Shown one piece after another: positions 1 through 64,000 of a DNA stretch of 64,000 nucleotides. How positions within the stretch are numbered: the stretch's first letter is position 1; every line of letters begins with the position of its first letter. The stretch covers positions 1-64,000 of the IMG/VR virus record IMGVR_UViG_3300041583_000345. The stretch is one strand, 5' to 3'. The stretch comes from a virus. The notes under the pieces were generated by a model. The model was not told the origin of the DNA. It worked only from the letters and a program-made list of their open reading frames with translations, and made no database searches. A program made the position numbers and the translations under genes.

Positions 1-234
1 ATACTCCCTAGCAGGACCATCTTCTCTATGAAGTTTATTATTAATGTAGTAACATTTATATCCGTCTGCATGTTCTACAGCAGGTCCATCTTCTCTATGA
101 CGCTTACCATTAATGTAGTAAGATTTATGTCCGTTTTTAAGCTCTATAGCAGGACCATCTTCTCTATGAAGATTACCTTCTAAGTTGTACCATCCAGTTC
201 TGTCACTATATATCTTTACTTTGTATTCTTTCAT
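1..234 (-). CDS. HREDGPA 23-aa repeat protein (MORN-variant-like), truncated by window start
   Basis: Manual translation from ATG at 234: MKEYKVKIYSDRTGWYNLEGNLHREDGPAIELKNGHKSYYINGKRHREDGPA...; paralog of the four ORFs at 768-2036; absent from the ORF track. Confidence 0.85.
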   Translation of the reverse strand, partial: MKEYKVKIYSDRTGWYNLEGNLHREDGPAIELKNGHKSYYINGKRHREDGPAVEHADGYKCYYINNKLHREDGPAREY

Positions 235-247
235 AATCTTTTATTTA

Positions 248-730
248 TTAATCCCACCAATTTTGAATATTATGTTCTATATATTTCCAAAGAATGCGAT
301 GTGATTTTTTTTGTTTTGTATTTGATTCGTGAAAAAGGACTTGATTTAATTCTCTGATTTCATCTGCATTGTTCCAATATTCGTATTTATGCTTTAAATA
401 TCCTGAATCCTCTCCTTTACCGCTATCTTCAAATTCAAAATCATATACATCTTCACCGTAAATTTTTTCTATTTTAGATTGATATTCACATCCATAAAAA
501 TCATCGTAGACCTTATCTAATAGTCTAATTGTGGTTCTTATGCGTTGGGCTTTTATAAGAGAATCTAAACCATATGCTGTTTCGCCTTCTAAGGTAGTTG
601 CTAACCTTCCAAGTTGGTGTTTGAATAAATCTATTGCGGACATATAATCCCTATCGTATCCCTTCCAAATAATTGGGAGGAATGATAGGGTTCTTTTTAT
701 TTGTGTATATTTTCTTTTAAACCAGTACAT
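248..730 (-). CDS. hypothetical protein
   Basis: 160-aa ORF in the prevailing orientation; no recognised motif. Confidence 0.6.
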   Translation of the reverse strand: MYWFKRKYTQIKRTLSFLPIIWKGYDRDYMSAIDLFKHQLGRLATTLEGETAYGLDSLIKAQRIRTTIRLLDKVYDDFYGCEYQSKIEKIYGEDVYDFEFEDSGKGEDSGYLKHKYEYWNNADEIRELNQVLFHESNTKQKKSHRILWKYIEHNIQNWWD

Positions 731-767
731 TATTTATATAAATTTAATGTTTTTGAATTTCATAACT

Positions 768-1103
768 CTATACTTTAGATAGTTTATACTTTACTCCTTC
801 AATCTCTACAATCTTATTTTCACAAGATTTGTTTCTGTTATTGAATTCTTCTTCGGTTAAATATTCATCATTAATATAGTAAGCTTTATCTCCATTTGCA
901 AACTCAAGAGCAGGACCATCTTCTCTATGTAGCTTTCCATTAATGTAGTAACATTTATCTCCGTTTGCCCACTCTACAGCAGGTCCATCTTCTCTGTGGA
1001 GTTTACCTTCTAAGTTAAACCATTCTGTTCTGTTATTATATACCTTTACTTTGTATTCTTTCATAACTCTATACTTTAGATAGTTTATATTTAACTCCTT
1101 CAA
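768..1103 (-). CDS. HREDGPA repeat protein, 2 units (likely start MKEYKVKV at 1064)
   Basis: Two GKLHREDGPAxExANGxKxYYIN units and C-terminal KIVEIEGVKYKLSKV. Confidence 0.85.
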   Translation of the reverse strand: MKELNINYLKYRVMKEYKVKVYNNRTEWFNLEGKLHREDGPAVEWANGDKCYYINGKLHREDGPALEFANGDKAYYINDEYLTEEEFNNRNKSCENKIVEIEGVKYKLSKV

Positions 1104-1434
1104 TTTCTATAATCTTGTCTATGCAAGATTTGTTTCTATTGTCAAATTCTTCTTTGGTTATCTGTATATCATTAATGTAGTAATGTTTACTTCCATTTGC
1201 ATACTCCCTAGCAGGACCATCTTCTCTATGAAGTTTATTATTAATGTAGTAACATTTATATCCGTCTGCATGTTCTACAGCAGGTCCATCTTCTCTATGA
1301 CGCTTACCATTAATGTAGTAAGATTTACTACCATCTGCATATTTAACAGCAGGACCATCTTCTCTATGAAGTTTACCTTCTAAGTTAAACCATTTTGTAC
1401 TATTTTCTGTAACTTCTACTTTATATTCTTTCAT
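1069..1434 (-). CDS. HREDGPA repeat protein, 3 units
   Basis: Three 23-aa units; N- and C-caps shared with paralogs. Confidence 0.85.
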   Translation of the reverse strand: MKEYKVEVTENSTKWFNLEGKLHREDGPAVKYADGSKSYYINGKRHREDGPAVEHADGYKCYYINNKLHREDGPAREYANGSKHYYINDIQITKEEFDNRNKSCIDKIIEIEGVKYKLSKV

Positions 1435-1439
1435 AACCT

Positions 1440-1736
1440 CTATACCTTAGTTAGTTTATATTTAACTCCTTCAATCTCTACAATCTTATTTTCACAAGAT
1501 TTGTTTCTATTATTGAATTCTTCTTCGGTTAGGTACTTCCCGTTTATGTAGTATTCCTTACCTCCGCTTGCACCCTCAATAGCTGGCCCGTCCTTTCTGT
1601 GACGTACTCCGTTAATATAGTAAGACTTACTTCCGTCTGTATACTTTATAGCAGGTCCATCTTCTCTGTGGCGTTGACCTTCCAAGTTGTACCATTCTGT
1701 TCTGTCACTATATACCTTTACTTTATACTCTTTCAT
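1440..1736 (-). CDS. HREDGPA repeat protein, 2 units
   Basis: Same architecture as neighbours. Confidence 0.85.
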   Translation of the reverse strand: MKEYKVKVYSDRTEWYNLEGQRHREDGPAIKYTDGSKSYYINGVRHRKDGPAIEGASGGKEYYINGKYLTEEEFNNRNKSCENKIVEIEGVKYKLTKV

Positions 1737-1739
1737 GGC

Positions 1740-2036
1740 TTATACTTTAGATAATTTATATTTTACTCCTTCAATCTCTACAATCTTATTTTCACAAGAT
1801 TTGGTTCTGTTGTTGAATTCTTTTTTAGTTAGACACTTCCCGTTTATGTAGTAACATTTATATCCGTTTCTCCACTCCATAGCGGGACCATTTTCTCGGT
1901 GATGCTTTCCATTAATGTAGTAAGATTTATCTCCGTTTGCATACTCTACAGCAGGACCATCTTCTCTATGAAGTTTACCTTCTAAGTTAAACCATTTTGT
2001 ACTATTTTCTGTAACTTCTACTTTATACTCTACCAT
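1740..2036 (-). CDS. HREDGPA repeat protein, 2 units
   Basis: Same architecture as neighbours. Confidence 0.85.
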   Translation of the reverse strand: MVEYKVEVTENSTKWFNLEGKLHREDGPAVEYANGDKSYYINGKHHRENGPAMEWRNGYKCYYINGKCLTKKEFNNRTKSCENKIVEIEGVKYKLSKV

Positions 2037-2065
2037 AACTTTTATTTATTAATCCCACCGTTACA

Positions 2066-2893
2066 TTATATTAAAGAAGTTGCTAGTTTAAATAAGTCTT
2101 TATTAACCTGTATATCCTTTTCAAAGGATTTAATCTTACGAACCTTTCTTACTCTGGCTCCTTTTAAAGCTGCGTGAAAGTCTCCGTTAATAATCTTCTC
2201 CTGTATAACATTGAATACTGTCCAGAGGTCTTCTCCTTTGTCTTCCGATCTTTTTGGCTCTAAGATATCATTAATAGTCTCCTGATCGTATTCTAGAGTT
2301 TTAACTCCTGCTCTAATTAATAAAGCATCCAAGGCTAATTTATTTTTTTCTTCCGGAGTTAGTATTCTATCTCTCATATCATTCATTACCTCTACTCTGC
2401 TTGGTAGATCTTCTACCGCCTGTCTTACAACGTTTCTAAGCTCCTCAAAAGAATAACCTTTATGCTTTATCTTGAAATCAGAGAACTTCTCATCGGCAAT
2501 GACTAACCCATTGCTACACACCAATCTAAATATACCCACAGAGAACTTAAATGCCTGCATTCCATCGTGACTGTTTGTTAATATAATTCTTGGAAAAGCA
2601 TCATCCCCATCACTTGAAGTAATTTTGATGTCTGGGTTCTGAAAGGAAACCATGTGTTTTGAAAAGATAGTACTATCCCCTCTACCTTTACGTTGAGCTG
2701 CTGTAACTGGAAACCAGTTTAGCTTTGCTAAATCATCTATGATTGTTTCTGTATTTACAAATAAATACTTACCGCTAACATCGGGGTTAGTTGGAGCGGT
2801 GGCGAATACTAATGGCGACTGTTCTTTAATTTGTTCTTTTGTCAAATAAGAATCTAAACCTTTTCCGAATTTTGAAATAACATCTTGTAACAT
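2066..2893 (-). CDS. DUF932/DUF945 family protein
   Basis: IILTNSHDG..FKFSVGIFRLVCSNG motif; DLWTVFNVIQE. Confidence 0.8.
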   Translation of the reverse strand: MLQDVISKFGKGLDSYLTKEQIKEQSPLVFATAPTNPDVSGKYLFVNTETIIDDLAKLNWFPVTAAQRKGRGDSTIFSKHMVSFQNPDIKITSSDGDDAFPRIILTNSHDGMQAFKFSVGIFRLVCSNGLVIADEKFSDFKIKHKGYSFEELRNVVRQAVEDLPSRVEVMNDMRDRILTPEEKNKLALDALLIRAGVKTLEYDQETINDILEPKRSEDKGEDLWTVFNVIQEKIINGDFHAALKGARVRKVRKIKSFEKDIQVNKDLFKLATSLI

Positions 2894-2923
2894 ATAACTT
2901 TTATTTTAATTAATTAATATACC

Positions 2924-2956
2924 TTAATATAAGAAATATAAAGGTAAGTAACAACT
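2924..2956 (-). promoter_or_regulatory. Recurrent promoter GTTG-N16-TTCKTATMTT (Bacteroidota sigma70-like -33/-7)
   Basis: Same 16-nt spacing counted by hand at about 2924-2956, 5938-5970, 16198-16228, 18325-18356, 35916-35947, 48204-48236 and 53222-53254, always intergenic upstream of minus-strand genes; TAnnTTT(A/G) resembles the Bacteroidota TAnnTTTG -7 box. Confidence 0.8.
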
Positions 2957-4118
2957 ATAAAGTAAATTATTTTAGTCTCTTTACAAATTTATTTACTACT
3001 AACTCCTGGTACTCTAGTCCTAAGTGTTCTTTATCTTCTGCTAAGCTGTAATCCGATGCTTTACTATGTACTGTTAAATTAAAGATAGGAACTCTACCAT
3101 ACCTTTACTGCTTCTAGTAACTTCCAGGTATCTATTGCTTCATCTGATAGTTCTAATTGATGGTAGTGTTCCAGTGCTGAATTTAAAGCTTGTTGCCATT
3201 GGGATATAGGAAGAGATATCTCAAACATTTTATCAGCGTTTTCAAAACTAACCTCAAAAAGCAAAGCAGATCTTCTATTACTCTGCATAGCTTTTTCTAT
3301 CCCACTCACAATTGCATCAGTAACATTCTTTTTTTTATTACTAAATAGAGTTTCAAACTCAGCTGTATTTTTGAAATGTAATTTTGTCATTATTTTTTGC
3401 TTCCTGAAATATTCTTTAATTTAATCTGGATTGAACTATCAATAATTTTATTGGTATACTTGCTAGGTACCTGCTTATTAGTCCCCCACATAAAGACTGG
3501 TCCCAGATATTCACGTGTTACCATAGGAACTTCTACTGTACTAAGTCTAGTATATTCTGGTTCAGTAATTCTTCTTTCACCGTCAAAGGATCTAAAGTCT
3601 CTTCCGGTTACTCTATGCCAGCCAACTACTGGGTGGTTTATTTCTAAACTACCTGCTAAATTAAAATCATAGTATAGCTTTTCAGTTTCACCTCTTTTTT
3701 CTGCCATAACCTTTATTTTTTATCTTACATAAAGATACGAACTATTAAGCAAGGGGCATACCTTTTGGAGAAACTTTTTTACTTATTTCTAAAAGTAATT
3801 CAGCTTCATTTTTAAACATTTCATCCTCTATTCTTTGCCTATCCTCACTTATAGCGCTTTTCATTATATTTTGTATACTGGTGGAGAATCTGCCACTAAT
3901 ATCGTTTGTATAATAAAATTTATGGTTTGTAATTTTTATTGTACTATCCGTTATAAGTACGAAATAGTTTAATTCTTTATTATCAATATAATAATGCTCC
4001 CTTAAAGGGTCCATCAGTAACTTAGTTTTAGGGTGTTGTAGTAGGTTACTTATAATAAATTTTAATTGTATCTCTTTTGGAGTGGGTGGGTATTTTGAAA
4101 ATATTGATCTCATATTAT

Positions 4119-4682
4119 TTAAAATTTAGATTTAAGATTTTCTTTTTTAACTATGTTTTTTAGTTTAGTAACATATTTTGGATCCTCAGCATAATTTTGA
4201 GATAGGTAATCATAGTACTGAGATTCTAGTCTTATTTTATTTAGATAGGCGTTGGTAAATAAAGCATAGTCATATAAGCTTTCCATCCAATTATCATATT
4301 GGGCATGTCCCATAGCTGTCCCATTTGCTGTAGTAGACCTAGCTCTGGCTTGTTTCATGCCAAATAAGTTATTAGCGTATGTAAATGATTTTGAAGAGAA
4401 ATTTCCAGTTTCTAATTTTGCTTGAGCTAAAACAATATGTGGGAATCTAAAGTTTAAATTTTCTATTCTTTGAATTAGTTTTTCTTCTGTAAATTGGTTA
4501 AAATCCCCTAGGATTATTAATTTCTCTTCATATGTTAAATTATCTACTCTTGCTCTATCTACTGCTGATTTTAATCCTAAAATTGCTATTAAAACAATTA
4601 ATACCATAGAACCTTTAAATAGTGCTTCACCAAATTTTAATTTAGTGTAGATTAATAAATTTTTATTATACCTGTATAGCAT
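4119..4682 (-). CDS. glucosaminidase-domain peptidoglycan hydrolase with N-terminal TM segment
   Basis: VLAQAKLETG...NNLFGMK motif; hydrophobic N-terminus. Confidence 0.8.
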   Translation of the reverse strand: MLYRYNKNLLIYTKLKFGEALFKGSMVLIVLIAILGLKSAVDRARVDNLTYEEKLIILGDFNQFTEEKLIQRIENLNFRFPHIVLAQAKLETGNFSSKSFTYANNLFGMKQARARSTTANGTAMGHAQYDNWMESLYDYALFTNAYLNKIRLESQYYDYLSQNYAEDPKYVTKLKNIVKKENLKSKF

Positions 4683-4901
4683 ATTAATGTGATTTAAGTT
4701 AATACTAACAAAGATAAGAACTATAATTCAAACAACCTACTAAAATAGGTCGAAAAATGAGATATCTATTGTTTTATCACGTAGTTTTTCATTACGTTCA
4801 TGTAGTCTGACTAGATCGTCAGCTACTTTTCTCTCTAAAGATTTATGTTTTTTAAAAGTTGAAAGCTTTGCTGTTTTCGTCTTTTTCATACATATACATA
4901 G

Positions 4902-5534
4902 TTATTGTCTTGAGATGTACTCTTCCCCGGGACGTTTTTCTTCCTCATATAGTCCCAAGTCTTTAAGATGCTCTATCATATGTTCATCCATCTCCCAGGT
5001 AAATTGTTCTCCATCTTTATCAACGTAATCTTCCATTCTCTCTACTTCTTTATCCGAGATTGGTGATACAGCGTATAAAAATGCACAATTATAACAGAGA
5101 AACTCTAGATTATCTAAATGATAGTTTCTTTTATTACCATCTTTATGGTTAAGTATAATAGGTATTTTAGTATCCTGTACCCTTCTTTCGGCAAAGCCAC
5201 AGTGGTTACATTTCTCCTCAACTAAACATTCCTGTATTATTCGTAGCTTAACCTTCTGTGGATTAAAATGATCTATAGGTACTCTACCTTCTATAAGATC
5301 CATAAGAGGTGGTTCCTTTCCGCTATTGGTTAAGTGTTTAGGAATTCCTTTTCCGGCTTGATTCTTATGAACCTCAAGTAATGATTTACCTGATTCATCT
5401 TTATACAGCAAAGCGTATTTCTTAAAGTGAGGATAAGAGACATGAAGATATCTTGACGCTGCTTTATTTGAGCGAGTCATTTTTTGTGCCCGTAGGACGT
5501 CTTCCTTTGATAATATTTTGGTTGGTCTGGACAT
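4902..5534 (-). CDS. HNH-like zinc endonuclease domain protein
   Basis: CNHC...LNHKDGNKRNYHLDNLEFLCYNC. Confidence 0.7.
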   Translation of the reverse strand: MSRPTKILSKEDVLRAQKMTRSNKAASRYLHVSYPHFKKYALLYKDESGKSLLEVHKNQAGKGIPKHLTNSGKEPPLMDLIEGRVPIDHFNPQKVKLRIIQECLVEEKCNHCGFAERRVQDTKIPIILNHKDGNKRNYHLDNLEFLCYNCAFLYAVSPISDKEVERMEDYVDKDGEQFTWEMDEHMIEHLKDLGLYEEEKRPGEEYISRQ

Positions 5535-5912
5535 TTAGTAATCTATACCTTGTATATGTGTTCCACTTTCTTCTTCTTCTTCGTCCTCTTCTTTATCCTT
5601 ATCCAAAACCTTAGTTGTAGCTTCTTTTACATCCTGAATAGTTTCAAAATCATCAGAGTCTAAGTCTAGAGCGTCTAGGAAGGTGTTTTGTCCTGCTATT
5701 TCTGCTGCTTTAATTGCAATTGCTCTAAATTGAGCTTGAGGCATAATAATAAGATCGTTGTAAGTATGGTCTCCTGTTCCCTCTAAGGTAGTTATACCCA
5801 CTACGGGTTCTATAGTAGAACAGTTAACACAGACGTGGTAATTATATTTAATTTTTCTTAATTCTGGAAAATCATTGCCGCATTTGGGGCATTCAATCAT
5901 TTTTAACTCCAT
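5535..5912 (-). CDS. C4 zinc-finger protein with acidic tail
   Basis: CPKC...CVNC; acidic C-terminus. Confidence 0.55.
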   Translation of the reverse strand: MELKMIECPKCGNDFPELRKIKYNYHVCVNCSTIEPVVGITTLEGTGDHTYNDLIIMPQAQFRAIAIKAAEIAGQNTFLDALDLDSDDFETIQDVKEATTKVLDKDKEEDEEEEESGTHIQGIDY

Positions 5913-6022
5913 ATAACCTTTTATTGATTTATTTTACTAAATATAAGAACTATTATTCAAGGAATCAACTTTATAGTGAGAAACTTTTACCGCAATTGTT
6001 ACATTCTCTTAGTTCCGTATTA

Positions 6023-6349
6023 TTACACGCCAAAAGATTCTCCACAACCACAAGTTCTACTTGCATTTGGATTAACAAATACAAACCCTTTTCCGTTTAA
6101 TCCTCCCACATAATCCAGCTCTGTACCTATTAAATACAAAAAGCTTTTTTTGTCAACGGCAATCTTTATTCCTTTGTCTTCAAAGATCTTGTCGGTTTCT
6201 GTAATAACATTATCAAATACGAGTTTGTAGGTAAGACCTGAACAACCACCACCTTCAACACCTACCCTAATAAAAGTTCCTTCGGGGCTGTTTTCGCTTG
6301 CTATTAAACTTAAAACATGTTGTTTTGCATTTTCTGATACTGTTATCAT
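6023..6349 (-). CDS. iscA: A-type Fe-S cluster carrier (IscA/SufA/ErpA, HesB family); likely start MITVSENAK
   Basis: GGGCSGL and terminal CGCGESF motifs. Confidence 0.93.
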   Translation of the reverse strand: MITVSENAKQHVLSLIASENSPEGTFIRVGVEGGGCSGLTYKLVFDNVITETDKIFEDKGIKIAVDKKSFLYLIGTELDYVGGLNGKGFVFVNPNASRTCGCGESFGV

Positions 6350-6967
6350 TTTGTCTTCTATAACTCCCATTCCATGGGTATGTTTACTATTTAATAAATT
6401 TTGAAATAACATTCCAGACATCTTCTGGTTTCTTAAATTTGACTATCTCTTCTTTTTTACCTACATCAATAGTTATTGTTCCGTCCCATTCCTTGTCCGG
6501 TACCAACTGGTAGAGGTACATCTGTATAAGGGCAAGTTGCTCTTTTGTAAAATGCATCTTCATTAGATTTTCTATAACTGCAAAGAATTGTTCTTCATAT
6601 TGAGTCATATCCATTCCAATCTCTTCTTCCATGAAGTCTCTTCGCTCTTCTATTTGACGCATTTGGTTAAGAACCTCTATGAATAGCTTTTTGTTCATAT
6701 AATCTTGGTTTGGTTCTTTTTGTTTAATCCTATACCCTAACGGATATACGGAATGTAATACTTGTCGGATTTTCTTTCTAGGGTCTACCATGTCTGTTCA
6801 ACTACTTCAAATATTTTAGTAAACTCATGTACCGGAAGATCTTTAAACTTAGCAAAGGTTTCTACTGCTTCATCGTGCGAGCTTGATGCCCAGGTCATAA
6901 TAGTTTCTTTTGTAGGGTCTACTTTACTAAAATATGAATATGCGTTCATAAGCTAAAAGATTGTACG

Positions 6968-7342
6968 TTACATTTCTTCTTCGGATGGTACTTCGTTTTG
7001 GTCAGGATTCTCTCCTGCTAAAGCTTTTCTAATAATTCTATCGAAATATTCAATGTATATAAAGAAACCTATAATAGTTTTATCTTTTAAGTTTCTATCT
7101 CTTTCTACCCTCATATCAAATTCTCCTAATCCTTTTTCAAGTCTAGTTTCTAATTCGATTGCAATATCGTTTTGTTGGGTAGTGGTGATCTGTCCAAACT
7201 GTGTTGGGATGAATTGAACTTTAACTCCTTTCTTCTGAGGGTCCTCATTCGTATCTACTTTTAACATAAACTCATGTCCTGAGAATTTAATCTTAGCGGC
7301 TTCTGTTAAAACTTCTTTTACTAGTTTTTCTAATTGTTTCAT
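6968..7342 (-). CDS. hypothetical protein, possible virion protein
   Basis: 124-aa ORF; N-terminus MKQLEKLVKEVLTE. Confidence 0.55.
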   Translation of the reverse strand: MKQLEKLVKEVLTEAAKIKFSGHEFMLKVDTNEDPQKKGVKVQFIPTQFGQITTTQQNDIAIELETRLEKGLGEFDMRVERDRNLKDKTIIGFFIYIEYFDRIIRKALAGENPDQNEVPSEEEM

Positions 7343-7562
7343 ATCTTAAATATAAGAAAAGTATTTCGGGTATACAAATAAATAGTTAACCAAACAACAT
7401 TTTTTTACTCTTTAATGTTCTTTCGTTAATAATTTCATACTCTACTACCTCTCTATTCCTACTAAACTGTTTAATACACCAGTCAATTTTGTCAGTTAAA
7501 AACTCAATTTCTTCTTTTTTTCCGTTTAAGAGTGTAAACTCTACAATGTATTTTTTCATAAT

Positions 7563-8318
7563 CTACCGTTTTGTTAAATCTTCTTTTAATTTTTCTGATG
7601 GTTTTGGTACTGTGAAGAATAGGGTTGATTTGGGTAGAGGTAAATTTCCTTTATGTGCGGTATAAGACTCTTGTATAGTTAATATACCTTCATCCCCTTG
7701 GTCTCTCCTAGTCTTTACAATATATGGTACACATATCTGATCTCTTATACTTCCGTTAGAGAGCTCTGCATACACGCTAGTGCTTAATTCATTAGCTTCT
7801 TTATTATTTTTTCTGAGTAGTATTGCTGTTTCGTAGTGATCGTAGTTATATGGCATTCCGTTTTCATAATACCTTTCAAGCTGTCTATTAACAATAGATG
7901 GTTTATCGTTATTATATACATACGAAGTTACCATCCCCTCCACGTACACGCTTTGTAAATCTGCATGGTGATGAATAGCTGTATGGTATTTATCCCCCAG
8001 GTAGTGTTTTACTATAGCTTTAGGTTCAACTGTGAAATAGCACGGTGAATCCATCCAAATAGTATGAGTATGTTCCGGTAGAAATGCCTTTGTAGGGTTC
8101 CATTTTAAGAACCTAGACATCATCCTAAAGGACTTATCATTATGTTTCTCCAAAATATTTACATCCCAAAAGTCTGATGTTATATCTTTCCTGTTTGTAA
8201 ATGCAATATATTCTACATCTTCTTTATCATGAACAAAAGGAAAAAAGTTTCCTACCTCTTTTAAAGGGAGACTTTCATCTGCAAAGAGTGCTGTATAAAC
8301 TATTAATTTTAACTTCAT
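7563..8318 (-). CDS. DUF616-like glycosyltransferase
   Basis: VYTALF..., YIAFTN, SRFLKW, IWMDS, RDQICVPY pattern. Confidence 0.65.
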   Translation of the reverse strand: MKLKLIVYTALFADESLPLKEVGNFFPFVHDKEDVEYIAFTNRKDITSDFWDVNILEKHNDKSFRMMSRFLKWNPTKAFLPEHTHTIWMDSPCYFTVEPKAIVKHYLGDKYHTAIHHHADLQSVYVEGMVTSYVYNNDKPSIVNRQLERYYENGMPYNYDHYETAILLRKNNKEANELSTSVYAELSNGSIRDQICVPYIVKTRRDQGDEGILTIQESYTAHKGNLPLPKSTLFFTVPKPSEKLKEDLTKR

Positions 8319-8332
8319 ACTTTTTTACTTAT

Positions 8333-9058
8333 CTATATAGACTCTACTCTATCTATAACCTTTGTATAACCCTGTTTCATTAATTCTCTTGAAATCTCAT
8401 TCCGTAAAGATGCGTGGTTATTCTTCCAGTGGGATGCATTTTGGTCATTACCGTATTGCATACCTTTTATACTGCCCCATTCTTCTTGATTGTCAACTGT
8501 GTGAGGGGGTACCGCTGTTTTAATTCCGCCGTACATGTAGCTAAATCCTGAAAGTTGTATATCTTCTCCGTTCTCCCATGATATAGGATCTTGGTACCAT
8601 AAGTACTTTAAAGTGGATCTCTTCATAAACCATGAATGTCCTACTAAATCTACATACTCTAACTTGGAACTCTTAGTCCCGTTCCATCCATATTTTTCAA
8701 GAGGATCGTATGCGTCTCCTAAGAACTTAACTCCTGTTGAGCCTAAAATTAGATCCTCTTTACAGTGTTTAAGACAGGATTCGAACCACTTAGGTCCTGG
8801 TATAGTATCGTCATCAAAAAAAGCTACGTACTCTGTTTTAGCAAGTAGTCCATAAGCAAATCTAGCGTGAAATTTAAAGTTAGCATTACTGTAGGCAACT
8901 GTAGTACCTAAACTGTCTAAATTGTACTGTTCACCTTGTTCTGGTTTATTTGACCATATCATTATATCCTGTGCAGGAACTGTTTGACTTTTTATAGCCT
9001 CAATCTGTTCCTTTAAGTACTCAGGTCTTTTATAACAGTTTAATATAACTGTAATCAT
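8333..9058 (-). CDS. glycosyltransferase family 2
   Basis: ITVILNCYKRPEYL...; FFDDD motif. Confidence 0.85.
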   Translation of the reverse strand: MITVILNCYKRPEYLKEQIEAIKSQTVPAQDIMIWSNKPEQGEQYNLDSLGTTVAYSNANFKFHARFAYGLLAKTEYVAFFDDDTIPGPKWFESCLKHCKEDLILGSTGVKFLGDAYDPLEKYGWNGTKSSKLEYVDLVGHSWFMKRSTLKYLWYQDPISWENGEDIQLSGFSYMYGGIKTAVPPHTVDNQEEWGSIKGMQYGNDQNASHWKNNHASLRNEISRELMKQGYTKVIDRVESI

Positions 9059-10041
9059 ATTAACTCTTTAATTAATTTACTGGTATTTCCTTCTCCATAT
9101 GGACACTTAATATCAATATAGTAATTATTTATTAATTCTCCAAATAATTCCCGTAATTGTTCTGGTGTGTGACATAGATAAAGGTGTCCTGTCTCTATTC
9201 CTTCAGGTCTTTCTGTTACACTTCTACACACTATCACTTTTTTATTAAAGAATGTACCTTCTTCCTGAACTCCTCCACTATCTGTTATTATTAATTTAGA
9301 TTCTAACATTATTTCCAGTAGTTCATTGTGGGGTAAAGAGGGTACTACTGTAACGTGTTTCAATAGATACTTATGTTTCTGTATTTCCGGGTGGTGGTGT
9401 AGTGGTAGTATGAAATCTAACTCTCTGTTCTGCTCAGCTAATTTGTCTATCTCTTCAAACCACTTATCTATCCACCTATGGTTCTCCCACCGGTGTAGAG
9501 TTACTAATACCTTATTACCATAAATTGCTTTACCTTTAAGAGGTAAGAGAGTATCCAGTATAGAGTTACCCACAGTATGTACCACTCCTCTTACCTTTTC
9601 CTCTTTTAAATTTTGAGCTGATACTTCTGTAGGTGCTAAGTTTATATCAGCTATTCTAGATATCATCTGTCGATAACCTTCTTCAGGGTAGGGGTGGTTA
9701 AGGTCATGAGATCTTAATCCTGCCTCTAAATGTATTATTTTTTTCTTTCTACTAAATGCTGCTAAAGCGCATGCTAAAGCAGATACTGTATCACCATGTA
9801 CTAAAACTGTATCATAATCTCCGTCTGGAAATTGTATTAAGCAGTCACTTATTATTTGATCTAATCTATTAGTTTGATTTCCTATTTCTATATGGTAATC
9901 TACTTCTATGTCGTTTAATAAATCTTTATGTTGTCCTGTAAATAGAAGCTGACAGTTATCTAGTGTCTCTACTAACGGTTTTACTTTTAACCATTCAGGT
10001 CTTGTTCCAAAACATATTAAAATCTTATTTACCATATACAT
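9055..10041 (-). CDS. wecB: UDP-N-acetylglucosamine 2-epimerase (non-hydrolysing)
   Basis: FGTRPE, TGQH, HGDT, HLEAGLRS, PEEGYR, TDSGGVQEEG motifs. Confidence 0.95.
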   Translation of the reverse strand: MYMVNKILICFGTRPEWLKVKPLVETLDNCQLLFTGQHKDLLNDIEVDYHIEIGNQTNRLDQIISDCLIQFPDGDYDTVLVHGDTVSALACALAAFSRKKKIIHLEAGLRSHDLNHPYPEEGYRQMISRIADINLAPTEVSAQNLKEEKVRGVVHTVGNSILDTLLPLKGKAIYGNKVLVTLHRWENHRWIDKWFEEIDKLAEQNRELDFILPLHHHPEIQKHKYLLKHVTVVPSLPHNELLEIMLESKLIITDSGGVQEEGTFFNKKVIVCRSVTERPEGIETGHLYLCHTPEQLRELFGELINNYYIDIKCPYGEGNTSKLIKELI

Positions 10042-10718
10042 GTCTTTAAGGAAGTACTCTCTCCTTTAAGGTAGCTTCTATTATTCTCAGTCAAGTAACC
10101 ATTTAAAGTTGATCCAATGTCTAAGTAAATGTTGTGCTTATTCTTCTCCCAAAACTTAGCGGCTAACATATTACCCAACGGTCCGGCACAGAATAAAAAG
10201 AGTTTTCCTTTATATTTCTCAATAGGAAAATTCTCTACCATATCAAAATTATCTATAAATGCCTCTGTGGTGATAGGTACGTGTTGATCTATAATAAAAG
10301 GAAGCTTGTGTACTGTAGCATTTGCTCTTGCGAATAAAATCACATCATGTTTACTATATTCCGGAATAAAGTTTTCTTTATAGTAGGGGTAGTTACTATT
10401 TACAAAGAGGTTAGCCCAGGTTAGGGTCTCCTGCTTTGATTCTATTCTCATCCAATCCACAATTGGTTTAGGTTGGCAGCATTTACAGCTTACACCTACA
10501 TAATACTCAGGATCTTTATATTGGAAGGATCTTATTAGTTCAGTTCTAATTTCAGAATGTAGTTCTGGTTTAAATGTCCAATTATCTACATTAGTAATAG
10601 CTTGGTTGGCTAGTATGGCGAATTCCCCATCAGCGTACTTGCTAAAACTAAAGTTTTCTTTTTTCTTTAATTTTGCAAATATATACTCTATATCTTCTCT
10701 AAAACTATTCTTTATCAT
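10029..10718 (-). CDS. GT-D fold (DUF1792-like) glycosyltransferase
   Basis: FSFSKYADGE and YLDIGS motifs. Confidence 0.6.
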   Translation of the reverse strand: MIKNSFREDIEYIFAKLKKKENFSFSKYADGEFAILANQAITNVDNWTFKPELHSEIRTELIRSFQYKDPEYYVGVSCKCCQPKPIVDWMRIESKQETLTWANLFVNSNYPYYKENFIPEYSKHDVILFARANATVHKLPFIIDQHVPITTEAFIDNFDMVENFPIEKYKGKLFLFCAGPLGNMLAAKFWEKNKHNIYLDIGSTLNGYLTENNRSYLKGESTSLKTCIW

Positions 10719-10962
10719 TACTTATTGCTCTTCCTTTTTTAGCTTCCCAATCTCTTTCAGGTCTAACCTCTAAGTTAGTTTTCCATCCTGGTTCAATAGT
10801 ATTCATTGGAGTGCCTAATTTATTTCCTAATTTAATAATAGCATTAACATCTTTGGGAAAACAAGTTCCTCCGTAACCGTGTCTTCCGTCTGGTCCGGGT
10901 ACGTGTAAATGGCTATCTCCTACAAATCCATTTCCTATAATACCTACTTTATAACGTGTCAT
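10705..10962 (-). pseudogene. ugd: UDP-glucose/GDP-mannose dehydrogenase remnant with large in-frame internal deletion
   Basis: Rossmann GIIGNGFVG fused directly to C-terminal DSHLHVPGPDG..GYGGTCFPKD; about 85 aa only. Confidence 0.85.
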
Positions 10963-11581
10963 AAAATGCATTCTGTTTTTCTTGTCTTTCTATTTGTTTT
11001 GGATGATAGAGTGCGTAAGTTTTATCTAAAGGTAAATTAGAGTAGGTTTCAAACCCTTCTAACTTCTCATGCACTTTATTCACCCATTTGATCTCCGGTT
11101 TATTTTTCCAGATTCTCATTTGATAGTCCGGCCAGTTAATCCAGCCCTCTTTATTTACATTCCACCCCCATTTCTGTATATGATCTTCTGTTAAGCCTTC
11201 TACTGTATTTACTCTAGGTACTAGATAAACTTCATTGTCTGGGTTCTTTTCAACAAGAAGAGGGAGTAGTTTAATAAGCTGTTCATTAGGTATCTCGTCT
11301 GCATCAATTTGAAATATAAAATCCCCAGTACAGTATTCGGTTAACTTATTTTTCCAATCTGCGAAATGACCATCGAAATACCCTCTATAAAACTGTACGT
11401 TGGGTAGTTTATTAAACTCTGATAGGAAATTTTCTATCTCTTCTGTACCGTTTGCTTGGTCATATAGTATAACGATTTCATCTCCTATTCTTTTATTATT
11501 TAACAAGAATGGAAGGAGCTTCTGTATTTCAAGAAACTCATTACAGAGTGTTACTGCATATGACAATTTTATTTTACTCAT
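10949..11581 (-). CDS. glycosyltransferase family 2
   Basis: LSYAVTLCNE, FQIDADE, WPDYQMR, VHE motifs. Confidence 0.85.
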   Translation of the reverse strand: MSKIKLSYAVTLCNEFLEIQKLLPFLLNNKRIGDEIVILYDQANGTEEIENFLSEFNKLPNVQFYRGYFDGHFADWKNKLTEYCTGDFIFQIDADEIPNEQLIKLLPLLVEKNPDNEVYLVPRVNTVEGLTEDHIQKWGWNVNKEGWINWPDYQMRIWKNKPEIKWVNKVHEKLEGFETYSNLPLDKTYALYHPKQIERQEKQNAFYDTL

Positions 11582-11588
11582 AACGTTA

Positions 11589-12038
11589 TTACTTTATATC
11601 ATAAAAGTTTATAACTTCAAGGGCATCCATAAATTCATTCTGTTCAAAGAATTTTGCTTCCGGCATATCCATTTTATGGGTCTGATCTTTTGGAAAACTC
11701 TTTGTAGTTCTCTCTTCTGGAGTGATTCTAATAGCTTTTACTGCTGACCATTTCCATTCCTCTTTTGATGAACCGTCTAAGAATACCATTCCGCTTCCCG
11801 GTAAAGTAATGGTGGCGGGTGCCCATACTCTTTTGTCTTCATCTGTAAATAATAAATCCCTATATAGTTCAGGAGAAGTTTCTATTAAATCAGCTGTTAC
11901 TTTTCCTCCCTCAGTCATTAGGGTTGAAGTTGTAAAACCACATCCTAAACATAACCATGTTGTTGTATCCTTATCTATGTGCTGCTCGTAACATGCATTT
12001 CCTTTGCATCGTTTACATTCTACTAATTGATCTTGCAT
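11589..12038 (-). CDS. zinc-ribbon hypothetical protein
   Basis: CKRC...CLGC. Confidence 0.55.
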   Translation of the reverse strand: MQDQLVECKRCKGNACYEQHIDKDTTTWLCLGCGFTTSTLMTEGGKVTADLIETSPELYRDLLFTDEDKRVWAPATITLPGSGMVFLDGSSKEEWKWSAVKAIRITPEERTTKSFPKDQTHKMDMPEAKFFEQNEFMDALEVINFYDIK

Positions 12039-12041
12039 ATC

Positions 12042-13322
12042 TTATAATTTTGGTAACTCTAATTTAGGTAAATTTAATTCTATTTTCTTTGGGAAGATTG
12101 GTATTTTTTCATCTAAAATCTTTCCTAATAATTCTGTCATAGCATCAAAGCTAAATAAGCTTCTACTTCTATGTCCTTGCCTTTTTGCTAATTCCAATAA
12201 CTTTTTATAGTCTTTTACTATTCCTTTATATGCTGTTGACACCTCCCCGGCATCTGGTGTGAACCAGCTTGCTTCCGGTAAGATTACTTTTGGTACTGAT
12301 GCTGATGGATGTACTTTTGTTAAAGTTCCTCCAATTAGAGTTGTGTACTCTCTATGTAAAAAATCTAGATGTGCCGACCAGGCTGAAGCTATAATAGGTT
12401 TGTTGGTTAAGGAAAACTCTAATAAAGGTCTTCCAAATCCTTCTCCTTTAGTTAGGCTAATCATTGCTTTTACTTTTGAATGATTATATAGTTCATTTAT
12501 TTCCTCATCAGATACCTCTCCATGAAGAAGATATACGTTAGGTACTGTGCCTTTTACAGTTTTTCTAATACTGTCAATCTTATCTAATATTTTTTCCCTA
12601 TCCATAATAGAGGTTGTAACTTGATGAGTTTTTAATATTAAGGCCGGTGAATTAGGTTTATTTTTAAATGTTTCTAAGAAAGATTTTAAAGTGTATCCTA
12701 TATTTTTCCTGTCCTGGCCTAAATCTCCTTGCATCCAATGTCCCACTACCAGGTAGCAGAACGATTCTTTAATCCCATCTAACTGTTTATTAATTTCCAA
12801 CTCCTTATTTGACTTGGCTGGGAAATATTTATTTATATCAGCTCCTTCAAATAAAACTTCAATAGGAGTTGTTATTTCCACCTCCCCAATTATACCTTTT
12901 GTTTTACTATCCTCTTTACTATACACCGAATTAATAAAAACATTCTTGCTGTGTTCTGATGAGGTAATTATTAAGTCCATGTTATTACATCCTTGAATCC
13001 AAGAAACATCACAAACTGTAGTCTCTATTCCGGCTGTTACTCCAATATTATACTTCCCTATTTTTTGGAATTCGTTTGGGACTGTAATTTGTATCCATAC
13101 GTCTGGTTGGTCTTCTATTTTATCTATAATCTTAGAGATAAGATCTACTTCTTTGTGATCTTTTAAGTACCCAAATCTTGTATTACCCCATCTTTGGGAT
13201 AATATCTTTATATCCCATTCCGGTTTTGTCTTTATTAACGCTTTGATAAAGTCTCTAGATCTTGCTGAATATCCACTATAACAGTCTATAGGACAGCTTA
13301 TTACGCATGTTGTTTTACTCAT
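12042..13322 (-). CDS. GT-B (family 4-like) glycosyltransferase
   Basis: SGYSARSR, DRKN, TKGEGFGRPLLE motifs. Confidence 0.85.
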   Translation of the reverse strand: MSKTTCVISCPIDCYSGYSARSRDFIKALIKTKPEWDIKILSQRWGNTRFGYLKDHKEVDLISKIIDKIEDQPDVWIQITVPNEFQKIGKYNIGVTAGIETTVCDVSWIQGCNNMDLIITSSEHSKNVFINSVYSKEDSKTKGIIGEVEITTPIEVLFEGADINKYFPAKSNKELEINKQLDGIKESFCYLVVGHWMQGDLGQDRKNIGYTLKSFLETFKNKPNSPALILKTHQVTTSIMDREKILDKIDSIRKTVKGTVPNVYLLHGEVSDEEINELYNHSKVKAMISLTKGEGFGRPLLEFSLTNKPIIASAWSAHLDFLHREYTTLIGGTLTKVHPSASVPKVILPEASWFTPDAGEVSTAYKGIVKDYKKLLELAKRQGHRSRSLFSFDAMTELLGKILDEKIPIFPKKIELNLPKLELPKL

Positions 13323-13323
13323 C

Positions 13324-14769
13324 TTAATAACCTGTTAATTTATGTGTTATATATTTCTTTTCCTTTGGTTTTACTTTAATTAAATCAAAAGAGGGTCTTG
13401 GTTTAAATTCTTTAAATCCTTTTTCCAGTACCTTTGTAATATTAATACTCATTGTTGAGGCAGACATTTGCGATTCTTCTGATGTTACCCATTCTCTACC
13501 TTTTAAGCCGTTTACTTTTCTTTCTTCAGGAGTCATACTATATACTTTTAAAAAAGCTATTGCGGCATCTTCAGGTGAACATCTATCATCAAAAATATAA
13601 GGGGTTGGTACAGATCCTGTTAAAGAGATTGAAGACGGATAGACCGGTACTGCCCATTCCCCACACTCCCTAACTGTACCTCTATGGTTGGAAGGAAAGT
13701 CAGGTGAAAAATCAATCCACTTACCGTCTTTTTCAAACCTCATTTGATCTTGCATACCTCCTGTAACATTGGCAACAATCATCTTACCTGTCATCATTGC
13801 TTCTGTTAAAGATAACCCCCAACCTTCGTTTGATGAAAGTAGTACTGTAACGTCTGTAATATTGTACAGCATGTTCATTTGTGCTGGTGATATTCTTCCC
13901 TGTGAAAAGTACACGTTAATATAATCCGGGTCACAGAAAGCTTCTTTCACTGCGTTTAAATCTGTTCCGTTCTGGTCTATGGCCTGTGTATGCATTAGCA
14001 GTGCACATTTCTTGGAAGCTTCTTTGCCAATCATATCACAAAATATTCTATACGCAAGAATTGTATCTGCTGGATGTTTTCTCTGTATATTTCTGGAGTT
14101 AAAATAAATTATAAATTCTATGTTTGGATCCGGAATTGTGTTTTTTCTAAAATCTACTAATTGAGCATACAGTTTATGTTGCTCATCAATTGGGAAGAAT
14201 GCAGTTTCATCAATACCGTGGGGAACATACTCTATAATTTTATCTTTAGCTTGCTCTCCTAATACAATCTCATTAATATTCTTAGTCTGTTTTGAAATTG
14301 CCATTAATACATCCACTGAATCGTAGTACTGTTTATTGTATAGGGGTGCGGGATAGTCATCCCAGATATTTAACCAAAAAATTGGAATTTGGGATCTAAT
14401 CTCTCTTTCTATTTCGAATAACCATGTCCAGTATCTTGGATCTGTGAAGATAAAGATTGCATCTGGTTTTTCTGTTTTAAGGAGTTTTCTTATTATATCA
14501 GCATCTCCATAGCCTGTGTTTGGCCTTACAGATACGTTTGAATCAGATATACCAACTTTTTTATTAATATCTTCAGATAGATCAAATGTTTTTCCTATTT
14601 CTGGATGGTTTAATGCTGCACCTAAATTGAACCAATTAAAATGGTGTGCGGTTCCTACTACGAACTCTCTTGCCATTGTAGCTACTCCTGAGTGCATTCT
14701 AATATCATCACATAGTAATAAGATTTTTTTCCTTTCTGCTTTAGGTACGTAACCGAGTTTACTGTTCAT
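13324..14769 (-). CDS. GT-B (family 4-like) glycosyltransferase
   Basis: SRNIQRK, SNEGWGLSLTEAM, TGGMQDQ motifs. Confidence 0.88.
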   Translation of the reverse strand: MNSKLGYVPKAERKKILLLCDDIRMHSGVATMAREFVVGTAHHFNWFNLGAALNHPEIGKTFDLSEDINKKVGISDSNVSVRPNTGYGDADIIRKLLKTEKPDAIFIFTDPRYWTWLFEIEREIRSQIPIFWLNIWDDYPAPLYNKQYYDSVDVLMAISKQTKNINEIVLGEQAKDKIIEYVPHGIDETAFFPIDEQHKLYAQLVDFRKNTIPDPNIEFIIYFNSRNIQRKHPADTILAYRIFCDMIGKEASKKCALLMHTQAIDQNGTDLNAVKEAFCDPDYINVYFSQGRISPAQMNMLYNITDVTVLLSSNEGWGLSLTEAMMTGKMIVANVTGGMQDQMRFEKDGKWIDFSPDFPSNHRGTVRECGEWAVPVYPSSISLTGSVPTPYIFDDRCSPEDAAIAFLKVYSMTPEERKVNGLKGREWVTSEESQMSASTMSINITKVLEKGFKEFKPRPSFDLIKVKPKEKKYITHKLTGY

Positions 14770-14992
14770 TATTTTAATCTAATGTTATGTTGTTTGTGAA
14801 GTTTCTCTTTAAAGTCCCTATCCGTAAGATAGAGATAAATTGCCCGATCTGCAAGCTTTTTAAATGAAAAGTTGTCTTGCAAACAAGCCATTTTAAATTC
14901 GCTAAAAAGAGGTTGGGTTATTTTGACTGAGGTCAGTTTTTCTGTTTTTGGGATCATAACTTTCTATTTATTATATATAAATATATATTGTT

Positions 14993-15940
14993 TTACAAAA
15001 CAGTCTTCCATTCATTACAAAGTTTCATTTTTCCTACATCGCAATAGGTACATGCAAACTTCTCTGGTGTTGTATTTTGTGAATGGTCTTTAAAAGTCAT
15101 GTCTTCATTAAGCATATCTTTTAAGGTCTGTGTAAAAGTTTCTCTGAATTGTTTACTTTTTCTTGGTCCGATAGCGGGTCTAAACTCTTGTACTCTTTTT
15201 TGCATAGAAGCAAAATCAGCATTTACAGGTACTCTTCTCTTTAGAATAAAGTACTCCACGTTTATTTTTTCTACCGGTATATTAAACTGTTTAGAGAAGA
15301 ACTCTCTATATAAAGCCACTTGTGCTATTTTTTTATCATCTTTCTTTTGGTAATCTTTCCATCCAGAAGTTGATGTCTTGATGTCCATTATCGTCCAAGT
15401 ATCTGCTAAGGGACTGTAAAATACTAAATCTACTAATCCTTTAAACATCACCCCAGGGGTAATTTCCTGGTATAGTAAAGTTTCGACTCCGGCAAGTTCC
15501 ATAGTTTTAGTAGAAAAATACCCTGCTCTATTCTTTTTAAGATAATCTAAAATATGTTTTCCATCTAAGTAGAACTCCTGTAGTACCTTAGCGTTTATAC
15601 CCGGGTCTAATGTACCCTTAGCTTGTGCTCTAGCAACCTTAAATGCCTGTACCATTTTAGCATAGAGCAACGAATTTAAATCCATTTCGTTTGCTTTCTT
15701 CACCTGGTCATGAAAGAGTACCTCCAGCCATTCTTGAATAGTCTCATGCATTGCACTACCAAAAATAGTATGTATGCTAGATGTAAACGGTACTAGTTTA
15801 TTGTTGTACTGGTAGTGCCACATTTTCGGGCAGGTCTGAAATGTAGAAACTGCTGAGTAGGAAATGTGTTTATTTTTTTTGCTTTGTTTTATTTTGCTTT
15901 CCCAAACTTTTTTTACTTCCCCTTTTACCTTCTTCGACAT
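14993..15940 (-). CDS. PD-(D/E)XK exonuclease (Cas4/RecB-like)
   Basis: SYSAVSTFQTCP, FKGLVDLV, IMDIKTS, QVALY, terminal CTYCD...C. Confidence 0.85.
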   Translation of the reverse strand: MSKKVKGEVKKVWESKIKQSKKNKHISYSAVSTFQTCPKMWHYQYNNKLVPFTSSIHTIFGSAMHETIQEWLEVLFHDQVKKANEMDLNSLLYAKMVQAFKVARAQAKGTLDPGINAKVLQEFYLDGKHILDYLKKNRAGYFSTKTMELAGVETLLYQEITPGVMFKGLVDLVFYSPLADTWTIMDIKTSTSGWKDYQKKDDKKIAQVALYREFFSKQFNIPVEKINVEYFILKRRVPVNADFASMQKRVQEFRPAIGPRKSKQFRETFTQTLKDMLNEDMTFKDHSQNTTPEKFACTYCDVGKMKLCNEWKTVL

Positions 15941-16175
15941 AACTTGCTTTTAATCTTTCTAAATATAATGTAGCATCCATAAGTTCCTCTTGTAAATGGT
16001 CAATCCACCCCAAAAAGTCAATATCGTCTCTATCTAACGTTGTACCGTACTTCCTAATACCTACTTGAGATCGCTCTTGAAATTTATCTTTAACTGATTG
16101 AACATAGGGGTCTCTATTTTCTGCGGTGGCTGTTGAACTTATCGTCCAGCTAAAAAGTTCACTATTCTTACTCAT
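15870..16175 (-). CDS. possible all-alpha NTP pyrophosphatase (MazG-like)
   Basis: KYGTTL...HLQEELMDATLY pattern. Confidence 0.45.
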   Translation of the reverse strand: MSKNSELFSWTISSTATAENRDPYVQSVKDKFQERSQVGIRKYGTTLDRDDIDFLGWIDHLQEELMDATLYLERLKASYVEEGKRGSKKSLGKQNKTKQKK

Positions 16176-16514
16176 ATAACTACTTTATCTATATCTTTAA
16201 GATACGAAAAAAGGTTGGAAAAACCAACCTCTTTCTTGTATATTTATTAAATCCTTTGCTTCTACTTAATACTCATAGACGCTTTATCAAAATTAGCTTT
16301 TGAAACTTCCACAACTTCTCCTCCCTCTAATTGTAATCTAAATGTCTTAGGTTTTTTTTGTATTACTCTCAATACTTTTTTAACCTTATCTGCTTTTTTA
16401 ACAACTTTAGGGGCTATTATCTCCGCTTTAGGTGCTTCCACAGTTACTGGTGAATTTACTTCTATTTCTTTTGTACTAAATTTTTCTTGCATAGTAATTG
16501 TTATTAGTTTATTC

Positions 16515-17639
16515 TTATAAATATGTAATTTTATGCTCGTCTTGGTCTTGTTTAAGTTCTGTCTTACTCACCCATCCTACTGTACCATCAGTAAACTCTA
16601 CTCTACGGTTCTTAGGGGATTTCTGTATAACTCTTTTAATTGTTTTTTTTTCTGGTAATTCATTATCATTTTCATCTGTAATTTTCCATTCTTCATTATT
16701 CTCTAACCCGTCATTAAGAGTTGTATTCCAATCTTGTGTTTCGCTTTGTAAATCATCGTATGAATCCACAGCCTTTTTTATACCCTTCCCTATATCTTCT
16801 ATATCTTCGTCTTCCCCATAAAGAGTCTTCTTAGGCTTTGCTTGATTAAAAGCAAAGTTTGCTGCTATTACTAAAGATATTGCTAATGGGTCGAATACAA
16901 ATATTATTGTAAGCAAAAGGTAGTTTATAATTCTATCCATTGGAATACCTGTTAGTCCTGCTAGGTATTTTAATGGTCCTAGTTCTCCTGAAGTAGAAGA
17001 TTGGGTGTTTAAATTCAAGATTTGTAGTTGATATTTTTGTAGACTATCAGCAGCTACTTCTCTTTTAGATTGTATACTTTTTCTATTTACTTCTTCTGTA
17101 TCGATGCGTTTTTGAGCCATTCTAAGCTCTGTTGTAGATATAGTAGTACGGAAGCCGGACGTTGAGGAGGTATCTCGGACTTGTATTTGACTGCTTTTCG
17201 CAGTTGATAAATTATTAATATTGGTTGAAATACCCTTAAGTTCTTGATCAAACCTTGTAACATCGTTTTCATAGAAATTTTTCTTTTGTTCTAAAAATTC
17301 AATTTTGTTTTCTACAACCGATAACCCTGCATAAGTTTGTTGGTAAGCAGCGCTTAGAAAACCATAGATACCCATGCTGGTAATTAATACTAAAATTACT
17401 GTAGCAATACTCAAATACGCTCTAAGCCACTTATTTAATGTCCCCCAGTATTGGTACAAAAGTGAAGCAATAACTAATTTAGCTACCTCTAAAGATCCTG
17501 CCATTATAATTACCTCTGTGGAGGCGCCTGCAAATAGTTTTGATAGCCCACTCACACTGTAAAATGCTGCAGAACCTGATACTGATAGTGCTGCAAGAGT
17601 GATTATAAGGGGGAGTATATTTCTTCTAAGTTTTTTCAT
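16515..17639 (-). CDS. multi-TM coiled-coil membrane protein
   Basis: Three N-terminal TM segments, coiled coil, then IFVFDPLA TM segment. Confidence 0.7.
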   Translation of the reverse strand: MKKLRRNILPLIITLAALSVSGSAAFYSVSGLSKLFAGASTEVIIMAGSLEVAKLVIASLLYQYWGTLNKWLRAYLSIATVILVLITSMGIYGFLSAAYQQTYAGLSVVENKIEFLEQKKNFYENDVTRFDQELKGISTNINNLSTAKSSQIQVRDTSSTSGFRTTISTTELRMAQKRIDTEEVNRKSIQSKREVAADSLQKYQLQILNLNTQSSTSGELGPLKYLAGLTGIPMDRIINYLLLTIIFVFDPLAISLVIAANFAFNQAKPKKTLYGEDEDIEDIGKGIKKAVDSYDDLQSETQDWNTTLNDGLENNEEWKITDENDNELPEKKTIKRVIQKSPKNRRVEFTDGTVGWVSKTELKQDQDEHKITYL

Positions 17640-17663
17640 TATTATAAAAGGAATGAGCTTAAT

Positions 17664-18299
17664 CTATTTCTTATTAAGGTTAATTTTCCAGTACATTCCA
17701 ACTCCAAGGTAAGGGTTAATTTTTGAGTCTGGAGCTGGTTGAAATCCAAGATTTAACTGGTAGAGGTAATCTTTTTTGGTCTTTAGAATAAGCCCACCAC
17801 TAGCATTATTGAATACATCTGTTTTATTTAGTCCTAGATTAAATCCATAGTATACTTGAGTTTTAGGACTTTCTTTTACTGTAATTGTTTCTTTTACGGA
17901 AGGAATATTCAAATCCCATTCTATTTGCCTACTTACAATTTGATTTTGAGTAATTATGTCTGATATAACCCCTTTTCCGTAGGAACTTACAAGAACGGTA
18001 TCTCTATATTGATATTTAGTGTAAAAATCTTTAAGTATTGCAAGAGTGTCTACATCTGCGGGTACTTTTATAATTTCCTTTTCAACTCTTGTTATCAACT
18101 TTGGTTTATATACGATTGTGGTTTCTTTTACGATTTTAATTACCGTATCTGTTTCTTTTTTTACTAATTCGTACTTTTTACCATTAATATTTACTTTTTC
18201 ACCTACATTATTTCCTTTATTAGAGCAATTTCTAATTAAAAGAAATATACACAGTAGTAGTAGTATTATTGTTTTACTATCAAACTTTGAATTTAACAT
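17664..18299 (-). CDS. membrane-anchored protein, possible lysis accessory
   Basis: N-terminal hydrophobic stretch with Cys; adjacent to endolysin. Confidence 0.45.
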   Translation of the reverse strand: MLNSKFDSKTIILLLLCIFLLIRNCSNKGNNVGEKVNINGKKYELVKKETDTVIKIVKETTIVYKPKLITRVEKEIIKVPADVDTLAILKDFYTKYQYRDTVLVSSYGKGVISDIITQNQIVSRQIEWDLNIPSVKETITVKESPKTQVYYGFNLGLNKTDVFNNASGGLILKTKKDYLYQLNLGFQPAPDSKINPYLGVGMYWKINLNKK

Positions 18300-18452
18300 A
18301 TATTTTTGAATAAAGTTATATAGTTAAAATAAGAAATATTTTTCTAACATACAACTACTCCCTTTTAAAGGTTACCCATAAGTAACAAAATACTAATATT
18401 GATAAACTTACTATTAACCCCTGTATTAATACTATACTAGAATTTTGCATTT

Positions 18453-19070
18453 TTATTTTTTTACAAATTCGTAATATTTTTTAGTTTTTACATTTCTATC
18501 GTCTAAACCATTTGTACCTCCATTAATACGCTTAGTTAATTTTAAGATAGAAGCATCATTTATTCCACCATCACAAATAGACCAAAGTTTATTCTTATCA
18601 AAAAAGAACATAGCTGATTCGAATGAAAATTCAGTTGCAACTAAATCGGGGTTAGTCATAATTTCTGGCTTACATAAATAATCAGAGAAAGCTTGGTAGT
18701 TCGCCTTACCTGTTAATTGTAATGCTCCTCTACCTCTAAATTTCCAACCATCACCTGATGCCTCATCTCCATTAGACATACGAGATGCATAAACTCTATT
18801 AGCAATCATCTCTGGTTTTCTAGCATAATGTGTTGCTAGGTCTTCATTTATAAAGTATTTTTTAAATGTACCTAAGAGTCCGGATGCCCCATAATTTAAA
18901 TTCTCTGAGAATAATTTAAAGTTTCCGGTTTCGTGTGCTGTTTGAGCAAAGAAATGTGCTGCTCTTAGCGGAGTTAATTTGTAAAACTCCATAGCTTTAT
19001 TCATTGTACCTGGTCCAAATATTCCGTCAGCAGTTGTTCCAATCTTTCTCTGTAAATTTTTTAAACTCAT
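18453..19070 (-). CDS. GH19 endolysin with N-terminal peptidoglycan-binding segment
   Basis: ADGIFGPGT; FFAQTAHETG; FRGRGALQLTGKANY; RINGGTNGL. Confidence 0.93.
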   Translation of the reverse strand: MSLKNLQRKIGTTADGIFGPGTMNKAMEFYKLTPLRAAHFFAQTAHETGNFKLFSENLNYGASGLLGTFKKYFINEDLATHYARKPEMIANRVYASRMSNGDEASGDGWKFRGRGALQLTGKANYQAFSDYLCKPEIMTNPDLVATEFSFESAMFFFDKNKLWSICDGGINDASILKLTKRINGGTNGLDDRNVKTKKYYEFVKK

Positions 19071-19109
19071 AAACTAATTTTAAGGTTTTGTATATTCTTC
19101 GGACATACT

Positions 19110-19373
19110 TTATTCTTTTTTGCCAAATATCTTTCCTGCTTCAGCAATCCCAAAAGACCCTAAGGTAATAATTACGAATGAATTGTATATCAATTCGTTA
19201 ATTACTAAATCTTTTCCAAATAATCCTGATATTATATCTGCTGTTGCAAATATTACCATTACTGCGAAAGAAGCAAAGCCTACTATGTTCTTTTCGTTAA
19301 GATCATTACTATCTTTAAAAATGTCTTTGAAAGCCATCCAATTTTGTTTTATTTTATTAAACACAAATAACAA
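19110..19373 (-). CDS. small two-TM protein, holin candidate
   Basis: Two hydrophobic helices, charged C-terminus, directly upstream of endolysin. Confidence 0.5.
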   Translation of the reverse strand: MLFVFNKIKQNWMAFKDIFKDSNDLNEKNIVGFASFAVMVIFATADIISGLFGKDLVINELIYNSFVIITLGSFGIAEAGKIFGKKE

Positions 19374-20744
19374 TTTTAGTGAAACAATACTTTATTATAA
19401 ATAGCAAAGATATTTATCTGCAGTGTATTCTTTCATTAGACATAATGTTCTTTCTTAACTTTCTCTAATGTTTACCCTATAATTGAGTAGGTAATTATCA
19501 TAGAGACATAAAATAATACATATTTCATTAACCTTTTATTTTAACATGACGACATTTTTAAATAGTTTTTATTTTCCGTATATACAAAAGGAGGCTCCTA
19601 CACCTCCCTTTGCTACCTACAACGTTTCTTATTTCTAAGTAACGTCTCCTATTCTTTATCTAGGTTTTTAATTTCCCGAGGAAGAAACTCTTCATTCACT
19701 GTTCCGCATTTTTTGCAAGCAAATACTGGGATTGGAATGTAGGATGGTTTCCCGGTTCCGGAAATAAGCCCTGATACTTTTCTTAATATAAGTGATTGAT
19801 CAAAGTATACTCCCCCACAATCATCACATGTAACTCCTGAGGTCTGTGTAATGTCGACCTGTGGTTGTTGTACTTGCATATTACTGCTGCGCTTTACGGT
19901 TTTTTCTGTAATAGTCTCCGTTAGCACTTGTCTGTAAGGAATTACTAGGTCCGCCTCCTGTGGTGGTTCCTTTAGCTGTTTCTTTTTTAGATCTACCTGG
20001 TTTTTTACGGGTAAGTTTTTTGGGCAGGTCTTCTACCTCTTCTTTAATATCGTCATACTTTTCTTTTACGTCATCTATAACGTCTTCTACTACATCAGGT
20101 ATTCCATCAGAGTCAGTGTCTTTTAAAATTCCTTTTTTTGTAAGAATTGCCCCGGTTACGGCTGCTACTAACAGAACCGCTAATAAGATAAAAATAAATT
20201 TCATGTCTTTGTTTGTTTAATTTAATATAAATAGATTAATTAATCGGAATCTTAGCGGGTTTCCAATATATCCCGTATTTTTCTTCTATAAAAAAGTAAA
20301 AGTCAATTAATTCTAACTCGGTATTCATTAGTTCACATTCGTATTGGTCCTTATCTAACTTAAAAGTAGTAAGAAACGCATTTTTGAGTTCCCCTAATTT
20401 AGTAGTCTCATCTTTACCGTAATCCTCCATAAGTCTCTTACGTCTGGATATATCTAGGGAAGTTTCTTCTACGTACCTACCTGGGTCGTTTCTAAGAAGT
20501 CTAAACTTCTCATTAATCCTATGTTCTACTACTTCAGCTTCATACCTATATGAACTATAGTCAAAGTCACCATTAAGTATTCTATCTCTTAAAGGATATC
20601 TACCAGTAAGAGGTTTAGTCTTAGTAGTATAAGATCTCCACCACGTGAATCTACTATAGGGCATCTTATAATAATTCTTCTTAAAGAAACTCTCTAACCA
20701 TTCCATAGAGTGAATCGGGGTATAAGGTAGCGTACTAATCATAC

Positions 20745-21182
20745 TTAAATATACGAAATATCTTTTATAAAGCCAACTTTTTCAAATAGTTTTTGGGCTT
20801 TAATATTCCAGTCATCTGTACATAGAGTAATAGTAGGAAAGTTAATATAGTTTAAACACCCTTTAATAAACTTTTCTCCGTATCCATCAGGTCTTCTAGG
20901 ATTAACAAATAAGTTGTAAAGGTAATTTTTTTCAAACCAAACATGGGCGAGTGGTCCATCTTGATCTACTCCTATAACTAAATCATGGCCTCTTTCTAGT
21001 CTCTCTCTAGCAATATCGAGATCCCACATCTCTGTCCAGTATACGTTACCATTAAATCCATTAATACTAGTTTGAATAGTATTTTCTAACGAACAAAATG
21101 TATGAGGTTGTATCCAAACTATTCCCTGGATAGGAGTATAACTTTGCTTATTAATAAGGGTGTACCAGCTTTTATTCTCCAC
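20745..21182 (-). CDS. GNAT family N-acetyltransferase
   Basis: NLFVNPRR..GYG and NIKAQKLFEKVGF motifs. Confidence 0.75.
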   Translation of the reverse strand: MENKSWYTLINKQSYTPIQGIVWIQPHTFCSLENTIQTSINGFNGNVYWTEMWDLDIARERLERGHDLVIGVDQDGPLAHVWFEKNYLYNLFVNPRRPDGYGEKFIKGCLNYINFPTITLCTDDWNIKAQKLFEKVGFIKDISYI

Positions 21183-21703
21183 TTTTTAGTATCCTGGCTG
21201 CTTCTTGTATGGCTGCTGCTGGGTATTTTATTAGTATACTGTATGCTATTTTTTTAACTCCTTCGCTCAGTATAACTTTCCTTTGGGAAGTATCCCCTCC
21301 AAAAGGACGTTCGGTTACTGTTTTACCTCTATCAGGAGACTCGAATATCTTTAAAGATTTATCCCCCTGCATTTCATGCCATTTTTTGATTGAATCACTC
21401 ATAACTTTTATCTTTATGTTTTAGTTTTCTCCTATATACATTATCATCACCGTGATGTTTCTGTACCATCCTCCGTCTCGAAAGTTGAGCTAATTCCCCC
21501 ATCGAGTATTGTTCCTTTCCTATCTTCATTCCACGATTCTTCAAAATAAATAAAGTCTGTCATATATTAATAAATATACGAAATATTTACCAAAGAGGCA
21601 AGATATGGCAATAAAGAACCCCTCCGGTTGAGGGAAGGGTTGTTTAAATTCGCGCGTGGCACCTTCGGTGGAGGAGAAAAATGACCTCCCCCCGCCCATC
21701 GTA

Positions 21704-21871
21704 CTACTTGCTTTCTTCTACTGATGCTTTTCTGTATGCAGTAATAAGTTTCTTTAATTCACCCGCTGCTTTCCTAGCTCTCTGCTGGGATGCTTTTGTA
21801 GTTAAACTGTTGTTTTCTGATAAAACATTAAAGTTTGTTTCAATCGCTTCAAATAATTCATTTTTGTTCAT
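21704..21871 (-). CDS. histone H1-like Hc1 family protein (55 aa, below ORF-track cutoff)
   Basis: Manual translation MNKNELFEAIETNFNVLSENNSLTTKASQQRARKAAGELKKLITAYRKASVEESK; RARKA..ELKKL...YRK.S matches the short Bacteroidota Hc1-type proteins. Confidence 0.75.
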   Translation of the reverse strand: MNKNELFEAIETNFNVLSENNSLTTKASQQRARKAAGELKKLITAYRKASVEESK

Positions 21872-21892
21872 AATCTTTGTTTTAAAATTTAA

Positions 21893-23533
21893 TTAACCTA
21901 ATAGCATGTTAGGATCTATCCCTCCCATATCATTGTTTTTTTTCTCTTTTCCGTTTGAGACTACTGCCTCAGTTATTAATAACGTTCCTGCAACAGATGC
22001 TGCATTTTCTAATGCTAGTCTAGTTACTTTAGCTGGATCGATAATTCCACTGTTAAACATATCTACTAGTGTTACTGTTCTGGGATTATACCCTTGCCAG
22101 AAGTCGTTTTTCTCTATAATTGCTTCTTCAATATCCCCAATCCTATCATGATCGTATCCTGCATTTTCTAATATCTTATAGAACGGTCTTTCGATAGCGC
22201 TTACTATAATATCATAACCCACTGCTTCATCACCTTCTAAATCTTCAAGTTTTGATACTAACATCTTAGAAGCATTTAATAATGCAATTCCTCCACCGGG
22301 CACAATACCTTCTTCTAAAGCTGCTTTGGTTGCGTGTAAAGCGTCATCTACTCTATCTTTTTTCTCTTTCATCTCTACCTCAGTATGTCCTCCTACATGT
22401 ACAATTGCGACACCTCCAATAAAGGTAGATAATCTCTCCTGTAATTTCTCTTTCTCATAAGGAGATGTTGTTTCATCAATTTGAGTTTTAATTTCTTCTA
22501 CTCTTATATTGATTGCTTCTTCGTCTCCTTTTGCATCGATGATTGTAGTCGTATCTTTTGTGATAGTGATCTTGCCTGCTTTACCTAACCAGTCTGGTTG
22601 AAATTTATCCAGTCTCATTCCTTTTTCAGTTGATATTACTTTTCCACCTGTAAGGGTGGCGATATCTTCTAACATTGCTTTTCTTCTATCCCCAAATTCA
22701 GGAGCTTTTACTACAGCACAATTAAGAATACCTCTCATCTTGTTTACTACTAGGGTAGAGAGTGCCTCTCCGTCTATATCTTCTGCAATAATAAGAAGAG
22801 ACTTAGTTTGTTGTGAAACGCCTTCTAAGACAGGTAGTAACTCTTTGATTTGATTTAGTCGTTTATCTGTGATTAGTATCAACGGATCTTGAAGAACAGC
22901 TGTCATAGTGTTATTATCTGTAACAAAGTACGGAGACTTATAACCCCTGTTGAATTGAACACCCTCAACCGTTTCTAAATACGTTTCTCCTGTTTTTGAT
23001 TCTTCGATTGTGATAACACCATCACGTCCTACTTTATCCATTGCTGTTGCAATTAGCTCACCAACTTCAGTGTCGTTGTTTGCTGATATAGTAGCGACCT
23101 GTTTTAACTGTTCTTCGTCCGTGATCTCTTTAGATTCTCCTTCAAGAAACTCTACAACTTCTTTTACTGCTTTATCAATTCCTCTTTTAATTTCTACTGA
23201 GTTAGATCCTAGTTTGATTCGGTCTAATCCTTCTGATAGAATTGATTGAGCTAGTAGGGTGGAGGTAGTAGTACCATCTCCGGCCTGTTCTCCTGTTTTA
23301 ATTGCTGCTTGTTTCACAATCTGTGCTCCTAAATTTTCTACCTTGTCTTTTAATATAATGGACTTTGCTACAGTCACACCATCTTTAGTAGATACCGGCA
23401 AGCCGTTGTCTTGTTCTATAATAACGTTTCGACCTGAAGGTCCTAATGTAGATGTTACTGCATTTGCTAATTTATCTACTCCGGCTGCAAGTTTATTCCT
23501 TGCTTCTTTTGAAAATGTTATATTCTTACTCAT
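21893..23533 (-). CDS. groEL: chaperonin GroEL
   Basis: [30 protein letters not shown] motifs; 546 aa. Confidence 0.98.
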
Positions 23534-23534
23534 A

Positions 23535-23843
23535 TTATGCTTCTTTTATAACTGCTAAAATTTCACGATCTTGTGCGATATAATACTCCTGTCCTTCGAA
23601 GTCAATTCGTAAAGTTCCTAATTTGGGAACAAGTACGATATCTCCTACTTTACAGGACCTAACTGTAATGAGTTTTGAAGGATCTAACTCGGACTGTCTT
23701 CCAGGTCCTACTGCTAGTACTTCGCCCATTTCAGGTTTTTCCTTCCCCATATCCGGGATTACGATATTACCGTACATCTGTTCTCCTTCGTCAATCGGTT
23801 TTAGAAGGATACGGTCATTTGTTGGTTGTAACTTTTTACTCAT
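23535..23843 (-). CDS. groES: co-chaperonin GroES
   Basis: LQPTNDRIL, GNIVIPD, GEVLAVGPG. Confidence 0.96.
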   Translation of the reverse strand: MSKKLQPTNDRILLKPIDEGEQMYGNIVIPDMGKEKPEMGEVLAVGPGRQSELDPSKLITVRSCKVGDIVLVPKLGTLRIDFEGQEYYIAQDREILAVIKEA

Positions 23844-24082
23844 AATTATTCAAATTCTATATCTGTTATGTCTTTAACAATATAATATTGTCCGTTATTT
23901 TTAAATGATCTATCACAATGTAAATACTCAACCCAAGCTTTTAATCCGTCGATATTTTCATTTACCTGACTCTCTTTAATAGTTCTTATTACTGTGTAAA
24001 GATTTCCGTGTATTTCTATAATCTGATTCATTAGAAATAATATATGAAATTTATTTCAATAAACAAACTCTTTTATATTTTA

Positions 24083-26446
24083 TCAGTGGCCTTCTGCCCA
24101 ATTGTTTGCTATCTCAGGTGGAGCTTTTAATGTTACCCCAGGAAGTATGGTTGTGTTTATCATAATCTCCTGTACATAAGGTGCGAACATTTCTGCATCT
24201 TTTTCATGAACATTTATAATAAGTTGATCATGAACCTGTGCTTGCACCTGAGCATCTATTCCTAACTCTCTGGCTTTACGGTTAATTACTAATGCTGCTC
24301 GGTTTACAACAGCTGCTGCTAATGATTGGAGTTGGAAGTTTAGACAGTTGTTAAGCCCATTTCGATAATCCCTATAAGCCTGTAAAACAACTACTTTTCC
24401 GTATCTTGATTCTAATTCTTTTCTAAATCTCCAATCTAGCATTCTATCCTGAAACTTAGTATAGGTTTTTTGTACTTTAGGTAAGTGTCTAACTCGTCCT
24501 AAGTAATTCTTAATATACCCATGAGCTTTTACTTGCAATCTTGAATCTTCTCTCCATTGTTTAAGCTGTGGAAAACCATCTAGATACCCCTGTACTAATT
24601 TCTCAGCTGTTTTTTGATCTACATCTAAAGTCATCTTAAGAGCATATGCTTCCATTCCGTAAGCAATTCCTAGTGAATAGGCTTTTGCTTTATTACGGGC
24701 GTTTGGGTCTAATTTCTTAAGGTAATTATCTGCCTTTTTATCTGCTGATACTCCGTTAGGAAATCTATCTCTATCTTCGTCTAACCTTTCTGTCTTAATA
24801 GCAACTGTAGAGTAGAAATCCCATCCTTTATTGAAGATCTCTTGAAGAGCTACATCTCCTGTTATTGAAGCAAAACAATGTGGTTCTAATGATTCGTAAT
24901 CTGAATCAATTACCTTTCTATCTTTTCCGGCAATCATGAACTTTCTAACTATATTCACATATTTCAGTATGATTGGTGCATCATCACCGGGTTCTAACGG
25001 TTTAGGTAGTTGCTGAGCATCTGAGCCATATCGTCCAGAGACTGTACCGTTCTGCTTAAAGTAAAAGTAATATTTTCCATCTTCTTGTCTATCTCTAAAT
25101 CTGTCTACATAGGTAGATTTAATCTTTAATAATTTATTATAAACACGTAGATTTTCTGCCCATGGATGTTCTTTGGCAAGCTCCTTTACCATATCCATAT
25201 CGAATTTATCTCTACCGGATTTAGTATTAGCTCCTTTTACTTTAGGTTCAATTCCCATATAACCGAAAACGATCTCGCCCAGATGTTTTTTCGACTGAAT
25301 ATTTAAATACTCTCCGTCGTTACTTTCTTTCCATAATGCCATGGAAATTCTGTGTCTTTCTAACTCGTCTATAAAGGACTCGTCTCCGGTTAATAGAAAT
25401 TGCTTTACTTTCTCTTCTTTTTCATTGGTAGGTTCAAATGCTTCGATATTCTTCTGTGTTAAAGAATACTTTCCTGTCTTCTCAGACTTTGAAAGGGGTA
25501 AGGAATACCTCTCGACTAAACTCTGTGCCCAATTACCTTTATGAGAAACAGGGTAGTTATCTGCTGCAGTATCTACTACCCATCTTTTTACTGCAGGAAT
25601 ATCTAGTAGAGATTTCATCACAATTTCTTTATTTTCTACTTGATCTATTAAAATTTCATCGTAAATCTTATTAATTAAATCAACATCTAAGTCCACACCA
25701 TATGCTTCCATTGGGACTGTTACTTCCCGGTAGATTGGCATAACTTCATCTTCGAAAAAGAATTTCTCTAACCCTTCCTCTTTAAGCTTCCCTAAATATA
25801 GGTTACATATACGTAATGTTAAATCCGTATCCGCACTAGCATATTTACTAAGTATACTAAGGTCTGCTTTAAAGATTTCGTAACTTTCTTTTGTAACCGA
25901 ACCTCCATTCTTCTTAATTGAGTCTTTTAATTCAAGTTGCTCCTGGTTGGCGGCTTCTTGAACGTCTAAACCTAAAGCTTCCTGGTTCATTATCGCTATA
26001 GATTTTAATCCAAATGGATTTCCAAAGCCAAAGGCTCCTTCTTCGTAGACTGTATGAACTAGTAAACCAGTATCAACCCAAATATCTTCTATAAGGTCTA
26101 CTCCAAAATAATTTTTTATAAACTGCACGTCAAAGGAAGCATTGTGAAATACAAGTTTTTTTCCTTTAAGCATCCTTATTAAATTTTTAGAGATTACTTC
26201 AGTGGATTGACCCCCTATAGACTGTAGTATAAGTTCTTCTCTGTGGTAATCCCAAACTAAGGTTGGTAAGTAAAATCCAACCCCTTCTTCACCGGACACT
26301 GACCATCCTATGATCTTATCTTTTCTAGGGTTTAGTCCTGTAGTCTCCGTATCGACTGCAATTATATCTGAGTTTTCAATATGTTGGAATAAGAGTCTTA
26401 AGGTCTCTTCATCTTGGACGGTGTAGTATTTTTTTTCTATCTGCAT
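24083..26446 (-). CDS. polA: family A DNA polymerase with 3'-5' exonuclease domain
   Basis: DTETTG, FHNASFD, YASAD; DYESLE motif A; KAYSLGIAYG motif B; QVHDQ motif C. Confidence 0.96.
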   Translation of the reverse strand: MQIEKKYYTVQDEETLRLLFQHIENSDIIAVDTETTGLNPRKDKIIGWSVSGEEGVGFYLPTLVWDYHREELILQSIGGQSTEVISKNLIRMLKGKKLVFHNASFDVQFIKNYFGVDLIEDIWVDTGLLVHTVYEEGAFGFGNPFGLKSIAIMNQEALGLDVQEAANQEQLELKDSIKKNGGSVTKESYEIFKADLSILSKYASADTDLTLRICNLYLGKLKEEGLEKFFFEDEVMPIYREVTVPMEAYGVDLDVDLINKIYDEILIDQVENKEIVMKSLLDIPAVKRWVVDTAADNYPVSHKGNWAQSLVERYSLPLSKSEKTGKYSLTQKNIEAFEPTNEKEEKVKQFLLTGDESFIDELERHRISMALWKESNDGEYLNIQSKKHLGEIVFGYMGIEPKVKGANTKSGRDKFDMDMVKELAKEHPWAENLRVYNKLLKIKSTYVDRFRDRQEDGKYYFYFKQNGTVSGRYGSDAQQLPKPLEPGDDAPIILKYVNIVRKFMIAGKDRKVIDSDYESLEPHCFASITGDVALQEIFNKGWDFYSTVAIKTERLDEDRDRFPNGVSADKKADNYLKKLDPNARNKAKAYSLGIAYGMEAYALKMTLDVDQKTAEKLVQGYLDGFPQLKQWREDSRLQVKAHGYIKNYLGRVRHLPKVQKTYTKFQDRMLDWRFRKELESRYGKVVVLQAYRDYRNGLNNCLNFQLQSLAAAVVNRAALVINRKARELGIDAQVQAQVHDQLIINVHEKDAEMFAPYVQEIMINTTILPGVTLKAPPEIANNWAEGH

Positions 26447-26487
26447 TTATAACCTTTCTAAGTCTACTTAAATATACGAATTATATT

Positions 26488-27075
26488 CTAATCCTCCAAC
26501 AATTCAGGAGGGTAATCTTCTTTTTTTATTTCTTTTCCCAAGTGTTTTTCTAACATTTGGAGTACTGCTAGTTTTTTACTTTTATCTCCTGTAAAATATG
26601 CCCAAGCAAGAGATCCTTTATGGTTTTCTATCTGCTGTTGAAAATTAGAACAAGTCTTTTCGATTAAAAGCTCATCATCTTTTTCTAATTCAAAATCTAT
26701 TTTATATAAACCTGCAAACTTAAGTAGCTCTAATAAATCCTCCTCTTCGTAGGATTGTTTCATTTTCTTGAAGTCTTCTTGCTTTCCTCCTTTATCTGGG
26801 TGAATATATTTGGAAAGGTGCTTATAAAGTTTTTTAAGTTTTGCTGGTTTAGTTTTTCGAGATTTTTGGTTAGTAGTTAGTTCTCCTCCTGGTGGTTCTT
26901 TTCTCATTTCACCTGTCTCTTCATTAACCCACATTTCCGCATTTTTATCTGCGAAGTATTTACCAAAGTATTTATTCCACTTACTTAGGTAAGTTGCAAG
27001 TTCATCTTCAGTTTCCTCTAATTCTAATTTAAGGAATTCATACTTATGGGTTAGTTTTTGGAGTGCTTTTGACAT
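26488..27075 (-). CDS. J-domain (DnaJ-like) protein
   Basis: KKLYKHLSKYIHPDKGG..EDFKKMKQSYE contains the HPD motif in J-domain helix context. Confidence 0.75.
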   Translation of the reverse strand: MSKALQKLTHKYEFLKLELEETEDELATYLSKWNKYFGKYFADKNAEMWVNEETGEMRKEPPGGELTTNQKSRKTKPAKLKKLYKHLSKYIHPDKGGKQEDFKKMKQSYEEEDLLELLKFAGLYKIDFELEKDDELLIEKTCSNFQQQIENHKGSLAWAYFTGDKSKKLAVLQMLEKHLGKEIKKEDYPPELLED

Positions 27076-27328
27076 TAGTTTTCACCGTACAAATCAAAAA
27101 CTACTGCTTCGGGTTCTTGTATTTCAACTTCTTCTTCTTTAAGTATAAACAGCTTACCATTCAAAGGTTCTAACCTGTAGTTGCCTTTAAATTTTGTTTT
27201 TCTCATGTATTGGGTCAATGTTGGTACTAACCCCTCCACGGTTATGTCTTTATCTATAGTTAATTGCCAATTATCTCCTGGTGGAACACGGATTGCAATT
27301 AATTCTGCTTTTTCTACTGTTTCTTTCA

Positions 27329-28231
27329 TTACTGACGTAGTGTTTTAGCAATTCGATAATTTGGGGATGTATAAAATTCAGGTATTAACATAGAATGTGT
27401 TGCCCTAATTGGGTTAATATCCAATCCCCCTCTTCGTGTATAAAGACATGATACCATTAGTTCTTCTGGTTTAAATGCTTCAGATAAATGAGCAAATATC
27501 ATTTCACAAATTTCTTCATGAAAATGAGAAACTGTTCTATGAGATACTATGTACCGGGCTAATGATTCCGCTGTAGGAACATTATTACCTTTAATGTTAA
27601 TGTATACATCCCCCCAATCTGGTTGGTTTGTAACTCTACAATTTGATCTTAATAAATTTGATGAGAATTTAATATTACCCGGTTTCCCTGTGCCTTCTAA
27701 TTGAGTTGCATCTGATTGAAATGATGTAAAGTCAATTTCGTCTAGATTAGCTACTTCGGCTACATCTTTGTAGCCTTCAAAAGAGAGTGCTGGTACTTCA
27801 TCAGAAGTTGAATAAAATGAAACTATGGTATCTGTTTCTAATAATTCATCTAAATCTCTTTTAACTCTAGCTTGGATACCTTTGATACAGTCTCTTGCCG
27901 AAATTCCAATTTTAGTCATATTAAATGAATTTAAATATAACTTTATAGATTTAGATTCTACGTGGTTTTCTGAATCTGAAGGGCATACAATTTTTAGCAT
28001 TCCTGCTACCGGTTGACCTTTAGATGTAATTGCTGATACTTCGTATGCATTCCATACATCTACACCAACAAATTCTTTTCCTGTTAATCCATAACCTTCT
28101 CGGTTTAAATAACGGGGGATTTTAACTAGTAGTTCAGGATTGTATTGATCTGAATATCCATCTCCTCCTACTTTCCCTAAATGTTTGCTAGCTAAAGCAA
28201 TTACTTCTTCGTAATTTTTAACGTTTGACAT
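27329..28231 (-). CDS. queF: preQ0 reductase QueF (long bimodular type)
   Basis: VESKSIKLYLNSF; RSNCRVTNQPDWG; FHEEICE; YTRRGGLDINP. Confidence 0.95.
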   Translation of the reverse strand: MSNVKNYEEVIALASKHLGKVGGDGYSDQYNPELLVKIPRYLNREGYGLTGKEFVGVDVWNAYEVSAITSKGQPVAGMLKIVCPSDSENHVESKSIKLYLNSFNMTKIGISARDCIKGIQARVKRDLDELLETDTIVSFYSTSDEVPALSFEGYKDVAEVANLDEIDFTSFQSDATQLEGTGKPGNIKFSSNLLRSNCRVTNQPDWGDVYINIKGNNVPTAESLARYIVSHRTVSHFHEEICEMIFAHLSEAFKPEELMVSCLYTRRGGLDINPIRATHSMLIPEFYTSPNYRIAKTLRQ

Positions 28232-28679
28232 ATCTATTTTTTTCTATTATTAAACTTGCAATTGCATATCTCTCTTTACTGTACTTTCTCATTTCACTCA
28301 TACCATTCATCTTAGGTATTTCCAAATCTTGTGGGCCCCATAGCCTTAAAACTTCCTTTTCAATATCATCCACTTTACCGGAAGGTAACATTGCGCTGGT
28401 ATTTACCTTAATTTCATCGTAGTACCCAAACATAGTATCTTTTATATATTCTTTCTCTTTTCCTTCTTTAAAAATAGCATGGTTATAAAGTATCCTATCG
28501 TAAGTTTCATAAAAGGCTGTTTGTCCTATTTTTACCACCTCTAATGTATACTCTTCAAAATATTTTCTGAATGTCATTAAGTATATCTTTGAAGCCCAGA
28601 GGGGTACTTTTTTCCATAGCTCAATCTGTGAATTCCTTTTTTGCAATAAACCTGGTTCTAGTTGTGTAAACATCCTATT

Positions 28680-29198
28680 TTAATTTATAAAATTTAAGAT
28701 TTGATTAACTCTTTGTAATGGTGACCCTGTTACGGTCAGGTAGGGGGTTTTTAAATCGTTTAACAGTTTATTAAAGGTATTGTCTACATCTTTTCTCCAC
28801 CCTTCATTAACGCTTCTTACTCCGTCATCGACAGATTCAAATTCAATAGGAAAATAAATATAATGTGTGTATTCGCTTTGGATTCTGTTCCAAGTAGAGT
28901 CTATGTACCTATTTGCTTCTTTGGAACAGTTAGGCATTAAAGAACTATACACTACTAAATCCATATAACATCTATCTAAAAGTAGATTATTAGGTTTTAA
29001 TAGGGCTTCTAAATGAAATGAACTAATAGCTAATTGAGTTTCAGAAGTTCCTTTTTCGTTAATAGGGAATCCGTAACTTTTAACTGTTCTAGTCGATTCA
29101 TTAATAAATTTATATTCTGGTAGTTTATTCAATAGTAATTCATAGACTGTGGTTTTACCCGTACTACTCGCTCCAACTAATGCAACTCTTTTTATCAT
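28680..29198 (-). CDS. P-loop nucleotide kinase/ATPase (AAA_28-like)
   Basis: GASSTGKTT Walker A; LLDRCYMD. Confidence 0.8.
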   Translation of the reverse strand: MIKRVALVGASSTGKTTVYELLLNKLPEYKFINESTRTVKSYGFPINEKGTSETQLAISSFHLEALLKPNNLLLDRCYMDLVVYSSLMPNCSKEANRYIDSTWNRIQSEYTHYIYFPIEFESVDDGVRSVNEGWRKDVDNTFNKLLNDLKTPYLTVTGSPLQRVNQILNFIN

Positions 29199-29244
29199 TC
29201 TTATAACCTATTACTTCTTATTAAAGATACGAATATTTTCCTTA

Positions 29245-29568
29245 CTATACAACTGGTGCAATAGTTAATTTTAACCCATCTAAATCTTCGGTTACCGGTA
29301 TTTGACAGGTGAGTCTGCTGTTGGGGTTCCTTATCATATATACGTCTTCTAGCATAGAATCTTCTTCATCAGTCATTTCAGGCAGTATATGGTCTGATTC
29401 TATATAACATTGACAGGTAGCGCACATTGCCATTCCCCCACATATGGCTTCTATTGGGAACTCATTAAGTTTTAGAGCTTCCATCATATTCATATTCATA
29501 TCAGTAGGGGCAGTCACTTTATGTTCTATTCCTTCTCTGTCTATTACTGTAAAGGTAATGTCTGTCAC
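29245..29568 (-). CDS. fdx: 2Fe-2S ferredoxin (ISC/adrenodoxin type)
   Basis: CGGMAMCATCQC...SRLTCQI. Confidence 0.93.
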   Translation of the reverse strand: MTDITFTVIDREGIEHKVTAPTDMNMNMMEALKLNEFPIEAICGGMAMCATCQCYIESDHILPEMTDEEDSMLEDVYMIRNPNSRLTCQIPVTEDLDGLKLTIAPVV

Positions 29569-30128
29569 TATACTGCTTTGCTTTTAAAAAACTGTACCCA
29601 AAGGTATAAACTCCTATCCCTTAAGACATCAAATAAATCATCTAAACTTTCTACTGTATGTGTATTAAATCTTTCGAAAGATTCTACACTACCTTCATCT
29701 ACTCCAGGTGTTACTTTATGAATTACACATCCCGCAGTTTCGTAGATACCTTTCTGGATGCCTTTGTAGGTCCTAACTTGAGGATCTTTTCCTTTAAGTT
29801 CCGGATAATCTACTATTAGTCCAGGGTGACCATTATAAATTGGATACGATTTGCATATCCCTTCAGGCATTATTCTTAACCAACCATGTAAGCTTATTAT
29901 GGGGTTTTTGTATGGTCTTAAAATAAGTTTAAGTTCCTCAGTAGTAGGTTTATTCTCTACAAATACTACTTTACCTTCTAACTCAGGATTAATAGTTCTA
30001 AGTTCTTTCGGTCTTTTATTTGTTACTATTAAATCCGGCCACCTATTTAAAGCTTTAGCTAAATCCACTATCTCAGTACCTGTTTGTGAAAAAAAAACTA
30101 TCCAAAATCTTTTTGGAATATTATTCAT
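29568..30128 (-). CDS. PurN-like formyltransferase (candidate preQ1 formyltransferase, DpdN-like)
   Basis: LHGWLRIM, YNGHPG, GCVIHKVTPGVDEG (N-x-H-P and D of the formyltransferase fold); sits among que genes. Confidence 0.8.
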   Translation of the reverse strand: MNNIPKRFWIVFFSQTGTEIVDLAKALNRWPDLIVTNKRPKELRTINPELEGKVVFVENKPTTEELKLILRPYKNPIISLHGWLRIMPEGICKSYPIYNGHPGLIVDYPELKGKDPQVRTYKGIQKGIYETAGCVIHKVTPGVDEGSVESFERFNTHTVESLDDLFDVLRDRSLYLWVQFFKSKAV

Positions 30129-30349
30129 TTTTATCCTTTCTATTTAAGTTATTATACTTTGTCCAGTCTGATCGATTTCTTTTTATATTAAGTTCTTCTA
30201 CTACTTTTAATATAACACTTTCTCCTTTAAGTCCCAACTCTATTCCAATATTTTTATAGCTAATCCAATCTTCAACATACCTTTTCCTTATATATTCTGT
30301 TTGGTCTTTATTAAAATTTGAATTTCGAGATACCTTTAAAATTCCTTTT

Positions 30350-31144
30350 TTATACATTCCAGGCTTTCCTAAAAGACTTAATGTTCTCTAGTACAGATTC
30401 AATAGGAATAGTACTAATATTTGTGTCGATAAGTGTGTGCAGTTTAACTGAAGGTTTATCCCATGTTAACCCTCCGTATTCACCTACTTTCATTCCATAT
30501 ACTACAGGGTTCGAAGTATCCATCGAATATATCCAGTTATAGTCTGAGTCCTTATAGAACTGACCTTCCCAATATAGTGAGCTTCCTAATAGATGGTGAG
30601 GTTTATTTACGTTTATTACACCGTCTCTTAATAGGTCTCCTAAAAGTTTAACTCTTCCTAACATCCAACTTACGTACTTGTTAGGATGAGGGACAGATAC
30701 GGTATAGTAAGAGTAATCAAAGGATATAGCTATCATATCAACTCCACTTATCTTATCCATATAACCATAACAGGCTTTTATTTGCTCATATGTTTTACCT
30801 TGAACTACTCCAATTTTCTTTCCCGGTACATCTTTCTGTCGTAAGTTCCAACCAGCCATATTAGACATCGTTCTTTTTGCATCTTCTAATGCATCGGGAA
30901 CTATATACCATTCCGGCTTTAAATGTTTAACCCATTTTACGAATCCTTCTTCATTGAATGCTTCTTCTAATTCAAATATAGAATTATCCAATATAACTTC
31001 ACGGCCGTTTGCTACTGCTTCTTCGAACTGTGCTAAGTATTGAGTATCTTCTTCGAAAAGGTGTACGAGAGCATAACTATAATCAGTTACACTTTCTACT
31101 AACTGGGAGATACTCTTCGGGGATTCATGTGCTATTTTAATCAT
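30350..31144 (-). CDS. TGT-fold TIM-barrel protein, candidate divergent DpdA (7-deazaguanine transglycosylase)
   Basis: ILDNSIFE, IVPD, GVVQG, HLLG and SMDTS in the order of TGT-superfamily strands; neighbours que genes. Confidence 0.65.
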   Translation of the reverse strand: MIKIAHESPKSISQLVESVTDYSYALVHLFEEDTQYLAQFEEAVANGREVILDNSIFELEEAFNEEGFVKWVKHLKPEWYIVPDALEDAKRTMSNMAGWNLRQKDVPGKKIGVVQGKTYEQIKACYGYMDKISGVDMIAISFDYSYYTVSVPHPNKYVSWMLGRVKLLGDLLRDGVINVNKPHHLLGSSLYWEGQFYKDSDYNWIYSMDTSNPVVYGMKVGEYGGLTWDKPSVKLHTLIDTNISTIPIESVLENIKSFRKAWNV

Positions 31145-31347
31145 CTAAGTTCTCTAATTTTGATAATTCCTCTACAGCTTCATTCATTTCTAACATAGAT
31201 TTTTGAATCAAACTCATAACACTCTCTAGTTCAGTTACTGTATTTGCACTTACAGACTCTAGGGCTTCGGCGACAGCTGCTTTTGCAACAGAAAGAGGAA
31301 CAGTCTCTAACTTTAAGTCGTGATTAAAAATTTTATGTTCGTCTAAA

Positions 31348-31866
31348 TTAATCATTGAAAAATTGTTTAAGGTTAGGTCTATAGTAGTTAATAGACTTCA
31401 TTACTTTTTTATCTCTTGATCTATAGACAATATACCTTCCTTCCGCAATTTTCTCAAAATGGCAGGCCTCACCTTGTTCCTTACTTCTTTTGCTGACGGT
31501 AAGTATGGCTTCTTCCTCAGTTGTACAAGCTTTTGACATATTACTTCCTTGTACTTCTTGATATGCTGGCCATATCTTATCTTTAAGGCCGTGTAGCATA
31601 ACACCGTTCCCAAGGGAAACATAAGTAATATCGCAAAGAGCGTCCAAAACTTCCACGATGTCTCCGTTTTCGCAAGCTTGTTTATATTCCTCAAGTTCTT
31701 CGAGGATAAAGTCATAGACAAATTGCCATTCTTTTTTTTCGGGGATAATGGGTTCATAGTTGTTGGGTTTTCCAAATGTAGCGTTAAATATCTCTACTTC
31801 GTTAACGAAAGGTACACTCATAGAAGCTTTACTACCTTTATTTTCGTTAAATAAATTTAATTGCAT
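31348..31866 (-). CDS. MazG-like nucleoside triphosphate pyrophosphohydrolase
   Basis: EELEEY...DIVEVLDALCDITYV; VQGSNMSK. Confidence 0.85.
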   Translation of the reverse strand: MQLNLFNENKGSKASMSVPFVNEVEIFNATFGKPNNYEPIIPEKKEWQFVYDFILEELEEYKQACENGDIVEVLDALCDITYVSLGNGVMLHGLKDKIWPAYQEVQGSNMSKACTTEEEAILTVSKRSKEQGEACHFEKIAEGRYIVYRSRDKKVMKSINYYRPNLKQFFND

Positions 31867-31921
31867 ATAACTTTTATTTTTTATTAATATAAGAAATAGG
31901 TCCCGAAGGACCTACTGTTTT

Positions 31922-32125
31922 TTAAATGACTTTTATAATTCTAGATTCTGTAAGGCTTATAATCTTAAATCCTGTTTCGCCTTCAGTTTCTAACGCTTTA
32001 TAGGTCTTAGCTTCTGCCTCTGTTCCTGTTAAAGCATCTACTAGGTATACTTCTTTAATTTTTTGAATTCTACCTCTGTCATTTTCTCTTTCGAATTGAG
32101 CGGTTACTTGCCAATACTGTGTCAT
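31922..32125 (-). CDS. DUF4494 family protein
   Basis: YLVDALTGTEAEAK pattern typical of this Bacteroidota-associated family. Confidence 0.75.
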   Translation of the reverse strand: MTQYWQVTAQFERENDRGRIQKIKEVYLVDALTGTEAEAKTYKALETEGETGFKIISLTESRIIKVI

Positions 32126-32134
32126 TTCTGTTTT

Positions 32135-32839
32135 TTATTTAATTGATAATTCTATGTTTTTGTAAAACTCTGCTTTGGCCGAGTCTTCATGTAAAAATGC
32201 ACCGGACAGTTTAGCTGTCTGCATAGCGGCTCCTTGATGTTTTACTCCTCTACAGGATACACAAGCATGAGTTGCATTAATCATAACAGCTACTCCTTGA
32301 TTTCCTTCACAAATCTTATTAACTGCATTCCAGATTGCTACTGTTAATTGCTCTTGTATAGCACCTCTTCTGCTGAATTGTTCAACAATCCTATTAAGTT
32401 TAGATAACCCCACTACTTTTCCGTCTTCTGAAGCAATATAAGCAATACTCACTTCTCCTCTGATTTGCTGGTGATGGTGAGAACACATTGATGTTACAGG
32501 TATTCTACTTTCTTGAACGATTCCATCATATCCATCCGAAGGGAAAGCAGTAACCCTATCTAAAGGGGAGTATCTTCCTGCCCATAAATCATTTACGTAC
32601 GCTTTAGCTACTCTCATTGGAGTATCGGAAGAATTAGGATCTGCTTTATAATCTACCCCTAAAGCTGTAAGGAAATCTGCAAATGCTGTAGATGCATTTA
32701 CAATAATAGTACTTTTTTCAATTTCGGTAAGGGTAGCTTCTGGGCCGTCTTTTAGTTGTTTAGCTGCTAACTGTGTTGAGATTCCGTTTGCAAATCCTGC
32801 TTGAACTAATTCAGTTCCGGTAATAAACTTTTTTGACAT
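32135..32839 (-). CDS. folE: GTP cyclohydrolase I
   Basis: TPMRVAK, SMCSHH, GLSKLNR, IQEQLT, HACVSCRG. Confidence 0.96.
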   Translation of the reverse strand: MSKKFITGTELVQAGFANGISTQLAAKQLKDGPEATLTEIEKSTIIVNASTAFADFLTALGVDYKADPNSSDTPMRVAKAYVNDLWAGRYSPLDRVTAFPSDGYDGIVQESRIPVTSMCSHHHQQIRGEVSIAYIASEDGKVVGLSKLNRIVEQFSRRGAIQEQLTVAIWNAVNKICEGNQGVAVMINATHACVSCRGVKHQGAAMQTAKLSGAFLHEDSAKAEFYKNIELSIK

Positions 32840-32881
32840 TCTTATAACTTTTGTTTATATTTAAATATATGAATTACTTTT

Positions 32882-33301
32882 CTATATAACAAGATAATCT
32901 TGTACTGTTTTTGAATTTTTTTCTTCCCACGGGTACACCAGCCAGTCTCCATGTTCAATATGCTCACCAAAATAATCAGGGGCTATTGAGGACATGTCTC
33001 TGTATGCCAGTGTTGCGGTAATGAAAGATAGGGGAAGTATTTCCTCTAATGTCTTTCCGGTATCTGCTATATCGTCTAAGACTATAATTTTCTTACGAGA
33101 AACTCTCGGTAAATTTTTTGCTTGGCTAAAATCCATGTACGGTATTCCGTATCGATGTGAGAACATTATTGCAGGGATTAGTCCTCCTCTAGGTATTCCA
33201 GTAACTGCATAAATATCTAGGTTATCACCCTGTAACTTGTCTGCGATTGTATTGAGTTGATGAGACACCCATTCCCAATCTAAAAAAACCTTTTCTGCCA
33301 T
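32882..33301 (-). CDS. type I phosphoribosyltransferase (Gpt-like)
   Basis: GIPRGG; IIVLDDIADTGKTL PRPP loop; WLVYPWE. Confidence 0.85.
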   Translation of the reverse strand: MAEKVFLDWEWVSHQLNTIADKLQGDNLDIYAVTGIPRGGLIPAIMFSHRYGIPYMDFSQAKNLPRVSRKKIIVLDDIADTGKTLEEILPLSFITATLAYRDMSSIAPDYFGEHIEHGDWLVYPWEEKNSKTVQDYLVI

Positions 33302-33309
33302 AACTTAAT

Positions 33310-33729
33310 TTAAGTTTTAAATATTTGTTTTTTACCACCTTCGTATACGTAAGCGTGGTTATTTTCTATAAGAAGATTATTCAAGGAACTATTTTCTCCT
33401 TCGATAAAAATCTCAGCTAGCACCCTACCGAACTTTCCTTTCCCATAAGATTGAAGAGTAAATTTTCCGTCATTCTTTTCCATGTATTTTTTTGTAAAGG
33501 CTGTTGCTGCTTTTCCTTTTTTCTTTTCTTCTAGATCTCTTGTTCTGCTTTCCCAAGTATCAACGCCTTTAAGCCGTAATCTTGCTTTTACCCAGGTATC
33601 AAATCCTAAATCGATCATACAGTCTACTGTATCTCCGTCTACTACCCTTATTAATTTTGCTCCGTACTTATACATTGTATCCCTCTTAATCCTTAAAAAT
33701 GTGATAATTCTAAAACTCCTGTTTTCCAA
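33310..33729 (-). CDS. thermonuclease (SNase) family nuclease
   Basis: RVVDGDT, RLKGVDTWE, GKFGRVL. Confidence 0.88.
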   Translation of the reverse strand: MENRSFRIITFLRIKRDTMYKYGAKLIRVVDGDTVDCMIDLGFDTWVKARLRLKGVDTWESRTRDLEEKKKGKAATAFTKKYMEKNDGKFTLQSYGKGKFGRVLAEIFIEGENSSLNNLLIENNHAYVYEGGKKQIFKT

Positions 33730-33988
33730 GTTAATGTAGTTAAAGGCTGTTGATCTGCTTCTGTTGCAAATTCAATTGTTTTATGTCTTTGCGCTACAGT
33801 ATTACAGAAATCTAATAATTCCTGTATAGTTACATACTCTTCTTTAGCTCCTTCCCAAGGATCTTCTGATATAAGGTAAATGTAGGGGTAGTTTCCTTCT
33901 TTATAGTCCCATACTGGACTTCCGTTAATGGTAATTACGTTTGACATTTTGTCAATACTTTGATTTAAAATCTGGTCTAGTGTCATTT

Positions 33989-34300
33989 TTAATTTATAAA
34001 TTTAAGTCCAAAAAACTCGTAGTTCCTATGAACATACTCTTCTTCCCCGGCTTCTATTGCTTCTTCTTCTGTATCAAATATTGCAGAAACTGGGCATTCA
34101 GGTAAACATGCCCCACAGTCTATACATTCATCTGGGTTGATGTATAACATTTTTCCTTGTAGTTCGTCTTTAGACATTCCAAATACCTCTGCTCCGGCTC
34201 CAGTAATGTCTATTGGACCGTGAATACAGTCTACTGGGCATACATTAACGCAGGCAGTATCGCATGTACTAACACAAGGGCTACCTATTATATAGCTCAT
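33989..34300 (-). CDS. dicluster (7Fe/8Fe type) ferredoxin
   Basis: [17 protein letters not shown]...[13 protein letters not shown]. Confidence 0.92.
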
Positions 34301-34325
34301 TATCTTTAAATTAAATTTTTACTAC

Positions 34326-35141
34326 TTAGACGCAACGTTCTGATTCAAAAGCGATTATGTGCGGTCTCCAAGTCATTCTGTATCCATTATCTCTCACCCA
34401 GTCAAATAATAGGGGATATGATATAAATAGAGCTTCCCTACTGTCACCAGCCGGCATAAACCAAACTTTATCCTGGGGTATTTCTAATGTTTTAATGCAA
34501 TCTAATATTTCTTCCAATGCTTCTTGGTCTTTTCCGTCCCAGACCGGTTTTAAGTGGTAGCTTTTATGAAATAATATACTTTTTTTTATTGCATCATAGT
34601 TAAGCCTAAACTTATTATGCTGTTTAATCATTCTCTCATCAGTCACTTTACCTTCTGGGGTGAGTACACCGAGGACAGGGACAGAGTTGCTAAACTTAGG
34701 AGATATCGAAAGTAGATCGATAGGGTAATCAGTTTCCAGGTAATGGGACCCTTCGTTTTCCATTGTTATAAAAATACCCCTTTCATGTGCAAAGTGGGTT
34801 AATTCGTTTACTAACTTTGGATGCATTGTAGGGGCTCCCCCCGTCAACATCATTTCAGTAATATGAGGGTTATTCTTATACGCTTGAATTATATCATTAA
34901 AGTTGAATTTTCCTTTCTCTGGGTGTATAGAACTATACCAGCTATCACACCAGCCTCCTTCTCCGAAATAACATCTATGGGTACACCCTGTAGTTCTAAT
35001 AACTACTGTTGGATACCCTGCTCTTGAACCTTCTGACTGTACTGCTGTATACAGTTCTATGATAGGTAAAATTCTAGTATAATCTTCTATTCTACCTAAG
35101 CTCATACGATGCTGCGTTTTTAGCGTGTTCTCTAAATTCAA
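34326..35141 (-). CDS. queE: 7-carboxy-7-deazaguanine synthase (radical SAM)
   Basis: VQSEG, RTTGCTHRC...CDSWY, TGG, SISPK. Confidence 0.93.
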   Translation of the reverse strand: MNLENTLKTQHRMSLGRIEDYTRILPIIELYTAVQSEGSRAGYPTVVIRTTGCTHRCYFGEGGWCDSWYSSIHPEKGKFNFNDIIQAYKNNPHITEMMLTGGAPTMHPKLVNELTHFAHERGIFITMENEGSHYLETDYPIDLLSISPKFSNSVPVLGVLTPEGKVTDERMIKQHNKFRLNYDAIKKSILFHKSYHLKPVWDGKDQEALEEILDCIKTLEIPQDKVWFMPAGDSREALFISYPLLFDWVRDNGYRMTWRPHIIAFESERCV

Positions 35142-35559
35142 CTTTTGTTACTTTAACTCTTCCTTCGGTCTCTTCTAAGATAAACGGGGATACTTTATCA
35201 AATATAAATTTTGCAAAGCTTTCTGCTCCTGTTGCCGGTACAACTCTTACTTGAGATACACCTGCTTGTTCCATTTTTAAAAAAGAGTCTTTAAAGGGAT
35301 CATCTTCTGCTACTATATGAGTATGATCAAACATATAATCCATCCAATCTTTAGGGGACATACCGTCTATAGTTCCTTTAGCTCTTTTCATTCCGCCAAA
35401 ATCCCAAACCCAATTACGTTCATCTAATTCCCCTTCAAACCATAGTTGAAATGAAATTCCATAGCCATGTAAAAAACGGCAATGAGTTGTTTCTGCTCTC
35501 CATTGACGAAATACAGTAGAGTACCCGTCAAATACTTTTGTTGATGTAAATTTACCCAT
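35092..35559 (-). CDS. queD: 6-carboxytetrahydropterin synthase
   Basis: HCRFLHGY, WDFG, FDH, AE, REH motifs. Confidence 0.92.
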   Translation of the reverse strand: MGKFTSTKVFDGYSTVFRQWRAETTHCRFLHGYGISFQLWFEGELDERNWVWDFGGMKRAKGTIDGMSPKDWMDYMFDHTHIVAEDDPFKDSFLKMEQAGVSQVRVVPATGAESFAKFIFDKVSPFILEETEGRVKVTKVEFREHAKNAASYELR

Positions 35560-36064
35560 TTCTTTTATTTAAACTAATTCTTCGTATACTCCTACTGTTT
35601 CTGATATTACTAGCACTATTGCTGCTGCTCCAAAATCAAAAGGTATCAATATATAACCTAATATACGAATACCTGATTTAATAAATGACACTATCTGATG
35701 TTTTTTTGCATCAGGGTGGTTCATTGGGTTTAAGTGTGGTAATAGTGGGGTTTGTAGATTGTAAGGGTACTCTTCCTGTTCCGCCTTCAAAAATGAATGT
35801 CTCAGGTCTGCTTTGTAAAGTTCCTGTTCTAGGACTTCTTTTTCTACTTGGTTTTGTCTAAGGTTTGCCATTTTTTGTTTTTAGAGTGGGGCTACGACAC
35901 TTGTGTCTTATAATTCAATATAAGAAATATATTTTACTTATGCAACTATTTTTAAAAGTTTTTATAAGTAAAAGGGTCTCTTTTTTTAAGTTCAGCTATT
36001 TTCTTTCTATACTCTCTTTCTTTTCTCCAATTCCAAATTTTAGCTTTAATCCAATTTATTACTT

Positions 36065-37732
36065 TCATATCTTCTTGATTAAAAAATTATTTATTACCAG
36101 GTAGTTTATTTCTGAATCTATAAATCTCTCTATGGCTTGTTTAGGTGACATAGTGATTGTCTGGTCCTTTAAATTAAAAGAAGTATTTAACAGTACTCCT
36201 GCTCCTGTTACTCTTTTCATTTCCGATAGTAGATTATAATATTTTTCATTTTGCTTTTTACTTACTGTCTGTACTCTGCAAGTTTTATTTATATGGGTGG
36301 CAGCGGGGAAGGGGATTACATTGTGTGATGTTCTAGCAAAAGAGACTACGTTCATATAAGGGACTGGTTCTGTTGTCCCGAACCATTTATTTCCGTCTTC
36401 CTCTAATACTGAAGGTGCAAATGGTCTAAAACCTTCTCTTTTTTTAATTACATAATTAAGCTTTTCTCTCATTTTAGGATTTGCAGGAGAAGCTAATATA
36501 GATCTATTTCCTAATGCTCTTGCTCCAAATTCCATTTGACCTTGAAACCATGCTACTATATTTTGTGCAATTAAAAGTTCAGCTGTTTTTTTAATAATTT
36601 TTTCATCCGTAAGATGAAATGAAAGTACCCTATCTTCATATTTTCTAAGTTCTCTCTTTACCTCCGTGTCTGTGTACTCTGGGCCTAAGTAAGGGGATGA
36701 GTTCTCTTGGCTCTTTCCTTCATATTGGTAGAGACACGCTCCTATGGCTGAACCTGCATCAGAGGGTGCAAATGGTATATGTAAATGTTTAAAGTATTTA
36801 TATGCTTTAAAGTTTGCTACTCCATTATAAGCACATCCTCCTCCTATACATAAATTTTCAGATCCTGTGATAAGTTTAGCTTTTTCTACTAATACAAGAA
36901 ATCTCTCTTCATATACCTCTTGCAAAGCTGCTGCTAAGTTTTGATGTTCATGGGTTATAGGTTCTTCCGGCAGACGGGGGGGAATGCCCAGTAACCGGCA
37001 TAGATTTTTATTAAACATTATTTTATCTGAGTATTCCCATGTAAAATACTTCTGATCTATCCAGAATTTATTATCTGTAGTGAAAAAGATACTTTTAAGC
37101 TTGTCTTTAAATTGACTTGAATCTCCATATGGTGCAAGACCCATTACCTTATACTCTCCTTCATTAGGTTTGAATCCCAAGTAGGCTGTAAAGGTTGAGT
37201 AAAACATTCCTAGAGAATTAGGGAAATTAATTGATAAATGGTTGTAAATTCTATCCCCTCTACCTTCAGCGATTGTTGCTGTAGCCCATTCCCCTACTCC
37301 GTCTATTGTTAATATTGCAGAGGTTTGAAAATTTGAGGTATAATAGGTGAAAGCTGCATGGGAGAGGTGATGATCGGTATATGAAATTTTACCGGTATAT
37401 CCGATATTCTGTAAAAGGGTTTTTGGTGAATTGGCTTCTTGTTCTTTAAGAAATTTACGTTTTTGAAAAAATGTACTAATTGGTCTTTTTTTAAACGTAG
37501 TAACTACCCTATTTTTCTTTTTATCTGGGTTTTCATACCAACAAACTTCATCTATGTCTGTTAGTTTTATTCCTGATTCTTTAAGTAACCATTTAATTGA
37601 GTTAATCGGGAAGGAAGCATCATGTTTTATTTCTGTAAACCTTTCTTCTTCTACAGCATATAGAACTTTACCGTCTTTAACCAGACAGGCTGCTGAATCG
37701 TGATAAAAAGCAGATATACCTAGTTGTACCAT
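36065..37732 (-). CDS. NodU/CmcH family O-carbamoyltransferase
   Basis: YHDSAA, EERF, DHHLSHAA, IDGVGE, EYKVMGLAPYG, EFGARALGNRS, RPFAP, LNTSFN. Confidence 0.95.
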   Translation of the reverse strand: MVQLGISAFYHDSAACLVKDGKVLYAVEEERFTEIKHDASFPINSIKWLLKESGIKLTDIDEVCWYENPDKKKNRVVTTFKKRPISTFFQKRKFLKEQEANSPKTLLQNIGYTGKISYTDHHLSHAAFTYYTSNFQTSAILTIDGVGEWATATIAEGRGDRIYNHLSINFPNSLGMFYSTFTAYLGFKPNEGEYKVMGLAPYGDSSQFKDKLKSIFFTTDNKFWIDQKYFTWEYSDKIMFNKNLCRLLGIPPRLPEEPITHEHQNLAAALQEVYEERFLVLVEKAKLITGSENLCIGGGCAYNGVANFKAYKYFKHLHIPFAPSDAGSAIGACLYQYEGKSQENSSPYLGPEYTDTEVKRELRKYEDRVLSFHLTDEKIIKKTAELLIAQNIVAWFQGQMEFGARALGNRSILASPANPKMREKLNYVIKKREGFRPFAPSVLEEDGNKWFGTTEPVPYMNVVSFARTSHNVIPFPAATHINKTCRVQTVSKKQNEKYYNLLSEMKRVTGAGVLLNTSFNLKDQTITMSPKQAIERFIDSEINYLVINNFLIKKI

Positions 37733-38089
37733 AACTTTTATTTTTACTTTTATAGAAAATAGTGTTTATTTCTATATTAAACTATTTTTATTGATTTACT
37801 TTCAACTAATATCTTAATTTTAGTTGATACCATTTCTATGTCCTTAGCAGTTACCTTGTAAGTCTTAAAAATGGTTTTTTGTTCTCTGTAATCTATCCCG
37901 TTTAAAGTAAGAATAACCTTAATTAGTTTTTCTTTTTCTTTTTTGGTAAGAGAAGATGCAGGTGATGAGCTGTTACCTCCTTTTTTTATCTTCTCTAGTA
38001 TATAGTATACGTCTTGCCATATGAAATCAATATTATTCCATATAAAATCAGCATTACCCCATGTATAAGGTATCTTCATATGCTATACT

Positions 38090-40171
38090 TTAGACCATTG
38101 AAATATATCCAATACCTGCTCCTGTGATTGCACTAATAGCTGTAGTATTAAATTCTAGGTTGCTAAAAGCACCAATGTGGGTTCTACCAATCTGGTCACC
38201 AATTGCTGCTGTACCAACCATACTTAATTGTATACTTTCTGGGGAACGGTACCTAATTGGGGTTTCAATAGCTCCAATACCTTGTTGTCTGTAAGTTACC
38301 ATAAGTATTTTCGCTGGTACACCGCTTCCAAATGAAACCCAATTCCCAGCTGTTGGGGTTGTTGATGATAATAATAATGTTTGAATTGATTTCAAGTAAG
38401 TAACCGCTGATGTAGAACCTGCTAATGCTGCAACTGCTACTGTAGATGTAAATATAGCTGCTTTGGCTATTGAACTACCAAACAGAGATCCTAGTAAAGT
38501 ATTGTTAGAAACATAGCTTGCCATTGCTGGTGCTGAATTTACTATTAATCCAATTGCTACTGCGTTTCCTATTGCTATATTAATATTAGAGTGTCCTCCA
38601 AGTGCTATAAGTGCTGCTGTATTAGCAACAAATCCTGTCATAATAAGACTATTTCCCGCCACTATACTAAAGTTTGCACTTGTAGCAAGGGTAAGCATCG
38701 CATCTGAATTAGTTGCTAGTACTTCTGATGCTCCTGCGTTTGCATTTACTAGTGTTAAAGCTGATGCTTTAGCTATGATTTGAGCAAAGGTTGACATTAT
38801 TAAAGTTATTCCTGCAAGATTATAAGTTATTGCAAAAGCATTGTCTTCATAATAAGGGCTTCCTTTAAATTCTCCCCATCTTGTAGCGTTTGCATTAATA
38901 GCATTAATTGAAGTTGTTTTATTGGATACCGATGTCATTGCATTTTCGGAATTAAAAATAATATCTCTTATTCCTACTGTGGAGGTTGCACCAACTAAAA
39001 TTCCAACTGATATTGTATTAGACGATAATATAGGCATTCCTACAGAGTCGTTAATAGCAAGTGTTAAATTAGCGTGAGTAGATAATGCTGTTACACCTGC
39101 TGAATTTCCAGCAAGAGCAGTCATTATTACTGAATTGCTTTTTATAAGTGTAAAGTTTGTACCTGTAGCTATATTAACCATTGCAGTATTATTGCTTGCC
39201 AATGCAGCCATAATAACAGTATTACCTGTTACGATAGAAAGATTAGCGCTTGCACCCAATGTTAGCATTGCAGCACTACTTGAGGCTAATGCTTCTGATG
39301 CACCTTCATTTGCGTTAACTGCCCCTATTGCAACAGCGTCATTTATAATATCGTCAATTGTTGCAAAAGATAAAGGGTTAATTCCTGCTAGGTTTGCTAT
39401 TGTATTTTTTAAATTTGCCGCAAAGAAGTTACTTTCTTTATATGAAGCTCTTGCAAGACTATTAGCATATATCGTATCTACTGCTATCTTACTATTGGAA
39501 ATAGCAGCTACAGCCAATGACTTTGAAGACATTTCAAACATAGCTATTTCACTATTAGCAATAGCTGTCATACTTCTTTGGGAGTTTGTAATATAACCCA
39601 AAGCGGCTGCATTTGTTGCTACTAGTTCCATACCTATACTATTAACTGATGTTCTTAAAACTAAATCATCATCTTCTATGATAGCTCTAATTGCATTAGT
39701 ACTAGCTATGATTTGTGCCATTGCAACAGGGTCGGCAAATACATAAGTTCTATCAGGATATGCTACTAAATCTAATCCTGCAAAAACAGCAGCAGCATAG
39801 CCAAGATTATCTACAGCATAAGGACTTTGTAAGTATATGTCCCACGCTACCTGATTGTTTATGATTTTAGTTAGGGTTGGCAAGTTAAGTGTTACATTTA
39901 GCATTGTTACAGGATTTGCAGACATTGCTTGTGCGGCTGTAGAGTTATTTATGCTAGCTGCTCCAAAAACAGAATCCGTTGCTATTGGGCTTGCAATAAT
40001 AGCAGTGATTGCTAATTGGTTTGCCGCTAAACTCTTTGTTTCACTTCGCATCGAAAGAGCTTCTTCAAAACCTACCCTTGTTCCTGCATTAGATAACCTT
40101 GTATCTAATTCTGCACCCAATACCGTGCCTGATTTTATTGCTGTTAACAGTCTTCTTGTTGATAATTGCAT
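38090..40171 (-). CDS. Ala/Asn/Ser-rich internal-repeat protein, possible fibre/virion protein
   Basis: 693 aa with recurring NANxGASExLAxxSxAMLTL and xLAG modules. Confidence 0.7.
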   Translation of the reverse strand: MQLSTRRLLTAIKSGTVLGAELDTRLSNAGTRVGFEEALSMRSETKSLAANQLAITAIIASPIATDSVFGAASINNSTAAQAMSANPVTMLNVTLNLPTLTKIINNQVAWDIYLQSPYAVDNLGYAAAVFAGLDLVAYPDRTYVFADPVAMAQIIASTNAIRAIIEDDDLVLRTSVNSIGMELVATNAAALGYITNSQRSMTAIANSEIAMFEMSSKSLAVAAISNSKIAVDTIYANSLARASYKESNFFAANLKNTIANLAGINPLSFATIDDIINDAVAIGAVNANEGASEALASSSAAMLTLGASANLSIVTGNTVIMAALASNNTAMVNIATGTNFTLIKSNSVIMTALAGNSAGVTALSTHANLTLAINDSVGMPILSSNTISVGILVGATSTVGIRDIIFNSENAMTSVSNKTTSINAINANATRWGEFKGSPYYEDNAFAITYNLAGITLIMSTFAQIIAKASALTLVNANAGASEVLATNSDAMLTLATSANFSIVAGNSLIMTGFVANTAALIALGGHSNINIAIGNAVAIGLIVNSAPAMASYVSNNTLLGSLFGSSIAKAAIFTSTVAVAALAGSTSAVTYLKSIQTLLLSSTTPTAGNWVSFGSGVPAKILMVTYRQQGIGAIETPIRYRSPESIQLSMVGTAAIGDQIGRTHIGAFSNLEFNTTAISAITGAGIGYISMV

Positions 40172-40195
40172 AAATTTTATTTTAATTTGATTTTT

Positions 40196-40813
40196 CTACT
40201 TTGTTACAAAAAAAGGTGTTAATCTACTTGTTTCATCTTCATCAAGTTCATCTCTAAAATTTCTATCGTCGGTTGCCCATGCCGATTGTAAATCAGGAGC
40301 TGCTACATTTAAAAGCCACTGTCCGAATGGGATGGATGTTACTGGATCTACTGCGGTAAAGCAGGTTTCGTCATCATCAGGTTCTAATGTTGTGCCTACA
40401 AATATTAAAAGCCCAATACCTTCTATAACTACTGAATCATCGGAGCTGGGTAAGGGTGTAGAGGGTGTTCTTAAATTTCCTCTATTTTCATATATTAAAG
40501 TTTCAAGCTCTGTTTTACTTCTCTCTATTACTAAGGGAGTTCCACCTAAAAGTGAAACACCATTTACTGTACTTATGTTAACACCGTCTACAAGTGTTGC
40601 TTGTTTTGTAGCTGATTCTGTAATCGCTGCATCACTTAATGGTTTATCAGCATCTGATGTGTTATCTACTAAATTTACTTCCGTATTAACCTTGTTAATA
40701 ATATCTGCAAAATTTGCTACGGATGAAGATACATTTAATTGTTGTTGTGCTACAGCGTTTGTTAATGCTGTAGTGGCGGACGTCAACCCAGCTACTTCTG
40801 TTTCTAAAGACAT
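40196..40813 (-). CDS. hypothetical protein, possibly tail-associated
   Basis: N-terminal coiled segment; VDNTSDADKPLS motif seen in phage tail proteins. Confidence 0.55.
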   Translation of the reverse strand: MSLETEVAGLTSATTALTNAVAQQQLNVSSSVANFADIINKVNTEVNLVDNTSDADKPLSDAAITESATKQATLVDGVNISTVNGVSLLGGTPLVIERSKTELETLIYENRGNLRTPSTPLPSSDDSVVIEGIGLLIFVGTTLEPDDDETCFTAVDPVTSIPFGQWLLNVAAPDLQSAWATDDRNFRDELDEDETSRLTPFFVTK

Positions 40814-41227
40814 TTTGTTATTGGGTTATATAGTTTATAAAAATGGTTTGGGTATCTATAAGATTTGTTGCTACAGTAACCAGTGGTATTAAAGCAGCGT
40901 TTTGTGAGGCAGAAACGGCGGTTTCTATACGTCCATCTAAAGTAGAACTGATATCCCCAACTGTATCTAATAAATTTGTGGTTTGGGTGGTTAGGTTTAT
41001 AATTGATTCCTCTGTAGTCATAACTGTTGTTTTAATATATACTTAGCGTATATATTCTGTGTTTGAATTAAATTAGCTGCTTCACTTATTCTAAGTGGGA
41101 GTGTAATCGAGCTTATTGTTAATAAATTTCCTAAACCATCATATAATACATCGTCTACTATCTGCACTAATCTAGGGTAGGTATCTTGTATTAATGTGTC
41201 TGTAAGGTTATTACTCATTTATATACT

Positions 41228-41836
41228 TTATTTCTTTTTCGGTTCTGTTAATTCTCGTATTACTTTTAATTTAAATTCTGATATTTTTGAAGTGGGTATT
41301 TTGTATTTGTTTGCAATTTCTTTTACTATCTCCTGTGATATGCGGTTTCTTACTTCAGGTTTAAATTCTTTTATTTTCTCTCCTGATAGTACCTTGCGGG
41401 CTTCTAGTACTGCTAAAGTCCAATTTTGATTTTCTGCCTTATTGTCTGTATATTTACTTTCAACTAATTTATTGGGTTTTTGAGCTATTTCTACTGTGAC
41501 TTTCTTTTTACTAATTAGGGACTCACTTTTATTTACTACCTCTACAGTAACTTTCTTACTAACTTCTAAGACAAATTCATCTTGGTAGGGTACAAAATAG
41601 GTGTCTTCATCTACAATTACTTCTAGTTTTAATGTTCCTTTTAAGTGTTCTGGAAGTAATTTTAATTTTCCTAAATGGACTTTGCAGTTCCCTTCGGAGT
41701 TAATTACTCCGTTAAAAAGTAAACTTTGGTTGCTATTTTCCAATATTAAACGAGCTTTAGCGTTACTTAAATCTGCTCCTTCAACCGCTATTTTACATTC
41801 AAAATCTTCCTCTTTATCTTTATATATTATATGCAT
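41228..41836 (-). CDS. hypothetical protein
   Basis: 202-aa ORF downstream of a TATTTATA motif. Confidence 0.6.
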   Translation of the reverse strand: MHIIYKDKEEDFECKIAVEGADLSNAKARLILENSNQSLLFNGVINSEGNCKVHLGKLKLLPEHLKGTLKLEVIVDEDTYFVPYQDEFVLEVSKKVTVEVVNKSESLISKKKVTVEIAQKPNKLVESKYTDNKAENQNWTLAVLEARKVLSGEKIKEFKPEVRNRISQEIVKEIANKYKIPTSKISEFKLKVIRELTEPKKK

Positions 41837-41912
41837 AATACTGTTTAGTTACCTTATTTAATATAAATAGGAAGAAACTTATGTTATACCTTTTTTAAAG
41901 GGGTTTTAATAT

Positions 41913-41930
41913 TTAACATATTGGATAATA
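41913..41930 (-). promoter_or_regulatory. 3' trailer complementary to the tRNA-array leaders
   Basis: TATTATCCAATATGTTAA pairs with TTGACATATTGGATAATA at 47689-47706 (18 bp, one G-U). Confidence 0.75.
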
Positions 41931-41938
41931 TTAAAAAG

Positions 41939-42011
41939 TGGTCCCTACAGGATTCGAACCTGTGACCTTCTCGTTATGAGCGAGCTGCTCTACCATCTGA
42001 GCTAAGAGACC
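41939..42011 (-). tRNA. tRNA CAT (Ile2-like body or elongator Met)
   Basis: GGTCTCTTAGCTCAG...CTCATAA...GTTCGAATCC...GGGACCA. Confidence 0.9.
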
Positions 42012-42070
42012 TGGTCTTTTTTAGAGTTTTGAAATAGAACTCAAGGATATATCGACCTATAAAACTATTT

Positions 42071-42146
42071 TGGTAGCGGGGGTCAGACTCGAACTGACGA
42101 CCTTTGGGTTATGAGCCCAACGAGCTGCCTACTGCTCTACCCCGCG
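42071..42146 (-). tRNA. tRNA-fMet(CAT)
   Basis: C1:A72 mismatch, three G-C pairs in anticodon stem, encoded CCA. Confidence 0.95.
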
Positions 42147-42150
42147 ATTT

Positions 42151-42264
42151 GCTAATTAAAAAGGATTCGAACCTTAATCCTGTCTCTACTTTCATTCCCG
42201 TCATCTGCTAAACACAGATCGTAAAACTACTCCTTTCTGCTGTGCACCATTACACCGTAATTAA
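42151..42264 (-). ncRNA. tRNA-like RNA 1 (acceptor, D-like and T arms; expanded interior)
   Basis: TTAATTA/TAATTAG stem, GTG-TAATGGTG-CAC, AAGG-TTCGAAT-CCTT; 114 nt. Confidence 0.6.
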
Positions 42265-42311
42265 TCAAAGGATTGCAATCCTCCATAGTAAAGTTAATTA
42301 CTCTTTACATT

Positions 42312-42385
42312 TGCGGCCTATGAGAGTTTCAATCTCTCTACTCCATCGTGACAGGATGGGATGATAGTCAGTTCACCAATAGGCC
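42312..42385 (-). tRNA. tRNA-Asp(GTC)
   Basis: CCATC-CTGTCAC-GATGG; T-loop ATTGAAA. Confidence 0.9.
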
Positions 42386-42600
42386 AGTTTCACTTAGTGA
42401 GGATACTAAGCTAGATTTTAACGGTTTTATTTACTTTCAAACAAACACATTAGTGTCTTACCACATTAAAAAAAGTCAAATTACTGGGGGCTATATTACC
42501 TGCCTTTCTTCCTCAGAGGGTGGCATTAAGGATGTCCACCCTATTATCCCTATTTATTTTATAGACTCCATAGATGTCTTATTAAGTACCTCTTACTTAT

Positions 42601-42675
42601 TGTGGGCCGGACGAGGTTCGAACTCGCATACTTTTCGTTGCAAACGAAGTGCTAAGCCAGTTTAGCTACCGGGCC
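42601..42675 (-). tRNA. tRNA-Ala(TGC) lacking G3:U70
   Basis: CTTCG-TTTGCAA-CGAAA; acceptor GGCCCGG/CCGGCCC gives C3:C70. Confidence 0.85.
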
Positions 42676-42875
42676 AAATTATTAAAAACTCTTTGTACAA
42701 ATTTCAGTGTAATATCACGCTCTTAACGCTATGAACCTAATCACCAATACCTTTACAATAAACACAACTGCTGATACAGTCTATAGCTATCCACTTTCAA
42801 TTGTGGTCTTTCTCGCCTTTTCTATCAGGGAATGCTTTCACTATGTCTATCTTTAAGCAAAGAATTTTTAATAAA

Positions 42876-42949
42876 AGTACTCCTGGAGGGTATCGATCCC
42901 TCTACTCTACCGTGAAAGGGTAGTGACTTAGCCAGTTGTCGACAGGAGC
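42876..42949 (-). tRNA. tRNA-Glu(TTC)
   Basis: CTACC-CTTTCAC-GGTAG; T-loop ATCGATA. Confidence 0.9.
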
Positions 42950-43100
42950 ATTTGTAACTTTTGTAATATTCCCAGAGTTACCAACTGTACCAACCTACGA
43001 TTTGGAGAGCATCCACGCCTATATGAGTGTACCCGAAGGTATTTGTTATTTCAACTCATATCTGTAATCTCTATCTTCGATCCCTTGTACTTCGGGCTTT

Positions 43101-43174
43101 TGAGCGAATAGAGGGAATCAGACCCTCGTCCTCTGGGTGGAAGCCAGATATAATAATCACTATACTATATTCGC
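43101..43174 (-). tRNA. tRNA-Gly(TCC)
   Basis: TCTGG-CTTCCAC-CCAGA; U73; T-loop TCTGATT. Confidence 0.88.
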
Positions 43175-43235
43175 ATTAAAAGTAAACATTGACCTCCCTC
43201 GGTGATATTATCGTTAAGCGAGGTTAATTTACTTT

Positions 43236-43309
43236 TGAGCCTCTACAAGGAATCGAACCCTGTTCCTCCGGGTACAAACCGGGCACATTACCATTTATGC
43301 TTTAGAGGC
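43236..43309 (-). tRNA. tRNA-Thr(TGT), copy 1
   Basis: CCCGG-TTTGTAC-CCGGA. Confidence 0.9.
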
Positions 43310-43507
43310 AAAATAAAATAAGTTTTTTGTACCCAATGTACATCATATCGGTATTACCCGAGGTTTGATTTTTTATTTTTTACCTCTTTGTGCACTTGGT
43401 AAAAAATATTATTCCAAACTCTACCCTCCCTAGTCTCTATTTCGAAATTCACCTAGCTATCTGGGATTTATATACCGAGGGGTTATACCTCAGTCTTCAC
43501 TTACTTT

Positions 43508-43581
43508 TGAGCCTCTACAAGGAATCGAACCCTGTTCCTCCGGGTACAAACCGGGCACATTACCATTTATGCTTTAGAGGC
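43508..43581 (-). tRNA. tRNA-Thr(TGT), copy 2 (identical)
   Basis: Exact repeat of 43236-43309, 272 bp away. Confidence 0.9.
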
Positions 43582-43645
43582 AGTTAAGTTAGAATGGTGA
43601 TTTGAATACCTTTTAAGTTCTCCTTCGAACGTCTAACTTATATTT

Positions 43646-43800
43646 TGTAGCCCTAGTTGGAATCGAACCAACCTTTGATAAGTTACTTACTCTAATGTTT
43701 TAACTTTTCTCTTCAAACTAGTATAAGAAGTGTTAAACCAAAAGCCGTAACGTTATCCCACTGATAGTAGTAGGAGCGATCCACTACTATATATAGGACC
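43646..43800 (-). ncRNA. tRNA-like RNA 2 (acceptor stem and T-arm closing a 125-nt structured insert)
   Basis: GGTCCTA/TAGGGCT, GTTGG-TTCGATT-CCAAC, 3' ACA. Confidence 0.7.
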
Positions 43801-43810
43801 ATTTTAATTT

Positions 43811-43915
43811 TGTAGCTATGTTAGGATTCGAACCTAATCCGGCTTTACAATTCTAAGTGAACTTATCGTTAAACTTAACCCTGGAGAGGTGCTATCAACT
43901 AATGATTTCACAGCT
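43811..43915 (-). ncRNA. tRNA-like RNA 3
   Basis: AGCTGTG/CATAGCT, TTAGG-TTCGAAT-CCTAA, 3' ACA; no canonical anticodon arm. Confidence 0.7.
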
Positions 43916-43922
43916 ATAATTT

Positions 43923-43997
43923 TGTACTCGTGGCAGGACTCGAACCTGCAAAAGACCGTTTCTAAGACGGCCGTGTATACCATTCCACCACACGAGC
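43923..43997 (-). tRNA. tRNA-Leu(TAG), short variable loop
   Basis: GCCGT-CTTAGAA-ACGGT; 5-nt variable loop. Confidence 0.9.
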
Positions 43998-44000
43998 AAT

Positions 44001-44069
44001 TTATCCAATATGTCAATGAACCTATCTTTATTATATATAAATATACGAACTATTTACTGTATATCCTAA
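44001..44069 (-). promoter_or_regulatory. internal tRNA-array promoter (TTAG-N16-TTCGTATATTTA) with boxA-like leader GTTCATTGACATATTGGATAA
   Basis: Same arrangement as 47689-47760. Confidence 0.75.
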
Positions 44070-44087
44070 TTTTTTTATGTTTATTTT

Positions 44088-44159
44088 TGAGAGTAAGGTA
44101 GGAATCGAACCTACTCTGTTGGTTTTGCAAACCAACTGTTCTCCAAGAACAACTCACTC
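44088..44159 (-). tRNA. tRNA-Cys(GCA)
   Basis: TTGGT-TTGCAAA-ACCAA; U73. Confidence 0.88.
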
Positions 44160-44165
44160 ATTTAC

Positions 44166-44675
44166 CTAGAATAATAGGTAAGGTTTCCACTCTTCAGGTA
44201 TAAAACTTGTTTTCTTTAATAACATTAAGTAGTGTGGTCTTTTTGGTTTAGGTATTTCCCTACCGTATTCTTTTAATGTTAAATTTGCTTTTTCGTTATT
44301 ACAAATTTTACAAGCAGTTACTAAGTTATCCCAAGTGTTTGGTCCTCCTTTTGATTGTGGTACTACGTGATCTAATGTAAGTGTTTTTCTGTTATTACAA
44401 CCGCAGTATACGCATTCATGTCCATCTCTTTTAAATACATTATCTCTTGTTAGAGCTACTTTCTGGTATTCTAGTTTTACATAAGTGTAGACTCTAATAA
44501 CAGATGGTTTAAAAATTTCTAGTTTGGGGTTTACAACTCCAAATGTTTCGGGGTGTTCAACTACTACATCAGCATTACCTTTATACGAAATCACGAAAGC
44601 TCTTTCGGTAGTAATGATGCTTCTTGCAATGTAGCTTGAATCAACCACTAATGTTTTGTCATAACGATTTTTCAT
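44166..44675 (-). CDS. HNH endonuclease (McrA-like)
   Basis: RDGHECVYCG...TLDHVVPQSKGGPNTWDNLVTACKICN. Confidence 0.92.
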   Translation of the reverse strand: MKNRYDKTLVVDSSYIARSIITTERAFVISYKGNADVVVEHPETFGVVNPKLEIFKPSVIRVYTYVKLEYQKVALTRDNVFKRDGHECVYCGCNNRKTLTLDHVVPQSKGGPNTWDNLVTACKICNNEKANLTLKEYGREIPKPKRPHYLMLLKKTSFIPEEWKPYLLF

Positions 44676-44698
44676 GAGTTAATAATTAAGTTAATGTT

Positions 44699-44769
44699 TG
44701 CGCAACCCCAAGGAATCGAACCTTGTCCTATAGTTTTGGAGACTATTTGGCTACCTTAGCCCGAGAAGC
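44699..44769 (-). tRNA. tRNA-Trp(CCA)
   Basis: ATAGT-CTCCAAA-ACTAT; two U-U pairs in acceptor stem. Confidence 0.85.
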
Positions 44770-44777
44770 ATTTTGTT

Positions 44778-44851
44778 TGAACCTCCACCAAGAATCGAAC
44801 TTGGATCTAAACTTTAGAAGAGTTTTGTTATGTCCATTTAACTATGGAGGT
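44778..44851 (-). tRNA. tRNA-Arg(TCT)
   Basis: AAACT-CTTCTAA-AGTTT. Confidence 0.9.
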
Positions 44852-44854
44852 AGT

Positions 44855-44928
44855 TGAGGCTTTAGAGAGATTCGAACTCCCATTTTTCGGTTCGTAGCCG
44901 AAGGTTCTGTCCATTGAACTATAAAGCC
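44855..44928 (-). tRNA. tRNA-Arg(ACG)
   Basis: TTCGG-CTACGAA-CCGAA. Confidence 0.92.
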
Positions 44929-44931
44929 ATT

Positions 44932-45006
44932 TGTACCCATAGTAGGATTCGAACCTACAGCTTACAGGGCTTAAACCTGTTGTGTTTACCGTTTCACCAT
45001 ATGGGC
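44932..45006 (-). tRNA. tRNA-Leu(TAA), short variable loop
   Basis: ACAGG-TTTAAGC-CCTGT; 5-nt variable loop. Confidence 0.9.
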
Positions 45007-45666
45007 ATTTTTTTTCATTTCACGAGTCTTCCTAAGACTTTCTCTTATCTTTTTTTTAGTTTCCTCACTCCTTGGTTTTCCGTATTGTGAGTTTTTATTC
45101 CCACACCCCTGTCCTATTTTAGCTTTTTTCATCTTAAGTATAGTCTCTTTCGAGTGTTTTTTTCCTAGAAAAGAGTTATGAATATGTCCGCTTTTTTTTA
45201 GACCTCTTTTTATTTTTTTAGAGATAGTGTCTTTGTCCTGCTGTGTTAGATTTTTTACCCACTCTTTTTTTGTATCTTTAAGTTTTAGTATATATGCCTC
45301 TCTCCAATCTACGTCCTGTTGTAATTTCTGTTTTCTAATCTCATTTGCACACCTAGAAGTTTCTATACTAAATCCATTTCCTCCTGTTATTAAGTTTAAG
45401 CAGTTTACACTGTTTAGATCCTGTTCTGTTATTAACTGCATTTCAGCTTGAACTAGGTCTTCTCTTGAATTAAAATACTTAATTATCTCAACCTTAAAAT
45501 TGTCTCTACCGTACTTAGTTACTTCGTAGCGTAGTCTTGTACCGCTTCCTAAATATCCGTCATCGATACGGTTAGTTGAATGCATTCCTAGGTAATATCT
45601 ACTGTTTATTATATTTGTTGTTTTATAAGTAAAGTGGTATTTCTTCTTTTTTGAATAGTTAGCCAT
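44986..45666 (-). mobile_element. GIY-YIG (Seg-like) homing endonuclease with NUMOD3 motifs
   Basis: FTYKTTN...YYLGMHST...YLGSG; FLGKKHSKET and YGKPRSEETKKKI. Confidence 0.88.
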
Positions 45667-45711
45667 TTATGTTTGTTTATTATAAATAGCTAACTGTTTC
45701 AAAAAGTATAC

Positions 45712-45785
45712 TGGGTGTAAGGAAGGTATCGATCCTTCGTCTTTTGATTCACAGTCAAACATTCTACCATTGAACTACAAACACC
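45712..45785 (-). tRNA. tRNA-His(GTG)
   Basis: TTTGA-CTGTGAA-TCAAA; G-1:C73; T-loop ATCGATA. Confidence 0.9.
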
Positions 45786-45903
45786 ATGTTTGTAAGGCTC
45801 CCACTTTCCTTACTTGTCAGTCTATAGTTGTCTCTTACGAGGTGCGGGTGACTGAATTATCCTCCACATATTTCTATGTTTGAACCCGAGCGGTTTTAAA
45901 TAT

Positions 45904-45977
45904 AGTACCAATAGATGGAATTGAACCATCAACCTACTCCGTATGAAAGAGCCGCTCTACCATTGAGCTATATTGGT
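45904..45977 (-). tRNA. tRNA-Met(CAT)
   Basis: GCTCT-TTCATAC-GGAGT. Confidence 0.85.
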
Positions 45978-45981
45978 ATTT

Positions 45982-46069
45982 TGAGGAAGAAATCGGAATC
46001 GAACCGAATGCCTTTTACAGCACGATTATCTTAGCAGGATACCCTAATCACCATCATAGTTTATCTTCC
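45982..46069 (-). tRNA. tRNA-Ser(GCT)
   Basis: TATC-CTGCTAA-GATA; long variable arm. Confidence 0.88.
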
Positions 46070-46072
46070 TTT

Positions 46073-46148
46073 TGTCGATCTAGCAGGATTTGAACCTGCG
46101 GCTTATTCGGTATCAGCGAATTACTCTACCGGGCTGAGTTATAGATCG
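46073..46148 (-). tRNA. tRNA-Ile(GAT)
   Basis: ATTCG-CTGATAC-CGAAT. Confidence 0.92.
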
Positions 46149-46278
46149 AAGTTGATTACAACCTGACTCCTTTCGAACTTTGAGAAACTCGTATCATTCA
46201 ATTTTTGTAATCAATCCTGTATGAAGAGTTTTTAATACGATCACTAGAACTCAAGGGCAGGACTTCCTATAAACTAAT

Positions 46279-46355
46279 TGGAGGGTTGGGTGGGGGTCGA
46301 ACCCACGGAATCTTTTACTTAACAGGCAAATGCTTTACCACTTAGCTACCAACCC
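46279..46355 (-). tRNA. tRNA-Asn(GTT)
   Basis: TTTGC-CTGTTAA-GTAAA; encoded CCA. Confidence 0.92.
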
Positions 46356-46441
46356 TGAATTTAGTCTCTCCTAATAGTCACCCCTCTATAAGCTTCTCAG
46401 TTATGGTTCTGTGGGGTAGAAGCAACTAACTACGATGTAGT

Positions 46442-46522
46442 TGTTACGATTAAAGGACTCGAACCTTCATTGGGTATATCTACCGGTACTGCCAATGGAA
46501 CAGTCAACGCACCTGCATCGTA
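46442..46522 (-). ncRNA. tRNA-like RNA 4
   Basis: TACGAT/ATCGTA stem, GAAGG-TTCGAGT-CCTTT, 3' ACA; CATTGG/CCAATG arm with 18-nt loop in place of an anticodon loop. Confidence 0.65.
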
Positions 46523-46528
46523 ATATGA

Positions 46529-46604
46529 TGGTGGAATCTGAAGGAATCGAACCTTCTCCTTTAGTTCTTCAGACTAGCGTGCGAACCATCTACACAAAAA
46601 TTCC
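46529..46604 (-). tRNA. tRNA-Phe(GAA)
   Basis: CTAGT-CTGAAGA-ACTAA; encoded CCA. Confidence 0.9.
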
Positions 46605-46750
46605 ATATCCCTTCGTTGCTACTTACACTTTCTAGCTAGTGTGCTTTCACCCTTTCCCGTTTATTTTATATCGTCGTACTAATGGGGCTTACGCCACGAT
46701 ATTGGTTTGGCTTTTTTCCTGTTTCTTTCTTTCAGTAGCCTTCTGCCCGG

Positions 46751-46831
46751 TGGGGCAAGGTGGATTCGAACCACTCCCTTGCGGACGAGATTTACAGTCT
46801 CGCTGCCGTATCCGAACGACTTTCTCTCCCC
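46751..46831 (-). tRNA. tRNA-Tyr(GTA)
   Basis: CGAGA-CTGTAAA-TCTCG; variable arm CC-GCAA-GG. Confidence 0.88.
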
Positions 46832-46835
46832 TTTG

Positions 46836-46925
46836 ATTTTGTAATAGGACTTGAACCTATACGAAGACCTTGCGGTTACTTCAACCCTTGGAATGGGTCG
46901 TGTATCCCAATTTCACCACACAAAA
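46836..46925 (-). tRNA. atypical class II tRNA: Leu-like body, TCC (Gly) anticodon
   Basis: D arm GTG-AAATTGGGATA-CAC, GACCC-ATTCCAA-GGGTT, 20-nt variable arm, U73. Confidence 0.7.
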
Positions 46926-47022
46926 CAACTATCTTTAAGAAGACTGTAATCTCCAAATAAATAGACTAGTAAATGCAATTAACGATATTACAGTACCGTA
47001 TTTATATACACCCAACTAATTT

Positions 47023-47095
47023 TGTACCTCGTAGTGGAATCGAACCACTGCCAATTGCATGTAAAACAATTACGCTTCCATTACGCCAACGAGGC
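47023..47095 (-). tRNA. tRNA-Val(TAC)
   Basis: ATTGT-TTTACAT-GCAAT. Confidence 0.9.
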
Positions 47096-47152
47096 AAATT
47101 TAATTCTAAGCTTCGGACTTGATTCCTTCTATGAATTAATAACAGTCTCTTT

Positions 47153-47225
47153 TGTGCCCCTTGTAGGTAACGATCCTACTTCCCGATATTAAAAGTATCG
47201 TGCTTCACCTTAAAGCTTAAAGGGC
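47153..47225 (-). tRNA. tRNA-Lys(TTT)
   Basis: CGATA-CTTTTAA-TATCG; T-loop ATCGTTA. Confidence 0.9.
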
Positions 47226-47282
47226 AATTCCGCATTTCTAAGATAGGTGGCATTTTTACACAGCCAGCGGACCTATTTGTGG

Positions 47283-47357
47283 TGGTCGGGTAGAGAAGAG
47301 TTGAACTTCCCGCCTCTCGCTTCCAAAGCGAGCTTCTCACCCCGAGAATACTACCCG
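47283..47357 (-). tRNA. tRNA-Pro(TGG)
   Basis: CTCGC-TTTGGAA-GCGAG; encoded CCA. Confidence 0.92.
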
Positions 47358-47426
47358 TATTAATCTACTTTTACCCTGGCTATATATGGCATTTCATATC
47401 TTTTACCCAGGCTATTTTGTAGATTA

Positions 47427-47500
47427 TGTTAGTATACCAAGATTCGAACTTGGGCTATTTGATTCAAAGTCAAATGTGTTAACCGCTACACTATATACTA
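47427..47500 (-). tRNA. tRNA-Gln(TTG)
   Basis: TTTGA-CTTTGAA-TCAAA; U1:A72. Confidence 0.92.
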
Positions 47501-47596
47501 ATTTAAAAACTACTTACACCTAATAAAGAAATCTCATCTTTTCTTCGCCCAGGGACGAATTAGTTTCATTGACTTAGGCGAATTACAGTAGTTTTT

Positions 47597-47687
47597 TGAG
47601 GAAGGTGTGGGATTCGAACCCACGGGTGCTTTAACACACCTCCAGTTTTCAAGACTGGTGCAATTAGCCGGACTCTGCCAACCTTCC
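47597..47687 (-). tRNA. tRNA-Ser(TGA)
   Basis: CCAGT-CTTGAAA-ACTGG; long variable arm. Confidence 0.93.
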
Positions 47688-47688
47688 T

Positions 47689-47760
47689 TATTATCCAATA
47701 TGTCAATGAACTTTAATTTCTTATAATGTAAATATACGAACTATATTTCACACCTCCTAA
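47689..47760 (-). promoter_or_regulatory. tRNA-array promoter (TTAG-N16-TTCGTATATTTA) with boxA-like leader; near-duplicate promoter at 47921-47952
   Basis: Seen directly; the -33 hexamer differs from the GTTG class but the 16-nt spacing is the same. Confidence 0.75.
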
Positions 47761-47973
47761 TCTTTTATGTCAAGTTTTTAACTTCTTTTTTTAGCCTTTC
47801 ATGATAGGTTTTGTTTTTTTCGATAAAATATGTTTCCATGTCTCTACCTTTCCATCTTTCAGCTAACATTTTAAATACTTTAGTGTCTTTAAATTTTACC
47901 ATATCTTTAATTTCAATACGTAAATATACGAACTATATTTCACATCTCCTAATTTTTTTACACTTACTTTAAT

Positions 47974-48004
47974 AAAAAAACCCGAATCTTTTGGATCCGG
48001 GTTT
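47974..48004 (-). terminator. intrinsic terminator downstream of the leader ORF
   Basis: AAACCCGGATC-CAAAA-GATTCGGGTTT (11 bp) followed by a U tract. Confidence 0.88.
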
Positions 48005-48031
48005 AGTTTTGGTTTGATATGTTTTATTCTA

Positions 48032-48184
48032 TCAACTTATACTATTCCCGGATATGTATCTCGGCTGCTTATATTCATTATTGGCTAACATAAAATCTGT
48101 AATATCGCCACATACTGAACTCGCCCATATAATGGACTGTATCACTGTTTGTAAGAGTGAGTGTATGTTTGTAATAGTTTTCAT
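48032..48184 (-). CDS. 50-aa leader peptide, candidate attenuator
   Basis: MKTITNIHSLLQTVIQSIIWASSVCGDITDFMLANNEYKQPRYISGNSIS; own promoter at 48204-48236; ATCCGGG in codons 44-46 pairs with the terminator 5' arm. Confidence 0.75.
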   Translation of the reverse strand: MKTITNIHSLLQTVIQSIIWASSVCGDITDFMLANNEYKQPRYISGNSIS

Positions 48185-48252
48185 TGTTTCTTTTTATCTT
48201 TAATAAATATACGAACTTTATCTTTTCAGTCCAACTTTATTTTAAATGTTTT

Positions 48253-48780
48253 TTATATAGTAATTTTACCTTTCACACCAGGTACCATTTGTTTAATTTG
48301 TTCTTTAGAGTATTTTTTAGAAATGGGGGTGTTTTTTAAATAAAGATCACCTACTACTGTTAAATCTTGGGGGAGGGAGGTTATTGGGGTATTATTTAAA
48401 TAAAGATAACCTACTACTGTTAAACCTTGGGGGAGGGAGGTTATTGGAGTATTTTCTAAATCAAGAGAACCCCCTACTGTTAAGTCTTTAGGTAATGCGG
48501 TGATAGGAGTATATGATAAATAAAGATAACCTCCTACTGTTAAACCTTGAGGTAGCGAGGTGATTTTGCTCCCATATAAATCAAGATTACCTTTTACTTT
48601 TAAATCTTGAGGTAGGGAGGTTATTGGTGTACCTGCTAAATCAAGATCATTTTTACCCCCATCCTTCATATATTGTTGGATTTTCTTTTGCGTAGCAATT
48701 AAAAAGTTCTTAGTACGTTCTTCAGGGGAACGTCTAGGGACTAATATTTTATTTTCTAATATGTCTATTAATTTTATCAT
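48253..48780 (-). CDS. 20-aa LRR-like repeat protein, 6 units
   Basis: GGxLxLxxTPITSLPQGLTV units; shared N- and C-caps. Confidence 0.88.
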   Translation of the reverse strand: MIKLIDILENKILVPRRSPEERTKNFLIATQKKIQQYMKDGGKNDLDLAGTPITSLPQDLKVKGNLDLYGSKITSLPQGLTVGGYLYLSYTPITALPKDLTVGGSLDLENTPITSLPQGLTVVGYLYLNNTPITSLPQDLTVVGDLYLKNTPISKKYSKEQIKQMVPGVKGKITI

Positions 48781-49247
48781 TATATAATAATTTCACCTTT
48801 CACACCAGGTACCATTTGTCTAATTTGTTCTTCATTATATTTTTTAGAGATGGGGGTATTTCTTAAATAAAGATTACGTCCTACTGTTAAACCTTGGGGG
48901 AGGGAGGTTATTTTAGTATTTCTTAAATCAAGATCATCTCCTACTGTTAAACCTTGTGGTAGGGAGGTTATTGGGGTACTATTTAAATTAAGATAACCCC
49001 CTACTGTTAAACCTTGAGGTAGGGAGGTTATTTTGCTCCCATATAAATAAAGAGAACCTCCTACTGTTAATCCTTGGGGGAGGGTGGTTATTGGTGTTCT
49101 TCCTAAATTAAGATCACCTTTACTTCCATCCTTCATGTATTGTTGGATCTTCTTTTGGGTAGCAATTATATAATTCTTAGAGCGTTCCTCAGGGGAGCGT
49201 CTAGGGACTAGTATTTTATTTTCTAATAGATCTATTAGTTTTATCAT
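48780..49247 (-). CDS. 20-aa LRR-like repeat protein, 5 units
   Basis: Same architecture. Confidence 0.88.
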   Translation of the reverse strand: MIKLIDLLENKILVPRRSPEERSKNYIIATQKKIQQYMKDGSKGDLNLGRTPITTLPQGLTVGGSLYLYGSKITSLPQGLTVGGYLNLNSTPITSLPQGLTVGDDLDLRNTKITSLPQGLTVGRNLYLRNTPISKKYNEEQIRQMVPGVKGEIII

Positions 49248-49954
49248 TGTATATAAATTTCACCTTTTACTCCCGGTACCATTTGTTTAATTTGTTCTTT
49301 AGAGTATTTTTTAGAGATGGGGGTATCTCTTAAATCAAGATTACGTCCTACTTTTAAATTTTGAGGTAGGGTGGTTATTGGGGTATTAGTTAAATAAATA
49401 TTACTTCCTACTGTTAAACCTCGGGGTAATGAGGTTATTGGAGTATTCTGTAAATCAAGATAACCTCCTACTGTAAAACCTTGGGGTAGGGAGGTTATTA
49501 GAGTATACCTTAAACTAAGAGAACCTCCTACTGTTAAACCCTGTGGTAGGGAGGTTATTGGGGTACTATTTAAATTAAGATAACCTCCTACTGTTAAACC
49601 TTGGGGGAGGGAGGTTATTGGGGTATCTCTTAAATCAAGAGAACCTCCTACTTTTAAACCTTGAGGTAGGGAGGTTATTTTAGTCCCATGTAAATCAAGA
49701 AAACCTCCTACTGTTAAACCTTGAGGTAGGGAGGTTATTTTAGTATAAGATAAATCAAGATAACTTCCTACTGTTAAGCCTTGGGGTAGGGAGGTTATTG
49801 GGGTATTTTTTAAATCAAGATCACCTTTACTCCCATCCTTCATGTATTGTTGGATCTTCTTTTGGGTAGCAATTATATAATTCTTAGAACGTTCTTCTTT
49901 GGAACGTCTAGGGACTAGGATTTTATTTTCTAATATGTCTAATAGTTTAATCAT
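49244..49954 (-). CDS. 20-aa LRR-like repeat protein, 9 units
   Basis: Same architecture; 60-bp DNA period visible. Confidence 0.88.
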   Translation of the reverse strand: MIKLLDILENKILVPRRSKEERSKNYIIATQKKIQQYMKDGSKGDLDLKNTPITSLPQGLTVGSYLDLSYTKITSLPQGLTVGGFLDLHGTKITSLPQGLKVGGSLDLRDTPITSLPQGLTVGGYLNLNSTPITSLPQGLTVGGSLSLRYTLITSLPQGFTVGGYLDLQNTPITSLPRGLTVGSNIYLTNTPITTLPQNLKVGRNLDLRDTPISKKYSKEQIKQMVPGVKGEIYIQ

Positions 49955-50703
49955 TATGAAATTCCTATTATATTAGTATATTCTTTTATATCGTTAGATG
50001 AAATTTGTTTATCTAACCCATCATACCCATCAATTTTCCCATTATCTAATACCGCCAAAGCAACAACTACTAAATTCTTCCAAGTTTTTGGAAATTTATC
50101 TTTAAGTTGATTTATCATTTGCTGTGACTTTACTTTAACATAGTAAAAAGTTACATTATTTGTATAGTAATAATCATTAAAGTGATCGGGGGCTTTGTAT
50201 GTTGTACACCATGAAGAATCTTTTCCACCATCCCCACAGTCTCTAAATGCAAATTGGGATAATCCAAGTTTACGAGATGCTTCGTGGGTGTGGGGGGACA
50301 TTATTAATAGGTCTGAATTCTCTAATACAGTATCGTAGTCGGATTCTAGATCTCTGGTAGATATATTTTCTCCTGAGTTGTTAATTTGGTCAACTTCATC
50401 TTGAAGGGCTTTAAAGGATTTAATTTGGTAAATATCTTTGGTTTTTGTTTTACCTTTTTCTGAGAGTGTATTGAACTCTTCAATGGTGTTTCTTAAATCA
50501 TCTATATCTGTAATTTGTTTTTCTGCCCATTGTTTTGCCATCCACCCTACATACTTACGTGTTGGGGAAGGGTCTATATCAGTTAATATTTTTAACTCCT
50601 CTTGGGTTAGTTTACCGGATTCAACATATTGTTTTGCCTGTCTTATGTTTTCTAATATTGAATGTTTATTTTCAATTAAGAGTTTTGAATAATTAAATTT
50701 CAT
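49954..50703 (-). CDS. hypothetical protein (PcfJ-like domain suspected)
   Basis: DPSPTRKYVGWM...PHTHEASRKLG...WCT...FNDYY pattern. Confidence 0.55.
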   Translation of the reverse strand: MKFNYSKLLIENKHSILENIRQAKQYVESGKLTQEELKILTDIDPSPTRKYVGWMAKQWAEKQITDIDDLRNTIEEFNTLSEKGKTKTKDIYQIKSFKALQDEVDQINNSGENISTRDLESDYDTVLENSDLLIMSPHTHEASRKLGLSQFAFRDCGDGGKDSSWCTTYKAPDHFNDYYYTNNVTFYYVKVKSQQMINQLKDKFPKTWKNLVVVALAVLDNGKIDGYDGLDKQISSNDIKEYTNIIGIS

Positions 50704-50714
50704 ATTGTTGTGTT

Positions 50715-51362
50715 TTATATATAAATATTACCTTTAACATCAGGTACCATTTGTTTGATTTGTTCTTTACTATATTTTTTAGAGATGGGGGTCTTACTTA
50801 AATAAAGATAACCTCCTACTTTTAAATCTTGAGGTAGGGTGGTTATTGAGATATTTCTTAAATAAAGATCATCTCCTACTGTTAAACCTTGGGGTAGGGA
50901 GGTTATTAGAGTATTTTCTAAATCAAGAGAACCTCCTACTGTTAAACCTTGGGGTAGTGAGGTTATTGGAGTGTTTTTTAAATAAAGACTATCTCCTACT
51001 GTTAAACCTTGGGGGAGGGAGGTTATTTTAATCCCATGTAAATCAAGATAACCCCCTACTTTTAAATCTTGAGGGAGGGAGGTTATTGGGGTATCTCTTA
51101 AATTAAGGGCACCTCCTACTGTTAAGCCTTGGGGTAGGGAGGTTATTTTAGTATTTCTTAAATCAAGATAACCTCCTACTGTTAAACCTTGAGGGAGGGA
51201 GGTTATTGGGGTATTATCTAAATAAAGATTACCTTTACTCCCATCCTTCATATATTGTTGAATTTTCTTTTGCGTAGCAATTAAAAAGTTCTTAGAGCGT
51301 TCTTCTTTGGAACGTCTAGGGACTAAAATTTTATTTTCTAAGAGATCTATTAGTTTTATCAT
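50715..51362 (-). CDS. 20-aa LRR-like repeat protein, 8 units
   Basis: Same architecture. Confidence 0.88.
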   Translation of the reverse strand: MIKLIDLLENKILVPRRSKEERSKNFLIATQKKIQQYMKDGSKGNLYLDNTPITSLPQGLTVGGYLDLRNTKITSLPQGLTVGGALNLRDTPITSLPQDLKVGGYLDLHGIKITSLPQGLTVGDSLYLKNTPITSLPQGLTVGGSLDLENTLITSLPQGLTVGDDLYLRNISITTLPQDLKVGGYLYLSKTPISKKYSKEQIKQMVPDVKGNIYI

Positions 51363-51531
51363 TAAATTGTTAATGCCCTCTACTTTTTATATGTAAGTTG
51401 ATTGAGGTGGTCCATATATAAATATGACTATTAGTTTTTATCTTGATATAGTAGCTGTACGATCAACCGTACAATTAAGTCACCATGTTAGACACTACTG
51501 TAAAAGATAATATGTGTAGGTAATTTCTCTA

Positions 51532-52389
51532 CTACTTACCGTGTTGAGCAAGGATTTGTTTTACGTGTGCTTCTGCTACTTCATATGCAACTACCCCACT
51601 TTCATCTTCATAAGTTACAGGGTCAGGTCTACCTAAAGCTATAAATGCTTCAATACGTTCTACTGAAGAAGCTGATTTGTAGTCGCTATTACCACTTGGG
51701 TAGGGTTTGTAAGAGGTGTTTGTGCGTTTGTAAACTTCATCAAATTCTAGTCCTAGTTCTTTACATAATAATTCTCCGTCTTGTAAAATTGTAAATTTAT
51801 TTCCTTTTAAATAAGGAGTAAAATAACCTACTCGTTCAGCATCCCAATTACCTTCTCTGAAGGCTTTGTCATCTGCATCTCTAAACTCCTGTCTGCAGTC
51901 TGGATAAACTGAAAAGTCTCCCGCATGAATTCCTAAAGCAATATCACAGTTTTCTCCTGTACGGTTTGCTATCGATAATGCCACTGCTTGGGTAATAGAA
52001 GCAAATATTTTATTACGGTTAGGAACAACAGTTTCTTTCATGTTGCTATTTTCATAATGTCCCTCCGGTACATCTTTACCTCCTTCTACTAAAGCTGAAT
52101 CTAGTAAGTCTGCTAATCCGTCTAGTTTAATTTGACGGTAATTAATTGTATTGTAGTTTAACCCCACAATTGTGATTGTCCCTAATTGATCCTGTTCTAT
52201 TCTTTCTACATTACCATTTAGATAGTTAACTAATGATTGAGCTCTTTCTAACTCTACTCTGTGTTTTTGACCGTAGTCGAATGAAATACCTGTTACAGTA
52301 TCATATTCTTTTAATGCTCTAAGTAGTAAAGTGCTACTATCCATTCCTCCTGAAAGGCTAACCACGCAATGTTTTTTTGTTTTACTCAT
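51532..52389 (-). CDS. queC: 7-cyano-7-deazaguanine synthase
   Basis: SLSGGMDSS, FDYGQKH, VVPNRN, YPDCRQEF. Confidence 0.95.
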   Translation of the reverse strand: MSKTKKHCVVSLSGGMDSSTLLLRALKEYDTVTGISFDYGQKHRVELERAQSLVNYLNGNVERIEQDQLGTITIVGLNYNTINYRQIKLDGLADLLDSALVEGGKDVPEGHYENSNMKETVVPNRNKIFASITQAVALSIANRTGENCDIALGIHAGDFSVYPDCRQEFRDADDKAFREGNWDAERVGYFTPYLKGNKFTILQDGELLCKELGLEFDEVYKRTNTSYKPYPSGNSDYKSASSVERIEAFIALGRPDPVTYEDESGVVAYEVAEAHVKQILAQHGK

Positions 52390-52795
52390 TTTATTTAAAT
52401 TTATAACTGCCAGGTATTATTAAACGTATAGGCGAACGCTTCTTTATTTTCTATCCCTCAATGGTTGTCATTGACAACATCTCTTTTTGAATATCTTCCC
52501 AACGATCTGTATACTCTTTAAGAGTATAGCTTTTACTTTCCCCATTATTTAGTTTTTCGTTAGCCACTACTTTTAAAGCATGGTTAAAATTAGACGGATA
52601 ACATACGGTTTTAATATACTCTGTACTTTTTTCTCCTTTAGTAACTCTTTCGTATACTGTATAACCTCCTGATTGAGATTTAGCAATAAAGAAAGGTTCC
52701 ATTACTAGGTCTTGAATAAGTGTATCCCCGGCAGGGATTGAATTAGGTTTTCTTAACATATCTATAGTTTTTATTTATATTATTGTACGGATTTT

Positions 52796-53056
52796 TTAGC
52801 TGAGTATTAATTCTTTTAGGTCTTCTTTTGATAGAACCCCCACTTTTGTTAGTCTTGTTCCGTCCTCTCTAATCAATACGGTATGGGGTATGTTTCTAAC
52901 TCTATATTTGGCTGCTAAACCATTAGTATCTGTTTCAATATCTACGGTTGTAAATTTTACTTGTCCTTTATATTCTTTTGCAACACTGTCAAAGATTGGT
53001 GCGTATGTTTTACAGGGTGCACACCAGGTGGCCCAGAACTTAATTATTTCCTTCAT
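52796..53056 (-). CDS. trxA: thioredoxin
   Basis: FWATWCAPC; cis-Pro in RNIP. Confidence 0.92.
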   Translation of the reverse strand: MKEIIKFWATWCAPCKTYAPIFDSVAKEYKGQVKFTTVDIETDTNGLAAKYRVRNIPHTVLIREDGTRLTKVGVLSKEDLKELILS

Positions 53057-53630
53057 TATCTCTTAACTTTATTATAGGTGTCTGCTTTTGAAAATCTTTG
53101 AATAGAAGGTGTTACTGTTGAGTAGGTAGTTTTTTGTTTCCTAACTTCTAACCATTCCATTAACTGTGTGTATGTCTGTTTTGATGAGTTTGCCATATTC
53201 TGTAGGTTATTTTTATATATTTTAAGATACGAACTATTACGTGTATTTACAACTGTTTTACTCTGTACTTCTTTAGAGAATTTTATTTATTTCGTAAAAA
53301 TAGTAATCCTCTCTAAACAGTATATTTTAATTTAAATCCTCAATACCCAAGTATATAAAATCTAACTCACACCCCTCTCCTACTTGTTTATTAATTTCTT
53401 CCCAATTTTTGGACCAGTCTAAGTTAAGTGAGAAGGTTTTTGATTTGTGGGTCCTCCACTCTTTATCGGATTCTAGAGTGGTGGGTGGATTTATGCCTTT
53501 CACAATATTGGGGTGTAGTATTCTATTGGAAAAATCAATACCTGCATTTATATGTTTTTTTCTTGGCTTTACAAGATATAATGGCTAGTCTTTTCATTCT
53601 ATTTATAATAATCTTTCACTCATAACTATA

Positions 53631-54494
53631 TTAAATTAAAGGAAAAATGTCGTAGCCGTATTCTTCTATCCAATCGTATATACTACGTTTATTACCTAAT
53701 TGATACTTATGCTCTAAAAACGTTGAATTTTGTTTATGTAGCTTACTTAATATACGTTCCCTAGTATCGATATCAAAATTAAATGTGGGTTGTTTTATAG
53801 ATTTTCTCTGTGAATGGTCATACAGATGATATATGGGAGTATCCTTATAATTTACTACATCATATCCGTTTGTGTAGGAGCGTAATGTCATATCTAATTC
53901 TTCGAATTGCCAACCGGCATATGGATCGTAACCTACATTTGCTAACCAGTATATGTCGCTGATGTGATACCCACCGGCACCTAATGATCTATAGTAATCG
54001 CCTTTGTTTTCGATTGCTTCAGCGGTGAATCTAAATTTATAATTACAATGAATGTCACTTTTTAAAACGTTTACCATATGTTGGTTGTGCTTGCTATAAG
54101 TATCTACACCATCTTTTGAAGTATACACTTTAGGGTAACAGGTAATTAAGCAATCCCCATCGTAATTATCAACAGCGTCTACCATTATTTTATCCCACCC
54201 CTTATCAAACCTAGTATGAGCATCTATACATAAGTAGTATTTGTGGGATGGTTTTATATATAAATGAGCGTGTGCCCTAACTTGAGTTACGTTTCGTGTT
54301 TTATCTTCTCTTACGTTTATTAATGTTACATTATCTGGGAATTGTGATTGTTGCCACATATCTTCTTCGAAGTCCTGATTATATATTACTATGTCTAAAT
54401 TATTTGGTTCGTTGGCTTTGTCTAATAAATCGTTTACCGTATTAAGTAAGTCATTGTCTAATCGACAAGCTATAAAAACTAATATTGTTTCCAT
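53631..54494 (-). CDS. GT60/Gnt1-like polypeptide GlcNAc transferase
   Basis: ILVFIACRLD.D..NT..DL..KA..P, RAHAH, YLCIDAHTRF..GWD, GYDP, EE.DMTLRSYTNGYD. Confidence 0.75.
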   Translation of the reverse strand: METILVFIACRLDNDLLNTVNDLLDKANEPNNLDIVIYNQDFEEDMWQQSQFPDNVTLINVREDKTRNVTQVRAHAHLYIKPSHKYYLCIDAHTRFDKGWDKIMVDAVDNYDGDCLITCYPKVYTSKDGVDTYSKHNQHMVNVLKSDIHCNYKFRFTAEAIENKGDYYRSLGAGGYHISDIYWLANVGYDPYAGWQFEELDMTLRSYTNGYDVVNYKDTPIYHLYDHSQRKSIKQPTFNFDIDTRERILSKLHKQNSTFLEHKYQLGNKRSIYDWIEEYGYDIFPLI

Positions 54495-55291
54495 TCTGTA
54501 ATTGACTTGTAAAATTTGTTATTAGGAAAATTATCCCATTTTATTTCGTGAAATTTATTTTTATTGAATAGGGGGTCGCAACTATAATGTGCTATGTGGT
54601 GTGATTCTTTTAATTCATTTATGTTTGGGTAATAACAATTTTTACCGTCTACCATTTTAATTTTACTATTGTGACATGCCACGTTAAGCCCATACATTAA
54701 AGCCCACCAGCTATGGCTAGTATTAGGATATTCGTCACTGACTTTGATTGATGTTTCTACTGCTTCGTGGTAGATTTTGTCAAATACTTTTTTCTTTAGT
54801 ATGACATTAAAACCTCCATTCATGTACTGATAATCATTGTGGTGTAAGTATTTGTGAATAATATTTCTATTGTCGCTGTTTACTTTTAAATGCCAATTTT
54901 CGTATGTAGCGTCTACAACTACTTCGTTATCACTAGGAAGGTAACCATCATATTTTTTTAAATGAAATAAATCAGCATCTATTATTTCTAGGTATTCTTC
55001 ATCATCTACATCTCTTGTAACTTGGTAAGCTGCTGTGAATACATTATTAACTATATATCGAGGTTCAGTAAAGTTAAGCATATCTAAAACGCTATCTACT
55101 AGTTTATGTGGTAGGCGTAGCCCCCAATCTAATTCCGTTGTTATTGCGTCGCTTTTATAATTGCGATTTACGATAGGAATTATAGCTTTACTATGAGCAT
55201 CTTCTCCGTACACTTTAAAATGGTTAAATTCGAATAAACTTATTTGCCACTTAAAATGATTTGTTGCTACAGCACAAGGAATACTAATCAT
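54479..55291 (-). CDS. GT-A glycosyltransferase resembling plant HPAT/SERGT (GT95/GT96)
   Basis: FKWQ, EIIDAD (DxD), GGF..I, WALMYG, IAHY in the motif order of HPAT/SERGT. Confidence 0.55.
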   Translation of the reverse strand: MISIPCAVATNHFKWQISLFEFNHFKVYGEDAHSKAIIPIVNRNYKSDAITTELDWGLRLPHKLVDSVLDMLNFTEPRYIVNNVFTAAYQVTRDVDDEEYLEIIDADLFHLKKYDGYLPSDNEVVVDATYENWHLKVNSDNRNIIHKYLHHNDYQYMNGGFNVILKKKVFDKIYHEAVETSIKVSDEYPNTSHSWWALMYGLNVACHNSKIKMVDGKNCYYPNINELKESHHIAHYSCDPLFNKNKFHEIKWDNFPNNKFYKSITEWKQY

Positions 55292-56483
55292 TAATGTAAG
55301 AGTAGTTTTTTAACTTGTAGTGGACATAAAAATTAACATAGTCTTTACCTTCAAATGGTTTTATTCTACCATGCTCACATACTGCTGATTCGTAAAATAC
55401 CATATCTTGTGGTTCGAAGAATATTTCATTTGTTTCGCCGTCATGTCCTTTTATTTGTAGTGCCCAGTCATCACCGAATTCTTTATAGCCGCATCCGCAA
55501 CGTAAATCTTTTGACATCATTATTATAGCACTAATTTGGTGTGTTTCAATTCTATCAGTATGTAAGATTAAACTACTATTTTTATGGTAATTTCTAAACC
55601 CATATATGAATGTTTTTTCTAATTCTTCACCACACCAAGCTTCTAATTTAGGTAATAAGTAATCGTGTATCTTATTTGTTAAATTAGGTATTTCCCATAT
55701 GGGATAAATTGTTGATGAACCGGGTTGAGTATTATCTTTACCGGCATATTCCTCTTTATAACTTTTATCGGCTACACTTATTATTCCTTCAACACAGTCA
55801 TTAAATAGTTTATCATCAAATTTAAATACTTCGAAACCATTTTTTGTTAATTTAGGGAAATCTAATGCTGATGAAAATGTGTGGGATTTTTTAACCATAT
55901 GTTCTTGTGCTAATCTATTGTCTTCTGCGCCGTTCCAATCATTTTCTCTAATCCAAGCAGTAATAATATATTTTTTTCCTTTTATTATGGGTTTACCGGC
56001 ATGTAATACATCATTATTTACTTTACCGTCTATCATGTTATTCCATAGTAAAGCTTTACCTTTAGTAGGTTTAAACGATTGTTTTAAAATAGAAAATTCT
56101 GTTTCACCACCTTCCAAACCATCATTTAAGTAAATCATTAGTGTTTGCGTTCGATTACCTGATGATAAGCAGTGCTGATTATAATGTTCGCCTAAAAAGA
56201 AGTCATAGTGGGGTTTAAATTCCTGCCCTACTTTATATAATTGTCCTTGTAATGCTTCTATTTTGGCTGTTCTAATTCCTAAAGTATTTGCTATTTTTTT
56301 ACTTAGTCTTAACACTACATCATTATCAGCAGGTAAATTACAAGTGGTTGAAGTTCTTGAACTATCAACTACAGCTTTTTTTGTAGCATCAGCTACAGTG
56401 GAAGGTTGATTATTTGCCTTTATTAATTTAATTAAAGCATCACAATCTTGTGTATTTAAAAAATCGTTTAATTCTATAATCAT
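55284..56483 (-). CDS. tandem 2OG-Fe(II) dioxygenase; N-terminal prolyl 4-hydroxylase domain
   Basis: SRTS, E.LQGQLY..GQEFKPHYDF, NRTQTLMIYLN..EGGETEF, LHAG.P...G.KY..TAW; second domain HTDR...HGR. Confidence 0.9.
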   Translation of the reverse strand: MIIELNDFLNTQDCDALIKLIKANNQPSTVADATKKAVVDSSRTSTTCNLPADNDVVLRLSKKIANTLGIRTAKIEALQGQLYKVGQEFKPHYDFFLGEHYNQHCLSSGNRTQTLMIYLNDGLEGGETEFSILKQSFKPTKGKALLWNNMIDGKVNNDVLHAGKPIIKGKKYIITAWIRENDWNGAEDNRLAQEHMVKKSHTFSSALDFPKLTKNGFEVFKFDDKLFNDCVEGIISVADKSYKEEYAGKDNTQPGSSTIYPIWEIPNLTNKIHDYLLPKLEAWCGEELEKTFIYGFRNYHKNSSLILHTDRIETHQISAIIMMSKDLRCGCGYKEFGDDWALQIKGHDGETNEIFFEPQDMVFYESAVCEHGRIKPFEGKDYVNFYVHYKLKNYSYIND

Positions 56484-56544
56484 TTAGTAAGATTTATGTA
56501 TTACTGTAGGGTAGTCTATGCTTTAAAAATTTCTTCTATTTTAT

Positions 56545-56640
56545 TCATAACTTCTTTAAAATCCACCTATCACATGATAAACAGTCTTCTGATGTTCTTG
56601 ATCCTATATCTATTCCTGTTACTGTAATAATTTTTGGCAT
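56545..56640 (-). CDS. 31-aa mini-ORF carrying a copy of the NrdA C-terminal CxxC tail
   Basis: MPKIITVTGIDIGSRTSEDCLSCDRWILKKL versus NrdA end GDIGSRTSEDCLSCDG. Confidence 0.6.
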   Translation of the reverse strand: MPKIITVTGIDIGSRTSEDCLSCDRWILKKL

Positions 56641-56652
56641 AGGTATAACTAG

Positions 56653-57081
56653 TTACTTAACTGTGTTTGCTTTTACTCTAACTTCATGCCACTTTACTCT
56701 ACCGTCTTCTACCGCTTTTTTTATGTTTTTTTGATGGCCATTCAAAAAAGCTGTCCCACTTTTTACCTCAATGAGATGAACAGTAGTTGTTTCTGGTTTA
56801 TCCAAATCTGTAAAGCCTAAAAAATCAATAGGTTTACCTAAATGATGAGTATTTTCCGGAGGTATAGGGAAAACATCCATAAAGGGTACAAAATTCTCAA
56901 TAGTTAATCCCCACTGCACAGAACCTGATCTTTTTTTAGCATCAGCAGATATTTTGCTTTTCTGTTTATCAAACGATACTTGCTGCTGTATTAATTCTCT
57001 CTTAAGTTTTTTTACTTGTATTATAAGGAATACTACTACACCTAATAGTGCAGCAGATACCAGTATATATAGTATATACAT
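56653..57081 (-). CDS. Holliday-junction-resolvase-like PD-(D/E)XK endonuclease with N-terminal TM segment
   Basis: ENFVPF, LGKPIDFLGF, LIEVKSG, Q..IK.AV..G.V. Confidence 0.8.
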   Translation of the reverse strand: MYILYILVSAALLGVVVFLIIQVKKLKRELIQQQVSFDKQKSKISADAKKRSGSVQWGLTIENFVPFMDVFPIPPENTHHLGKPIDFLGFTDLDKPETTTVHLIEVKSGTAFLNGHQKNIKKAVEDGRVKWHEVRVKANTVK

Positions 57082-57096
57082 ACTAATTAATTTAGT

Positions 57097-58812
57097 TTAC
57101 CCATCACAGCTTAAACAATCTTCAGATGTTCTTGATCCTATATCTCCGTTTATTACTGAGTCTGTTCTTAGGTAATATAGTGTTTTTATTCCTAACTTCC
57201 AAGCTTGTTGGTGAACTAGGTTGATAAATCTTGGACTATCTGTTGGATCAAAGGCTAAGTTTAAAGATTGTGTTTGATCAATGTATTTTTGTCTAACTGC
57301 TGCTTGTTCTACCAGAGCAAGTTGGTTTATTTCAGCAAATGTTAAGAATACCTCTTTATCCTCTACTGTCATAATATCTTCAGGTAGATTAGCTACAGAA
57401 CCTCTATCTTTCATGATTTGATCCCAAACTTCTTCTGTATTATGCCCTTTTACGTCTAAATATGACTCTAATGCTGGATTTTTTCTAATAAAAGTTCCTT
57501 TTGCTGAGTTAAAGGTATAAACGTTTGCTGGTACTGGTTCAATTCCTGCTGAAACTCCTCCTGATATAGTGGAATTTGATACTGTTGGTGCGATAGCCAG
57601 TAAGTGACTATTTCTCATTCCAGTTCCTTTGCACCATAACGGCTCTCCATACTCATCTGCTAGTTTTCTTGAAGCTGCTTCTGCTTTATTTTTAATATCC
57701 GAGAATATTTGATGTGTGTACGATGTTGCTGCTATCGAATTGAAAGGTATTCTTTCGTTTTGTAAAAATGTATGCCATCCTAATACTCCTAATCCAAGTG
57801 CTCTTCCTTTTTTAGCAGATCTTGCTGATCTTATCAAAGAATCTCTTCCAGAGGTCTTTGCTAGAAATTCCTCTAGTACTCCATCTAAGAAATAAATTGC
57901 TGTTTCTATCAAATCTGTATTTTTCCATTCGTGCCATTTCGTTAAATTTACTGAGGATAAACAACAAATAAAGGAATGTTCTTCGTCGGTAAATAATGTA
58001 ATTTCCGAACAGATATTTGTCATCGTAACTTCAAGGTTATTTCTCGTATATGCAGGAGGATTGTCATTATTAACGTTATCCTTAAACATAATATAGGGTT
58101 CTCCTGTTTCTACTCTAGACTTAAGTATCTCTACCCATGTCTCCATTGCCTCCGGTACTCTCCTGTCGAGTTTCTCCATAAAGCTATCATCCACTACAAC
58201 GCATTGGTGTAGGTTTAGACACTGTCTATTAGGGTCCCCTTTAGGTCTTCTAATTTGTAAAAATTCTTTAATATCTGGATGATTTATATCTAGGTTAACT
58301 GATGCTGCTCCTCTACGAACTGCGCCTTGGTTAGTTGCTATGATAGTAGAATCGTAAATCTTAGCCCAAGGTATTACACCTTCTGACTGTCCCATTTCTA
58401 AGGTTCCGATTTTTTGACCTCTACCTCTAACTTTAGATAATCCAATACCAACTCCACCTCCTAAGGAAGTCAATCTCATGAGTTCAGCATTGGTCAAGCC
58501 AATACCTCGAATTGAGTCGGGGGTATCAATTCCGAAACATGAGATTGGTAATCCTTTATCAGTTCCTGTATTTGATAGAACAGGTGAGGCTAAATTTAAC
58601 CACCCTTTCCACATATACCTGAAGAATTTTGGTGCTAAATCTGGTCGATCTAGTCTTTTTGCTACCGTATCAGCTACTCTCTTGTATGCTAATTTTGGTG
58701 TTTCATTTGGTAGTAAATACCCTTTTGATATTGTTGCTATTGAAACTTCGTTCATCCATTCCGGATAGTCTTTTCCTGCTTCCCAATTGTAAGTATCTAC
58801 TGGTGTATTCAT
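57097..58812 (-). CDS. nrdA: class I ribonucleotide reductase alpha subunit
   Basis: ISCF, NICSEI, AIAPTVSNS, KTLYY, terminal CLSCD. Confidence 0.97.
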   Translation of the reverse strand: MNTPVDTYNWEAGKDYPEWMNEVSIATISKGYLLPNETPKLAYKRVADTVAKRLDRPDLAPKFFRYMWKGWLNLASPVLSNTGTDKGLPISCFGIDTPDSIRGIGLTNAELMRLTSLGGGVGIGLSKVRGRGQKIGTLEMGQSEGVIPWAKIYDSTIIATNQGAVRRGAASVNLDINHPDIKEFLQIRRPKGDPNRQCLNLHQCVVVDDSFMEKLDRRVPEAMETWVEILKSRVETGEPYIMFKDNVNNDNPPAYTRNNLEVTMTNICSEITLFTDEEHSFICCLSSVNLTKWHEWKNTDLIETAIYFLDGVLEEFLAKTSGRDSLIRSARSAKKGRALGLGVLGWHTFLQNERIPFNSIAATSYTHQIFSDIKNKAEAASRKLADEYGEPLWCKGTGMRNSHLLAIAPTVSNSTISGGVSAGIEPVPANVYTFNSAKGTFIRKNPALESYLDVKGHNTEEVWDQIMKDRGSVANLPEDIMTVEDKEVFLTFAEINQLALVEQAAVRQKYIDQTQSLNLAFDPTDSPRFINLVHQQAWKLGIKTLYYLRTDSVINGDIGSRTSEDCLSCDG

Positions 58813-59621
58813 TTAATTTTGTTTTTGTTGTTTCCGTAATTTATATTCTCTACGTAGTTAATTATAGACCCTTTTAATTTACCTCCTTTTACTGTAGTTC
58901 CTGTGTTTCTATTTCTCTTTAATGTTCCTTCATCGTACTTTTCTAAAGCTTCCATTAAGCTATGTAGTAGTTCTTTGCTCTTGTCTGGGTGTATAATTGT
59001 ATAGGTTCCTTTCGATTTTCCGTAATTACCTGCTAACTCTCCTGGTCGTTTTACTCCCCACTGTGAGCTCTTCTCTCCTGTGTGGTTTTTTATGAACTTT
59101 TCAAAATACTCCTTCCGTGTCATACTGCCTTTAGTCTGCTTACAGGAATACACTCTTTTTTCTATAGCTTCTCGTGACTGTTGGTTTCCGGAGTTACATA
59201 ATTCTCGTATCCTTGCAAGTCCTTTTTCTGAGTGGTATTTCCCGTTGTACTTAGCTTTTTTTGTTTCTTTTGCCTTATCTACGGTTTCAGTATTGAACAT
59301 TGGATTTTTCTCTAGAAAAAGCTTTCTCCGTTTTTCTACAGGGTAGGCTATTAAGCACAATTTTTTTCTTTGTAACTCCCCCTCTTCTGTTTTACCTGAT
59401 AGTAGCAACCATGCTACTTTATCTTGCATTTTCCCTAACCACTTGTACCGTATCCAATGTGCTGTTGCATGGTTTTTTATTGATAGTCTTACTAAGTTAG
59501 ATTCTTCGTTGGTTCCTTGTTCATATCTTGGAATAATGTGATGTTTATGTGTACCCCCTATTACTTTATTACTTTTTCTCTCCTCTAGGAATTTTTTATA
59601 AATTTCTTGCCAGTTTACCAT
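58809..59621 (-). mobile_element. free-standing HNH homing endonuclease between nrdA and nrdB
   Basis: HKHHIIPRY..GTNEESNLV.L...H..AH. Confidence 0.85.
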
Positions 59622-59674
59622 AGTATTTGTTTAGAATAAATAGGTAAGAAAAAGATTTTATTGCAACTCGAATC

Positions 59675-60649
59675 TTAAAAAGCGGTGTCCCAATCCATAT
59701 GTCCTTTACTATAATTTGTTACGCGCACAGCGAAGAAATCTGAAAATTGTTTACCTGCAATTACTGCGTCAAACCATTTCATTGTCTTTAATGCTCCTTT
59801 GTCAATTTCTGTTGAGGGTATTAATGGTTTTAGTCCTAAGTCCCCCATTTTGGTGTTTACTCTATGTTTAATAAAATTCTTAAGCTCTTCTTTGGTAAGA
59901 TTCTCTAAATCTCCCATTTCAAAGACTTTGTCTATAAAGTCATATTCAAGTTTTATAGCAGCTGTTGCTGCTTCTCTTATATCCTGCTCTAATTTAGCTG
60001 TTTTAAATTCTGGGTGTTCTTTCATTAATGTTCTAAATAACCAACAGCCTGCTTCTGAGTGTAGAGATTCATCTCTTACTGACCATTCTACTATCTGTCC
60101 AACACCTTTTAGTTTGTTTCTCATCTTAAATGAAAGTAACACTGCAAAGGAACTAAATAAGTTAACTCCTTCTGTGAAAGCAGAGAAGATAGCGAGAGAG
60201 ACAGCTCTTTGGTGCCAATCCGGAGATTCGTGTGAATCTCTAACATCCATTAGATGTTGAATTTTTGCCATTGTAGCTTCATCCTCCATAAACTCCGCAA
60301 AATTATCCAAACCCAGCTGTTCGTTTAATAATGAATAAGCTTCTGCGTGTATTGTTTCAAAAGATCCAAAAGTGACCGCCATTGCAATGACTTCTGGTTT
60401 TCTAAACCATTTTGTAACTAAATTAGTCCAGTAGTCATTTACTACTGTTTCGGTTTGTGCGAATCCTTTTAAGATTCCCCCAATAAGGTTCTTTTCATGA
60501 TCCTTTAGGTTAGAATTCCAGTCTGTTACATCTTGTGACATTGGTATTTCTGTATGTAGCCAGTGGGCTTGTTGCTGTCGGAGCCAGTAGTCGAATGCTT
60601 GTGGATATTCAAAGGGCTTGTAAACAATTCGTTCCTGTAAAAGACTCAT
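59675..60649 (-). CDS. nrdB: class I ribonucleotide reductase beta subunit
   Basis: YKPFEYP, FETIHAEAY, EGVNLFSSF, RDESLH, DFFA. Confidence 0.97.
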   Translation of the reverse strand: MSLLQERIVYKPFEYPQAFDYWLRQQQAHWLHTEIPMSQDVTDWNSNLKDHEKNLIGGILKGFAQTETVVNDYWTNLVTKWFRKPEVIAMAVTFGSFETIHAEAYSLLNEQLGLDNFAEFMEDEATMAKIQHLMDVRDSHESPDWHQRAVSLAIFSAFTEGVNLFSSFAVLLSFKMRNKLKGVGQIVEWSVRDESLHSEAGCWLFRTLMKEHPEFKTAKLEQDIREAATAAIKLEYDFIDKVFEMGDLENLTKEELKNFIKHRVNTKMGDLGLKPLIPSTEIDKGALKTMKWFDAVIAGKQFSDFFAVRVTNYSKGHMDWDTAF

Positions 60650-60765
60650 ATGTATTTATATATTTGAAGTTAAATTAGATGGGAATATCCTCTTGGTTAT
60701 CTCTCGGGGACGTTTTAATAAATAGAATATATATTCTACTTTTGTCTGGTTTTTTAAGAACTTTA

Positions 60766-62103
60766 TTATAGTAATTTCTGTAGCGTTTCTGATGTTAAGT
60801 TATACTTAGGTTTAGCGGCTTCTGCTAATAGATCATCTAAGTCTGTTTTACCTTTAAATGATATATGTCCGTTATTGGTATCCATGTTTATGTCGTAAGT
60901 CATTCCGTCCATACCGTATCTGTTTTTCATAATATGAATTCGACCAGTTCCTAAAACTTTATCTTCTTTCATCCTAGATAAGGATAAACATACATCGGCT
61001 ACCATCATCTTATCATACGATCCTGCAGCTTTATCTCCTTCTATTATTGAATCTTTAGCTCCCATACGGTTAACCTGTGAAGGTGTTAAGATTGGTATTT
61101 TTAATTCTTTGGCTAATCCTTTAGTTGCGATAAAAACATCATCGATTTCATCTTTTCTTTCGGCGAATTTACCTCTTGAAGGTGCTCTTAGGTAATCAAC
61201 ATAATCAATGATTACTAAGTCTGGTTTATGCCCCATATCGGTACATTTCTGTATATGAGACTTAATAGTATTTACTGTTGCTCCCTTTGGTGGGTATTCT
61301 TTAACAATTAACTTCCCCTTTAGTGCGTCTACTGTCTTCTGAACTTCTTTTCTATGTTTGTTTACTTCATCTATAGAATATCCGGTAAAATAACAGTCAA
61401 ATCGTTTCCCAACATAGTCTTCTCCTAATTCTAAGGTGTAATATATAACATTATACCCTAGTTTTACAGCGTGGGCTCCAGCTGCTACCATAGTCCATGA
61501 TTTTCCACCTCCTGGGTTACCAAACATGATAATTAAATCTCCTGGTCCGAATCCTCCCTGTATAGCATCATTCATTATAGGCCAAGGTGTTGGGATAGTA
61601 GGCCTGTAGTCAACTCTGTATCGAGTCTCTACATCTTTATTGTATTCATGGCCAATGTTTTTATCCATCCCAGCTTTCATTGCCTTTTCAACTTGATTTC
61701 TAATCCCGTCGAAATCTCCATCTTTTAAAAGGTCTGCTGATGCTAAAATTGCAGCTTTCATCTCTTGGTTCTTACAAAAGCCTAAAAACTCTTCTTGAAT
61801 ATACTCTAAATCCTCTTGAGATGCTGCGTAAGAGTTTCTAAGCTCTTCTTTTAACGCTACGACTAGTACTTCATTCTCTACCTTCTGAAGTTCTACTTTC
61901 AGAACATCCATTGTTACTACTGTATGGTATTTATCAAAGTACCTGATAATTTCATTTATAATCCACTTATGTGAATCCGCATCGAAATAGACATCTGTCA
62001 ATACATCTCTGGTATTCTGTAGGAATGTTTTGTCTGTTAGTAGTGATCCTAGTACTTTTAATTGGAAGCCTTTTCCGTATTGCTGAAGTGATTTAAGTGT
62101 CAT
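60766..62103 (-). CDS. dnaB: replicative DNA helicase
   Basis: GNPGGGKS, YTLEL, IIDY, TPSQVNR, KNRYG. Confidence 0.93.
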   Translation of the reverse strand: MTLKSLQQYGKGFQLKVLGSLLTDKTFLQNTRDVLTDVYFDADSHKWIINEIIRYFDKYHTVVTMDVLKVELQKVENEVLVVALKEELRNSYAASQEDLEYIQEEFLGFCKNQEMKAAILASADLLKDGDFDGIRNQVEKAMKAGMDKNIGHEYNKDVETRYRVDYRPTIPTPWPIMNDAIQGGFGPGDLIIMFGNPGGGKSWTMVAAGAHAVKLGYNVIYYTLELGEDYVGKRFDCYFTGYSIDEVNKHRKEVQKTVDALKGKLIVKEYPPKGATVNTIKSHIQKCTDMGHKPDLVIIDYVDYLRAPSRGKFAERKDEIDDVFIATKGLAKELKIPILTPSQVNRMGAKDSIIEGDKAAGSYDKMMVADVCLSLSRMKEDKVLGTGRIHIMKNRYGMDGMTYDINMDTNNGHISFKGKTDLDDLLAEAAKPKYNLTSETLQKLL

Positions 62104-62111
62104 TGTATAAC

Positions 62112-63140
62112 CTATTTAAATATTGTTAATCCTCTAAAATTTTCCAACCAACCTTCTGTATTTTTGGTGATCCCTTCAATCTTATCTGTGTCCAGTAAGT
62201 GTAGGAATCCTCCTACCTGTAGTGACGGTATTGGGCTCTTTATTACTTCTAATATATGGTCTTTTTCTTTCTGATCCAACGCTGTAATGTGTAAATCCAT
62301 TAATTTAAAATTAGTTTCCACACGATCCCATTCGCTTATAATTTTAGGAAAGATTTTTTTTACTTTGGGGTCTGTTAACTTAGCTGCGCAGACATCGTAC
62401 ACATACTCTAATGTTGTGCCGGGTACATTTACCAGGTCAGGGAACTGTGAGATTATAGTCTTTATCCCCAAACCTTTTACTCCTGCTAAATTATCAGAGT
62501 TGTCCCCTAAAAGGGCTTTTACAACATTATAGTTTTCAGGAAGAACTTGTAATTCTCCTTGAATGTTAGCAGCTGTTAATAGAAGTTTTTTAACCGGAGC
62601 ATAAACCTCTACGTTTTCATCTACAAGCTGTAAAAAATCTTTATCTGATGAAATTATGGTAAGTTTCTTATTAGTAGACGATGCTGTTTTTGCTAAATAT
62701 GCTATAATATCATCTGCTTCAAGTTTTTCCATCATAACCTGCTGAACTGGTAAACATTCTATATAGTCCTGTGTTCTATACAGTTGTGCTATTAATGCTT
62801 CCTGTTCTTCGGCTTTTGTATCATATAGTCCCCAGTGCGTAATTCGAGATGTTGCTCGATTGGCTTTATAATTCTGGTCTATATTCTTTCTATTAGCAGA
62901 ACCTCCTTTTCCGTCCCATATTATAAGTACCCTTGTCGGGTCAAAAGTACGGGTTACAAATCCTAATGATCGCAGGAAACCAATTAGACCGCCTACATGG
63001 TGGCCTAAAGGGTTCATTGCCTTAAGGAGTGAAAAGCTTCGAATTAGCATATTCATAGCATCTATAACTAAAATATGGTCGTTTAACTCTCGGGGTGGGG
63101 ACTGTTTTAAATTTTTCAGAAGATCTGAATAGTCCGTCAT
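62112..63140 (-). CDS. 5'-3' exonuclease/flap endonuclease (PolI N-terminal type)
   Basis: VIDAMN, YKANR, LEADD, SSDKDFLQL, GDNSDN..GVKGLG.KT. Confidence 0.92.
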   Translation of the reverse strand: MTDYSDLLKNLKQSPPRELNDHILVIDAMNMLIRSFSLLKAMNPLGHHVGGLIGFLRSLGFVTRTFDPTRVLIIWDGKGGSANRKNIDQNYKANRATSRITHWGLYDTKAEEQEALIAQLYRTQDYIECLPVQQVMMEKLEADDIIAYLAKTASSTNKKLTIISSDKDFLQLVDENVEVYAPVKKLLLTAANIQGELQVLPENYNVVKALLGDNSDNLAGVKGLGIKTIISQFPDLVNVPGTTLEYVYDVCAAKLTDPKVKKIFPKIISEWDRVETNFKLMDLHITALDQKEKDHILEVIKSPIPSLQVGGFLHLLDTDKIEGITKNTEGWLENFRGLTIFK

Positions 63141-64000
63141 TAGTCTAGTAGGTTTGGTGTAATTGTTTCTTCTTCTAAATCTCCTTCTTCAATTAAGTCG
63201 AAATCTATTGATCCAACAAGTTTTAACCAGTGCTCTTTATGGGCGTCTCTGTACTTATCGATAGCTTTTTTATCATCTTCAATAAATCCATGAGAGGTCA
63301 TTACTACTTTCCCTCTAGATTGTACTCCCCCTATGTGGTTCTTTTCAATCTGGATGTTTGTACGTTTGGCAAACTCTACCTGTAAACCATCTTTAACTGC
63401 TTTAATCTTAGAAGTGCCCGGGTTTGTAATATTACCGAAGGTAACTACTAAGGTAGCGTCGTACCACATAGACATTCCTCCTTTATTCTGCAGCTTAGGT
63501 TGTCCCATTGGATGCTCAGGTTTCATAGTCCATACTTTATTAATAGCTACAAGAGTATTGGTGTAGGGAAAGTTTTCTTTTCTTGATAATAAAATCTTTT
63601 GATTTAAATTATTACCAAACTGTGTGGACATCGCTCCCGCATTCCATTCATTGTTATTCTTATTAGAACGAACTGATAAGTCACATGGTATAGAACCGAT
63701 AGAATCCCAAAAGAAACATAAATCGAAAGGTAAGTTACCTTTAGCCTGCTCATCCATTAAGTCAGCCATATGTACAGCTACTTCTTCAATGGTATTTAAA
63801 GATCCTCGGTCTGCATATAGAAAATGTCCTTCAAAATCTACTACTTTACCGTTTTCATCTTTAACTTCATTAAATTGAAGCCCCATCTCCCTTGCATGCT
63901 CCCATGACCATTTCATCTCCGAGATAATAAATACCGGTAAGATACCCATTTTCTGTGCACTTACTGCTGCTTCTAATAAAGCAGTAGTTTTTCCTGTGTC
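63140..64000 (-). CDS. recA: RecA/UvsX-like recombinase, 5' part beyond window end
   Basis: Frame stays open to the window edge with DTGKTTALLEAA (Walker A end); WDSIGS, INK, KGG. Confidence 0.9.
   Translation of the reverse strand, partial: DTGKTTALLEAAVSAQKMGILPVFIISEMKWSWEHAREMGLQFNEVKDENGKVVDFEGHFLYADRGSLNTIEEVAVHMADLMDEQAKGNLPFDLCFFWDSIGSIPCDLSVRSNKNNNEWNAGAMSTQFGNNLNQKILLSRKENFPYTNTLVAINKVWTMKPEHPMGQPKLQNKGGMSMWYDATLVVTFGNITNPGTSKIKAVKDGLQVEFAKRTNIQIEKNHIGGVQSRGKVVMTSHGFIEDDKKAIDKYRDAHKEHWLKLVGSIDFDLIEEGDLEEETITPNLLD

Follow-up and report, generated by a model that had tools for sequence, protein, structure and literature searches.

How do several kilobases of untranslated, structured phage RNA escape Rho and become tRNAs? 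The question is raised here by the record of an uncultured phage from a salt lake, with hosts of the Flavobacteriaceae type (IMGVR_UViG_3300041583_000345; 121,930 bp), the first 64,000 nucleotides of which formed the window, that is, the whole stretch of DNA under description. The window carries a long tRNA array, for which a preliminary description had proposed an organization like that of an rRNA (rrn) operon.

Leaders, promoters and trailer of the tRNA array

The features of the locus are listed below. All element sequences and coordinates are given on the minus strand.

47729..47744, minus strand: promoter P1, a Bacteroidota-type -7 box within the phage's shared motif ATAGTTCGTATATTTA; start site predicted
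47696..47711, minus strand: boxA element GTTCATTGACATATTG, rrn-type, at the 5' end of transcription unit 1
47711-47701, minus strand: boxA proper, GTTCATTGACA, within GTTCATTGACATATTG
47689..47706, minus strand: leader strand of the long-range helix, TTGACATATTGGATAATA, overlapping the 3' half of boxA and ending 1 nt before tRNA-Ser
41938..47687, minus strand: tRNA array, 25 genes from Ser-tga to Met-cat (ARAGORN and Rfam)
44986-45666: NUMOD3 gene with a weak, below-cutoff GIY-YIG match (Pfam)
44166-44675: HNH endonuclease gene (Pfam)
44038..44053, minus strand: internal promoter P2, an exact copy of ATAGTTCGTATATTTA with the same -7 motif
44001..44021, minus strand: second boxA leader (helix strand 44016-44001), 3 nt ahead of tRNA-Leu(tag)
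41913..41930, minus strand: trailer strand TATTATCCAATATGTTAA, 7-8 nt past the last tRNA-Met, whose end is at 41938/41939
41904..41936, minus strand: local A-U hairpin around the trailer, optional and probably unimportant

Besides the 25 tRNA genes, the array holds additional tRNA-like elements as well as two genes for homing endonucleases. Neither RNase III nor NusB nor NusG is encoded in the phage record.

As the preliminary description had noted, both tRNA units open with the same leader. The 21-nt sequence GTTCATTGACATATTGGATAA is present in two copies (47711-47691 and 44021-44001), one after each tRNA promoter, that are identical throughout, whereas the stretches between promoter and leader differ. 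The distance from the promoter motif to the leader is 16-17 nt at both copies, and 3 nt separate the end of the leader from the tRNA in both units (Ser-tga from 47687 and Leu-tag from 43997). The shared promoter motif itself occurs 11 times in the record (at most 2 mismatches), always on the minus strand and always upstream of genes. When at most 1 mismatch was allowed, the 16-mer was found at only three sites in the entire record, namely, the two leaders and the trailer, the last being the sole inverted copy; the boxA core GTTC[AT]TTGA[AC]A was found only at the two leaders. The three copies mark precisely where the two units start and where the array ends, and the placement of boxA fits an rrn-type signal, lying as it does in a leader that would be transcribed just past a predicted start and that heads a long untranslated unit.

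Pairing of leader and trailer

The trailer had been reported to pair with both leaders, and this withstood comparison with shuffled sequences. Measured as the longest contiguous pairing with G-U counted, the far leader (47706-47689) and the trailer (41930-41913) form 18 bp, including one G-U, and the internal leader (44016-44001) forms 16 bp with the same trailer. Shuffled trailers gave a mean of 7.9-8.1 bp, and in 200 shuffles the observed length was never attained (P = 0.005, the lowest value that 200 shuffles can give). When leader, trailer and flanks were cofolded, the gain was -17.1 kcal/mol for the far leader and -14.9 kcal/mol for the internal one, compared with -5.0 ± 2.2 and -5.8 ± 2.8 kcal/mol, respectively, with shuffled trailers. 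Complementary segments, the mark of a processing stalk, lie on both sides of the mature RNAs. The 41-nt leader is by itself essentially unstructured (-1.6 kcal/mol). The helix covers half of boxA, such that Nus binding and helix formation would be mutually exclusive on those bases.

A local hairpin that had been drawn around the trailer fared less well. Its 10 bp (TTTTAATATT/AATATTAAAA, 41936-41927 with 41913-41904) can be formed, but they consist of A-U pairs only and do not give the lowest energy; the best local fold of the trailer is weak (-6.7 kcal/mol, z = -1.3 versus shuffles) and adopts another register. The long-range helix outcompeted this hairpin on cofolding, and relatives do not keep it. 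The loop closure that had been put forward as an alternative to a stalk likewise found no support.

The counterpart in host rrn operons

The proposed comparison with host rrn operons matched the leader to an element of the 16S-23S spacer and the trailer core to the flank behind the 23S gene, turning what had been a resemblance into 16/16 identity with a host element and a helix in the same register. Over its first 16 nt, the leader agrees at every position with an element that Flavobacteriaceae rrn operons carry between 16S and 23S, and a slightly less conserved version lies in their 16S leaders. With up to 3 mismatches, the 21-mer is present in 92 of 151 Flavobacteriaceae genomes, in copy numbers resembling those of rrn operons and with its first 16 nt nearly invariant; an exact 20-mer was found in the 16S-23S spacer of Capnocytophaga and Chitinophagaceae. 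By our own count, boxA matches 9 of the 11 positions of the consensus GYTCTTTAANA, which is gammaproteobacterial (PMC5725501). All 5 Flavobacteriaceae genomes examined for NusB and RNase III have both.

In 22 Bacteroidota rrn operons, the element lies 67-171 nt upstream of the 23S gene and pairs, from TTGACATATTG onward, with a segment just 3' of 23S (-21 to -33 kcal/mol), and the variable part of this stalk covaries. Most of the 18 Flavobacteriaceae operons that we fetched have stalks running from TTGACATATTG to a terminal ..CAATATGTTAA. The CAATATGTTAA of the phage trailer is the post-23S trailer of marine Flavobacteriaceae, and the phage and host 23S helices agree in register, in this trailer core and in a G-U pair (TTGAC/GTTAA). 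By contrast, in the only clear 16S helix (leader L204), pairing begins after boxA rather than within it; that of L199 is weak. The predicted phage design is specifically of the pre-23S type and not of the 16S type.

Phage and host therefore share the 16-nt element GTTCATTGACATATTG and a helix that starts at TTGACA inside boxA, and in host 16S leaders, as in the phage, boxA comes shortly after a Bacteroidota -7 promoter. They differ in what is enclosed (25 tRNAs and two endonuclease open reading frames in the phage, 23S in the host), in the distance from the helix to the first mature RNA (1 nt in the phage, 67-171 nt in the host) and in the use by the phage of two leaders for one trailer. The variable part of the phage helix, GGATAA, was absent from all 18 Flavobacteriaceae operons fetched and is a property of the phage lineage. 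Helix length also differs, at 16-18 bp in the phage versus ~20-30 bp in host stalks; that even the 18-bp helix falls below the host range is a point against its being a stalk.

Conservation in phage relatives

The preliminary description had made its proposal dependent on complementarity being kept in relatives, and we found both a conserved trailer and three variant classes in which leader and trailer compensate each other. About 45 diverse IMG/VR phage contigs carry the cassette, which runs from promoter and boxA leader through tRNA-Ser ... tRNA-Met to the trailer TTATCCAATAT, and 61 IMG/VR stretches holding the 16-mer showed the same context. In the ~45 distinct contigs, whose flanks differ, the promoter is followed by the leader and, after 3-9 nt, by tRNA-Ser(tga). 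Among the relatives' motif copies listed, 35 of 62 have the same -7 box 16-23 nt upstream of the leader, and a tRNA-like 3' end precedes the leader in some relatives, much as tRNA-Ala precedes the spacer boxA in hosts. Close relative L077 has an internal promoter and leader arranged as in this phage.

Although the search for relatives left the trailer unconstrained, TTATCCAATAT(G) was found 4-9 nt behind the terminal tRNA-Met in ~17 diverse arrays, and 16 of 21 leader/trailer pairs form a helix with at least 10 uninterrupted base pairs. The compensating classes are L258 (leader TGACATATTGATA, trailer TATCAATATGTTA), L262 (TATTGAATATTTT and AAAATATTCAATA) and L216 (ATATTGAAATAAAA and TTTTATTTTAATAT), one of which shifts the pairing register. 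Single-base variants of the trailer in L043 and L062 retain pairing as G-U. Because the leader is nearly invariant in the main phage class, classical base-by-base covariation there is thin. Exceptions are trailer variants L054 and L073 and close relative L077/L100, with one uncompensated internal mismatch each, and the full array of L048, which has the leader without a complementary trailer. Among the variants of related strains listed, substitutions are dense on either side of the trailer and absent from 41912-41928, and these strains also differ by insertions and deletions inside the array. Four relatives (L001, L007, L072 and L075) have a strong intrinsic terminator ~10-15 nt past the trailer, which places the trailer within the transcript.

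A proposed pre-23S-like framing of the array

We think it likely that the phage presents its tRNA array in the guise of pre-23S rRNA, combining boxA antitermination with a leader-trailer processing stalk. An exact pre-23S signal stands at both starts of the block and a matching sequence at its end, which makes it probable that the host rRNA machinery transcribes and trims the block. Each promoter would be followed by a host rrn boxA that, in the nascent RNA, would most likely be bound by host NusB-S10 (NusE), which together with NusA and NusG would turn RNA polymerase termination resistant and fast. The modified polymerase could then traverse 5.8 kb in which the RNA is untranslated and highly structured and would otherwise be open to Rho. 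Once made, the trailer would pair with the far leader (18 bp) or the internal one (16 bp) from inside boxA, so that the phage ends would be joined like the 5' and 3' flanks of host 23S. The helix is a likely substrate of host RNase III, or would at least tie and protect both ends, and RNase P and 3' processing enzymes would then free the tRNAs. From the sequence, we infer that Nus binding, antitermination and RNase III cleavage most likely all apply to this array; a search for RNA sequencing runs containing this DNA found none.

It is unlikely, in our judgment, that boxA is an antitermination signal here but the trailer forms no stalk. The trailer would then pair into the TTGACA half to strip off NusB-S10 and end antitermination so that the next terminator works, or it would only shield the transcript ends from exonucleases. 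Such a role would suit a helix that overlaps boxA in both the phage and the host 23S stalk and that, at 18 bp, is short for RNase III, and it would suit the terminators close behind the trailer in the four relatives. Yet host pre-23S RNA has an equal overlap even though its helix is a classical processing stalk and 5S is still transcribed afterwards, and no terminator was found past the trailer in this window. We give very little credence to the idea that a host rrn spacer and the flank of 23S were captured long ago and that the motifs are their remnants, devoid of function. Identity to host rrn elements, and the tRNA-like 3' end ahead of some leaders, is what such a capture would have left behind, but the 21-mer has stayed identical in both units though the adjacent spacers diverged, the leader has been kept amid differing flanks and the trailer has been kept independently and, among the variants listed, free of substitutions between crowded flanks, while the GGATAA version, absent from the 18 Flavobacteriaceae operons fetched, argues against a recent copy.

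That the three copies act as DNA, whether as operators for a phage or host protein, as recombination sites or as terminal inverted repeats of a mobile tRNA cassette, strikes us as hardly credible. Two direct copies and one inverted copy do bracket the array, homing endonucleases lie inside it and related strains differ by indels within it. On the other hand, in hosts the counterpart lies inside rrn transcripts, with a partner that covaries as RNA; pairing by the phage trailer, as by two variants, is kept up only through a G-U, which is meaningless in DNA; and the variant classes alter both strands together, one of them with a shift in register. Neither a transposase nor an integrase is present, the supposed element does not include the promoters and TTGACA is not part of any sigma-70-type promoter on this strand. 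A mobile element with terminal inverted repeats was rejected: the repeats differ by a G-U-type change, a third, direct copy lies inside and, in place of a transposase or integrase, only HNH and NUMOD3/GIY-YIG-like homing endonucleases are enclosed.

The pre-23S-like organization can be placed in a wider reading, which we offer tentatively and, as a joint claim, regard as doubtful. Such framing would be a general, unpublished phage strategy across bacterial phyla, in which a tethered rrn complex loops out the array and delivers the trailer to the leader cotranscriptionally. The helix invading boxA would then release the Nus factors, so that the finished array would itself switch antitermination off.

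Relation to known systems

In Escherichia coli, the rrn antitermination complex consists of boxA with NusA, NusB, NusE, NusG, SuhB and S4, and RNase III acts on leader-trailer helices (PMC10250234, PMC6614797, PMC4807359). A model of this complex has boxA tethering bring leader and trailer together (PMC10250234), and boxA is also active outside rrn operons (PMC5725501). The phage locus shares with E. coli rrn an untranslated transcription unit with boxA just past the promoter, a second set of elements (upstream of the 23S gene in E. coli) and long-range pairing of the flanks. Unlike E. coli rrn, it has a boxA that departs from consensus at 2 of 11 positions and lies in the helix itself, and neither a boxB hairpin nor a separate boxC was found.

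With the lambda nut site (boxA-boxB plus protein N), the phage shares, as proposed here, a phage-borne host-type boxA that makes host RNA polymerase resist termination. It differs in having no boxB by boxA, no sign of an N-like factor, a noncoding unit and a trailer helix. A lambda-type nut site was considered and rejected, as no boxB hairpin was found and the 21-mer ends just 3 nt short of the tRNA. The predicted phage system resembles the host rrn system and not the N system. Antitermination of CRISPR arrays that depends on boxA was reportedly described by Stringer et al. in eLife in 2020, and suhB and other genes are further cases (PMC5725501). There, too, an rrn-type boxA stands ahead of a long untranslated small-RNA array and prevents Rho termination, but those are cellular loci for which a leader-trailer helix is not known to be described, whereas in the present case a phage carries the signal and tRNAs are the cargo. 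Phage T4, to whose type this phage belongs, likewise has clustered, cotranscribed tRNA genes processed by host RNases; we know of no description of a boxA or a flanking long-range helix for the T4 cluster. Our literature search found no paper describing rrn-type boxA/leader-trailer framing of phage tRNA genes.

Phage tRNA arrays are common, and here the host's own solution for rRNA, a loading signal together with a processing helix, appears to have been borrowed. This gives a concrete, testable answer to the question with which we began, and it extends boxA biology in the Bacteroidota, where it has been little studied. With 18 bp adjoining a tRNA, the locus offers a natural minimal leader-trailer system suited to the boxA-tethering model of long-range helix formation. 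A boxA signature specific to a host family could also help to assign hosts to uncultured phages; in this case, the A at position 5 of boxA points to the Flavobacteriaceae.

The tRNA array and its two promoter-leader units

The phage record is a single contig of 121,930 bp with a G+C content of 34.6%, and its DNA was found in 24 runs, all of them salt-lake DNA metagenomes. Metagenome contigs compared with the window showed strain variation only. A megablast search of known phage genomes returned a 44-nt tRNA match only; this collection contains no close cultured relative. In the array region the genes lie on the minus strand, and the 25 tRNA genes called by ARAGORN were confirmed by Rfam, which added a few tRNA-like elements.

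Features of the tRNA array and its flanks
47711-47691 and 44021-44001, minus: 21-nt leader GTTCATTGACATATTGGATAA, opening unit 1 (far leader) and unit 2 (internal leader)
47687 to 41938, minus: tRNA array, 25 genes, Ser-tga to Met-cat
44986-45666, minus: NUMOD3 homing-endonuclease gene with a weak, below-cutoff GIY-YIG match, interrupting the array
44166-44675, minus: HNH homing-endonuclease gene, interrupting the array
41930-41913, minus: 18-nt trailer TATTATCCAATATGTTAA, 7-8 nt past the last tRNA
Window 2924-53237 and record position 75690 (e.g., 3730-3745, 5938-5953, 20746-20761, 26469-26484, 48204-48219), minus: copies of ATAGTTCGTATATTTA

An exact copy of ATAGTTCGTATATTTA lies 16-17 nt upstream of each leader. 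This motif has the form of a Bacteroidota −7 promoter box and looks like the phage's main Bacteroidota-type (−33/−7) promoter class; each of its 11 copies in the record (≤2 mismatches) lies on the coding strand and precedes a gene, often with GTTG ~20 nt farther upstream. Only at the two tRNA promoters (P1 and P2, for units 1 and 2) is it followed by boxA, the rrn-type Nus-factor signal that forms the 5' part of the leader. The boxA core occurs in the record in the two leaders only, and the 16-nt leader core, with up to one mismatch, in only three places, namely, the two leaders and the trailer. The 21-nt leader is identical in both units, although the stretch that separates it from the promoter is not; we take this as an argument for constraint and against a recent duplication. 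TTGACA was also considered as part of a sigma-70 promoter and rejected, since on the minus strand it had no matching −10 element and promoter-like sites were no commoner than in shuffled sequences.

The array is closely preceded by a strong intrinsic terminator and by another copy of the promoter motif, the third, which lacks boxA (47978-48004 and 47921-47936, minus). Transcription reading through from this region would run into the array from a point upstream of P1. Within the array, tRNA-Thr(tgt) occurs twice (43237-43309 and 43509-43581) inside a 272-nt tandem duplication (43228-43590, minus), which is polymorphic, since exactly 272 nt are missing from contigs of related strains from salt lakes (43228 joined to 43501). 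The 3' end of the NUMOD3 open reading frame overlaps the start of tRNA-Leu(taa) (44933-45006, minus) by ~20 nt, and ~700 nt are absent at this frame in related strains (45009 joined to 45712), as expected of a mobile homing-endonuclease gene.

The trailer is complementary to both leaders

The preliminary description had proposed that the trailer pairs over 18 bp, one of them G-U, with the far leader and over 16 bp with the internal copy. Both helices were confirmed as contiguous when base pairs were counted by script between strands more than 3 kb apart, against ~8 bp for shuffled trailers. Dimer folding with flanking sequence returned exactly the leader-trailer helix, with a gain of −17.1 kcal/mol for the far leader and −14.9 kcal/mol for the internal leader, compared with about −5 kcal/mol for shuffled trailers. 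The 10-bp hairpin that had been placed locally around the trailer can be drawn, but it is built entirely of A-U pairs, relatives do not retain it, and the minimum-energy fold of this stretch is a different one (−6.7 kcal/mol, z = −1.3). For this phage we also rejected the trailer as an intrinsic terminator, since the window contains no terminator-like site behind the array and the local A-U hairpin is weak. A permissive Rfam search of 41500-48400 returned tRNAs and chance matches only and placed no family over the leader or trailer.

Leader and trailer change together in related arrays

An exact scan of IMG/VR with the leader 16-mer recovered over 119 stretches, of which 61 share the same context. 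Some 45 distinct contigs share one cassette, consisting of a −7 box, 16-23 nt, the leader, 3-9 nt, tRNA-Ser(tga), ~20 tRNAs and tRNA-Met(cat). The trailer was unconstrained in this leader-based search and was judged in arrays that end inside the fetched DNA. In ~17 of these, TTATCCAATAT(G), which is complementary to (C)ATATTGGATAA, lies within 4-9 nt behind the terminal tRNA-Met, and 16 of 21 leader/trailer pairs can form ≥10 contiguous bp. A strong intrinsic terminator stands behind the trailer in four loci (L001, L007, L072, and L075), implying that the trailer is transcribed. Single-base trailer variants keep the affected base paired as G-U in two loci (L043 and L062) but not in two others (L054 and L073). 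The closest relative (L077/L100) differs at the end of the helix and by an internal mismatch, two changes in all, and one locus (L048) has the leader and no trailer.

Covariation, which the preliminary description had named as a check, emerged from a second scan for leaders with a different base behind GTTCATTGACATATTG (69 stretches). In three variant leader classes within tRNA arrays, the trailers had changed along with the leaders and compensate for them.

Variant leader and trailer classes in related tRNA arrays
L258: leader TGACATATTGATA, trailer TATCAATATGTTA
L262: leader TATTGAATATTTT, trailer AAAATATTCAATA
L216: leader ATATTGAAATAAAA, trailer TTTTATTTTAATAT

In eight relatives (L010, L016, L026, L037, L055, L064, L072, and L097), a sequence resembling a T-arm with a 3' acceptor strand (..GGTTCGAGTCCTACCTGCTCCACA) directly precedes the leader. 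This tRNA-like stretch, ~40 nt upstream of the leader, receives no ARAGORN call; a tRNA-like 3' end followed by the leader resembles the arrangement in hosts, where boxA comes after the spacer tRNA-Ala.

The phage elements match the flanks of host 23S genes

A scan of 185,579 species genomes with TTCNTTGACATATTGGATAA gave 34 matches, and the Bacteroidota matches with a detectable 16S start lay 1.86-2.04 kb downstream of it. In one locus (L122), the Rfam matches put the motif after the spacer tRNAs and ahead of 23S, and the inverse-like TTTTCCAATATGTCAC stands ~20 nt past 23S and before 5S; a Capnocytophaga locus (L132) has the exact phage 21-mer before 23S and CTTATCCAATGGAGTCAAT after it. With up to three mismatches, the 21-mer was found in 92 of 151 Flavobacteriaceae genomes, its first 16 nt almost invariant and its copy number resembling that of rrn (e.g., 8 in one genome, G008).

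We then compared 22 host operons, comprising 18 fetched Flavobacteriaceae operons with rRNAs placed by BLAST and four other loci. The element lies 67-171 nt upstream of 23S in all 22 and pairs, starting at TTGACATATTG, with sequence found 12-145 nt past 23S (−21 to −33 kcal/mol). The variable part of this helix covaries (AAAAAAGATACAT with ATGTATCTTTTTT, GGGACAGG with CCTGTCCC, and GGATAAGATATC with GGTGTCTTATCC), and the trailer end CAATATGTTAA of most marine members equals the phage trailer core, including the same G-U pair. The element is also present in host 16S leaders, behind a −7 promoter box; there, in the one clear case (L204; the L199 helix is weak), pairing starts after boxA, which assigns the phage design to the pre-23S type.

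As a sequence, the 12-mer AGUUCAUUGACA fits published boxA elements, agreeing by our count at 9 of 11 positions with the consensus gamma-proteobacterial GYTCTTTAANA (PMC5725501); the Aquifex boxA 12-mer is GGCUCCUUGGCA (PMC3177189). Host tRNA operons were rejected as the model, the inspected non-rrn Flavobacteriaceae matches being coding sequence or 16S leaders. A 780-bp, low-coverage contig from an Algoriphagus MAG (L120) carries tRNA-Arg(tct), a boxA leader, tRNA-Leu(taa), tRNA-Pro, and tRNA-Met, and is probably a piece of a phage array that ended up in a bacterial bin, not a host tRNA operon.

If the leader and trailer copies were DNA sites, such as an operator, a recombination site or transposon ends, their geometry would be explained, but only their geometry: G-U pairs and compensating leader/trailer classes are not expected of such sites, the host counterpart is RNA, and there is no transposase. 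Nor do the motifs behave as a functionless relic, since both strands are conserved across diverged contigs and, among the variants listed, strain substitutions crowd both trailer flanks with none in 41912-41928.

A model for expression of the array

In rrn operons, the antitermination complex needs boxA in order to assemble, and boxA suffices for this; another set of antitermination elements precedes the 23S gene, and the flanks of each rRNA pair as a leader-trailer helix holding an RNase III site. In one model, NusB-tethered boxA holds the leader at the RNA exit, where the trailer encounters it (PMC10250234), and boxA is active outside rrn operons as well (PMC5725501). In the scheme proposed here, the phage leader would be bound by host NusB-S10, and polymerase would then escape Rho termination while crossing the untranslated array; the internal promoter-leader pair would reload the antitermination signal past the endonuclease genes. 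The trailer would pair with one of the leaders into a helix that might be cut, by host RNase III or by a different enzyme, or might instead protect the ends, after which RNase P would act 1 nt beyond the helix. Since half of boxA is taken up by the helix, pairing and Nus binding would have to be sequential, and the pairing might end antitermination. No gene for RNase III, NusB, or NusG was found in the phage record, which is 74% complete; NusB and RNase III are present in Flavobacteriaceae genomes.

In our literature search, neither boxA nor a leader-trailer helix turned up as a described feature of phage tRNA arrays. The nearest published ideas are the lambda nut sites, boxA at suhB, and the boxA reported to precede CRISPR arrays. 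We rate the machinery that would frame this array in rrn-like fashion as known and its carrier and cargo as new. Exact copies of the 16-nt boxA element of Flavobacteriaceae are also present in nine viral loci (L221, L248, and L254; L228, L230, L252, and L267; L245 and L261), at leader-like intergenic positions with no tRNA nearby. Bacteroidota phages may, from the placement of these elements, use an rrn-type boxA for protein-coding operons too.

What the first reader, a model, noticed from the sequence alone, without database searches (positions are those of the whole stretch)
42151..46522. Four tRNA top-half mimics: acceptor stem and T-arm retained, decoding half replaced
Seen: RNAs at 42151-42264, 43646-43800, 43811-43915 and 46442-46522 have 6-7-bp acceptor stems and canonical TTCGA T-arms, and three end in the same ACA as the true tRNAs, but interiors of 50-125 nt do not form an anticodon arm. 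The 155-nt one has its own helices (ATAGTAGT/ACTACTAT; GATAA-C-GTTAC/GTAACTTATC; TTTAAC/GTTAAA). Established: RNase P, tRNase Z, CCA enzyme and EF-Tu read mainly this top half. Inference: tRNA-shaped carriers matured like tRNA that deliver cargo domains or act as decoys for tRNA-targeting defence nucleases.
Basis: partly seen in the sequence, partly recalled or inferred. Interest (0 to 1): 0.72.

Follow-up and report, generated by a model that had tools for sequence, protein, structure and literature searches.

The report
Phage tRNA-framed cargo RNA genes
Three of the four loci are genes for small RNAs that keep the frame of a tRNA but carry a conserved folded insert instead of the codon-reading arm; such RNAs are widespread in phages and have been known from T4 and T5 for decades without a known job.

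Summary
All four loci lie on the minus strand inside a 27-gene phage tRNA array. Each has an acceptor stem and a canonical T arm, and none scores as a tRNA.

- **c1, c2 and c3** (42151-42264, 43646-43800, 43811-43915) each have relatives in distant uncultured phages.
- **Compensatory changes** support the acceptor, D-like and T stems and helices of the insert: 12 of 24 pairs for c3, 17 of 27 for c1, 8 of 16 for c2.
- They are therefore selected RNA genes, not pseudogenes or intron-bearing tRNAs.
- **c3** belongs to a very large phage-only family. Its leucine-tRNA-type frame recurs letter for letter in more than 120 viral contigs, around unrelated inserts.
- **Flanks:** all four share the array's own U(-1) and N73-CAA flanks (c1 in one register).
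- **c4** (46442-46522) exists only as identical copies in the nearest relatives and stays unresolved; it may be a degenerate tRNA without a D arm.

Best reading: natural "tRNA scaffold" RNAs, cut out and stabilised by the host's tRNA enzymes, with the insert as the working part. The insert's job is unknown, and I found no evidence for the decoy idea. T5 RNA1/RNA2 and T4 RNA C are the known precedents.

This scan already found the same family on other genomes.

The parts
41938..47687 (-). Context: phage tRNA array with 25 ARAGORN tRNAs, weak tRNA-Trp(cca) at 44701-44769 and weak tRNA-Ser(gct) at 45985-46069, two homing-endonuclease ORFs, and the four tRNA-framed elements
42151..42264 (-). c1 body: acceptor stem (U1-G72 register), D arm GTGT-AATGGT-GCAC, about 63-nt insert with purine-rich conserved strands and a variable hairpin, 4-bp T stem with TTCGAAT loop, one extra base before the 3' acceptor strand
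   Evidence: 10 homologues, 17 of 27 pairs with compensatory change, 0 of 500 shuffles as high; frame model R1 25.9 bits, E 8e-4
42267..42308 (-). c1 5' module: hairpin A (42288-42308, conserved loop AGTAATTAA) and hairpin B (42267-42284), directly upstream of the c1 body. Both are conserved with covariation across the c1 family
   Evidence: helix 1: 6 of 6 pairs covary; helix 2: 4 of 5
43646..43800 (-). c2: four-way junction. 7-bp acceptor, 8+3-bp hairpin at the D position, invariant single-stranded AGTGG, about 85-nt central arm closed by GATAA/TTATC with a conserved apical loop, T arm, A73 then CAAAAT
   Evidence: 5 homologues share the architecture; 8 of 16 aligned pairs covary; closing helix and apical stem change by compensation
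43811..43915 (-). c3: 7-bp acceptor, 4-bp D-like stem with 5-nt loop, invariant hairpin ACCT-CTCCA-GGGT, helix AAGT/ACTT enclosing a variable hairpin, conserved single strand, T arm, A73 then CAAAAT. It starts 12 nt upstream of c2
   Evidence: 24 sequences, 99% of cells paired, 12 of 24 pairs with compensatory change, 0 of 500 shuffles as high, slid controls 0-3 pairs
46442..46522 (-). c4: 6-of-7-bp acceptor, no D arm, hairpin ACTGT-TCCATTG-GCAGT, small hairpin GGTA-GATA-TACC, T arm GAAGG-TTCGAGT-CCTTT, A73 then CAAC. Status unresolved
   Evidence: only identical copies in the closest relatives; no paralogue among the array's tRNAs

Best explanation
c1, c2 and c3 are genes for tRNA-framed small RNAs, natural counterparts of the laboratory 'tRNA scaffold'.

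Proposed course of events:
1. They are transcribed with the phage's tRNAs as part of the array (inferred).
2. The acceptor/T-arm stack and an elbow formed with a GG-bearing D element make the host's tRNA enzymes treat them as pre-tRNAs.
3. RNase P cuts the 5' end. A 3' enzyme acts at the same N73-CAA site as in the neighbouring tRNAs, and CCA is then completed by the host enzyme (inferred; the part of the phage record held has no CCA enzyme gene).
4. The frame gives precise ends and stability.
5. The working part is the folded insert that stands where the anticodon and variable arms would be. It cannot read codons.

Each of the three inserts is a separate, conserved RNA domain with invariant loops or single strands. 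I take these to be binding sites for a protein or RNA partner that is not yet known.

c3 is a diverged member of a huge phage-only superfamily in which one leucine-tRNA-type frame is reused around many unrelated inserts. c1 and c2 are sister families with frames of their own.

c4 is either a lineage-specific member or a decayed tRNA without a D arm.
For: **Shown**
- Frame stems of c3, c1 and c2 are kept by compensatory changes in phages whose DNA polymerase is only about 65-68% identical, or that were reached only through the RNA motifs.
- Insert helices covary and insert loops are invariant.
- There is no tRNA score and no conserved anticodon loop. The c1 hairpin at that place varies in length and loop between members.
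- Flanks match the tRNAs: U(-1) in 19 of 27 tRNAs and in c2-c4; N73-CAA in 17 of 27 tRNAs, in c2-c4 and, in one register, c1. 18 of 23 c3-type RNAs of other phages also have CAA after N73.
- All strict top-half hits lie in the array.
- The frame ending CCTGACT-A occurs exactly in more than 120 viral stretches around unrelated interiors of 31-83 nt and more. In 185,579 prokaryote genomes it occurs only 24 times, always in metagenome-assembled bins.
- T5 RNA1 and RNA2, annotated 'tRNA-like stable RNA', have the same build. T4 RNA C carries a T arm at its 3' end.

**From the literature**
- RNase P binds the T-arm/acceptor stack and measures from the elbow; RNase Z and the CCA enzyme also gauge from the elbow (PMC4919913).
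- A scaffold of acceptor stem, T arm and D arm with the anticodon stem-loop replaced by an insert has allowed more than 50 RNA constructs to be expressed in E. coli (PMC3753655).
Against: - There is no expression or end-mapping data for this phage.
- No CCA-adding enzyme gene (PF01743) is in the 122-kb record, which is 74% complete, so maturation would rely on the host.
- c1's T stem is only 4 bp, with extra unpaired bases next to the acceptor stem. That may weaken RNase P recognition.
- The window's c3 has lost one G of the D-loop GG that its closest relative keeps.
- c1 looks fast-evolving or decaying in this lineage. 9 of the 16 differences to L004 over 1055 nt fall within its 114 nt, and the whole module is missing from the 98-99% identical L002/L003.
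- c4 has no informative homologue.
- No partner or target of any insert was found. Antisense matches to the phage's own genome are at chance level.
Confidence: 0.7

Rival explanations
1. Decayed tRNA genes: duplicates in the array that lost their anticodon arm and drift without function.
For: - c4 exists only as identical copies in the nearest relatives. It can be drawn as a D-armless tRNA with CAU in a 7-nt loop.
- The window's c1 copy departs from its family consensus in conserved insert motifs, carries a tenfold excess of substitutions over its flanks, and is absent from L002/L003.
Against: - c1, c2 and c3 have homologues in distant phages with 17, 8 and 12 compensated pairs and invariant insert motifs. 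Drift does not produce that.
- c4 has no detectable paralogue among the array's tRNAs.
Confidence: 0.1
2. Decoys or sponges: the tRNA frame itself soaks up a host factor that binds tRNA bodies (a defence nuclease, a toxin, a modification or charging enzyme), and the insert is secondary.
For: - The frame is the most conserved part of the superfamily, identical in more than 120 contigs.
- Several copies per genome (9 in L121, 6 in L133) would suit titration.
Against: - Each insert type is itself conserved, with invariant loops.
- In the window's lineage every frame stem has been re-coded by compensatory changes, so no frame sequence is kept.
- The elements lack the anticodon loops that known anticodon nucleases cut (my own knowledge).
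Confidence: 0.12
3. Charged effectors: the RNAs are aminoacylated (leucine for the Leu-type frame), bind EF-Tu and act on the ribosome or feed an aminoacyl-transfer reaction, in the manner of tmRNA.
For: - Across 50 members of the superfamily, U8, A14, G18 and A73 are in 50 of 50, G19 in 49, A15 in 48 and U48 in 44. A73 was fixed by the search pattern.
- E. coli LeuRS needs A73 and the D/T-loop tertiary contacts but neither the anticodon nor the extra arm. Minimal tRNA-Leu lacking both arms is still charged (PMC9976931).
Against: - Within the single c3 insert family the D arm alternates between a Leu type and a minimal 4-bp/5-nt-loop arm without A14/A15.
- N73 in that family is A in 18, G in 4 and U in 2 of 24.
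- c1 has G or C at position 73 and c2's relative L105 has G73, so leucine identity is not conserved.
- ARAGORN reports no tmRNA at default settings.
Confidence: 0.08
4. Interrupted tRNA genes: the interiors are introns that are removed to give ordinary tRNAs.
For: The interruption sits between the D arm and the T arm.
Against: - The constant parts end at the D arm and resume at the T arm, so no anticodon-stem halves are left to join.
- The interiors are 31-125 nt and give no intron or ribozyme match in Rfam at E<=10.
- The interiors are themselves conserved structured domains.
- All 20 amino acids are already served by the array.
Confidence: 0.02
5. DNA-level cassette borders: the identical frame ends act mainly as recombination sites where phages swap or lose modules.
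For: - Frame ends are identical between unrelated inserts and between phages.
- The c1 module is present in some 98-99% identical relatives and absent from others.
- c2 sits at different places in the array in different phages.
- One element is nested in the D loop of another.
Against: Compensatory changes in stems and conserved unpaired motifs show selection on the RNA fold. Recombination at the frames can be a side effect, not the purpose.
Confidence: 0.08

Closest known systems
Phage T5 RNA1 (144 nt) and RNA2 (125 nt), annotated misc_RNA 'tRNA-like stable RNA with unknown functions' in AY543070
   Same: - Encoded between tRNA genes on the tRNA strand.
- Acceptor-type closing stem, D arm with GG (RNA1 has a Leu-type D arm), canonical T arm, and a large folded interior in place of the anticodon arm.
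- RNA2 ends in ACA and its T arm reads GCAGG-TTCGAAT-CCTGT, as in the large phage family.
- The frame model R1 scores RNA1 at 27.3 bits and RNA2 at 20.3 bits; c1 scores 25.9.
   Different: - I saw no similarity between the interiors.
- The T5 RNAs come from a phage of Enterobacteria, this window from an uncultured Bacteroidota-type phage.
- The T5 RNAs are recorded as stable RNAs; nothing is known about expression here.
Phage T4 RNA C (species 1, 139 nt) and RNA D (species 2, 119 nt)
   Same: - Small stable RNAs made from the tRNA region, with roles still unknown (PMC3014915; PMC9697503).
- RNA C has a canonical T arm next to its 3' end, followed by a CAAACA trailer.
   Different: - RNA C has only a partial acceptor helix and no clear D arm.
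- RNA D shows no T arm in the record's coordinates.
- R1 scores RNA C at only 21.4 bits.
Engineered 'tRNA scaffold' for recombinant RNA (Ponchon, Dardel and co-workers; PMC3753655)
   Same: Same design: acceptor stem, T arm and D arm kept, anticodon stem-loop replaced by an arbitrary structured insert. The chimera is recognised and processed by cellular tRNA enzymes and accumulates.
   Different: It is man-made and its inserts are chosen by the experimenter. Here the inserts are natural, conserved and of unknown function.
tRNA-like domain of tmRNA
   Same: An upper tRNA half alone is enough for RNase P processing, tRNA modifications, charging and EF-Tu binding (PMC3985003, abstract).
   Different: - tmRNA carries a tag reading frame and pseudoknots and is alanine-specific.
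- ARAGORN finds no tmRNA here at default settings. Only spurious permuted calls appear at a lowered threshold.
tRNA-like processing elements (mascRNA at MALAT1; plant mitochondrial t-elements)
   Same: Non-decoding tRNA look-alikes that recruit RNase P and RNase Z (PMC8457004; PMC1920247).
   Different: Those mainly mark the ends of a neighbouring long RNA. Here the look-alike itself carries the conserved domain.
Bacterial Y RNA YrlA (recalled from my own knowledge, not tested beyond Rfam)
   Same: A non-coding RNA with a tRNA-mimicking module (T arm, D arm and acceptor-like helix) joined to a second functional module.
   Different: In YrlA the RNA ends lie at the Ro-binding stem, that is, at the anticodon side, which is the reverse arrangement. 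No Rfam family other than weak chance hits matched here.

Membership tests
Canonical tRNA (Rfam RF00005; ARAGORN) | 7-bp acceptor stem stacked on a 5-bp T stem with a T-psi-C type loop | tested here: met
   c4 has 6 of 7 acceptor pairs; c1 has 4 solid T-stem pairs and one extra base.
Canonical tRNA (Rfam RF00005; ARAGORN) | Anticodon arm: 5-bp stem, 7-nt loop with U33 and a purine at 37 | tested here: not met
   - c1-c3: no such conserved hairpin.
- c3's invariant hairpin has a 4-bp stem and a 5-nt loop.
- c4 alone can form 5 bp plus 7 nt, but with C33 and U37, so it is inconclusive.
Canonical tRNA (Rfam RF00005; ARAGORN) | Score at or above the family threshold | tested here: not met
   No RF00005 match to any of the four even at E<=10. 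No ARAGORN call at default settings.
   - c3: its insert occurs in 23 further RNAs, most with the exact AGTCAGG/CCTGACT frame.
- c1 and c2: sister families with their own frames. c1 scores 25.9 bits on the frame model; c2 and c4 give no hit at E<=1.
   - c1 has GTGT-AATGGT-GCAC, which fits.
- c3 has a minimal D arm (the window copy reads AG instead of GG).
- c2 has a long hairpin plus GUGG.
- c4 has none.
- The model built on the family scores the window's own tRNA-Leu genes highest among its tRNAs, at 46.2 and 39.3 bits.
T5 RNA1/RNA2 and T4 RNA C type stable RNAs of phage tRNA clusters | Encoded among phage tRNA genes on the same strand, with a tRNA-like 3' domain | tested here: met
T5 RNA1/RNA2 and T4 RNA C type stable RNAs of phage tRNA clusters | Accumulates as a discrete stable RNA during infection | not testable with these tools
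   No expression data could be obtained for this uncultured phage.
tmRNA | tRNA-like domain plus tag reading frame, detected by ARAGORN | tested here: not met
Intron-containing tRNA gene | Exons that join into a complete anticodon arm, and an intron core recognisable as group I or similar | tested here: not met
   The constant parts stop at the D arm and resume at the T arm. No intron or ribozyme family matched at E<=10.

The most novel reading that the evidence does not exclude
The tRNA frame is a phage-wide, exchangeable delivery cassette for natural RNA aptamers or sponges. Each insert binds and disables or redirects a particular host protein or RNA, defence or translation factors included. 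On this reading c1, c2 and c3 types are the conserved core set, and the many unrelated inserts of other phages are an evolving arsenal.
Probability: 0.25. Interest if true: 0.85.

Novelty: new member of a known kind. Interest (0 to 1): 0.6.

Why it matters
tRNA-like stable RNAs of phage tRNA clusters have been known from T4 and T5 for decades with no function assigned.

This window adds three things:
- The kind is conserved, modular and very widespread in uncultured phages.
- There are three insert families with firm covariation support, each with invariant motifs that can be mutated or used as bait.
- A 3' flank (N73-CAA) is shared with the true tRNAs, which links their maturation to tRNA processing.

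If the inserts bind host factors, this would be a large, unexplored class of phage RNA effectors. It would also be a natural precedent for the tRNA-scaffold technique.

Tried and rejected
- **Rfam** at gathering and at E<=10 over the array: no family for the four loci.
- **ARAGORN** with introns, lowered thresholds, tmRNA and mitochondrial modes: only poor or spurious calls.
- **Cultured phage collection**, blastn with the array and with a family member: only ordinary tRNA matches and one chance hit.
- **RNA runs:** no RNA holder was listed for the array, so no reads were laid.
- **c4 homologues**, motif scans of viral and metagenome contigs: only identical copies from the same lineage plus chance hits. 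c4 also has no paralogue among the array's tRNAs.
- **Antisense targets in the phage's own genome:** longest matches are at chance level, or are T arms of other tRNAs.
- **Fixed closing helix at the base of the inserts** across 50 family members: not above shuffled controls.
- **CCA-adding enzyme gene** in the record: none.
- **Pairing of the c1 hairpin-A loop with the acceptor strand:** rejected, because the loop does not follow acceptor changes.
- **Alternative 6-bp c1 T-arm helix** proposed by RNAalifold: broken in L169, while the canonical stem is compensated.
- **172-nt insertion in L002 next to c3:** no significant fold.
- **Frame model R1:** it does not separate the family from true tRNAs, so it is only a weak membership test.
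- **Seven-base match of the c3 hairpin to the anti-Shine-Dalgarno sequence:** noted, but I treat it as possibly chance.

Full report
**Setting**

The window is the first 64 kb of a 121,930-bp IMG/VR virus record, estimated 74% complete, with about 33% G+C. It encodes a family-A-type DNA polymerase, GroEL, ribonucleotide reductase and a DnaB-type helicase. Its tRNAs match Cellulophaga phages best among cultured phages.

On the minus strand, 41938-47687, lies an array of 25 tRNAs. Two weak ones add to it: Trp(cca) at 44701-44769 and Ser(gct) at 45985-46069. Together they serve all 20 amino acids. Two homing-endonuclease ORFs interrupt the array. The record has no tRNA elsewhere.

**The observation**

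Read on the minus strand, each of the four loci has an acceptor helix and a T arm with a TTCGA loop, at the coordinates given.

A strict scan asked for a TTCGA loop, a G53-C61 closing pair, at least 4 of 5 T-stem pairs, and an acceptor of 7 of 7 or 6 of 7 pairs. It gives 20 hits in the window. All are in the array, none is outside, and 0.015 are expected in resampled array sequence. None of the four scores as tRNA in Rfam even at E<=10, and ARAGORN does not call them at default settings.

The flanks are those of the true tRNAs:
- U at -1 in 19 of 27 tRNAs and in c2-c4.
- N73 followed by CAA in 17 of 27 tRNAs and in c2-c4. c1 has it too in one register.
- Only four tRNAs encode CCA.

**Relatives**

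The protein downstream of the array and the DNA polymerase led to 3 and 80 related viral loci.

Near-identical relatives (98-99%) are L002, L003 and L004:
- L002 and L003 hold c2, c3 and c4 but lack the whole c1 module.
- L004 holds c1.

More distant phages, with polymerase about 65-68% identical, hold recognisable c3 and c2 genes at other places in or next to their arrays.

Motif scans of the viral collection then brought in 23 further c3-type RNAs, 8 further c1-type RNAs and 4 c2-type RNAs.

**c3**

The alignment has 24 sequences. 99% of cells are paired, and 12 of 24 pairs show changes on both sides. No shuffle out of 500 reaches this, and slid controls give 0-3 such pairs.

- The acceptor occurs in at least four versions and the T stem in three.
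- The outer pair of the D-like stem takes all four Watson-Crick forms.
- The insert has an invariant hairpin (ACCU, five-base loop, AGGU). A covarying helix encloses a variable hairpin. An invariant single strand (CUUUAUGGCAAAGC) lies before the T arm.

**c1**

The alignment has 10 sequences, 95.5% of cells paired, and 17 of 27 pairs with changes on both sides; no shuffle out of 500 reaches this.

- The supported acceptor register has U1-G72 and one extra base after a T stem of effectively 4 bp.
- The D arm is invariant.
- Two further hairpins directly upstream belong to the family. Hairpin A has the loop AGUAAUUAA; hairpin B has a T-loop-like loop in most members. The gene therefore reaches to about 42308.

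The window copy is aberrant in three ways:
- Its conserved purine-rich insert motifs are altered.
- Hairpin B has lost the T-loop-like loop.
- 9 of the 16 differences to L004 over 1055 nt fall in its 114 nt.

**c2**

Five members share one architecture:
- an acceptor in which 4 of 7 pairs have changes on both sides and a fifth varies on one side;
- a hairpin of variable sequence at the D position;
- an invariant single-stranded (A/U)UGG;
- a long arm whose closing helix changes by compensation (GAUAA/UUAUC, GUUAAU/AUUAAC, GUAAAU/AUUUAC);
- an apical loop (UUA(A)UACUAG) conserved in three members, with a compensated closing stem (CUCC/GGAG against CUUC/GAAG);
- a T arm.

**c4**

Only identical copies exist, in four or five contigs of the same lineage, and there is no paralogue in the array. 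It has no D arm. It can form a 5-bp/7-nt hairpin holding CAU (with C33 and U37) and a small extra arm. I cannot decide between a lineage-specific member and a relic.

**The wider family**

Most c3-type RNAs carry the frame AGTCAGG...CCTGACT with the T arm ACAGG-TTCGAAT-CCTGT.

- A 5' part ending in a D arm of leucine-tRNA type usually goes with it, around interiors that are unrelated in sequence and length.
- One phage has nine copies.
- One copy has a second small element nested in its D loop.
- In 185,579 prokaryote genomes the frame occurs only 24 times, always in metagenome-assembled bins. It is therefore a phage feature and not a host tRNA.
- A model of the frame scores the window's two tRNA-Leu genes highest among its tRNAs (46.2 and 39.3 bits). 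It scores c1 at 25.9, T5 RNA1 at 27.3, T5 RNA2 at 20.3 and T4 RNA C at 21.4 bits. It does not separate the family from tRNAs.

**What is known**

- The T5 record annotates RNA1 and RNA2 as 'tRNA-like stable RNA with unknown functions'. Their sequences show the same build.
- T4 RNA C (species 1) carries a T arm at its 3' end.
- Reviews and a 2022 omics study still call the roles of the T4 RNAs unknown (PMC3014915, PMC9697503).
- I found no paper describing the large family. The library is incomplete.
- Earlier follow-ups of this scan reported the same family on other genomes and pointed to T5. I checked the T5 and T4 records myself.

**Mechanism**

Shown:
- selection on a tRNA-like frame;
- selection on each insert;
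- flanks like those of tRNAs.

Established elsewhere:
- RNase P binds the T-arm/acceptor stack and measures from the elbow. RNase Z and the CCA enzyme also gauge from the elbow (PMC4919913).
- A scaffold of acceptor, T and D arms with the anticodon stem-loop replaced by an insert has allowed many RNAs to be expressed in E. coli (PMC3753655).

Inferred: these RNAs are cut out of the array transcript and stabilised like tRNAs, and the insert is the effector.

Leucine charging is conceivable for the standard frame (PMC9976931). It is not conserved within the c3 family or in c1 and c2.

I found no support for the decoy reading, and nothing excludes it. Introns are excluded for c1-c3. Pseudogenes are excluded for the three families, though the window's own c1 copy may be decaying.

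**Verdict**

The feature is real, and it is a new set of members of a known but unexplained kind. Interest is moderate to high because the function is open and is now testable through defined motifs.

Noticed in passing
window 46835-46925 (-); L002 4538-4628; L106 4839-4911; L107 5663-5735; L123 (reverse-complement coordinates) 5325-5396: The 91-nt class II-bodied tRNA between Val and Tyr reads TCC (Gly) here but TCT (Arg) in the 98%-identical L002. The gene at the same position in more distant relatives is a 72-73-nt tRNA read as Pro(cgg), Pro(tgg) or Ser(cga). The anticodon at this slot is unusually changeable.
   Followed up: partly
window 44701-44769 (-) and 45985-46069 (-): Two aberrant tRNAs missed by ARAGORN at default settings: Trp(cca) at 29.9 bits and a Ser(gct)-like gene that scores only as weak tRNA-Sec (32.6 bits). 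Counterparts exist in relatives.
   Followed up: partly
window 41938-47687 (-): 17 of 27 tRNAs are followed by N73-CAA(A) and only 4 encode CCA. The same trailer follows 18 of 23 c3-type RNAs of other phages, and T4 RNA C. It may be a shared 3'-processing signal.
   Followed up: partly
L121 10709-10940 (G016): A 232-nt family member has a second small acceptor-plus-T-arm element inserted in its D loop. L114 5747-5914 and several members also have hairpin inserts in the D loop.
   Followed up: no
L106 5134-5209; L123 (reverse-complement coordinates) 5486-5562: A conserved element with a T arm only 17 nt after the preceding tRNA, followed by a D-arm-like segment. It may be a permuted or minimal tRNA-like RNA.
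   Followed up: no
L103 1530-1600; L105 7412-7480; L107 7774-7840; L118 7830-7860: A conserved motif (AAGGTTCGACCCTCTACCA...) follows tRNA-Cys directly in several relatives. It has a covarying-looking hairpin and is absent from the window.
   Followed up: no
window 44166-44675 (-) and 44986-45666 (-): An HNH endonuclease ORF and a NUMOD3-bearing ORF lie inside the tRNA array, as in T4 and T5. Relatives differ in which endonucleases they hold.
   Followed up: no
window 43237-43581 (-): tRNA-Thr(tgt) is duplicated with a 199-nt spacer here but single in L002. The array differs from 98-99% identical relatives by whole-module gains and losses.
   Followed up: no
window 43880-43890 (-), and the c3 family: The invariant c3 hairpin region reads CACCUCC in most members, the same seven bases as the anti-Shine-Dalgarno end of 16S rRNA (recalled from my own knowledge). 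This may be chance.
   Followed up: no

Follow-up and report, generated by a model that had tools for sequence, protein, structure and literature searches.

The DNA analysed here, referred to as the window, comprises the first 64,000 nucleotides (64 kb) of a 121.9-kb phage record of IMG/VR (IMGVR_UViG_3300041583_000345), in which nearly all long ORFs lie on the minus strand. On this strand, a promoter is followed by a small ORF, by an intrinsic terminator whose 5' arm can alternatively pair with the 3' part of the ORF, and by a large tRNA array (Table 1). The ribonucleotide reductase of the phage is 84% identical to that of Flavobacterium phage vB_FspM_immuto, a 160-kb myovirus from the Baltic Sea and the nearest isolate. 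However, immuto has only four tRNAs, and the 51-codon ORF before its tRNA-Ser is unrelated and has no terminator, i.e. the element described here is missing from this isolate.

Table 1. Positions of the leader region, the tRNA array and neighbouring features in the window. Relatives, and the loci in them, are given as L followed by a number.
Feature	Position	Strand	Description
Promoter P1 of the leader	48204-48236	minus	Box AGTTCGTATATTTA at 48217-48204, resembling the Bacteroidota -7 element TAnnTTTG; promoter-like site at 48233-48206
Leader ORF	48032-48184	minus	50 codons plus TGA; ATG at 48184, 20 nt behind the promoter box, with an A-rich stretch before it; all 20 amino acids by codon 42
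Small local hairpin	48047-48063	minus	CCGAGAU with AUCCGG (codons 41-46); can hold the 5' strand of the antiterminator; possible weak anti-antiterminator or pause hairpin; present in the minimum-energy fold of the full leader
Composite antiterminator hairpin	47995-48053	minus	Outer stem: ATCCGGG (48053-48047) with CCCGGAT (48001-47995); middle stem: UAGU (48044-48041) with ACUA (48007-48004); inner stem: TTGATA (48035-48030, containing the TGA stop) with TATCAA (48019-48014)
Intrinsic terminator	47974-48004	minus	Stem 48004-47978 of 11 pairs including one G-U, 5-nt loop, then seven T to 47974; arms conserved in L117, L158, L161 and L162
Promoter box P2	47921-47934	minus	Exact copy of the box, 40 nt behind the terminator
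Second small ORF	47765-47902	minus	45 codons, Lys/Glu-rich, between P2 and P3; no terminator behind it; no Pfam or PHROG match
Promoter box P3	47729-47742	minus	Exact copy of the box, directly before tRNA-Ser
Sequence before tRNA-Ser	47700-47727	minus	Resembles the 5' end of a leucine-rich-repeat gene
tRNA array	41938-47687	minus	25 tRNAs called by ARAGORN; one more added by Rfam
tRNA-like gene	46835-46925	minus	91 nt with a long extra arm; called Gly(tcc); Rfam score only 30.8 bits
Homing-endonuclease genes	44166-44675 and 44986-45666	minus	Two genes inside the array: one HNH, one matching PHROG 314 (annotated homing endonuclease)
Trp(CCA)-like tRNA	44701-44769	minus	Missed by ARAGORN, found by Rfam at 29.9 bits; anticodon loop reads CCA; weak acceptor stem
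Promoter box	44038-44051	minus	Restarts transcription before tRNA-Leu(tag)
Leucine-rich-repeat genes	48253-49954 and 50715-51362	minus	Tandem paralogues with a shared N-terminus and C-terminal cap (Pfam LRR_4/LRR_1)
Cpn60/GroEL-type chaperonin, carbamoyltransferase and family A DNA polymerase	21893-23533, 36065-37732, 24083-26446	minus

The tRNA genes together cover all 20 amino acids with 22 anticodons, and no tRNA lies elsewhere in the record. The weak Trp(CCA)-like gene has a clear tRNA-Trp as its counterpart at the matching place in L117, whereas the odd tRNA-like gene with the long extra arm is called Arg(tct) in L006 and His(atg) in L117. The 30 nt just before tRNA-Ser, and the same place in L049, L117, L158 and L162, look like the start of a leucine-rich-repeat gene (MIKLIDILENK, as in the genes at 48780, 49247 and 49954). 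The array, or its first promoter, seems to have been inserted at the head of a paralogue in the repeat-gene cluster, inside which many contigs of relatives end. The second small ORF is absent from the close relative L158, where a single promoter follows the terminator; it is therefore not part of the proposed switch and looks like a recent insertion with a duplicated promoter.

The original prediction, which named the promoter, the unannotated ORF with all 20 amino acids, the 11-bp terminator and the mutually exclusive hairpin, is confirmed, as every element was found where it had been placed. The promoter box occurs 12 times in the window, always on the minus strand, against 1.5 copies expected. 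The terminator is the only terminator-like site on the coding strand within the 8 kb scanned (41500-49500). The three alternative stems fold into one hairpin of -18.0 kcal/mol (z -5.6, reached by 0 of 200 shuffles), compared to -14.6 kcal/mol (z -4.1) for the terminator hairpin. However, the presence of all 20 residues is unremarkable alone, since it occurs in 2-3% of random or real 50-residue stretches (P 0.028) and the ORF is one of 52 ORFs of 40-60 codons in the window. In contrast, the pairing between the ORF and the terminator is found in only 0.17% of decoy stretches.

To find relatives, we used the upstream 249-residue protein and the leucine-rich-repeat genes as anchors, read the records of long relatives, searched by peptide similarity and ran one DNA pattern scan. 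The ORF belongs to a leader family, found only in uncultured relatives of immuto from Baltic-type or freshwater Flavobacterium hosts, whose members share a similar start of the peptide and fall into four subtypes: the window type (window, L158, L117, L161 and L162, i.e. 5 distinct sequences with 41-88% identity), the L122 type (46 codons), the L049 type (36-41 codons, 21 distinct sequences) and the L046 type (24-27 codons, rich in Leu, Val and Cys, 4 distinct sequences). Each has a Bacteroidota-type promoter, an A-rich stretch, an ATG, the ORF and a strong terminator. All 37 further loci recovered by peptide similarity alone have a tRNA array that begins 107-192 nt behind the ORF. Most relatives have a second promoter behind the terminator, but no promoter lies between the terminator and the first tRNA in the L046 type (L046, L164, L168 and L178), in L148/L149 and in the window-type L161. 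In the L046 type the first tRNA starts 8-15 nt after the terminator, whereas in L148/L149 and L161 the unit sits inside an array, between two blocks. Other approaches were less productive. DNA and protein searches of the phage record collection with the leader region, the leader peptide and the 249-residue protein found nothing, and anchoring on the gene behind the array gave only near-identical relatives. The close relatives L002 and L003 are 100% identical across the leader and thus uninformative. A peptide alignment of all four subtypes was too divergent for a locus search, and a 40-residue peptide was too short to be used alone. Furthermore, the arrays of the relatives L118, L119 and L123 have no such leader, and no leader-terminator unit was found before the second tRNA block of the L049-type genome. 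This second block is preceded in L121 (G004:C1:227000-235500, reverse strand), about 70-190 nt before tRNA-Cys, by a long GC-rich hairpin followed by a run of T (arms AACACCCG and CGGGTGTT, about 50 nt apart) without an evident small ORF, which may be a different kind of control element.

Across 12 leaders, the frame contains 0 stops, against 46 and 69 in the other two frames. Among 16 distinct L049-type heads, variable sites fall 8:12:11 over the three codon positions, and nonsynonymous pair differences outnumber synonymous ones (513 against 249). The leader ORF has no match to any Pfam or PHROG family. These data fit a frame that must be read but whose product is not under selection. Hence, it appears unlikely that the ORF is an ordinary small phage gene with its own terminator, in which the pairing would be chance or would stabilise the 3' end of the mRNA. 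It must be mentioned that gene callers in public data predict the ORF as a hypothetical protein, that the first 30 residues are well conserved within the L049 type and that promoters behind the terminator could make the array independent of it. Nevertheless, the missing codon-position bias, the strict linkage to tRNA arrays, the relatives without a promoter between terminator and tRNA, and the conserved pairing described below speak against this explanation. An untranslated structured RNA, such as a transcriptional insulator, an RNase processing site, a short regulatory RNA released at the terminator, or an arrest-peptide or ligand sensor independent of tRNA supply, is regarded as even less likely. 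The strong nucleotide-level conservation of the L049-type head indeed lies within a multi-branch fold, and released attenuator RNAs can act in trans in other bacteria (PMC6614838). However, the frame is kept open through leaders of 24 to 51 codons and through variable tails in AT-rich DNA, an ATG with an A-rich upstream stretch is always present, no Rfam family reaches its threshold, and the match between leader codons and tRNAs (see below) would have no meaning for an untranslated RNA.

The conservation of the pairing and of the amino acid completeness in homologues had been named beforehand as a test of the idea. We compared the pairing between the last 60 nt of the ORF and the 5' arm of the terminator with 1,729 decoy stretches of the window, which gave P values of 0.0017 (window), 0.004 (L117), 0.015 (L161), 0.042 (L162), 0.0006 (L122), 0.0006 (L046) and 0.04 (L049 type). 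The pairing is better than in decoys in 8 of 9 lineages, although the arm cores are of four unrelated kinds (CCCGG, GCCCUGGG, AGCCCAUC and CUGAAC), and Fisher's combination over the nine, not fully independent lineages gives about 2e-10. Moreover, 5 of the 21 L049-type sequences changed AG to GA in the ORF and CU to UC in the arm, 80 nt apart, so that two pairs were exchanged on both sides (AU to GC and GC to AU). No pair in the 7-bp core is broken and 0 of 500 shuffles reach the covariation score, but these compensatory changes sit in one clade and may represent a single evolutionary event. The same arm change weakens the terminator stem itself, hence the selected pairing is the one with the ORF.

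When transcripts were folded that had been cut before the 3' arm of the terminator, the antiterminator was the minimum-energy fold in 9 of 10 leaders, including that of the window. It was lost only when a 27-nt ribosome footprint lay near the 3' end of the ORF, which in the window means a P site at codon 41 or later. A stall at nearly any earlier codon would thus favour read-through, and the caveat of the original prediction that stalls at P41/R42 would probably still mask the switch is supported as well. However, equilibrium folding of the full transcript with a masked ribosome was uninformative, because the terminator wins in most relatives whatever the ribosome position, and nearly everywhere in the L049 type. 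As in the trp operon, the decision would therefore have to depend on co-transcriptional kinetics. Regarding an anti-antiterminator, the L049 type has a 5-bp 1:2 stem that is 98% paired but with almost no covariation, no better than in shuffles, and the window has only the small local hairpin. An untranslated leader might therefore read through by default.

The content of the leader follows the tRNAs behind it. This became first visible in the L046 type, in which a run of Leu, Val and Cys codons precedes the genes for tRNA-Cys, Val, Val and Leu. Using standard wobble, the leaders of relatives with partial arrays hold cognate codons for 14 of 14 anticodons of the block behind them in L122, 13 of 13 in L148 and in L144, 12 of 12 in L143 and 11 of 12 in L129. 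The complete scores are reached by 0-0.05% of phage gene stretches of equal length (0-0.3% when L129 is included) and, for the three leaders L148, L144 and L122 tested in this way, by 0.03-0.4% of stop-free shuffles of the ORF's own bases. In contrast, only 1 of 4, 1 of 5 and 2 of 9 of the anticodons confined to the other block of the same genome are sampled (Fisher 0.002-0.006). Further details agree with this picture. The first 30 codons of the L049-type leader lack Ala, Asp, Glu, Gly and Leu, whose tRNAs lie in the other block, and its single Arg codon is CGU, matching the Arg(acg) tRNA behind it, while Arg(tct) is in the other block. L161 lacks Arg, and a tRNA-Arg lies upstream of its leader.

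In the window subfamily, which has full arrays where the contig shows them, the leaders hold 20, 20, 20, 19 and 20 residue types. The L049, L122 and L046 types have 12-19 residue types, close to expectation, and we initially regarded the all-20 property as near chance and not conserved; this reading was replaced by the inventory tests. For the window itself the statistics remain marginal: its leader samples 20 of 22 anticodons, missing acg and tag (P 0.035 against gene stretches and 0.085 against shuffles), but with a nearly complete array the test has little power. Its codons are not enriched for phage-decoded ones (29/39 against a background of 0.77). A conditional simulation for the window subfamily gave 6e-4 if the variable columns are independent, but by our estimate it is not significant if shared ancestry is allowed for, and we do not rely on it. 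Hence, one could assume a translation-capacity sensor without codon-specific meaning, which compares ribosome with polymerase speed and responds to any global slowing of translation, such as host shut-off, ribosome shortage or inhibitors, as the antibiotic-sensing leader attenuators do; the match between leader and tRNA set would then be a by-product. This is consistent with the equal effect of a stall at any of codons 1-40 in the folding model and with the marginal scores of the window. Nevertheless, we consider it unlikely, since in relatives with partial arrays the leader lists exactly the anticodons behind it and not those of the other block, which a by-product would not do.

Taken together, the best-supported explanation, to which we assign a probability of about 0.68, is a ribosome-mediated (leader-peptide) transcription attenuator that controls read-through from P1 into the tRNA array and whose leader is a codon inventory of the tRNAs behind it. 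In this model, a ribosome that translates smoothly to the last ten codons and the stop codon would cover ATCCGGG and melt the inner stem, the competing hairpin could not form, and transcription would end at the terminator. If the ribosome lags or stalls at any of about 40 earlier codons for want of a charged cognate tRNA, the competing hairpin would capture the 5' arm of the terminator first and the polymerase, provided that it is coupled to translation in these hosts, would run on into the tRNA genes. The result would be a negative feedback of decoding capacity on tRNA supply. As P2 and P3 would supply a basal level, the switch can only add to expression in the window, as the original prediction had stated in proposing that it would boost rather than gate expression. 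The anatomy, its conservation, the pairing and the match between leader and array are shown by our sequence analysis, whereas translation of the leader, stalling and read-through are inferred. It should also be mentioned that 50 codons are long for such a leader.

The interpretation put forward originally, a phage sensor of host tRNA-destroying defences, is thus only partly supported. The attenuator itself is backed by comparison, but its purpose is pure inference, and a simple homeostasis of tRNA supply explains the same data. Since the leader carries a codon for nearly every anticodon, loss of any one host tRNA species, for instance to an anticodon nuclease or another tRNA-cleaving defence, would stall the ribosome and switch on a complete replacement tRNA set, which would make the element an inducible counter-defence rather than plain supply control. 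This possibility is compatible with the data but remains doubtful. The question why phages carry tRNA genes is still debated, and the ideas include codon compensation and, more recently, escape from tRNA-cleaving defences (PMC10264068, PMC11555353), whereas little seems to be known about the regulation of phage tRNA arrays. If the switch works as proposed, the phage would measure decoding directly and adjust tRNA synthesis, and the leaders would provide a sequence-readable list of the tRNAs that each transcription unit is meant to supply. Our full-text searches found no paper on attenuators before phage tRNA genes, and a key paper on phage tRNAs and defence does not mention leaders, terminators or promoters. 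What would be new is the extension of trp-type attenuation from amino acid and synthetase genes to tRNA genes and to Bacteroidota phages, with the window as the pan-amino-acid extreme.

Among known systems, T-box riboswitches and the pheST-type attenuator, which control aminoacyl-tRNA synthetase genes, also couple the state of the tRNA pool to transcription read-through of genes of the decoding apparatus. However, a T-box binds uncharged tRNA directly and needs no ORF, and no T-box match was found by Rfam at E up to 1 in 47650-48300, while pheST senses one amino acid and regulates a synthetase instead of tRNA genes. The ribosome-stalling attenuators of antibiotic-resistance genes, such as vmlR of Bacillus subtilis (PMC9226507) and hflXr of Listeria (PMC6310831), likewise combine a small upstream ORF with a terminator/antiterminator choice, and read-through follows when ribosomes stall for a general reason and not for lack of one amino acid. 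Those systems sense drug-stalled ribosomes and switch on ribosome-protection or ribosome-rescue factors, whereas here the output would be tRNA genes and the leader content follows the tRNA set behind it. The multivalent leader-peptide attenuators of the enterobacterial amino acid operons ilvGMEDA, thr, leu, his and trp (PMC1183508) have a promoter-proximal short ORF, an intrinsic terminator whose 5' arm can instead pair with a segment inside or just after the ORF, and regulatory codons that report the supply of charged tRNA. In the window, the regulated genes would be tRNA genes and not biosynthetic enzymes, the leader is long and holds about one codon for nearly every anticodon instead of a run of one codon, the anti-antiterminator is weak or absent, further promoters follow the terminator, and the element lies in a phage of a Bacteroidota host. 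The Rfam families Thr_leader (RF00506; 23.5 bits against a gathering threshold of 55) and Trp_leader (RF00513; 17.4 against 41) match only the terminator region and stay far below threshold. Nevertheless, the L046-type leaders even look like ilv/leu leaders, with their run of Leu, Val and Cys codons before the corresponding tRNA genes.
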